This document shows positions 1 to 32,000 of a DNA stretch of 32,000 nt, in pieces. Source of the DNA: Wolbachia endosymbiont strain TRS of Brugia malayi (GTDB lineage: Bacteria; Pseudomonadota; Alphaproteobacteria; Rickettsiales; Anaplasmataceae); NCBI RefSeq assembly GCF_000008385.1, contig NC_006833.1, forward strand, positions 270,001-302,000. Reading direction: 5' to 3'. Numbering within the stretch: position 1 is the first letter of the stretch; each line of letters begins with the position of its first letter. The notes below the pieces were generated by a model, which worked only from the letters and a program-made list of their open reading frames with translations, did not search any database and had not been told where the DNA came from. The position numbers and the translations under genes are program-made.

Positions 1-32
1 ATTGTTGGAGGTTTTCATAGTCTTTCCAATCG

Positions 33-1730
33 ATGAATATTTTTAAACGGATTTCCTCCTTAATTTTGAGCAAATTAGATAAGTTGAAGCAAGGGGTATC
101 AAGTGTAACAAATTTTATTGTGGAGCCTCCAAGCAATAGAGCACATGGTGATATTTACACAAATATTGCTATGGTGCTCGCAAAGCACGAAAAGAAGAAA
201 CCTGTGGAAATTGCAGAGGTTTTAGCCAAAGAGTTTGCACTGTTTGATGAGATTGCAAGGGTAGAAATAGCTGGCCCTGGTTTCATTAATATGCACTTAA
301 AAATAGAAGTATGGCATGGGATTTTAGAGCAAATAAACGAGCTAAAGACGGAGTTTGGCACTCTTAACATTGGAAATAACCAGGCTATCAATGTTGAATT
401 TGTATCTGCAAATCCAACCGGCCCACTGCATATTGGTCATGCAAGAGGTGCAGTGTTTGGTGATGTTCTAACAAATTTACTAAAAAAAGTTGGTTATAGG
501 GTCACTAAAGAGTACTACATTAATGATGCCGGAGCACAGATAGATACGCTAGTTCGGTCGGTGTATTTACGATATAAAGAAGCCCTGGGAGAAAAAATTA
601 GCATTGAAAAAGGCTTATACCCTGGTGAATATTTAAAGCCAATAGGAGAGGAGCTAGCCAAAAAATACGGCAGAGAGCTTCTAGAAAAGCAAGATAATCG
701 AGTAATTAGAGAATACACTTTAAGCTCTATCTTAGAACTAATAAAGGAAGGCATGAACTTGCTTGGAGTAAGTCATGATGTCTTTACTTCAGAGTATGAG
801 CTACAAAAAAGTGGTAAGATCGAGAAAAGCATAAAGCTGTTGTCTGATAAGGGCTTAGTATATGAAGGATACCTAGAAAAACCAAAAAGTAAAGAGAGTG
901 AAAACTGGACTTCCAGAAAAGAGATGTTATTTCGTTCTACAGAGTTTGGTGATGATGTTGATCGTGCACTGAAAAAAGAGGACGGCAGTTGGACTTATTT
1001 TGCCTCAGATATTGCTTACCATTTCGATAAGATATCACGTGGTTTCAACAATATGATAGTAGCACTCGGTAGTGATCATGGTGGCTACATCAAAAGGTTA
1101 AAAGCGGTTATCTCTGCGCTGAGTGATAATCAAGCAAAAATAGAGGTAAAACTTCATAACGTTGTGAATTTTTTTGAGAATGGAAAACCCGTTAAGATGT
1201 CTAAAAGATCAGGAAACTTCCTGACAGTAAGGGATGTGGTAGAAGAAGTCGGTAGGGATATTACTCGTTTTATAATGCTAACGCGCAAGAACGACATGGT
1301 TCTTGACTTTGATTTTACTAAAGTTAAAGAGCAATCAAAAGACAATCCTATTTTTTATGTGCAATATGCGCACGTTCGTGCTCATTCATTGATGCGCAAC
1401 GCTCCAAAAGAGCTCCCAAAAGCGAATCCTTCACTCCTAAAGACTAATGGAGAGCTCTTCCTCATAAAAACCTTGGCAAAGTGGCCAGATGTAGTAGAAA
1501 CTGCAGCAAGGCTTTGTGAGCCGCACAGAATCACTTTCTATTTGCTTGAAGTTGCAGAAGCATTTCACATTTTATGGGGTTATGGCAAGAGTGATTTAAA
1601 TATGCGGTTCATACTGGAGGACAACCCAAACCTCACCGCTGCAAGAATGTTTCTCGTACAAGCCTTAGTACACGTCATCGCTTCTGGACTTTCCATGTTT
1701 AACATAGAGCCTTTGGAAGAGATGAAGTAA
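33..1730 (+). CDS. argS: arginine--tRNA ligase
   Basis: 565-aa ORF. Class I synthetase HIGH motif sits in 'SANPTGPLHIGHARGAVFGD'. ArgRS-typical 'FYVQYAHVRAHS' and a C-terminal anticodon-binding-like region are present. Confidence 0.95.
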   Translation: MNIFKRISSLILSKLDKLKQGVSSVTNFIVEPPSNRAHGDIYTNIAMVLAKHEKKKPVEIAEVLAKEFALFDEIARVEIAGPGFINMHLKIEVWHGILEQINELKTEFGTLNIGNNQAINVEFVSANPTGPLHIGHARGAVFGDVLTNLLKKVGYRVTKEYYINDAGAQIDTLVRSVYLRYKEALGEKISIEKGLYPGEYLKPIGEELAKKYGRELLEKQDNRVIREYTLSSILELIKEGMNLLGVSHDVFTSEYELQKSGKIEKSIKLLSDKGLVYEGYLEKPKSKESENWTSRKEMLFRSTEFGDDVDRALKKEDGSWTYFASDIAYHFDKISRGFNNMIVALGSDHGGYIKRLKAVISALSDNQAKIEVKLHNVVNFFENGKPVKMSKRSGNFLTVRDVVEEVGRDITRFIMLTRKNDMVLDFDFTKVKEQSKDNPIFYVQYAHVRAHSLMRNAPKELPKANPSLLKTNGELFLIKTLAKWPDVVETAARLCEPHRITFYLLEVAEAFHILWGYGKSDLNMRFILEDNPNLTAARMFLVQALVHVIASGLSMFNIEPLEEMK

Positions 1731-1816
1731 ATAAAAAAATATAAAAAAACTCTAACCCACTTGTGTATTAAGCTGCAACCGTATAACGTTTCTCTTTCCT
1801 GCTGTTGATGATTATT

Positions 1817-2952
1817 TTACCTGTTGTAACTACTGCTAAAATAAAGCGATAATACACCTTGGGTTAATAAAGAAATAGGTGGCACGGAAGCTATACTACC
1901 TGCCAGCAATAGTTGAGAACCATAAGGTAAGATGTCTTTTATAGTAGAGTAAAAATATCCAGTAAGTATACACTCATTACAGTACAATATTATGCTCTGT
2001 GCAAGTCTTTTTGTAATATTATCACTTAGTGAAATATCTATGGTGTTATTAGCAACTAAAATAGTAAACATAGATGCTGTACCTGCTATAAACTGTTGTT
2101 ATTTTGTTTACTTTTTTAAAACTACCTTGTATGTCATTAGAATATTAAATTACAGTATAGTCAGGAAAAGTTGTTCCTAGTACACCAGCAATAATTATGT
2201 TTACAGTTGTTGTCGCTAGAGTGCTCTCTTTAAACAAACCCATAATCATTAGAGAAACATAGGGAATAACTTTTGCTATTGATAAATAATCTAAATTAGA
2301 TGTAAGAACAAATTCTATACTATGTGAGGTAACTGCTGGTAGATAAGTGTTATAATGCTTGAAATAAACGCAACTTTTAAATTTGCTTTAAGTTTTTCTC
2401 TTACCAAAGCTCCTTGTGAAGAAATAGATGCAATAGTAGTATCAGATTATAATTGAAAGGTTGTCACTAAGTACAGCATCACCTACCCAGCCGCAGTTCC
2501 TATTTCAAGATCAAAAGCTCCATTTTTCGCTAAGTTAACAGCCATTGGTACCATTAATGCAATAACTTCCATAGATCTGCTAATTGCAGTTGAAATAAAA
2601 GCGTAGGCTAAAAATATTCCAGGCAGTAGTAATTTTGCTAGAGGAAAGTTAAGAATTAAGTTAGCAACAGTATCTGCGCTACTAATTGATTGAGTAATTG
2701 CAGAAAGTGCTCTGGAAGACAGAAAAGTTAAACACATAGTAAGAGCGTTTTTATTACCCATGCCCTCGATAACAGTAATTGAAGTTGCGCTGAATCTTAT
2801 TTATACTAGGGAGATGGCAGAAAAAAAAGTGCTGGTAACAAGTAGATTACTGGTGAAACTTGATGAAGTGGATTGCTAATTCCGATAAAGGAAAAATAAG
2901 TACCACTTCAAAGATACAACATAAAAAATAACTAGAGAAAAAAAAGCTGTCA
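1817..2952 (-). pseudogene. Degraded multi-pass membrane transporter (ion-transporter/permease-like), broken into several frames
   Basis: Only short hydrophobic ORF pieces remain: 1817-2071, 2483-2761, and unlisted pieces such as 'NLDYLSIAKVIPYVSLMIMGLFKESTLATTTVNIIIAGVLGTTFP' and 'MTAFFSLVIFYVVSLKWYLFFLY' starting at 2952. They lie in different frames on the same strand and are separated by stops. Family not resolved. Confidence 0.5.
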
Positions 2953-3241
2953 TTTTACTGTACTTAAAACTTAGAAAGTGTAACTAGTTAAGTGGGCTTT
3001 TTAAGCAAGCACTAATATTTGGGTTTCGCTAATCATGCAGGAAACCGACAGCAGAGTTTTGAACTCTATATTCAATCTGTTTGCTAGATGGTACATGTAG
3101 TTCTTGACAATAGATCCTACTAAGCTCCAGCTCCGCTTACTGAAATGACATCCTAACAAGTGATTTCGTAGAGTATATTTTGTGCTATACTTTCTTATGT
3201 CATGCAAATAACTGACACTGGTGTTTATCCAAATAGAGTAA

Positions 3242-4411
3242 ATGGGGAATATAAAAACCATATCAGTAAAAGATAATAACGTTAGACTAGACAGGTACAT
3301 CAGAAGAATCTTTCCCAATTTAAAGCAATCCGTAATTGAGAAGTCTTTAAGGAGAGGACTGATCAAAGTTAATGACTGCAAAGCTAAGTCTAGTGATAGA
3401 GTAAACTCTGGACAAATTATAACGATAAAATACTTAGATTATATTGAAAACGCTAATTCTGACTGTAAACATAATGAAAAGTTGGTAGAGCTGTTAAGAA
3501 GCAACATATTATATGAGGACGAATATATATTAGCCATTAACAAACCTGCAGGAGTAATTGTTCAAGGTGGCATAAAAGTAAAGATTAGTATTAGTGATTT
3601 GCTTGATCAAGTCAGAGAGGGAGAAACATTTAAAATTGTCCATAGACTAGATAGAGACACAAGTGGAGCAATAATATTTGCACGTAATGCTAATGTTGCC
3701 AGATACCTTATGGAGGAATTTAAAGGACGGAGAGTAAAAAAAACTTACTTAGCATTAACCTCTGGCATACCAAGTAAGAATAGAGGAGTAATAGACTACC
3801 CATTGGTGAAGAAATATGTTTCAGGCCAAGAGAAAGTGGTCATTGACAAAAATTCACCCCAGGATGCCACTACGCGTTTTTCGATTATAGCAAAATTTAA
3901 ACTCAATAAACCTCTCGTGCAACGCCCTATTATTCAAGTAGCTGATACACAGCTGTACGAACATTGTAATTTAAGTCTATCAAGAGTGTGTCATCTAAGC
4001 AGCCTTTCTTCCTGTTACTCCAGTGCTCTCCTTTGTCATCTCAGTGCCCCGATACTGGTATCCAGCAAAACTGATCATAAACAAGCACACTATACAACAT
4101 TTTCAATCAAAAAACTGGATTCCAGTATCATGTGCCGGAATGACACCAGATCGGTTGCTTATTTAAAATTACAGCCAATTACCGGCAGAACTCATCAGTT
4201 GCGCACACATTTAGCCTATATAAACTGTCCTATTCTTGGTGACGGTAAATATGGTGGTAAAAAAGCTTTTGTTGATGGCATAGCGAGTAAAATCCATCTC
4301 CACTCATATTCTTTATCTTTAAAACTACCAAATAATAAAAAAATCACTATTACTGCCCCTCTCCCTGAGCACATCAAAAAGTCCATTGAAGCACTACACA
4401 CTCCCTTTTGA
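3242..4411 (+). CDS. rluC: RluC/RluA-family 23S rRNA pseudouridine synthase with N-terminal S4 domain, carrying a ~84-aa in-frame insertion
   Basis: The S4-like N-terminus is 'VRLDRYIRRIF...'. The catalytic motif is 'HRLDRDTSGAIIFARN', and the conserved 'ITGRTHQLRTHLA' follows. The segment between 'TRFSIIAKF' and 'SVAYLKLQPITGRTHQ' is about 84 aa longer than I recall for E. coli RluC. Confidence 0.85.
   Translation: MGNIKTISVKDNNVRLDRYIRRIFPNLKQSVIEKSLRRGLIKVNDCKAKSSDRVNSGQIITIKYLDYIENANSDCKHNEKLVELLRSNILYEDEYILAINKPAGVIVQGGIKVKISISDLLDQVREGETFKIVHRLDRDTSGAIIFARNANVARYLMEEFKGRRVKKTYLALTSGIPSKNRGVIDYPLVKKYVSGQEKVVIDKNSPQDATTRFSIIAKFKLNKPLVQRPIIQVADTQLYEHCNLSLSRVCHLSSLSSCYSSALLCHLSAPILVSSKTDHKQAHYTTFSIKKLDSSIMCRNDTRSVAYLKLQPITGRTHQLRTHLAYINCPILGDGKYGGKKAFVDGIASKIHLHSYSLSLKLPNNKKITITAPLPEHIKKSIEALHTPF
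3899..4150. repeat. Palindromic-repeat (RPE/WPE-like) insertion, 252 bp, in frame within rluC
   Basis: The imperfect inverted repeat is 'gtcatctcagtgccccgatactggtatccag' (4035-4065) versus the reverse complement of 'ctggattccagtatcatgtgccggaatgac' (4115-4144). The same motif family recurs at 10893-10935, 26636-26660 and 31054-31283. The length is a multiple of 3 and it contains no stop codon. Confidence 0.7.
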
Positions 4412-4443
4412 GTAACAAATGCTAGCTTGCAAAGCAGTGGCTT

Positions 4444-4660
4444 AAAAAAAGGCAAAAGAAGTCCTGTGGTGGCTAGTTATTTACTATGTACTTTCAATAT
4501 TAGCGTTTTTTATTCCAAACGCTTAATGATTAGCTGCTTTTTAAATTGCGACTAACCTTTAGCTGTAAATATTTAAGAAATTTACTAAGTAAAAAAAAGG
4601 CAAAAAAATCCCCGTGGTAGCTGGTTATCCATTATCATTTTATCAGTTGGCGTTTTTTTA
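4444..4660. repeat. Two diverged direct copies (~70 bp each, ~147-bp period) of an intergenic repeat
   Basis: Copy 1 (4444-4512) reads 'aaaaaaaggcaaaagaagtcctgtggtggctagttatttactat...tagcgtttttt'. Copy 2 (4591-4660) reads 'aaaaaaaaggcaaaaaaatccccgtggtagctggttatccattat...ttggcgttttttt'. They lie between the convergent rluC and pdhA. Confidence 0.6.
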
Positions 4661-4871
4661 ATGTTTTTAGCGCTCAGCAAGCACGATTTACAGCACTAGC
4701 TAATAATGTAGACAATAATATAAAAGACATGAGGTGCACACAATGCAAAAAATTAAACATGAGACGCCAGATATGTTAAGTTTTTTTCGTTTGATCTGTA
4801 CAGAGAAGGTAAATAACTAACTTCAGTGTTATGGGAGCTGGCGAAGTTTATCAAAGAATTTTATGTTTAAT

Positions 4872-5861
4872 CTACAATGAACGACTGGCAGACTTGTAAA
4901 CGTCAGTATATAGCTCATCAATGTTTGGCTCTTCACTATTTTTGGAAAAACCTTCTGACTTTTTCACTAAATCACGTATTTCCTTGTCAATTGCTTTACA
5001 TTCTTCCTCTGAAGCAATTTTATTATCTATAATGCACTTCTTTAAAGTGCTTATAGGATCATGATTTTGCTTCATATCTTCAACTTCTTCTTTCGAACGA
5101 TAAGTAGCAGGATCTGACATCGAATGGCCGCGATATCGATATGTCTCCATTTCAAGTAAAATAGGTCCTTTTCCGCTACGCGCGTACTCAGCTGCTTCGC
5201 TTGTAGCCGCATAAACAGAAAAGAAATCCATTCCATTAACTTGCTTCCCAGGAATACCAAAACTCTCCCCTCTCTTATATAGCTCAGTTACTAAAGTTGA
5301 CCTTTGCACGGAGGTTCCCATCGCATATTCGTTATTTTCTATGATGTAAACCACAGGTAACTTCCACAAAGATGCCATATTAAATGATTCATACACTTGC
5401 CCTTGATTTGCAGCACCATCACCAAAATACGTGAATACCACATTATCTTTTTTCTTATATCTATTAGCAAATGCTATTCCTGTGCCAATTGGAACTTGTG
5501 CACCCACTATTCCATGTCCACCAAAGAATTGCTTTTCAACATCAAATATATGCATTGAGCCACCTTTACCTTTTGAACACCCAGTTTCTTTACCGGTCAG
5601 CTCTGCCATCACAACATCTGGATTGGAGTCACATGCAAGCATTAAACCATGGTCCCTATAACTTGTGACAAAAGCATCACCAGGTCTTGATGCAGCGTAA
5701 GTCCCAACTGCAACTGCTTCTTGTCCTATTGATAGATGACAAAATCCACCTATTAGTCCCATTCCATATAATTGCCCTGCCTTTTCCTCAAATCTGCGTA
5801 TGAGTAGCATTTTTCTGTAAAATTCAATTACCTGCTCTTTAGTGAAATTTTCTGCTTTCAT
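4872..5861 (-). CDS. pdhA: pyruvate dehydrogenase E1 component, alpha subunit
   Basis: 329-aa ORF with a TPP-binding region 'YFGDGAANQGQVYESFNMASLWKLPVVYIIENNEYAMGT' and 'YRYRGHSMSDP', typical of heterotetrameric E1-alpha. Confidence 0.93.
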   Translation of the reverse strand: MKAENFTKEQVIEFYRKMLLIRRFEEKAGQLYGMGLIGGFCHLSIGQEAVAVGTYAASRPGDAFVTSYRDHGLMLACDSNPDVVMAELTGKETGCSKGKGGSMHIFDVEKQFFGGHGIVGAQVPIGTGIAFANRYKKKDNVVFTYFGDGAANQGQVYESFNMASLWKLPVVYIIENNEYAMGTSVQRSTLVTELYKRGESFGIPGKQVNGMDFFSVYAATSEAAEYARSGKGPILLEMETYRYRGHSMSDPATYRSKEEVEDMKQNHDPISTLKKCIIDNKIASEEECKAIDKEIRDLVKKSEGFSKNSEEPNIDELYTDVYKSASRSL

Positions 5862-5927
5862 CTTGATTTCTTTTTCGTTAAACTGAGATAATATCAGAAA
5901 TTTTTAATATCTTGTAACAATATCTAC

Positions 5928-6356
5928 ATGGATTATTACCACTGGCTCGAGGCTTTTCATATTATTTCCGTCATTATGTGGATGGCAGGTATGCTTTATT
6001 TGCCTAGGCTGTATGTTTACCACGCAACTGTAAAGCCAGGATCAGAAAGTGACAGCTTACTTCAAACAATGGAAAGGAGATTTTTAAGATACATCATAAA
6101 CCCTGCAATGCTTTTTTCACTCAGTTTTGGGATTGCATTAATGATTATTAGGGAAGCGTACCGCGAAGGGTGGTTTCATGTAAAAGCACTAGCATTGTTT
6201 TTTATGTTTGGTATTCATGGGCTACTTGCAATGCACAGGAAGAAGTTTGCAATGGGTTCAAATGAAAAGAATCACGTTTATTTTCGCGTTTTAAATGAGA
6301 TGGTAACGGTATTGATAATAATCATAGTTATTATGATTGTTGTGAAGCCGTTTTAG
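5928..6356 (+). CDS. hemJ: HemJ-type protoporphyrinogen IX oxidase (CopD/UPF0093-like membrane protein)
   Basis: 142-aa protein with four hydrophobic segments. The N-terminus 'YHWLEAFHIISVIMWMAGMLYLPRLYVYH' matches the HemJ family signature as I recall it. Confidence 0.75.
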   Translation: MDYYHWLEAFHIISVIMWMAGMLYLPRLYVYHATVKPGSESDSLLQTMERRFLRYIINPAMLFSLSFGIALMIIREAYREGWFHVKALALFFMFGIHGLLAMHRKKFAMGSNEKNHVYFRVLNEMVTVLIIIIVIMIVVKPF

Positions 6357-6403
6357 TGGATACTGTTTATGTGAAATATGTTTGTCAAGAAAAACCAGAA
6401 ACA

Positions 6404-9025
6404 ATGGAAGAAAAGTTAATATACTACTTTAGTCAGGACAAATGTGAAGGGAATGCAGAAATGAAAAGTCTGCTAGGAGGGAAGGGAGCAAATCTAGCAG
6501 AAATGTGTAACATTGGTATTCCCGTTCCACCTGGTTTTACAATTTCCACTTCTGCTTGTAAAAGTTATTACCAAGGTAATGGACTATCTGACGACCTATG
6601 TAGCACAATCAAAGAATACATGACAATGCTCGAAAATGATATTGGTTGCAAATTTGGAGATTCAAATAATCCCTTATTAGTTTCAATACGTTCCGGTAGT
6701 GTTAATTCAATGCCGGGCATGCTCGATACAATTTTAAACGCTGGCTTAAATGATACAACCGTCATTGGTCTTGCAAAAAAAAGCGGAGAACGTTTTGCTT
6801 ACGATAGCTACTGCCGTTTCATCATGATGTATTCCAATGTTGTATTACAACTCGACCACCAACTATTTCAAAGCATTATTGATAACGAACGACAAAAAAA
6901 TGGAGCAAAAAGTTTAGCTGATCTTAATGTTGATGTTTTAAAGAGGATTGTTTGCGATTTCAAAAAGATAGTGCATGAAAAAACAGAGAAACATTTTCCG
7001 CAGGACATTGAAGAGCAGCTGCTAAGCTCAGTAAATGCAGTGTTCGCTTCTTGGCAAAATGAAAGAGCTGTTTCCTATAGAAAAATACATAATATTCCTG
7101 AAAACCTTGGAACTGCAGTTAATGTACAAGCGATGGTTTTTGGTAATCTGAATAATAATTCCGCAACTGGTGTGATATTTACACGCAATCCTTCAACTGG
7201 AGAAAAAAAATGTTTTGGTGAATTCTTGGTCAATGCTCAAGGTGAAGATGTGGTTTCTGGTGTCTATACTCCTATACCGATTAATGGGAAGCAAGAAAAC
7301 ACCATGGAAAAGTTAATGTTAAGCGTTTATCAAGAATTATGTGAGGTATGTAAAAAACTTGAGGTGCACTATAAAGACATGCAAGATATCGAATTTACTG
7401 TGCAGGGCGGCAAGTTATGGATTCTACAAACTAGATCTGGTAAGCGTACAGCTGAAGCTACTGTTCGTATAACAGTTGATATGGTAAACGAAGGAACAAT
7501 TACAAAAGAAGAAGGAATACTAAAAATCGATCCAAAAATTTTTGATAATTTATTACATCCAGTCCTCGAAGCTAGAGGCGATCAAAAAGTAATAGGGAAG
7601 GGACTGCCAGCTTCTCCAGGTGTTGCTTCAGGATATGTAGTTTTCAGCGCAAGTGATGCGGAAAAAGCTGCAGAACAGGGCAAAAAAATAATTTTAGTAA
7701 GGCTAGAAACGAGCTCTGAAGATATCAACGGAATGAATGCTGCAAGTGGTATAATAACAGCACGAGGAGGAATGACTTCGCATGCTGCCGTTGTAACCCG
7801 CGGGATGGGTAAACCATGCATTTGCAGTGTAAATGGACTTCATATCGATAAAAACGGAAATTTCTTTTCTGTAGGAGATACAACAGTAAATAAAGGGGAA
7901 CCAATAACCATCAATGGAGGAACAGGTGAAGTTATGCTCGGCATCCTTCCCACAATTTTACCTGAGTTGTCGCAAGAATTCAAAACGATAATTAACTGGA
8001 TAGATGAAACTAAAATGATTAAAGTGAGAGCGAATGCTGATACTCCAAAAGATGCAAAAATTGCTAAAGAATTCGGTGCTGAAGGCATAGGTTTATGCCG
8101 TACAGAGCATATGTTTTTTGCTAGTAACAGGATTGAGTTCATTCAAAGATTGATAATAGCTGATGACAAAACCGAAAGAGCAAGTGCATTAAGCAAGTTA
8201 GAGGAAATGCAAAAGTCCGATTTCAAAGAGATATTTTCCATTATGGGGGGCAGGGAGGTTACTATACGTTTGCTTGATCCACCTCTACATGAGTTTTTAC
8301 CCGATAATCAATCTACTATAGAAAAGATTGCTAAATCACTGAATAAGTCAGTTGAATCAGTAAAAAACAAAATAGTACAGTTATCAGAAAAAAACCCAAT
8401 GCTTGGCCACCGAGGCTGCAGGCTTGCCATTTCTCATCCTGAAATATATAGCATGCAAACCAGGGCAATACTTAGTGCCGTGGACGAGTTAAAGAAGGAA
8501 AAAAAGGCAGAAGTTAAGCCAGAAATTATGATTCCTTTTATCATGAGCGAAAAAGAGTTTATCTTGATATGCGAGTTATTAAAAAAAGAGGCTAAAAATT
8601 TCGATGTGAACTATTCAATTGGAACGATGATAGAGCTACCACGGGCAGCACTGATTGCTGATAAGTTAGCAAAATATGCAGAGTTTTTTAGTTTTGGCAC
8701 TAATGATTTAACGCAAACAACTATGGGGCTCTCAAGAGATGATTCAGTTAGTTTCCTCAATTCTTATAAAGAAAATAATATATTTGAAAACGATCCATTT
8801 GAAGTACTAGATGTCGAAGGGGTAGGGGAGTTAATTAAAATAGCTATTGAAAGAGGGAAAAAAACCCGAAAAGAAATTAAACTTGGTGTATGTGGAGAGC
8901 ACGGAGCAGATCCAAGATCCATAGAGTTTCTTATCAAGTCAGGGGTAAGTTACATCTCATGTTCACCTTATAGAGTACCAATTGCAAAGCTTGTGGCGGC
9001 TCAGAAATCTAAGTGTGTTGGATAA
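6404..9025 (+). CDS. ppdK: pyruvate, phosphate dikinase
   Basis: Large ORF with an N-terminal 'GGKGANLAEM' ATP-grasp region. The phosphohistidine region is 'GGMTSHAAVVTRGMGKPC'. The PEP-utilising C-terminus contains 'GLCRTEHMF' and 'FSFGTNDLTQ'. ATG 6404 ('MEEKLIYYF') is preferred over the upstream GTG at 6356, which overlaps the hemJ stop. Confidence 0.93.
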   Translation: MEEKLIYYFSQDKCEGNAEMKSLLGGKGANLAEMCNIGIPVPPGFTISTSACKSYYQGNGLSDDLCSTIKEYMTMLENDIGCKFGDSNNPLLVSIRSGSVNSMPGMLDTILNAGLNDTTVIGLAKKSGERFAYDSYCRFIMMYSNVVLQLDHQLFQSIIDNERQKNGAKSLADLNVDVLKRIVCDFKKIVHEKTEKHFPQDIEEQLLSSVNAVFASWQNERAVSYRKIHNIPENLGTAVNVQAMVFGNLNNNSATGVIFTRNPSTGEKKCFGEFLVNAQGEDVVSGVYTPIPINGKQENTMEKLMLSVYQELCEVCKKLEVHYKDMQDIEFTVQGGKLWILQTRSGKRTAEATVRITVDMVNEGTITKEEGILKIDPKIFDNLLHPVLEARGDQKVIGKGLPASPGVASGYVVFSASDAEKAAEQGKKIILVRLETSSEDINGMNAASGIITARGGMTSHAAVVTRGMGKPCICSVNGLHIDKNGNFFSVGDTTVNKGEPITINGGTGEVMLGILPTILPELSQEFKTIINWIDETKMIKVRANADTPKDAKIAKEFGAEGIGLCRTEHMFFASNRIEFIQRLIIADDKTERASALSKLEEMQKSDFKEIFSIMGGREVTIRLLDPPLHEFLPDNQSTIEKIAKSLNKSVESVKNKIVQLSEKNPMLGHRGCRLAISHPEIYSMQTRAILSAVDELKKEKKAEVKPEIMIPFIMSEKEFILICELLKKEAKNFDVNYSIGTMIELPRAALIADKLAKYAEFFSFGTNDLTQTTMGLSRDDSVSFLNSYKENNIFENDPFEVLDVEGVGELIKIAIERGKKTRKEIKLGVCGEHGADPRSIEFLIKSGVSYISCSPYRVPIAKLVAAQKSKCVG

Positions 9026-9123
9026 GCGGAAAACAATAGCAAATGGTACGTACTATTCCAGGGCGTACTGCACGAATTGCAATATTTCAGAATAAATGTA
9101 TACCAAAAATGCAAAAAAAACAC

Positions 9124-9152
9124 TTGACAAATCTTACCAGCCTCTTTATTAT
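9124..9152 (+). promoter_or_regulatory. Near-consensus sigma70-type promoter (TTGACA-N17-TATTAT) in an ORF-free region
   Basis: The sequence is 'ttgaca aatcttaccagcctctt tattat'. There is no convincing plus-strand ORF downstream before the IS end at 9390. Confidence 0.3.
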
Positions 9153-9389
9153 AAATAATAAAGTTGTTTTGTAATTCAAAGTCTAGGTGTATATTTAATT
9201 TCTATGGTATTTTTCCTATATTCTTTCTAGATTTTTTTTGTAGTAGAGTTGGTTTATTGTACCTAATATTATGTGTTGTACTTATCAAGCGTTTAAGGCA
9301 GTATAGAACACCAATTTTCAGGATTAGAAAGTAAATAACTATCTACTATGCGGATTTTTTTACCTTTTTTCTACTTATTAAATTTCTTA

Positions 9390-10846
9390 TAACCGTTCAC
9401 GGAGATAAGGGATTTACAAAGTGATTGTAAAAGTGTAAAGACATGAGAAGCTAAGTATAGAGTGGGTATGATAACAGGGCTGCAGAAAAGATTGTGGCGT
9501 ACAAATCAAAAAACGCTAATCTCAAAGAAGAAATAAAGGCTCTGATTATAGAAAATGATGGCTTAAAAGCAAAAATAATTGAGCTAGAAGATAAACTGGG
9601 TCTGAACTCAAAAAGTTCATCTCTACCACCATCGCAAGATATATATCGCAAAAAAACAAAAAAGAAAAGTGATAAAAAACCAGGAGGTCAGCCAGGGCAT
9701 AAGGTATATAAGTGAGATTTGATGGTAGCAAATATAGTAGTAGACTATACAATTTTATCAGGTTTGTGTGTGTGGAAATAAGGTTGTTTTAGAAGATGAA
9801 ATTGTCCATTAAAAGGTAGAATTACCAGAAATCAAACCAATCGTAACTGAGTACAGGTTGCAAAGAAACTATTACAGAGCTTGTGATAGGAAGGGTTCAG
9901 CTAGTTTAACCATGGGGGTTTCAAGAGGTCCTCTAGGGTTCAATGCTAAAACAACAATTAGCAGCCTAAGTGGCTTTTTTATTAACTCGAAAAGAAAAGT
10001 ACAACAAATTTTAAGCAGTATATTTAACCTCAATATAAGTCTTAGTTTAGTATCAAAGACTGAGCACAGAGTATCAAAAGATGCGCATCTGAATATGAGA
10101 AAATGAAGGAAGAATTGAAAGAAACCTGCATATAGATGAAACATAGCACAGAAATCAAGGAGAAAGAGGCTGGGTTGGGTAATAACAACAAAGCGCTCTG
10201 ACACTTCTAAAGATGACCGAGTCTCGTGGCAAGAAGGTGTTGCAAAGTTTACTGCCAGAATACAATGGCATAGTTGTAAGCAACAATACGCTGCGTACAA
10301 TTATTTTAGTTTGAAAATAGATAGATATGTTGGACACATTTGACAAGAGATTTTCAAAGATTTGCGTATAGTAAAAATATTGAAGTGAGCAAAATTGGCC
10401 AGGCGCTCAAGTCACTCAATAACAGAGTATTTGTGGTACAAAAGCAAAAAAATAAAATTTGGTAGATGATTTACGATTTTATCAACTAATGTAAAAATTT
10501 TGAAAAAGGGTAGAACATCTTTTGTGTAAAATGACTAGGGTTATAAATGGTACTCAAACTTTGAGGATGGCTGCCAAGATGTTAAGATCTGAGGATATGG
10601 AAGTTTTTACGAAAACTTGAAGTGATAGATACAACCAATAACCTTGCAGAACGGTAAATGAGGCGCTATGTAATCTATTGTAAGAACAGCTTTTTCACTT
10701 GGTCAGAACGTGGAGAAAGATTCATAAAGATGTTGTCGATATTTTAACTTCGCGTCTAAATGGCCAAAATTCCTTTCAAAAGTTACAGAATCTAGTAACT
10801 GTTACTGCTTAATTCTTTATTCATTTCCACAATTTGTAAACGGTTA
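9390..10846 (+). mobile_element. Degraded IS66-family insertion sequence (single-ORF, ISBst12-like size)
   Basis: The terminal inverted repeat is 'taaccgttcac' (9390-9400) versus the reverse complement of 'gtaaacggtta' (10836-10846), matching at 10 of 11 positions. The interior encodes IS66-type transposase fragments. Confidence 0.75.
9494..10812 (+). pseudogene. IS66-family transposase, inactivated by multiple frameshifts and in-frame stops
   Basis: The N-terminal leucine-zipper piece is 'LKEEIKALIIENDGLKAKIIELEDKLGLNSKSSSLPPSQD...KKPGGQPGHKV'. Later fragments lie in other frames: 'LHIDETxHRNQGEKGWVWV', 'DTTNNLAER' and 'KNSFFTWSERGERF'. These are all typical IS66 DDE transposase blocks. Confidence 0.8.
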
Positions 10847-10892
10847 CTTTTTCTTAAATATTTATAGCTGGAGCAATTTAGGGGCAAACGAA

Positions 10893-10935
10893 AACGGTAT
10901 TACTCCAGCGTGTAACGCTGTAATCCAGACTGAAT
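10893..10935. repeat. Partial copy of the short palindromic repeat family
   Basis: 'ggtattactccagcgtgtaacgctgtaatccagactg' resembles the 'gtcat(t/c)ccagtg...gacactgg(a/g)atccag' family. It lies between the IS right end and the dapA stop. Confidence 0.45.
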
Positions 10936-10942
10936 TCCATGA

Positions 10943-11851
10943 TCAAACCATAGGGTGATAAAAATAATTAACTTTTTCCAAATTTAAAATTATTTCGGTT
11001 GCTTTTTTTATCTCATCAACAGAAGGCAAGTCTTGTGTACTGAGTGGTAAGCGGACAGTTCTGTGTTCTATAAGTCCAATGCCATGTAGCAGTGCTTTAG
11101 TAGGTATTGGATTGCTAGCAATAAATAGAGCTTTACAAGCTTGTTGCCAGACATCTGCGTGAAAGCTCTTGCCATTGAGGCACTGCTTAACATATTCATG
11201 CGCTACATGTGGCCAGGCATTAGAAGCAACAGAAACTAGGCCTGCTGTACCGTAGGCAGCCATGTCATGTATCATATTGTCATCTCCACAAAAAACCTCG
11301 ACATTTGGTGCAACTTTTTTATACTCAATTAAAGTATCAACGGTTCCACTTGAATCTTTAATAGCCCAAAATCTTTCATGGCTAGATAAGTTGTATACAG
11401 TTTCAACATGAAGGCTTACTCCTGCTCTTGACGGAATGTTATAAAACATAGCCGGCACATGAGCTTTTTCAAGTAGCTTTTCGAACCATAAAGTTTGCCC
11501 CATAACACCAGGCTTTGTGTAAATGGGAGTTGTCATTAGATAGCCATGAATAGGTATATCCTTGCAAAAGTTAAGCCACTCAAGAGTTTGATATAAATTT
11601 ACTCCCGGCACACCAATTATAATTTTCATGTTTAATTTCAGCTTACATGCAAATTCAACTAACGTACGTTTTTCAGAATCAGTAAGCGATAGACTTTCAC
11701 CTGTACTACCTAGCAACACTACGCCATTTTCAGCTTTGGCTTGCATTGTCAGTAAGTGCTGCAAACTGCAATAATCTATACTACCTCCGTTGTAATTAAA
11801 GGGAGTGACGCAAGCAGTCCATAAAAATGTAGATGATGATTTCAATTGCAA
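10943..11851 (-). CDS. dapA: 4-hydroxy-tetrahydrodipicolinate synthase
   Basis: 302-aa ORF with DapA-type 'VVLLGSTGESLSLTDSEKRTLVEF', an 'FYNIPSRAG' region and 'AIKDSSG' (the active-site Lys context). It starts 3 nt after the ssb stop. Confidence 0.9.
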   Translation of the reverse strand: MQLKSSSTFLWTACVTPFNYNGGSIDYCSLQHLLTMQAKAENGVVLLGSTGESLSLTDSEKRTLVEFACKLKLNMKIIIGVPGVNLYQTLEWLNFCKDIPIHGYLMTTPIYTKPGVMGQTLWFEKLLEKAHVPAMFYNIPSRAGVSLHVETVYNLSSHERFWAIKDSSGTVDTLIEYKKVAPNVEVFCGDDNMIHDMAAYGTAGLVSVASNAWPHVAHEYVKQCLNGKSFHADVWQQACKALFIASNPIPTKALLHGIGLIEHRTVRLPLSTQDLPSVDEIKKATEIILNLEKVNYFYHPMV

Positions 11852-11854
11852 TTA

Positions 11855-12337
11855 TTAAAATGGTATTTCATCGTCGATTAGCTCTTCTTTTACCTCACTA
11901 TCAAAATTTTCATACTGATCTTTTTGCCCTGTTTCGTCTTGCTTGTATTCATTTGATTTGTAGTCAGAGCTTGCTGCGTTATTTCGTGAGTCCAAAAGTG
12001 TAAGGGTACCATTAAAATTCTGTAGCACTACTTCTGTTGTATATCTTTCACTACCATTTTGGTCAGTCCACTTTCTAGTTTTCAAAGAGCCTTCAATATA
12101 GACTTTACTGCCTTTGCGTACAAAATCTTTTACAACTTTTACTAATCCTTCACTAAAAATTACGATATTATGCCATTCTGTCTTTTCAGAGCGCACACCG
12201 GAAAATTTATCAGTCCAGCCTTCAGATGTAGCTATTGAAAAATTCGCCATTTCTTTTCCATTTTGCATAGTTCTAATTTCAGGATTCCTCCCTAAATTAC
12301 CAACTAATATGACTTTATTTACAGTACCATTTGACAT
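11855..12337 (-). CDS. ssb: single-stranded DNA-binding protein
   Basis: The OB-fold N-terminus is 'NKVILVGNLGRNPEIRTMQNGKEMANFSIATSE...TEWHNIV'. The acidic C-terminal tip ends 'DDEIPF'. Confidence 0.95.
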   Translation of the reverse strand: MSNGTVNKVILVGNLGRNPEIRTMQNGKEMANFSIATSEGWTDKFSGVRSEKTEWHNIVIFSEGLVKVVKDFVRKGSKVYIEGSLKTRKWTDQNGSERYTTEVVLQNFNGTLTLLDSRNNAASSDYKSNEYKQDETGQKDQYENFDSEVKEELIDDEIPF

Positions 12338-12708
12338 AATTGTGCTTTGAATAAACTCTTTACATTATCTTATGCAAAAATAGTATTGTCAAATTTAATA
12401 GAAAGTGCATTACACATTTTACATCTAAATTATCTAGCACTGAAGGTAAAATAAGACATTTTAAATGAGATCCAACTAGATCATCTAAAAGTGATAGACT
12501 TCAGGAGGAACGAGATACCGCTACTATGGAGCGAGTAATTGGAAAAGTTTTATGGATCGACAGAAAAAGCTGCTTAGAGAAGAGGTATGTGAGGCTAAGT
12601 CTTATTTTTACATGTAACCCTTGTATAATTTTTAGCATTGTATAAAGTGGTCGACAGCTACTGAAATGCAAATTGAAATATTAGCATAATATATCATGGG
12701 CAGATAAA

Positions 12709-13051
12709 GTGGATTTTAACCAACATGTGGAAGCTAATGCTTTAAAAGTATTAGATACTACGGTCAATATAAGCAAGCTAGTAAGTTTTTTACAAAGTAA
12801 CAAGCACATTGTAAAACTTAGTTTAAAATATGTAAGAATTGATGATGAAGATGCAAAAGAGTTAGCTAAGCTAACACATCTTGCTGCACTTGATCTAAGT
12901 ATGAACAGAATTGGTTACAAAAGGAATAGAGGCTTTAGCTAATAGTAATCTCACACATCTTATTTCACTTGATTTACAGTATAACAATATTGGTGACAAG
13001 TTAGCTAGTAAAGCTATCCTTACTTCATTGGGAAAAAACATAATAAAGTAA
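12709..13051 (+). pseudogene. RI-type leucine-rich-repeat (LRR) protein, frameshifted remnant
   Basis: The ORF 12709-12942 ends '...LTHLAALDLSMNRIGYKRNRGFS*'. Shifting +1 at about 12918 gives 'KGIEALANSNLTHLISLDLQYNNIGDKLASKAI...K*', with the stop at 13049-13051. The pattern 'LxxLDLxxNxIGxxGxxALA' is ribonuclease-inhibitor-like LRR. A further LRR-like scrap, 'LNEIQLDHLKVIDFRRNEI', lies at about 12462-12520. Confidence 0.65.
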
Positions 13052-13362
13052 AGAGAAACAGAAGAGAGGCATACCGGAGGCAATTAGATTAAGAGAAGAA
13101 AACCATCCAGGTAGTAAGTTGGGTGAGATACAGCTAATATCGCGTAACCAGTCACTGAGCCCTTCATGTTCTGACGATAGTGCAGGGTTACTAGACCGTT
13201 AATCTGGCAGTTTTGCTGCATAGTCACCTGTTATGTAGAGACTGGATATTAAAAGTAAAAAACGCATGGTAGTGTGCTGCAGGTATGATATGTGTAAACT
13301 ACGCCTCATGAGTGGCTCAGGCGTTTTATGAAGATAGACTTTTTTCTTGATCAAGTCGTTAA

Positions 13363-13436
13363 TGCGCTTGGAGGGATTTGAACCCGCGGCCTTTGCCTCC
13401 GGAGGGCAACGCTCTATCCAGCTGAGCTACAAGCGC
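13363..13436 (-). tRNA. tRNA-Arg (anticodon CCG)
   Basis: The reverse complement folds by hand as GCGCTTG TA GCTC AGCTGGATA GAGC G TTGCC CTCCGGA GGCAA AGGCC GCGGG TTCAAAT CCCTC CAAGCGC A. It forms a cloverleaf with a 7-bp acceptor stem and one C-U mismatch in the T stem. The anticodon loop is CU-CCG-GA. CCA is not encoded. Confidence 0.9.
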
Positions 13437-13448
13437 ACATCTGTTAAA

Positions 13449-14264
13449 TTATTTAATAGATAAGCTATCTAAGTCAAATTTTTGCTTCGGATAAAGTGTA
13501 AACATAATATTCCCATACCCAAAGTATACATTTTTGGAATCATTAGGTTGTTTTTTTGTCATTTTTTGATTTACAGTCCACACAAAAGTTACATAATTTT
13601 CAGTTACTGAATAGACTTTTAGATTCTTAGTGTTCGTAAATAATTTTCTATTTACCCATATTTTCCATGTGTCGGGGGAAAGGTATAAAATTGAATCTAA
13701 GCTTACTACCTTACTGTTAAAATTATCTAATATCTCCTCTTTTGCAGCTCTTGAAGATCGTAGGTTAAATTTTTTCATTTCACTGACCATTTTATTGACT
13801 GATTCCTTGTCAAAGAAAATGCTTTTTATATCATTGTATTGTGATAAGACGTCAAAGTTACTTTCCACTGCTTCCTTTATTATATAGTCACGATTTGTGT
13901 AGCTTGTCTTTTGATTACTTATAAAAAAACATTCCTTTGCACGCAGGTTTGCTATATCAATAAAATCATTGATTTCTTGATTGCCAACTTTGAAAATGCT
14001 TTCAAGATATTTTTTCTCCATCATCATCCCATACTTAGAATGGTGGCAAACCATCTCATCATTATCTTGTTTTTCTATATATACACATAAATCTTTGCTG
14101 CTTAGTCCTAGTATTTTATGCTCGATAAAGTCTTCATTACCAATATATTGTTGACAAGTATATTCTTTACAAATTTCTATACTTTCTATAATATCCTCAC
14201 AACTGCAATATGTACTAGCGTCGAAGAACAGTAGAGTGAAAATAAAAAACAGCTTTATTTTCAT
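13449..14264 (-). CDS. Hypothetical secreted/periplasmic protein (third gene of three-gene operon); possible PilP/GspC-HR-like C-terminal domain
   Basis: 271 aa with a signal-like N-terminus 'MKIKLFFIFTLLFFDAS' followed by a Cys-rich stretch. The C-terminal 'LDSILYLSPDTWKIWVNRKLFTNTKNLKVYSVTENYVTFVW' resembles the beta-rich PilP/MshK/GspC-HR pattern. It begins 4 nt after the upstream gene. Confidence 0.7.
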   Translation of the reverse strand: MKIKLFFIFTLLFFDASTYCSCEDIIESIEICKEYTCQQYIGNEDFIEHKILGLSSKDLCVYIEKQDNDEMVCHHSKYGMMMEKKYLESIFKVGNQEINDFIDIANLRAKECFFISNQKTSYTNRDYIIKEAVESNFDVLSQYNDIKSIFFDKESVNKMVSEMKKFNLRSSRAAKEEILDNFNSKVVSLDSILYLSPDTWKIWVNRKLFTNTKNLKVYSVTENYVTFVWTVNQKMTKKQPNDSKNVYFGYGNIMFTLYPKQKFDLDSLSIK

Positions 14265-14268
14265 TATT

Positions 14269-14877
14269 TCATCTACTTAGTATAGTATACCAGTCAAAGA
14301 CTATGTTAGCTCTTACTGTTTCTATCATATTACCATTTAAAATCTGATTCATAGTTGCAGTATCAATATTTCTCTCTTTGTTCAAGATAAGAGATTTGAT
14401 CATAACATAACCAGGCAGACTTGGAACGGATTGTAGAAATAAAAAAATGTGCTTATCACTAATTGAACTTAAATTTAGGGTTACTTCACTTTTTATCACT
14501 TTTGTGTGTTCACTTTTGTTGTATAGTTCAATTTCTTCAGGTATGGAAATTGATATTTCAGGTTCTAATATGCAGTACTTTTTATATAACTTGCCAAGCT
14601 CAAAATTTAAATTTGTAATGTATCTGCTGCTGTGTAAATTTGAAGAGGAAATTTTTTGCCATAAATCTAGGTTTTTATCTAAAACAACTTCCTTTTTTTG
14701 AACATCAGTAATTTGTAAATTAATAGAGTGTATTTCATTAATAGCACTCTGATTTTTATTATAGACCTTTCTGTTATAAATAACAGCGTACATTAGTAAT
14801 CCTATTAGTCCAATAGATAATAACAGATATAATATAAGCTGAATTGCAACTCTTCTTTTTAACTGAGAAACGTTCAC
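14269..14877 (-). CDS. Hypothetical bitopic membrane protein (second gene); PilO/GspM-like topology
   Basis: 202 aa with one N-terminal TM, 'VAIQLILYLLLSIGLIGLLMYAVIY', followed by a coiled-coil-like stretch. The C-terminal 'EVTLNLSSISDKHIFLFLQSVPSLPGYVMIKSLIL...VRANIVFDWYT' resembles the PilN/PilO/GspM ferredoxin-like core pattern. Confidence 0.7.
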   Translation of the reverse strand: MNVSQLKRRVAIQLILYLLLSIGLIGLLMYAVIYNRKVYNKNQSAINEIHSINLQITDVQKKEVVLDKNLDLWQKISSSNLHSSRYITNLNFELGKLYKKYCILEPEISISIPEEIELYNKSEHTKVIKSEVTLNLSSISDKHIFLFLQSVPSLPGYVMIKSLILNKERNIDTATMNQILNGNMIETVRANIVFDWYTILSR

Positions 14878-14881
14878 TAGC

Positions 14882-16321
14882 TTACATAGCCTCTCCTATT
14901 TTAACATTAATAGGTATATTTTCCTCTTCAGTAGCAGGCAAGCTAGAAATACTAATATCATAGGTGCGAAAATTATTGTTCAATTTTTTTTGTAATTCCT
15001 TATACTGATAGGAAACATTTTTACCAGGCTGAAAATTAAACCTTAAAGTTGTGGTGATGTAATTTTTCGCCTCATTATAATTCCACTCAAACGATTGAAG
15101 CTCTACATCTGGTACTTTCAATTTTTCTACATATTTAACCTGTGTAAGGGGGGAATATTCCATCTTCAGTAGAATATTATTGATATTAATGAAATCGTAA
15201 ACTTCATCTATTTTTTTTACGTTGTAGCTCTGGCTTAGCTTTGCTAATTGCTTATCTAAAGCTTCCTTTTTTGCTGATAGATTATCGGCAACATTAAAAT
15301 TTGAATGCAAATTTAGCAAACAAAGAATGTTGATTGTAATTAAAATTGAAGTGAAATATAGAAAAATTCGAGGAGAGTTCAGATGGAAGTAATTTAACAA
15401 ATAAAATTCTTTAGTTTCTTTTGTGTAAAAAACAGCTATTGGCTTATTCTTAAAACTATGAAATAAGATTATGGTATCACAGAAGCTATCTTTTTCACTG
15501 ACAGCTAATTCTGACCCTAATAATCTGCCTAACTCATGTGGGGTTAATATGTTCACGCTATTCTCTGAAAAATTTATAACTGATAAGCTAGTCTTAATAT
15601 CTTCTTGTACTACCATGCAAAGATCGATTGGGTCGTTTCTTTTGAAACCAAACTTAGTTAAGGACCGAATGGTATTTTGCACTTCCTGATATATTCCACC
15701 CGCAATAATTCCTGGTAAATTATCATTGGTAAATGGAACTAAGCGCGTAAATATCATTTTGTTTTCTTTAAAAACTACTTGTCTATAGCCTCCAGTTTTG
15801 GTTGCAACTACTATAATTTTCCAATTATTGAGATCATTATAAAAAACCTTTTTTGCTATGTTGTTTATTTCTATAGGAAACATTAATATTCCCTTAAAGT
15901 TAGAGCCTATTCCAATAAATACATTTAGCCAATATTCTACTAAACGCTTTGCTTTTGATGAAACAAGAAGGTAATACCAATTTTGGTTGAGTTTGTTTGG
16001 CTTTTCAACCAGAAGAACTGAGCTTATATCATTATTGCGAGTGAGGTGTTCCATCTTCGTTTTTGCCGATAGATAGGCGCTAATTCTATTTACTCTTGGA
16101 ATGAGCTGTAGCGAGTAATTTTGATCTGCATGGTTTAACACCAAGTATAAAGGTGCTTTTTTGTTGGATGAAAGACATGAATTTAAGTCGAACACTGCTT
16201 TGTCGTTTTTGTCCTTGACAAAATACCTTTTATTTAAGGTATTATTTTTGAAATACAGCAATATTGTGCCTTCTTCTCCAATAGAAAGCATGAACTTACT
16301 TTTGGGTTTTGAACTAAACAT
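14882..16321 (-). CDS. Hypothetical bitopic membrane protein (first gene); PilM+PilN fusion / GspL / MshI-like architecture
   Basis: 479 aa: a soluble N-domain of about 317 aa, a single TM ('IFLYFTSILITINILCLLNL', roughly aa 318-338), a short coiled coil, and a C-domain of about 140 aa. Strands 'FMLSIGEEGTILLYF' and 'IIVVATKTGGYRQVVF' resemble degenerate actin-like (ASKHA) phosphate-1/-2 motifs. Confidence 0.7.
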   Translation of the reverse strand: MFSSKPKSKFMLSIGEEGTILLYFKNNTLNKRYFVKDKNDKAVFDLNSCLSSNKKAPLYLVLNHADQNYSLQLIPRVNRISAYLSAKTKMEHLTRNNDISSVLLVEKPNKLNQNWYYLLVSSKAKRLVEYWLNVFIGIGSNFKGILMFPIEINNIAKKVFYNDLNNWKIIVVATKTGGYRQVVFKENKMIFTRLVPFTNDNLPGIIAGGIYQEVQNTIRSLTKFGFKRNDPIDLCMVVQEDIKTSLSVINFSENSVNILTPHELGRLLGSELAVSEKDSFCDTIILFHSFKNKPIAVFYTKETKEFYLLNYFHLNSPRIFLYFTSILITINILCLLNLHSNFNVADNLSAKKEALDKQLAKLSQSYNVKKIDEVYDFININNILLKMEYSPLTQVKYVEKLKVPDVELQSFEWNYNEAKNYITTTLRFNFQPGKNVSYQYKELQKKLNNNFRTYDISISSLPATEEENIPINVKIGEAM

Positions 16322-16498
16322 GTTAACAAAGCGTATATCTACCTAGAATTCAAAAAAACAATTTATTGAAATTCGTTAGACGTTATCAAGAAATATTGTT
16401 ATAGATTTCCACGGCAACATCATTTACATTATTATTTTTAATAAATTTATTATCAATGCTAATCTACTCATATAACAAAATTTATTCTACAATTTTGA

Positions 16499-16527
16499 TT
16501 GACATAAATTATTAGCACGGTTATTAT
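16499..16527 (+). promoter_or_regulatory. Near-consensus sigma70-type promoter (TTGACA-N17-TATTAT) in an ORF-free spacer, antisense to neighbouring genes
   Basis: The sequence is 'ttgaca taaattattagcacggt tattat'. It uses the same hexamers as the 9124 site. No plus-strand ORF follows it. Confidence 0.3.
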
Positions 16528-17110
16528 CAACATTGTATTAATGTATGAGGTAGAAAATTAGGCAATTCTAAGGTACTATTTCTATTAAGATATTCAATTA
16601 CTATTTTTCACTATGTGCATTTAACCTTGTAGCTAAGGTGTTTGCTTATCCTATATTTTTGGCAATTTTTAATGCTACTGGGTGCCAATGCTTTTTAAGG
16701 TAATTGCTTCTTTTCCTATAGTAGTTGCATTAAGTTCAGCAGTATATCTTTTCAAGTTAACTGTTTCTGCAATAAATGATAAGAAGAAATAGATCTTAAT
16801 GTCGTAGACGGCAGTGCAATAACTTTGGATAATGATGTCAGCACAAAAACGGAAACAATAACTTCTTAAGCACTGCTGGTAACCAACTCCTCCTCCATTA
16901 TTGCCATCTCCTACAGCTGCACCACCTTCACCTCCTCTACTAGTCGAAGTAAAAATGGACTGTTACCTAGTGGATAGTAAAGTAAAAAGCCCACCCCTCT
17001 TGACCAAGGTTTTTAAGAGACACAAGAAGGCAAGAAGAACAAAAAACATCTGAACGCATTAGTAAATAAATGGACTGTAAGATAAAGGGAAGTAACAAAC
17101 ACTGCTTTTA

Positions 17111-18853
17111 TTAACCACTTACTGAAGAATGTTCATCTTCTGTGGTATTTGATGATGAAGCAACTAATTTACTCAAAATCTCATCCCTTGGTCCCATAGT
17201 GTAAATAACACCGTCTGACATGAGTATTACTTTATCAGCCAAAGATAATAACGGTAATTTGTGAGTTATGATGATGGTAGTTGTATTTTGCTTCCTTGCA
17301 ACATTGATTGCGTTAATTAAGCATGCCTCTCCATTACTATCTAAGTTAGCATTTGGTTCATCGAGCACCAAAAGTTTTGTATTCCCATAAAAAGCTCTTG
17401 CAAGACCGAGTAGCTGTTTCTGCCCACCAGAGAGCGTCACTCCAAAATTCCCTATCGTTGTATCATACCCATTTGGTAGACTTAGTATTAATTCATGTAT
17501 TCCTGCGATTTTTGCTGCTTTGATTATTTCTTCAGTGTTTGGATCTGGTCTCATACGAGCAATGTTAGCTTTAACACTGGTGTTAAATAACTCAATATCT
17601 TGAGGTAAGTAACCAACATAATTACCAAAAATTTCTCGATTCCAAGTGTATACATCAGCGCCGTCCAGTCTCACTACGCCAGATATGGGTTTCCATACAC
17701 CAACAGTTAGCTTTGCTATGGTTGACTTGCCAGAGGCACTTGGACCAATGACACCAACTACATCACCTGGTTCTATTACAAATGATACGCCCTTTATCGT
17801 TGATTTGTTGCTTCCATAAGGAGTAAAAAATACTCTATCAAATTCCAATTTTCCTGCAGGTTCTGGTAGAGCCATGGTTTGCTCTCTCTTTGGTGACGTT
17901 AATATAAGCCTTTGCAGTCTTTCATATGACATCCTTGCCTGATTTAAAAATTTCCAAGTGTGAACTGCTGCATCAAATGGAGCTAATACTCTACCCATTA
18001 AAATCGAAGCGGCAATGATACTACCAGCAGTCTTATGAGCTGTAATTGCAAGTAATGCACCTGTTCCAATTACCGATATTTGCAGAGTTGAGCGCAAAAA
18101 CTTAGTGATACCAGTAATCACGTTAGAACGATTTTGTGCTTTAATTTGCATTGCTCGGTTTTGGTCGTTTCGTTTACACCAATCAGAGACTATGAATTCT
18201 GACATACCCATAGCTTCAACTACTTCTGCATTTCTTGTTGCAACATCTATGGCATTGATGTTACGTATAGTTTCTTCATTGGTTTCTTGTAATATGCGTT
18301 TAGTGGCAAGCTCATTCCACACTGCCATAGAGACTAATATAATAATTCCGATAGTAGCTATGAACCCTGTGGAAGTATGTATCATAAAGATCACAACAAG
18401 GTAAATTAACGACCATGGAGTGTCGAACAGTGAGAATATACTATTTCCTGTAATAAAATTTTTTATCACTCCAAGATCCCGTATTGCTTCACCACTAGAA
18501 GCTGAGCTTTGTACTGATGTTAGCCTAATTGACCTTACTATCAGGTCTGGTGTTACAGCTTTATCAATCCAATCACCAATTTTTGCCATAGCTAAATATC
18601 GGCAAGTTTCAAGCATTGCAGAGCACGCAAACGCGGATAAGGTGATGATTGTTAGCATAGTTAGTGTTGATACGCTTTCGCTTGATATCACTCGGTCAAG
18701 CACTTGAGAGGTGTAAAGTGGCAGAAATAACATTAATAAATTGATTCCTGAACTGAACCAAAAAATAAACCAAAATGCACTTTTACATTTTCTTAGGCAG
18801 ACATACAGTGTGCTTTGCTTCAATTCTTTTTTTATTGATGGAGTAATTTCCAC
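17111..18853 (-). CDS. Type I secretion system ABC transporter permease/ATPase (PrtD/AprD/HasD family)
   Basis: 580 aa with an N-terminal 6-TM exporter domain and no C39 peptidase domain. Walker A is 'GPSASGKST', the ABC signature is 'LSGGQKQ', and Walker B is 'LLVLDEPNANLD'. Size and layout match PrtD-type T1SS ATPases. Confidence 0.88.
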   Translation of the reverse strand: MEITPSIKKELKQSTLYVCLRKCKSAFWFIFWFSSGINLLMLFLPLYTSQVLDRVISSESVSTLTMLTIITLSAFACSAMLETCRYLAMAKIGDWIDKAVTPDLIVRSIRLTSVQSSASSGEAIRDLGVIKNFITGNSIFSLFDTPWSLIYLVVIFMIHTSTGFIATIGIIILVSMAVWNELATKRILQETNEETIRNINAIDVATRNAEVVEAMGMSEFIVSDWCKRNDQNRAMQIKAQNRSNVITGITKFLRSTLQISVIGTGALLAITAHKTAGSIIAASILMGRVLAPFDAAVHTWKFLNQARMSYERLQRLILTSPKREQTMALPEPAGKLEFDRVFFTPYGSNKSTIKGVSFVIEPGDVVGVIGPSASGKSTIAKLTVGVWKPISGVVRLDGADVYTWNREIFGNYVGYLPQDIELFNTSVKANIARMRPDPNTEEIIKAAKIAGIHELILSLPNGYDTTIGNFGVTLSGGQKQLLGLARAFYGNTKLLVLDEPNANLDSNGEACLINAINVARKQNTTTIIITHKLPLLSLADKVILMSDGVIYTMGPRDEILSKLVASSSNTTEDEHSSVSG

Positions 18854-19040
18854 AATTTCTCTCTTAATCTGATTAATGCACCGTATACAATTTTTATTAC
18901 AAAAATATTAATAAAGGTAGTTATTTTACTTTAAGTTAATATAATAAAATATTAACATATGTAAATAGAAAATATAAACGACAATAAGAAAGAAATAAAA
19001 TTGATATTTTCTTCATTACCTAATTCAGAGTTGGAAATTT

Positions 19041-20048
19041 TTAATAACTTCCCAATTCCCACCTTGGTCTTGGTGCAAAATTGAGGGAGTCTATGTAATC
19101 CTTCTGTAATATTTCAATTCCTGTCCACCCAACCATTACTGCATTGTCTGTACATAGATTAATTGGGGGAAAAAGTATGTTTAAATTTATGTGTTTTTTT
19201 AATTTTTTTCTTAGGAAATTATTTGCTGCAACTCCACCAGTAACTACAAAGTCATTGATCTTGATATTTAAAGATTCGGCCATAATAACCGCATTTTTGA
19301 CTCTATCCAATAATATTTCACTAATACACTCTTGAAATGAAGCGCATACATCACACACATCTTGTTCACTCATTTCAAGTTCTTGTACTAAGTTTTTTAC
19401 TGCAGTTTTGATTCCAGAAAATGAAAAATTACACCCAGGACGTTTTCTCATTGCCCTTGGAAGCTTAAATCTTGTGCCATTGCCTTTTTTAGCTAGCTTT
19501 TCGATTAATGGACCTCCTGGATAGCTTAACCCCAACATCCTAGCAACTTTGTCAAATGCTTCACCTAACGAGTCGTCAAGTGTTTCTCCAAGTTTAATAT
19601 ATTTACCTACATTCTGTGCAATTAAAAATTGGCAGTGACCACCTGATATTAAAAGGACTAGAAATGGAAATTTGACTTCATATAGTAACCTAATAACCAA
19701 CACATGCGCTTCTAGGTGATTAACGGCAATGAATGGTTTTTGTGTTACATGTGCAATTGCTTTTGCCATCATTGTGCCAACTATTAATCCACCTATGAGT
19801 CCTGGTCCTGATGTTGCTGCAGTCGCGTCCAGATTACAAAAATTGAGGTTAGATTTTTCTATAGAGTTTTTTATTAGACTGCTTAGATGCTCCATATGGG
19901 CACGTGACGCTATCTCAGGAATCACACCACCGCGTTTTTTGTGTTCTGTTTGAGAAAGAATTTCTTGAGCAAGGACTTGCTTTTCACTATTTACAATCGC
20001 CACTGCAGTTTCATCGCAGCTTGTTTCAACGGCCAGAATGGTTTTCAT
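19041..20048 (-). CDS. tsaD: tRNA N6-adenosine threonylcarbamoyltransferase
   Basis: 335 aa. The N-terminus 'ILAVETSCDETAVAIV', then 'VNHLEAHV' and 'LLISGGHCQF', are typical of TsaD/Gcp. Confidence 0.93.
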   Translation of the reverse strand: MKTILAVETSCDETAVAIVNSEKQVLAQEILSQTEHKKRGGVIPEIASRAHMEHLSSLIKNSIEKSNLNFCNLDATAATSGPGLIGGLIVGTMMAKAIAHVTQKPFIAVNHLEAHVLVIRLLYEVKFPFLVLLISGGHCQFLIAQNVGKYIKLGETLDDSLGEAFDKVARMLGLSYPGGPLIEKLAKKGNGTRFKLPRAMRKRPGCNFSFSGIKTAVKNLVQELEMSEQDVCDVCASFQECISEILLDRVKNAVIMAESLNIKINDFVVTGGVAANNFLRKKLKKHINLNILFPPINLCTDNAVMVGWTGIEILQKDYIDSLNFAPRPRWELGSY

Positions 20049-20117
20049 TTATATCCAGTTATGTATTACTGAAACTATACTTTAAAATATTGTGAAAGTT
20101 AATTGTATTCTGCTGAG

Positions 20118-20309
20118 TTAATCATCATTTCCAAATATAGAGCTAATCTTTTTGCCTCTAGGAGAAAATTTGTTAATCCAGCTGCTTTGCACTTTGGTTA
20201 CGTCTTTAAAAGCAGTTTTATTGCTGTATTCCTTGATTTCCTTATCCACTGCGTCCATTATTTGTGGATCTAAGCAGCTTTTTTTCCACTGGTCAGTAGC
20301 AAAAGACAC
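20118..20309 (-). CDS. Short hypothetical ORF, possibly another remnant of the adjacent decayed gene(s)
   Basis: 63-aa ORF with no recognisable motif. It lies immediately downstream of the HExxH pseudogene on the same strand, and the upstream in-frame sequence is open but lacks a start. Confidence 0.25.
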   Translation of the reverse strand: MSFATDQWKKSCLDPQIMDAVDKEIKEYSNKTAFKDVTKVQSSWINKFSPRGKKISSIFGNDD

Positions 20310-20381
20310 TTTGTTAAATCTCGGGTGCGAATTAAGTATTCTTTGCCTTTAAGATAAACCTCTTGCGCCTAAGCAAATAGC

Positions 20382-20720
20382 TCAAAATAGTGCAAATAAC
20401 TCAGATGTGCGTGGTTTTGCAGCTTGATAAGCTTGTATTTCTTTAAAGATAACTTGACCAATAATTTTCTGTACAAAAATATTTGCCTGCTTTAAGTTCC
20501 GCTCAATATCTTGATAAACTTTATAGAGAAACTCCTGCTCTAGACTTAAGTTAAGCTCATTTTCAACCATATGTGAAAGTTCATGCACTATAACGTACGG
20601 GTTTAACCTCTTAGTACAATAACATACCTACTTTACACCACAGACAGACCTAATTGTCTTACATACCCCTTCCTCGATGTCCACTAGTTCCTTTTGATAT
20701 ATTTTAAACGAAAGCCTATT
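20382..20720 (-). pseudogene. YgjP/DUF45-like (M48/SprT-like) HExxH metal-dependent hydrolase, disrupted by in-frame stops
   Basis: The minus-strand reading gives 'FKIYQKELVDIEEGVCKTIRSVCGVK*VCYCTKRLNPYVIVHELSHMVENELNLSLEQEF'. This fits the DUF45 pattern '...WGSCs..g.I.ln.rL...p..idYVvvHELaHl.e.nHs..Fw' as I recall it. The zinc motif HELSH is intact but the ORF is broken. Further upstream scraps may extend to 20855. Confidence 0.55.
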
Positions 20721-20995
20721 TTACTTTATTAGCGACAAAGTAAGGTTCAATGTGCTTCCAAACTTCTCAAATTGATAGAGATATTCAATATATTGTACTA
20801 CATTTTCACTGTTCTCTACCTGAGTTGCCCGTTTTATTAAATTTCTGATTATCATACCTTATATTATTAAGGGAATATTTTTTATATTCAAGAATTGAGT
20901 AGGTATAAAATGCTTTCCATTTACTTGGGTAACACCTTTTCTAAAAGGCCCATGACTAAACATCAAAGTCATGTACATTATATTATGTAGATTAG

Positions 20996-21579
20996 CTATG
21001 CAATAGCATTCTCGTCAAGAAGGCCTTTAGTAGGCTCAGGTTCTTTTACTCCACTCAATTTACTTGACACTTTATCAACAATCCAAGTCAGTGGTGTCAT
21101 AATTAACGCAGCAGTTCAGATAACAGCTGAAACAATGTAAGATAGGAGTGAACCAAAGAAATCGGCACATTTTCCACCATATCGTTCCGCTGTGTGCTGC
21201 CAATCATTTGAATATTCTACGAGAGATTTCGGGCCTTCTGTTCCTTTGAAATATGAAAATAATTTTTTTGGCAAGTACATAAGATATGCAACTCCTGTAT
21301 AGAGTACAAGTAATAAATTTGCAAAGCCAGAATAGCAATCATTGCGTCCGTGCCCCAAACTACTTTCTCTCTTCTTCCCATAGTTATTCCTGAAGTGTTA
21401 AGATCATGCTTTACTCCTACGAGCATGCCCTTAATTGGCCATAAAACGCTATTGATATAGTAAACGGATTTATAAAAACTATTTTGTAGAACTTTGCTGC
21501 CATTATTTTGTTCTACAGCAGGAACAGTTCCTTGTTGAGCATATTGCTTAAAATTGTTATATGTTAATGTAATCAACAC
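20996..21579 (-). pseudogene. Hypothetical membrane protein gene with a frameshift and an in-frame TGA
   Basis: ORFs 21217-21579 and 21116-21358 overlap in different frames on the same strand. After the TGA at 21116-21118 the frame stays open for 39 more codons ('TAALIMTPLTWIVDKVSS...'). Hydrophobic segments such as 'FANLLLVLYTGVAYLMYLP' are present. No family recognised. Confidence 0.55.
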
Positions 21580-21755
21580 ATTAATCTCCTAAAAAATTAT
21601 ATAATGAAAAATGTAATTATTATTTACATTACTATATTAGTATAACCTTTTTTTAAGTAATTGCAATGGATGCTCAATATTTTAACTAAATTATATATTG
21701 CACAGGAGCACATATTATCCTACTATAGAAGTAGGTCAAAAATGAAGAGTTTAGC

Positions 21756-22364
21756 ATGAATTTTACTTTACCTGAGTTACCATATGATAAAACAGCTTTA
21801 GAACCTTACATATCTGCAAAAACCTTAGATTTTCATTATGATAAGCATCATAAGGGATATTTAAATAAGCTCAATGAACTAATTGAGAATACAGATTATC
21901 AAAATGTGAAAATTGAGGAATTAATAATGAAAGTTCACGGCAATAGTGACGAAGTTCCTGTGTTCAACAATGCTGCACAAGTTTGGAACCACACTTTTTA
22001 TTGGAATTCAATGAAAAAAAGTGGTGGTGATAAGCCTAAAGAAGATGGTCTTTTAGCAAAAAAAATTCAAGATGATATTGGTGGCTTTGATAAGTTCCAT
22101 GAGGAATTTTTCAATCATGGAATAGGCCAGTTTGGTAGTGGATGGGTATGGTTAGTGCTTGAAAGAGGGAAACTCAAGATCACCAAAACTCCAAATGCGG
22201 ATTTACCATTAATTTATGATCAAGTACCACTACTCACTATGGATGTATGGGAGCATGCCTATTACTTAGATTGTCAAAATCGTAGAATTGACTACATAAA
22301 GATCTTTCTTGACCACTTAATTAATTGGGATTTTGCAGAAGAGAATTTAAAGAAGAATACATAG
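21756..22364 (+). CDS. sodB: Fe/Mn-family superoxide dismutase (Fe-type likely)
   Basis: 202 aa. The N-terminus 'LPELPYDKTALEPYISAKTLDFHYDKHH' and the metal-binding 'DVWEHAYYLD' are present. Confidence 0.93.
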   Translation: MNFTLPELPYDKTALEPYISAKTLDFHYDKHHKGYLNKLNELIENTDYQNVKIEELIMKVHGNSDEVPVFNNAAQVWNHTFYWNSMKKSGGDKPKEDGLLAKKIQDDIGGFDKFHEEFFNHGIGQFGSGWVWLVLERGKLKITKTPNADLPLIYDQVPLLTMDVWEHAYYLDCQNRRIDYIKIFLDHLINWDFAEENLKKNT

Positions 22365-22371
22365 GATAAAT

Positions 22372-23637
22372 GTGCCAGAGGTAACAAAACTAGATAATGG
22401 TCTGCGTATAATAACTGAGCAGATGCGTGATATTGATTCTGTAGCTTTGAATATACGAGTTGGTGTTGGCAGTAGAGCTGAAAGTGCAAATCAAAATGGA
22501 ATATCCCATTTTCTAGAACACATGGCTTTCAAAGGAACAAAGACAAGAACTGCATTTGAAATTGCAAAAACTTTTGACGATATAGGTGGAGTGTTCAATG
22601 CTAGCACCGGTAGAGAGCGCACAAGTTACTATGCAAAAGTTCTCAAGAAAGACGTAAAAATTGGTATCGATATATTAATAGATATATTAATGAATTCTAC
22701 ATTTCCAAAGGATGAGTTGGAACGTGAAAAGGGTGTTGTAATACAAGAGATTTTTCAAATCAATGATTCACCTAGTGACATCATTTTCGATAAATATTTT
22801 GAGGCAGCTTACAAAGATCAACCATTTGGTAGGTCGATTTTAGGTACGCAAGATACTGTAAAATCGTTTGCTCAAGGGGACCTAAATAACTACATAAACG
22901 AACATTACTTTGGCGAGAATATAATATTTGCTGTTGCTGGCAACGTTGAGCACGAGGAAATTGCTCAGTTAACCAAAGATTTTCTCTCAAAGGTTTCTTC
23001 TCAAAAACTAAAAGAAAGCCAAAATGCAAACTGCACTGGTGGTGAGTATTTGGAGCACCGTAAATTAGATCAAGTGCACTTGCTAATAGGTTTTCCTAGT
23101 GTTTCTTGCCATGATGATAGGTATCATACGTTTCAAGTACTTGATTCTATACTAGGAAGCGGAATGTCATCACGTCTATTCCAGGAAGTAAGAGAAAAGC
23201 AAGGGCTAGCTTACTCTGTCTATTCATTTAATTCCAGTTATACTGATACGGGAATGCTTTCCATTTTTGCTGGCACAGACAGTAGTAACTTAGATAAGCT
23301 TTTAAAATCCATAACGACGGAGTTGAAAAAATTATCTACAAATGATCTGAGGGAAGAAGAAGTAAATAGAGTGAAAGAGCGAATTAAATCCCAAATTTTA
23401 ATGTCGCGTGAAAGTGTTAGTTCTTGTGCTGAAGCTTTGGAACACTACTATGGTAACTATAATAGATACATCAGCAAAGATGAACTGATAGAAAAAACTA
23501 GCGCGGTTACCACCGCTGATGTAAAAAGAGCAGTGGAAGAATTGCTATCTAAGCACGAAAAAACTACTTTAGCTGCAATTGGAGAAATTAAATCATTGCC
23601 GGGCTACGATAAAGTGGTTTCTATGCTTAGGGCTTAG
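22372..23637 (+). CDS. M16-family zinc peptidase (pitrilysin / mitochondrial-processing-peptidase-like)
   Basis: 421 aa with the inverted zinc motif HxxEH in 'GISHFLEHMAFKGT' and a downstream Glu-containing region 'EREKGVVIQEI'. Confidence 0.9.
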   Translation: MPEVTKLDNGLRIITEQMRDIDSVALNIRVGVGSRAESANQNGISHFLEHMAFKGTKTRTAFEIAKTFDDIGGVFNASTGRERTSYYAKVLKKDVKIGIDILIDILMNSTFPKDELEREKGVVIQEIFQINDSPSDIIFDKYFEAAYKDQPFGRSILGTQDTVKSFAQGDLNNYINEHYFGENIIFAVAGNVEHEEIAQLTKDFLSKVSSQKLKESQNANCTGGEYLEHRKLDQVHLLIGFPSVSCHDDRYHTFQVLDSILGSGMSSRLFQEVREKQGLAYSVYSFNSSYTDTGMLSIFAGTDSSNLDKLLKSITTELKKLSTNDLREEEVNRVKERIKSQILMSRESVSSCAEALEHYYGNYNRYISKDELIEKTSAVTTADVKRAVEELLSKHEKTTLAAIGEIKSLPGYDKVVSMLRA

Positions 23638-24128
23638 TTTGTTCTATACGTCTTTACCAGATCCTTTGCCAAAGATGTTGCAAAATGATTGAAAAACCCT
23701 TTCCATGAAAAGCTTGCTTTCTTGTTCACAAAATAAGATATCTTTTGTTTAAGACATCAGTCTCACTATTTTGTAAAAATGAAGGCTTTCTGTTGCTTGT
23801 ATACCAGGACAAGACAGTTAAAATTCCTTCTATAACTTAGGCAAGCAGCTATAGGAAGTACGGTACCTACTGCAACTACAAGTTACATTAACAATAATCC
23901 AATTAGGGATGTGATGACTGAAATACAGAACGCTATTTGATATTTTTCCTTATTACTAGCCATGAATACCTCACAAAATAATACTTTCAATATATCGGTA
24001 TTGTCGCGTATTGTCAAATTTTTAGGAAGATTAAAAAATGTAGCGCATATGTGCAATACGTTAATTCTTGAGTTTATCTTATGCTTTATCAAATTTTATT
24101 ATTGTACGTACTATTGTAACAAGTCTAG

Positions 24129-24278
24129 TTATTTTTTCTTTCTATAAGATTCTCTTCTGTGTTTTATCGAAGTAATGATTAATTCACACGTTGCAGCGTC
24201 TACTGTATAAATAATACGATAATCACTAACTTGTAATCTTTTGTAGAAAGCATTATTTTCTTTCACCAAACTTGACAT
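24129..24278 (-). pseudogene. RelE/ParE-family toxin remnant (C-terminal half only)
   Basis: My own translation of the minus strand gives 'MSSLVKENNAFYKRLQVSDYRIIYTVDAATCELIITSIKHRRESYRKKK*' (49 codons, absent from the >=60-aa track). 'YRxRvGDYRiiYxvd...i.i..I.HRkevY' is the classic RelE/ParE C-terminal core. About 40 N-terminal residues are missing and no antitoxin ORF lies upstream. Confidence 0.6.
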
Positions 24279-24344
24279 GAAATGGTATTGTAATTAATAC
24301 TTAAGCAGTTCATTTAATTTTATCGTTAACAATTAGGGTTAAAT

Positions 24345-24779
24345 ATGTTCATTTCTGAAGTTTTTGCGGCAGATGCAGCTAGTAATGTATCAAGCATTGG
24401 TGCACCTTTTGCTAATTTTGTTCCATTGATTTTAATATGTATAGTATTTTATTTCTTTATCATTCGCCCAAACCACAAGAAACTAAAAGAACATAGAAAG
24501 ATGATAGATCAAATAAAGCGTGGTGATATAGTTGTTACCTCTGGTGGGATAATGGGTGAGGTTAACAAGGTTGATGAAGCAAATGCACAACTTATAATAG
24601 AAATAGCCCCGAAAGTTGAGATAAAAGTCCTAAAGACCGCTATATCCGAAGTTTCAAACAAAGAAACTCAAACCAAATCAATTGAAAAGGGTCAAACCGA
24701 GAAGGACAGCAAAAAGAGCCAAAATCAATCAGAGAAAAATAAAAAGGGGAAAGATAGTAAAGGTAAAAATACTTCATAA
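24345..24779 (+). CDS. yajC: preprotein translocase subunit YajC, with an extended Lys/Ser/Gln-rich C-terminal tail
   Basis: The YajC core is present: 'FVPLILICIVFYFFIIRPNHKKLKEHRKMIDQIKRGDIVVTSGGIMGEVNKVDE'. A low-complexity tail of about 40 aa follows: 'KETQTKSIEKGQTEKDSKKSQNQSEKNKKGKDSKGKNTS'. Confidence 0.88.
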   Translation: MFISEVFAADAASNVSSIGAPFANFVPLILICIVFYFFIIRPNHKKLKEHRKMIDQIKRGDIVVTSGGIMGEVNKVDEANAQLIIEIAPKVEIKVLKTAISEVSNKETQTKSIEKGQTEKDSKKSQNQSEKNKKGKDSKGKNTS

Positions 24780-24803
24780 CTCTAAAGAAAGGTTCAATTA
24801 GTT

Positions 24804-26624
24804 GTGTGTGGGATATTTGGTGCAGTAAGTGATGGTGATTCAGTAATACCAACTTTGCTGGCTGGGTTGCGGAAATTGGAGTATAGGGGGTATGACTCTT
24901 CAGGTATAGCAATCATAAACAATGAGGGCAAAATAGAAGTTCAAAAATCAGAAGGCAAAGTCGAGAGGTTATGTGAAGTTGTCGGTAACAGCAGGATGTC
25001 TAGCAGTACGGTTGGCATAGCACATACTCGCTGGGCTACACATGGAATCCCTGACCTTAAAAATGCTCATCCCATTCGTACAAATAATGTTGTTGTTGCT
25101 CACAACGGCGTAATTGAGAATTACAATCTGCTAAAAAAGGGTTTAGAAGAAAGGGGAATACCGTTTCATACTGACACCGACACAGAGGTTATACCAAATA
25201 TGTTAACCCTATATCTTAATGAAGGATTGTCACCTATTGATTCTTTATTTAAGTGTTTAAGCAACCTACACGGCTCATTCGCTTTAGTCCTATTATTTGC
25301 GGAATATCCAGATGTTCTATTTGTTGCGAAAAGAAGTTTACCTTTAGCAATAGGCTATAATTATAATACTGTGTTTGCTGCATCTGATTCTAACACTTTA
25401 AATACACTGGTGGAAAGAATATCGTACCTCGAGGATAATGACGTTGCAGTGATAAAATCTAGCGGAGTGAGTATATATAACAACGGTGCACAAGTAAAAC
25501 GCAGCATAGAAAACAATAGTTCAAGTAGCTTTCTAATCAGCAAAAACGGTTACTCTAGCTTTATGCTAAAGGAGATTTTTGAGCAGCCCTGTGTATTAAA
25601 CAAAACAATAAATCAATTTTATAAAAAATATACAGAGGTAATATCTACTAGTAAAAAATTATTTTCCAAACTTAGTTACATTACTATAGTTGGGTGCGGG
25701 TCATCTTACTTTGCTGGGCTAATAGCGAAATATTGGTTAGAAAGTGTTGCTCAAGTGCGGGTATACTTGGAAATCTCATCAGAATTTAGGTATAGCAACA
25801 TAAGACTAGAAGAAGGGAGCATTGGGTTATTCATCTCACAATCCGGAGAAACTGCCGATACCATGGAAGCATTACGCTATGCGAAATCACAAAAGCAAAC
25901 AACCATTAGTATAACTAACACGTTTAACAGCGGCATTGAAAAAATCTCAGATGTTGTGTTACATACTCTTGCTGGGCCAGAAATTGGTGTTGCTTCAACA
26001 AAAACCTTTTCCACGCAGCTTGCTATTTTAGCATGCTTTACCTTAGAGCTTGCAAAAATAAAAGATACAATAGATGAAAAAAGAACAAAGCAGCTGAGTA
26101 ATGCTATCAATTCTATTCCAGAATACGTTGAATACGTTTTAAATGTAATAAAAATACAACACATACCAGACATTATATTAGAACACAATAGCATTATTTT
26201 AATTGGTAGAGGAAGCTCATATGGAGTTGCAATGGAAGGTGCATTGAAGATAAAAGAACTTTCATACATTAATACTATTGGTATTGCAGCAGGGGAGATG
26301 AAGCATGGTTCGATTGCCTTGATAGATTCATCTGTACTTGTTATAGCAATTATTCCATACGACAATTTATTTTTTAAAACATTGTCTAATATACAAGAAG
26401 TCATCGCAAGAAAAGGCAAAGTGATTGCTTTTAGTGACAAGCAAGGAGTGCCATTCTTAAGAGAGATTTGTAAAGAAGTAATTCAACTTCCAGACATTGA
26501 TAATTTTATCTCTCCAATAATTTATAGTGTTGCTATGCAATTTCTTGCCCATTCTGTTGCAATAGAAAAAGGGCTAGATGCCGATTGTCCAAGAAACCTG
26601 GCCAAATCTGTTACGGTTGAGTAA
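24804..26624 (+). CDS. glmS: glutamine--fructose-6-phosphate aminotransferase (isomerising)
   Basis: 606 aa with a GTG start giving 'MCGIFG' (Ntn Cys2 nucleophile). Two SIS domains contain 'ISQSGETADT', and the C-terminal 'KSVTVE' is present. Confidence 0.95.
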   Translation: MCGIFGAVSDGDSVIPTLLAGLRKLEYRGYDSSGIAIINNEGKIEVQKSEGKVERLCEVVGNSRMSSSTVGIAHTRWATHGIPDLKNAHPIRTNNVVVAHNGVIENYNLLKKGLEERGIPFHTDTDTEVIPNMLTLYLNEGLSPIDSLFKCLSNLHGSFALVLLFAEYPDVLFVAKRSLPLAIGYNYNTVFAASDSNTLNTLVERISYLEDNDVAVIKSSGVSIYNNGAQVKRSIENNSSSSFLISKNGYSSFMLKEIFEQPCVLNKTINQFYKKYTEVISTSKKLFSKLSYITIVGCGSSYFAGLIAKYWLESVAQVRVYLEISSEFRYSNIRLEEGSIGLFISQSGETADTMEALRYAKSQKQTTISITNTFNSGIEKISDVVLHTLAGPEIGVASTKTFSTQLAILACFTLELAKIKDTIDEKRTKQLSNAINSIPEYVEYVLNVIKIQHIPDIILEHNSIILIGRGSSYGVAMEGALKIKELSYINTIGIAAGEMKHGSIALIDSSVLVIAIIPYDNLFFKTLSNIQEVIARKGKVIAFSDKQGVPFLREICKEVIQLPDIDNFISPIIYSVAMQFLAHSVAIEKGLDADCPRNLAKSVTVE

Positions 26625-26880
26625 TCCACTCTTTTATTGTCATGCCAGTGCTTCAACAAACAACTGCACGAAATCATGATTTAAAAAACAGAGAGCTGGA
26701 GCGGAAATCCATTTTACAGGCCTTAAGAACCCTTATATGGGGATGTTTTAGACCTAAAATTTATCCTTAATCTTTATTTAAGTGACAAAAGCACATTATT
26801 AAACTAGGTGTGTTATGTTTAATTTTTCTTATATAGACACTCCATGTCTTTATAAATTTTTATCTACGTTAGCTGAATCT

Positions 26881-26916
26881 CGCTTATTAAGTAATGTAAT
26901 AAGCGCCAAGTTTTTG
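26881..26916 (+). terminator. Candidate intrinsic terminator hairpin
   Basis: A perfect 9-bp stem, 'cgcttatta' (26881-26889) with 'taataagcg' (26897-26905), encloses a 7-nt loop. It is followed by 'ccaagttttt'. It sits about 260 bp after the glmS stop, so it may end a small independent transcript. Confidence 0.3.
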
Positions 26917-27348
26917 AGAGAACAGTAAACAACTCACATTGCATTGTTCTTTTTGTCTTTATTTAAGAATTAGTTCAAAAATCAACTAATCTTCTTTTTT
27001 TATAAAGAAATTATTTGAAAAACTTCTGCATTACCCTTATCGTGACGTTATGGATATTTATAATTCCAAGGTTGACTACTTACCAAGCATATAAGACATT
27101 AATGTCAAGTTCCTACAAGAGATATCACTAGGGTTTCTTTTGCTTTTTTTCCTGCTTGGTGAGTTCCTTAAACATTTACAGCTAAAGCAATTTAAAAGTA
27201 TCCAGCGTTTAAAACTTTTAAAATACTAATTTGCCCTGTTTTCATTTGGTTTAGGTTGTACAGAAAGTCTAATGCCACAATAAAGAAATTATGTTTCCCA
27301 CACTGGCACTTAAACTTACAAACACTTTTCATGAGCTATGGGATTGTT

Positions 27349-28001
27349 TTAAGTTAAGGTCAAACCTATTTCCAGCAAGTTGTTTTCACAAATACAGTGC
27401 ATTTTAACGTTATAATGCTCTAATAACAGGTGGGTCATGTAAATACTAATATCTTTTGTACTTAAATTGTCATCTTCTTTCTTGTTTAACTTTTCTACTA
27501 ATGATCTGCTCAGGGACTTATGCTCGTTTAGAACTTGCATTGTTAGTAGAGTTTCATGCTTCACTTGGCTCAACAAAATAGACATTCGTTCAACCTCTGC
27601 TACTGCGCTGGCTATAGTTATTACCATATTAGAGATTATTTTATTTATCTTTTCAATTAAACTTACTTTACACTTCGCAAAGTATTCATTCGTTTTCCAC
27701 GTGAATTTTATTTTTTTTTTAGTAAATAATTTTCAATGTTCAATTTGGTCTGACTAAAGCTACGATTGTCCGCTGAAGAAGAGTATGCTTGTTTCATAAC
27801 TTTGTGCTTATATATCAAATCATCGGAGCTTTCCTTAAGCAGCAATAATGCTTCCCTATGTGTACTAGCATCGTTCTGGTTGCCTGCTTCAAGCTCTTCT
27901 AGGCCAAACATTATTCCATTCATAGAGTTAGCAAAGTCATGAAGCAACCATCCTGATAATAACTCTGTTATTGACAGTATGTTTTTGATGTTCTTGCTCA
28001 T
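27349..28001 (-). pseudogene. chpT: ChpT-like histidine phosphotransferase, split into two ORFs at an A10 homopolymer
   Basis: The N-terminal ORF (27708-28001) contains 'LLSGWLLHDFANSMNGIMFGLEELEAG', which resembles the Caulobacter ChpT phospho-His box 'LCHDFISPASAIVSGLDLLED'. It stops directly after 'LLKKK', within 'cta aaa aaa aaa taa' (T10 on the plus strand, 27711-27720). The -1 frame is open from there ('KKKIKFTWKTNEYFAK...') into ORF 27349-27627. The joined length of about 216 aa matches ChpT size. Confidence 0.65.
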
Positions 28002-28094
28002 TGGATAATTATAAATGATTTAAGTTACTCTATATTAGTAAACATATGATAGTCAATTGAGAGAAAGTTTCGTTGTACTTTTTGTGTCGATTCA

Positions 28095-28109
28095 TTAATA
28101 TAGTGTTAA
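28095..28109. promoter_or_regulatory. Full CtrA-box consensus TTAA-N7-TTAA in the divergent chpT/purM intergenic region
   Basis: The sequence is 'ttaa tatagtg ttaa', 20 nt upstream of the purM ATG and about 94 nt upstream of the chpT ATG. The motif is short and AT-rich, so chance occurrence is plausible. Confidence 0.25.
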
Positions 28110-28128
28110 TAGTCATAGAATTTATAAA

Positions 28129-29169
28129 ATGGTCATGAATACTTACGCCAAATCTGGAGTAGATCTTAAACTGTATAATAAGCTGATGAAAGAAGTTAAG
28201 CTTGTTGTTGATGAAAATAAAAGAGAAGAAGTAATTAGCGAAGTGGGTTCATTTTCTGCATTATTTGATTTTGCTGCGTTAAGTAAGAAATATGACCATC
28301 CTGTACTGGTTTCTTCAACTGATGGGGTAGGCACAAAGCTGTTGATAGCCCAAGAAGTAGATAAACATGACACTATAGGTATAGATTTAGTTGCAATGTG
28401 CGTAAATGATTTACTTGCACAGGGAGCAACACCTTTATTTTTCCTCGATTATTTTGCAACAGGTGCTTTGAACAAAGATGTTCTATTGTCTGTAGTTCAG
28501 GGTATTACAGAGGGGTGTAAGCAGGCCAAGATAACATTAGTTGGTGGAGAAACCGCAGAGATGCCTGGAATGTATGGTAATAATCACTATGACCTTGCAG
28601 GATTTGTGGTTGGAGTGGTTGATAAGAGCAAGATTCTTCCAAATTACGGTGTGATGAGAGCAGGTGATTATATAGTTGGCTTAGAATCAAGTGGAATTCA
28701 TTCAAATGGGTTTTCTTTGGTGCGTCATATCTTTGAAGATTTAGGCATAAGTTACAATGATCTATCTCCGTGGGATAATCAACTTTGGGGGGAGGTATTA
28801 CTCAAGCCAACAAAAATATATGTTGATTCTTTACTGCCTATTATGTCGCAGGTAAAAGGTATTGCACACATCACAGGTGGTGGCTTAATAGATAATGTTC
28901 CACGAATTCTTCCAAAAAATTTATTTGCAGATGTAGATATCAGTTCTTTGGAATGGCCAGATATATTTTTGTGGCTGACGAAAGAGGGTAAAGTGGAGAA
29001 GAGAGAAATGTTAAGAACATTTAATTGTGGTATTGGTATGATATTGATCATAGATCCTGAAAATATGCAAGGCGTAAAAAATCATTTCCAAAAACTTGGG
29101 GAAAAAATTGAGATCATTGGAAAACTTAATGAGAAATACAACCCGTCATTTAATGGAGTAGTATCTTAA
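28129..29169 (+). CDS. purM: phosphoribosylformylglycinamidine cyclo-ligase (AIR synthetase)
   Basis: 346 aa. 'YAKSGVDL', 'LVSSTDGVGTKLLIA', 'GIDLVAMCVNDLLAQGATPLFFLDYFA' and 'GGETAEMPGMY' are present. An alternative start lies at 28135. Confidence 0.93.
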   Translation: MVMNTYAKSGVDLKLYNKLMKEVKLVVDENKREEVISEVGSFSALFDFAALSKKYDHPVLVSSTDGVGTKLLIAQEVDKHDTIGIDLVAMCVNDLLAQGATPLFFLDYFATGALNKDVLLSVVQGITEGCKQAKITLVGGETAEMPGMYGNNHYDLAGFVVGVVDKSKILPNYGVMRAGDYIVGLESSGIHSNGFSLVRHIFEDLGISYNDLSPWDNQLWGEVLLKPTKIYVDSLLPIMSQVKGIAHITGGGLIDNVPRILPKNLFADVDISSLEWPDIFLWLTKEGKVEKREMLRTFNCGIGMILIIDPENMQGVKNHFQKLGEKIEIIGKLNEKYNPSFNGVVS

Positions 29170-29892
29170 TTAGCATAACTTTACTGATAATCTTTTCGCG
29201 ACCTCTAAGTATGCTTCCTTCAAGTTTCCTAAATTCAAGCGGAAAACGTCTTTATCTAATTTTTTGTGCGTATTTTTATCCCACAGCCTACAGTTGTCAG
29301 GGCTGATCTCATCTGCTAAAGTAATCTTTGTATTATCGTTTATTGGTCTGCCAAATTCCAATTTAAGGTCGACTAAATCTATCCCTGCATTTAAAAATAA
29401 ATCGATTAGAACTGTGTTGATTTTAATGGTTATAGTTTTAATTTCTTCCATTTCTTCGTAAGATAGCCAGCCAAAATATAGCACGTGATTTTCGTTTACC
29501 ATTGGATCAGCTAGGCCATCGTTTTTATAAAAAAACTCGATTATAGGAAATGCGAGTTTCTCACCTTCTTTTATATTGAAACGCTTACAAAAACTACCAG
29601 CTGCGATATTTCTTACTACTATTTCAAGAGGTATAATTTTTAATTTTTTAACTAGCTGTTCTCTTTCGCTTAGAGTTTTTATAAAGTGTGTGTTAATTCC
29701 TGCTTTCTCAAGTGTTTCCATAATAAAAGTGCTAATGCGATTGTTAATTGTTCCTTTGCCCTCAATAATTTTATATTTTTCTTTATTGAAAGCTGTAACT
29801 TCATCTTTGAAGTATTGTATGACGGTTAATGGATCTTTAGTTTCAATAATGAACTTTGCTTTACCTTCATATATTATTTTGTCTGGCAACAT
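29170..29892 (-). CDS. purC: phosphoribosylaminoimidazole-succinocarboxamide synthase (SAICAR synthetase)
   Basis: 240 aa. 'IYEGKAKFI', 'PLEIVVRNIAAGS' and 'LADEISPDNCRLWD' are present. Its stop codon abuts the purM stop with zero spacer. Confidence 0.92.
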   Translation of the reverse strand: MLPDKIIYEGKAKFIIETKDPLTVIQYFKDEVTAFNKEKYKIIEGKGTINNRISTFIMETLEKAGINTHFIKTLSEREQLVKKLKIIPLEIVVRNIAAGSFCKRFNIKEGEKLAFPIIEFFYKNDGLADPMVNENHVLYFGWLSYEEMEEIKTITIKINTVLIDLFLNAGIDLVDLKLEFGRPINDNTKITLADEISPDNCRLWDKNTHKKLDKDVFRLNLGNLKEAYLEVAKRLSVKLC

Positions 29893-29960
29893 GTGTGATT
29901 TAAGTATATATTATAAGCATTATATCAAATCACACTTAAGTTTACTACAAATTTATAAAG

Positions 29961-30668
29961 ATGTTCGATGTTACAATATTAACCATATTTCCAGAAATGT
30001 TTCCTGGATTTTTGAACTATTCCCTTGCTGGAAAAGCATTAGAGAAGAAGATATGGAACCTTCAAGTGATAAATATTCGTTTTTTTGCTAAAGATAGGCA
30101 TTTGACGGTAGACCATATTCCATATGGGGGTGGAGCAGGAATGATTATGCGCCCTGATGTAGTTGGTGATGCAGTTGATAGTGTACTTTCTACTCATAAA
30201 GATACTAAATTTATTTATATGACTCCGTCTGGCACAAAATTTGATCAGAGTATTGCAAGGGAATTGGTAGGATTTCCTCATATAACGATATTATGTGGTC
30301 GATTTGAGGGTATTGACCAAAGGGTGATAGATGAGTATACTCCTTATGAGTTAAGCATTGGAGATTATATTCTTTCAGGAGGTGAACCAGCTGCGATGGT
30401 AATTCTTGATGTGTGCGTTAGACTTCTTCCTGGTGTGGTAAATAATTCCGGTAGTATTACTGAGGAGAGTTTTAGTTATAGCGGTGGTGTGCTTGAGTAT
30501 CCTCAGTATACCAGACCTAAGCAGTGGAGAAAACATAGAGTGCCTAAAATTTTGTTATCTGGTAATCACAAAAAAATAAGTGATTGGAGACAGAAACAGT
30601 CTCAAGTTATAACAAAAAGACGTAGGCCTGAATTATTAGATGGAGAGATAAATGACAAATTTACTTAA
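29961..30668 (+). CDS. trmD: tRNA (guanine37-N1)-methyltransferase
   Basis: 235 aa. '[15 protein letters not shown]', '[14 protein letters not shown]', '[12 protein letters not shown]' and '[16 protein letters not shown]' are present. Confidence 0.95.
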
Positions 30669-31029
30669 AAAGTTCAATGAGCAACAAATGCAAGTATTAG
30701 CTAAGGAAGTACCAGAATTTCGTCCTGGTGATGATTTGAAAGTTACTTTTAAAGTAGTTGACAGTACAAGTGAGCGTATACAAATATTTGAAGGTGTATG
30801 TATATCAAAAAGAAATCGAGGGTTACATTCTTCTTTTGCGGTTAGAAAAGTAAGTCATGGAGAAAGTATAGTATCTCAATTTTTTATTTACTCTCCTGCA
30901 TTAGTTTCAGTGCAAGTAACAAGAAGAGGAAAGGTTCGTAGGGCAAAGTTGTACTACCTATGTAAACTATTTGGAAAAGCTGCAAGAATAAAAGAGCGCG
31001 CTACTTACAAAAACAATAAGTCTAATTAG
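30652..31029 (+). CDS. rplS: 50S ribosomal protein L19
   Basis: 125 aa. '[38 protein letters not shown]' and '[13 protein letters not shown]' are present. It overlaps the trmD 3' end by 17 nt. Confidence 0.95.
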
Positions 31030-31053
31030 GTACAATGGAGAGTCATGTTAATG

Positions 31054-31283
31054 GTGTCATTCCCAGTGCATGATATACAACTATATAAGCATTTTGATAT
31101 GATAAGGCGTTACATAGTAAACGATGTCATGAAAGTGGCTGACACTGGAATCCAGCTTTTTATGCAATCCCATCAAAGATATTTATTTAGTATAAGATCA
31201 ACTGCTTTCTATGTTCAACAAATCAGTTTGCTTATTTACAAGCAAACTTTCCTGGATCCTAGTGTCGCGCACTGGGATGATAC
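31054..31283. repeat. Cluster of short palindromic-repeat modules plus a 9-bp perfect hairpin, immediately downstream of rplS
   Basis: The modules are 'gtgtcattcccagtgcatgatata' (31054-31077), 'gacactggaatccagc' (31141-31156) and 'ggatcctagtgtcgcgcactgggatgatac' (31254-31283, inverted orientation). The hairpin is 'agtttgctt atttac aagcaaact' (31225-31248). This is the same family as the rluC insert. Confidence 0.65.
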
Positions 31284-31434
31284 CGACAGTTATGTCTTGT
31301 ATTTACAAAACTACAATGCAGAAAGTTCACACAGTTGTGGGTTTGACCTAAGATTTGGGAAGAAAGAAGAGACTTCAGTATTAGCTTGCATGACATCATT
31401 ACACACTTGAGCAACAAAAAGGAACTGAAAGTAA

Positions 31435-32000
31435 ATGAGTATAAAGACAAAATTTCTTAAACTGCTTCAGTCCAGGCGTATGCATGCTCACATAAAAAGG
31501 AAGAATAAAAAAGATAAAGCGTTATATTCCTGTTCTTTTATGACGCTAGTTATTTCACTTAGTTGCCCTGTATGTATATTGCTAAGTATATTGATTAACT
31601 CTTATAGCGCCTTAACAGTAACAAAAATTCTATTACCGATTGAAATAAACACTGATTTTGCTTTAGCAGATAATCCTAGCAATTTGCGGTATAAATCTAT
31701 TAATTCACTAAATGATTCTCTGCGAAAGATATTTAAGGGAACTGATTTTAAGAGTGGTGAAGAGATTTTAAGTCGTAATTCTTATAAGGAGCTAGAGAAT
31801 TTTGTTCGTAGAAAAGTAAAACATAATGGTGAATATGAAATCTGGTTTACCGCGTCAAGTATAATAAATTCAATAAATAAGGGTAAGTATTTTAACAGTC
31901 ATTATGTTGAATTGCTTAGTTGGCTAAAAAAACAGGGGAGAGTAGGAAAATTTTTCAATAGATCTCTATTTCTTAAGTCTGACTCTCGTGAACCTGAAAA
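31435..32000 (+). CDS. Hypothetical membrane-anchored protein, 5' partial view (runs off the window end)
   Basis: My own translation from ATG 31435 stays open to the window end (188 codons): 'MSIKTKFLKLLQSRRMHAHIKRKNKKDKALYSCSFMTLVISLSCPVCILLSILINSY...'. A basic N-terminus precedes one hydrophobic segment. It is absent from the track because no stop lies within the window. Confidence 0.5.
   Translation, partial: MSIKTKFLKLLQSRRMHAHIKRKNKKDKALYSCSFMTLVISLSCPVCILLSILINSYSALTVTKILLPIEINTDFALADNPSNLRYKSINSLNDSLRKIFKGTDFKSGEEILSRNSYKELENFVRRKVKHNGEYEIWFTASSIINSINKGKYFNSHYVELLSWLKKQGRVGKFFNRSLFLKSDSREPE

Follow-up and report, generated by a model that had tools for sequence, protein, structure and literature searches.

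We analysed a 32 kb window (the whole stretch of 32,000 nucleotides) from wBm, the Wolbachia of Brugia malayi, and found a trio of intact open reading frames, all on the minus strand. We refer to these genes as g1, g2 and g3 and to the corresponding protein families as G1, G2 and G3. A first-pass annotation of this DNA had described three minus-strand ORFs of 479, 202 and 271 aa with 4 nt spacing, and its coordinates proved exact when the junctions were read directly. The genes and their flanking features are:

14882..16321, minus strand: g1, 479 aa, ATG start; AAW70806.1 in wBm, orthologue of wMel WD0771; PilM-PilN fusion-like
14269..14877, minus strand: g2, 202 aa, GTG start; orthologue of wMel WD_0772; bitopic, in the PilO position
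13449..14264, minus strand: g3, 271 aa, ATG start; secreted, in the PilP position
16322..16440, minus strand: conserved upstream region, probable promoter/leader of the trio; near-identical in wBm, wWb and wMel
13362..13437, minus strand: tRNA-Arg(CCG), found with ARAGORN; downstream boundary of the operon, outside the system

The g1/g2 junction reads ATG TAA gcta GTG and the g2/g3 junction AGA TGA aata ATG, each with a gap of 4 nt, and a Shine-Dalgarno-like GGAGAGG lies 13 nt upstream of the g2 GTG. The 4-nt spacing is conserved across the Wolbachia loci compared. We found no terminator-like site within the trio, and we infer that the three genes are co-transcribed. Approximately 110 bp immediately 5' of g1 are strongly conserved between wBm, wWb and wMel, and the remaining intergenic sequence could not be aligned to wMel. 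This suggests that the conserved stretch may be the trio's own promoter. Sigma-70-like hexamers are present in the upstream region at 16456-16428 and 16389-16360, at a frequency no higher than chance.

We found full-length orthologues throughout Wolbachia, with identities down to 42% for g1 (P0030, a Logan contig) and 52% for g3. Pairwise dN/dS was 0.09-0.20 for all three genes and for every domain, including the comparison of wBm with wWb, both of which reportedly lack the secretin, and was the same as for the neighbouring ssb, dapA and tsaD. The trio is under purifying selection. By these orthologues and dN/dS values g1, g2 and g3 are genuine genes and not chance ORFs.

Folds and family relationships of the three proteins

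The predicted structure of g1 divides the protein into three main parts:

15422..16321, minus strand: cytoplasmic actin-like (ASKHA-fold) domain, aa 1-~300; alternating beta/alpha elements in the model
15305..15373, minus strand: TM helix, aa 317-339; Kyte-Doolittle mean 2.06, within the model's long helix 301-362
14885..15226, minus strand: periplasmic alpha-beta-beta x2 (ferredoxin-like, PilN-type) domain, aa 366-479; from DSSP of the model

The AlphaFold (AF2) model of g1, with a pLDDT of 86, begins with an actin-like domain, from which a single TM helix and a coiled coil lead to an alpha-beta-beta x2 domain. When the model was searched with Foldseek, the best PDB matches were the PilM structures 5eoy, 5eou and 2ych (E 4e-9 to 4e-8, probability 1.0). 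FtsA structures scored almost equally (E 1e-8 to 1e-7), and the cytoplasmic domains of EpsL/GspL were also matched (E 3e-7 to 1e-6). The structural alignments of the actin-like domain with PilM, FtsA and GspL cover ~250-410 columns. In the model aa 301-479 form the TM, coiled coil and alpha-beta-beta x2 domain, a PilN/PilO-type layout, and DSSP assigned H369-386, H391-399, E406-416, E421-430, H436-450, E455-458 and E469-478 to the C-terminal domain. The topology given in the first-pass annotation, a soluble domain followed by one TM, a coiled coil and an outer domain, is thus borne out by the model and by hydropathy.

The G1 family comprises 1802 representative clusters. In its alignment G15, G18, G178, R180 and Q181 are invariant and K175 is near-invariant. 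The phosphate-1/2 positions, with motifs registered by eye, have no conserved Asp and instead hold S/variable residues and Lys (K175). The alignment is therefore consistent with the earlier suggestion of phosphate motifs that have lost their acidic residues, and the actin-like domain has probably lost catalysis. Neither g1 nor its relatives, of which 10 were sampled for Pfam and 49 for NCBIfam, matched Pfam PilM_2 or NCBIfam PilM, and the family profile matched no PDB sequence. On the strength of the model we regard the g1 fold as settled, and g1 as the strongest case of the three genes.

Hydropathy of g2 indicated one TM at aa 8-36, in agreement with the N-terminal TM noted previously. We found that g2 aligns over its full length with the gene in second place in a T4P cluster from Rickettsiales (25% identity, E 4e-18). 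Using hhalign, the G2 family aligned to the C-terminal half of G1 with 74% probability (E 2.7e-5). By this alignment G2 and the C-terminal half of G1 appear to be paralogues, a relationship like that between PilO and PilN. None of the 69 G2 family members matched Pfam PilN, PilO or T2SSM, the G2 profile found only coiled-coil noise in the PDB, and hhalign against E. coli HofN, HofO and GspM gave nothing significant. The assignment of g2 is indirect and rests on topology, gene position and the alignment to the G1 C-terminal half.

Within g3 we distinguished the following regions:

13917..14207, minus strand: Cys-rich N-terminal domain, aa ~20-116; seven invariant Cys, seen here only in Wolbachia and Neoehrlichia G3
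13809..13823, minus strand: 'SIFFD' motif, aa 148-152; conserved throughout the G3 family
13452..13718, minus strand: C-terminal beta domain, aa 183-271, putatively GspB/HR-like; from the family profile against GspB 4wfw_A

Hydropathy of g3 showed no TM and a short signal-peptide-like hydrophobic stretch at the N-terminus. All seven cysteines (C20, 22, 32, 37, 60, 73, 112) are invariant across Wolbachia. The AF2 model gives the Cys-rich domain an ordered structure (pLDDT 76-88 for aa 21-90); the domain is also present in the 171-aa Neoehrlichia orthologue and had no fold match in the PDB by Foldseek. The C-terminal domain consists of beta strands with pLDDT 66-89 in a whole-protein model of mediocre quality (pLDDT 67). 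Thus the signal-like N-terminus, Cys-rich stretch and beta-rich C-terminus described earlier were each seen in hydropathy, alignment or model. The residues NAYC/STYC before C20 do not form a canonical lipobox, a TM anchor is likewise absent, and G3 proteins outside Wolbachia carry AxA-type signal-peptidase I sites. Residues S148-I149-F150-F151-D152 are invariant in Wolbachia, conservation of S148 reaches at least 90% in the alignment of 62 G3 family members, and 'SIFFD' is kept in the truncated Neoehrlichia protein. By analogy with the N-terminal region of PilP, 'SIFFD' is a putative G1/G2-binding segment.

T4P clusters have a homologue of the g3 C-terminus as their third gene (E 5e-9 and 6e-6). 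The G3 family profile hit GspB 4wfw_A at marginal E values of 3.2e-3 and 4.8e-3 and picked up titin FN3 repeats too; the motif in the GspB match is ...FYLsSiiY..W.iWiNG...l.V..V....V.l.W. Four to five G3 members match Pfam T2SSB, the best at E 2e-3, which is below the curated cut-off. These matches suggest a weak but specific GspB/T2SSB likeness of the C-terminal domain. The Foldseek comparison proposed in the first-pass annotation returned no significant match with the g3 model. The g3 gene is conserved in wBm despite the reported absence of gspD, which counts against a secretin-binding g3.

Relatives in type IVa pilus clusters and likeness to known systems

More than 60 loci of Rickettsiales and other Alphaproteobacteria carry distant homologues of g1, g2 and g3, with the gene order kept. 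The conserved cluster reads PilB-PilC-G1-G2-G3-ABC ATPase on one strand and PilT-PilT-TPR on the other. Among 76 genome loci PilC is present in 63, G2 in 74 and G3 in 58; PilC lies directly upstream of G1 in 63 loci, and G2 directly follows G1 in 71 of the fetched loci. At one locus (P0036) the order is MshEN+T2SSE, T2SSF, G1, proteins of 217 aa and 208 aa, ABC, TPR, PilD, two PilT and a secretin, and at another (P0033) the G1 relative lies beside a pilin, PilD and two PilT. The two PilT-like cluster genes are PilT/PilU type 4a ATPases by NCBIfam, above cut-off. In a further cluster (L003) PilB has an MshE-type c-di-GMP domain (60.5 bits, cut-off 38), and the secretin is closest to MshL at 200.8 bits, yet below the NCBIfam MshL cut-off of 250. 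Homologues of the trio hold the pilMNOP position in bona fide type IVa pilus clusters at more than 60 loci. A PilM is expected to be encoded with pilB/pilC/pilN/pilO, and this is so for the G1 family and not for the Wolbachia copy.

The profile search suggested in the first-pass annotation (Pfam PilM_2, PilN, PilO, PilP, T2SSL and T2SSM) found no match in the trio, nor in its relatives. NCBIfam Msh models matched none of g1, g2, g3 or the G1 family, and hhalign against E. coli HofM/N/O/P and GspL/M/C/B gave nothing. The proposed PilM/N-PilO-PilP reading is supported by the g1 fold, the cluster synteny of the relatives and the hhalign result for G2. The alternative of a lineage-specific envelope complex does not hold, given the homologous trio in more than 60 rickettsial and alphaproteobacterial loci. 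A T4P has been inferred to be ancestral in Rickettsiales (PMC9352585, PMC10847448). The g1 protein is listed as a Rickettsiales signature protein (PMC2241609). At the level of sequence comparison we consider the homology and synteny with pilus clusters established. Because of them the trio is best read as the PilMN-PilO-PilP-position scaffold of an ancestral Rickettsiales type IVa pilus, that is, as a vestige of the pilus inferred for that ancestor.

The relatives have the same order beside pilB/pilC as type IVa PilM-PilN-PilO-PilP (P. aeruginosa, T. thermophilus, M. xanthus; PDB 5eou, 2ych, 3jc8). The actin-like domain of g1 resembles PilM, its best structural match. Its C-terminal half and g2, like PilN and PilO, are paralogous and share a layout of bitopic TM, coiled coil and alpha-beta-beta x2 domain that is modelled in g1 and putative in g2, and g3 may resemble PilP in a flexible linker and C-terminal beta domain. 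In contrast to type IVa proteins, g1 joins PilM and PilN in a single chain and is not recognised by Pfam or NCBIfam profiles, the conserved acidic residues of the PilM nucleotide site appear to be absent, and g3 has a cleavable-looking signal peptide, no lipobox and an extra Cys-rich domain. Unlike type IVa loci, the Wolbachia trio has no linked PilB, PilC, PilT, PilD or pilin.

In the MSHA pilus of Vibrio, MshI likewise resembles a PilM/N fusion, and MshJ and MshK, encoded after it, resemble PilO and PilP. The alphaproteobacterial clusters may resemble MSHA in their MshE-type ATPase with its c-di-GMP-binding N-domain and in their secretin, which is closest to MshL; behind the trio they also have an ATPase and a TPR protein, at the places of MshM and MshN. 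However, no Msh model matches G1, the ATPase after the trio is of the ABC-2/DrrA type and not an ExeA/MshM-type AAA protein, and the clusters carry two PilT/PilU retraction ATPases, like type IVa pili. T2SS GspL (EpsL 1yf5, GspL 4pht) has an actin-like domain, a TM and a periplasmic ferredoxin-like domain as g1 does, is a significant structural match, and also has no known nucleotide binding in its actin-like domain. The secretin-binding C-domain of GspB (4wfw) is the only sequence-level match of g3. The relatives nevertheless lie in pilus clusters with PilT and pilins and not in T2SS clusters, T2SSL and T2SSM do not match, and g3 is not TM-anchored, unlike GspC and GspB.

Present-day role of the trio

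We searched the 32 kb window for an extension ATPase, platform protein, prepilin peptidase, pilins and secretin and found no other pilus gene or remnant, which agrees with the first-pass annotation; tblastn with 59-75 PilB, PilC and PilT relatives against the window also found nothing. In none of the Wolbachia loci examined is the trio linked to a motor, platform-protein, pilin or peptidase gene. Genome-wide absence of pilus genes in wBm is taken from the literature, where gspD is the sole T2SS/T4P gene listed for Wolbachia, with wBm, wBp and wWb lacking it (PMC8116671, PMC7397232). The earlier statement that T2SS and T4P are generally lacking thus fits wBm, reportedly without gspD, and is too broad for most Wolbachia, which retain it (PMC8116671). 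The suggestion of an orphan or repurposed platform agrees with this gene content and with purifying selection.

We think it quite probable that the trio is a very diverged type IVa (MSHA-like) inner-membrane alignment scaffold and, since it is under purifying selection without the rest of the pilus, that it is now retained as a motor-less, fibre-less envelope scaffold. We infer the protein-protein contacts and the present-day role as follows. The module would have been inherited from a pilus cluster that is still intact in free-living and early-branching Rickettsiales. A PilM-PilN fusion of MshI/GspL architecture, g1 would combine an actin-like domain, TM, coiled coil and periplasmic alpha-beta-beta x2 domain. 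The PilO-type paralogue g2 would pair with the periplasmic half of g1 via coiled coils and alpha-beta-beta domains. The secreted periplasmic g3 would dock on the g1/g2 pair by its 'SIFFD' segment, and its GspB/PilP-HR-like beta domain could reach the N0 domain of a secretin. Today the scaffold may hold or gate an orphan secretin, or ring another envelope complex.

Could the trio instead be a non-functional relic of the lost pilus whose decay is still to come? All other components of the ancestral cluster are missing around it, wBm has lost the secretin too (PMC8116671), copies are shortened in Cimex (298 aa) and Listronotus (g3, 199 aa), the Neoehrlichia g3 lacks the C-domain, and we saw no named supergroup C or J orthologue. 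However, supergroups A, B, D, E, F and others carry intact ORFs, as do the sister genera Ca. Mesenet and Ca. Neoehrlichia, a distribution that also speaks against the strain-specific decaying remnant considered in the first-pass annotation. The 4-nt spacing and upstream region are conserved, and dispensable genes would be expected to be gone from the strongly reduced Wolbachia genomes. As dN/dS equals that of housekeeping neighbours in all domains, even between two strains reported to be secretin-less, the trio is taken as functional and probably repurposed, and a relic is quite improbable. Nor is it likely that a whole pilus or secretion machine is still made in Wolbachia from equally diverged, unannotated parts. 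The trio itself was missed by Pfam, NCBIfam and genome annotation, and our own search covered the 32 kb window; PilB, PilT and PilC, however, are among the best conserved parts and are readily recognised in related Rickettsiales clusters, surveys of Wolbachia secretion genes report gspD only, and tblastn left the window blank.

Two further readings are less probable still. The first-pass annotation had tied the trio to a T1SS ABC gene. In wBm this gene is found 790 bp upstream of the trio and has the same orientation; in wWb and wMel it adjoins the trio as well. The adjacency is absent in wLs and wVulC, where trio-ssb-dapA stays linked, the region 5' of g1 suggests a promoter of the trio's own, and the homologues in more than 60 other genomes lie in pilus clusters and never with T1SS; a role as accessory of the exporter is not supported and very improbable. 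We give the least credence to g1 as a membrane-anchored FtsA-like cytoskeletal or division protein, with the trio acting in division or shape. FtsA structures score nearly as PilM does, and T4aP scaffolds are reported to be recruited to division sites (PMC5285504). Yet FtsA has no TM helix or periplasmic domain, g1 has both in GspL/MshI form, and family members lie between pilC and G2 in pilus clusters.

For the retained scaffold, Helicobacter pylori offers a direct precedent: an orphan PilM-PilN-PilO forms a cage around the flagellar motor (PMC10823254), so that there too a pilMNO-type operon was kept without other pilus genes and repurposed as a ring round another envelope machine. Wolbachia differs in having no flagellum, a PilP-position protein in the trio and, in most strains, a secretin. 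We tentatively suggest, as a possibility that is far from assured, that Wolbachia, Ca. Mesenet and Ca. Neoehrlichia, and by a 2007 signature-protein survey Ehrlichia, Anaplasma and Rickettsia too, have kept the PilMN-PilO-(PilP-like) module since pilus loss, without motor or fibre, as an envelope machine that works on its own and has taken on another task. It might cage another trans-envelope complex or give it a docking ring, the rvh type IV secretion system being one example, or it might be a gate-keeper of the orphan secretin, with H. pylori PilMNO as the parallel. If so, the trio could match one of the unassigned periplasmic densities that Wolbachia tomograms show tethered to the inner membrane.

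Layout of the trio and fold of g1

The first-pass annotation had described three minus-strand ORFs of 479, 202 and 271 aa separated by gaps of 4 nt, and both the ORF coordinates and the junctions were confirmed. We refer to these adjoining genes of Wolbachia strain TRS of Brugia malayi (wBm) as g1, g2 and g3, or the trio, and to their wider homologue families in other Rickettsiales and Alphaproteobacteria as G1, G2 and G3. Both g2 and g3 show 100% identity to proteins from the Wolbachia of B. malayi.

14882-16321, minus strand: g1, ORF of 479 aa (AAW70806.1, strain TRS)
14269-14877, minus strand: g2, ORF of 202 aa with a GTG start
13449-14264, minus strand: g3, ORF of 271 aa
13362-13437: tRNA-Arg(CCG), downstream of g3

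The g1/g2 junction reads TAA-gcta-GTG and the g2/g3 junction TGA-aata-ATG, and a GGAGAGG string lies 13 nt 5' of the g2 start. No terminator-like sites were found within the trio, and a promoter and terminator scan around it gave signals not above chance. We found that the ~110 bp immediately 5' of g1 is near-identical among wBm, wWb and wMel while the remaining spacer is not conserved, which suggests a promoter of its own for the trio. Both wBm and wWb carry ~450 bp of extra non-coding DNA between g1 and the T1SS ABC gene (window 16660-17110) that is absent from the wMel-like strain and is probably a degraded remnant. The ~1 kb from ssb to tRNA-Arg (12338-13361) holds short ORFs only; in its wWb counterpart a fragment of 71 aa gives a faint LRR_6 match, and the interval looks like a decayed gene. 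In wWb (L084 8557-8586) the start ATG of wBm g1 is replaced by a non-start codon, and translation begins CLSSK...; the annotated g1 proteins of wWb and wBp start at Met11 (469 aa). The 10 N-terminal residues of g1 are therefore probably either dispensable or mis-called.

Hydropathy agreed with the topology proposed at first pass: a single TM helix in g1 (aa 317-339), another in g2 (aa 8-36), and only a short signal-peptide-like stretch in g3. Pfam and NCBIfam scans gave no match for any of the three proteins, and the g1-family profile matched nothing among PDB sequences. An exhaustive profile search (E<=1e-3) placed 1802 clusters at 50% identity in the g1 family, and the members sampled had no Pfam or NCBIfam match either. 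We then modelled g1 with AlphaFold2 from a 23-sequence alignment (pLDDT 86). In the model, alternating beta and alpha elements make up the first domain (aa 1-~300); a single long helix (301-362) then contains the TM segment as well as a coiled coil, and is followed by a C-terminal alpha-beta-beta-alpha-beta-beta domain. When it was compared with the PDB using Foldseek, PilM of P. aeruginosa and T. thermophilus ranked top (E 4e-9 to 4e-8), followed by FtsA (~1e-8) and the EpsL/GspL cytoplasmic domains (3e-7 to 1e-6). By the layout of the model and this ranking, g1 combines a PilM-like domain and a PilN-like half in one chain, the architecture of MshI/GspL. In G1 alignments the phosphate-loop glycines G15, G18 and G178 are invariant, and the Asp positions of ASKHA ATPases hold Ser or variable residues together with a conserved Lys. 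We infer from these alignments that the cytoplasmic domain of g1 is a non-catalytic scaffold.

Pilus gene clusters around the relatives

The genomic context of the relatives is the decisive evidence for the identity of the trio. P0036, a distant g1 homologue, lies in a cluster with the order MshEN+T2SSE ATPase, T2SSF, G1, a 217-aa protein, a 208-aa protein, ABC ATPase, TPR, prepilin peptidase, two T2SSE ATPases and secretin. Another homologue, P0033, adjoins a prepilin-type protein, the prepilin peptidase PilD and two genes resembling the retraction ATPase PilT. No canonical pilMNOP genes were called in these two clusters, which are the two with precomputed Pfam annotation, and the pilMNOP slot is occupied by G1-G2-G3. 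A one-genome-per-species scan using 14 closer sequences returned 76 loci from Rickettsiales MAGs (including UBA6187), Rickettsiaceae, Midichloriaceae, one Holosporaceae bacterium and other Alphaproteobacteria. By local phmmer annotation the recurring order is PilB-PilC-G1-G2-G3-ABC ATPase, with PilT-PilT-TPR on the opposite strand. NCBIfam placed both PilT-like proteins of one such cluster (L003) above the PilT/PilU type 4a cut-off, found an MshE-type c-di-GMP domain in its PilB, matched its secretin most closely to MshL and assigned its small ATPase to the ABC-2/DrrA/GldA type. G1/G2/G3 appear to be the missing PilMNOP layer of Rickettsiales pilus clusters. This family, which comprises ~1800 clusters at 50% identity and is covered by no Pfam or NCBIfam model, would thus fill a gap in the pilus of Rickettsiales; recent reconstructions of the origin of host association in these bacteria have drawn on their pilus clusters. 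Together with the g1 fold, this context bears out the MshI-J-K / GspL-M-C reading of the first-pass annotation, which was correct in essence and strikingly specific.

Immediately after G3, the pilus clusters outside Wolbachia invariably carry a lone ABC-2/DrrA/GldA-type ABC ATPase of ~245 aa that has no adjoining permease, and this gene is absent beside the Wolbachia trio. It sits where MSHA and T2SS clusters have MshM/ExeA-type ATPases.

L001 13914-14651 and L003 10268-11038: lone ABC ATPase after G3; same position in ~60 other loci

The other two proteins were tied to these clusters by sequence. The second gene of the L001 cluster matches g2 with 25% identity over the full length (E 4e-18), and that of the L004 cluster matches it also. 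Using hhalign, the G2 family (69 members) aligned to the coiled-coil and alpha-beta-beta part of G1 (74% probability, E 2.7e-5), the same type of paralogy as that of PilN and PilO. The PilO, PilN and T2SSM profiles matched none of the G2 members, and the G2 profile gave only coiled-coil noise against PDB sequences.

The third genes of L001 (E 5e-9) and L004 (E 6e-6) match g3 at its C-terminus (aa 189-230). G3 proteins vary greatly in length (208-700 aa) and have in common an 'S-x-x-F' segment, which is SIFFD in Wolbachia, together with a C-terminal domain carrying the motif FYLsSIxY..W.iWiNG...l.V..V....V.f.W...FtL.PNQ.F. Against the PDB the G3 profile found the secretin-binding C-domain of GspB (4wfw, E 3.2e-3 and 4.8e-3); its titin FN3 matches were regarded as a strand-motif artefact. 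Pfam T2SSB was matched marginally by 4-5 G3 members, below its cut-off, and was the only signal when distant relatives and whole family alignments were scanned with Pfam and NCBIfam. Because of the GspB and T2SSB matches we call g3 'PilP-position, GspB/HR-like', a putative member of that fold family. Of the similarities predicted at first pass, those to PilM and GspL were recovered for g1 by structure, the Pfam profiles named there gave no match, and Foldseek with the g3 model gave no significant match. An hhalign comparison of the family profiles with single E. coli HofM/N/O/P/Q and GspA-M proteins, for which controls were run, remained without signal for all families, G1 included; this test was without power and was discarded.

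Conservation and selection of the trio in Wolbachia

Full-length orthologues of all three genes occur across Wolbachia supergroups, and the trio is kept in all Wolbachia sampled; the lowest orthologue identity is 42% for g1 (P0030, a Logan contig) and 52% for g3. When loci of wWb, wLs, a wMel-like strain and wVulC were compared, the block g1-g2-g3-ssb-dapA and the identical 4-nt spacings were kept in each. Nei-Gojobori dN/dS is 0.085-0.27 for g1, 0.12-0.20 for g2 and 0.09-0.40 for g3, or 0.09-0.20 for the trio without the low-divergence wMel-wVulC pair; between wBm and wWb it is likewise 0.09-0.20. The corresponding values for ssb, dapA and tsaD are 0.07-0.18. Constraint is seen in every domain of the trio, the g3 C-terminal domain included. 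Since wBm is a drug target for filariasis, the trio merits attention as a possible target: it would form an envelope complex that is conserved in the bacterium and lacks a counterpart in the host.

Synteny mapping beyond the strain, suggested at first pass, also reached other genera, with g1 orthologues in Ca. Mesenet and Ca. Neoehrlichia procyonis. The latter encodes a g1 of 477 aa, a g2 of 207 aa and then a shorter protein.

L088 10046-10561: third gene of Ca. Neoehrlichia procyonis, 171 aa, with the Cys-rich domain and KSIFFDE kept

This 171-aa protein is without the C-terminal GspB/HR-like domain, a natural domain deletion. A 2007 survey lists WD0771 (g1) as Rickettsiales-specific, in Wolbachia, Ehrlichia, Anaplasma and Rickettsia and missing in Neorickettsia and Orientia, and WD0772 (g2) as Anaplasmataceae-specific (PMC2241609). 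That signature-protein paper, in which g1 was flagged with its function then unknown, was the only literature found on the wMel locus tags of the trio. Our data assign an identity to these hypothetical proteins, which are conserved in Wolbachia and in other Anaplasmataceae.

Three further observations concern distribution. In the comparison with L083 and L085, the wMel-like strain (supergroup A) and wVulC (supergroup B) differ across the trio (13449-16321) by a synonymous divergence of 0.08-0.11, lower than in the neighbouring ssb (0.16) and dapA (0.28), which hints at inter-supergroup recombination over the trio block. P0030, the most divergent Wolbachia-like g1 (42%), comes after two ORFs (295 and 500 aa) that match no family (L081 3015-5482), a context unlike that of all named Wolbachia. 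Among the g1/g3 clusters matched, none is named from Wolbachia of supergroup C (Onchocerca, Dirofilaria) or J, the groups reported without gspD, the secretin gene; co-loss of the trio and gspD there is possible.

A probable orphan scaffold and its possible role

As the first-pass annotation had noted, the window contains no other pilus or T2SS genes. PilB, PilC, PilT, PilD, pilin, secretin, the small ABC ATPase and the TPR gene are all missing with no detectable remnant, and tblastn for decayed pilus genes picked up nothing in the window but the T1SS gene with its generic ABC domain. The Rickettsiales ancestor is inferred to have had type IV pili, which were repeatedly lost in crown families (PMC9352585, PMC10847448). 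A survey of Wolbachia secretion genes lists one 495-aa 'type II secretion system protein' per strain (PMC7397232), and in a comparison of filarial Wolbachia the sole T2SS gene found was gspD, which wBm, wBp and wWb are reported to lack (PMC8116671). Because of the latter comparison we consider that wBm keeps the trio without even a secretin, the absence beyond the window being that reported in the literature.

A pure relic of the lost pilus would account for the missing partners, but both the selection data and the persistence of the trio across reduced genomes contradict it. A complete pilus hidden in Wolbachia is unlikely, given how readily PilB, PilC and PilT are recognised; for the genome outside the window their absence is taken from the literature. 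The trio could also serve another machine. The T1SS, whose ABC gene lies 5' of g1 in wBm, was put forward at first pass, and an accessory role there is contradicted by the synteny in wLs and wVulC, on which ground we rejected it. A division role like that of FtsA, the second-ranking structural match of g1, does not fit the TM segment and periplasmic domain of g1 or the pilus context of its relatives. The trio is a new, profile-invisible form of a known type of module, retained as an orphan. An obligate intracellular symbiont without pilus motor, fibre or peptidase, and in filarial strains also without secretin, keeps the scaffold under selection, which raises the question of what this scaffold now holds.

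By homology with PilMNOP and GspL/M/C, the periplasmic half of g1 would pair with g2 through their coiled coils and alpha-beta-beta domains, and the conserved SIFFD segment of g3 would dock on this pair. What the data establish are the g1 fold, the homology, the synteny and the selection; these contacts and the role are inferred. The g3 C-domain would reach the secretin N0 domain where a secretin is present; since it persists intact in the secretin-less wBm, it probably has another partner there. The cytoplasmic domain of g1, which in the ancestor may have engaged PilB, PilT and PilC, would now face some other partner. A precedent for an orphan scaffold at another machine is the PilMNO set of H. 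pylori, which encloses the flagellar motor in a cage (PMC10823254). Tomograms of wMel contain unassigned envelope structures, including an inner-membrane-tethered periplasmic 'hat' with two cytoplasmic densities (PMC12407924), and a link between these structures and the trio is speculation.
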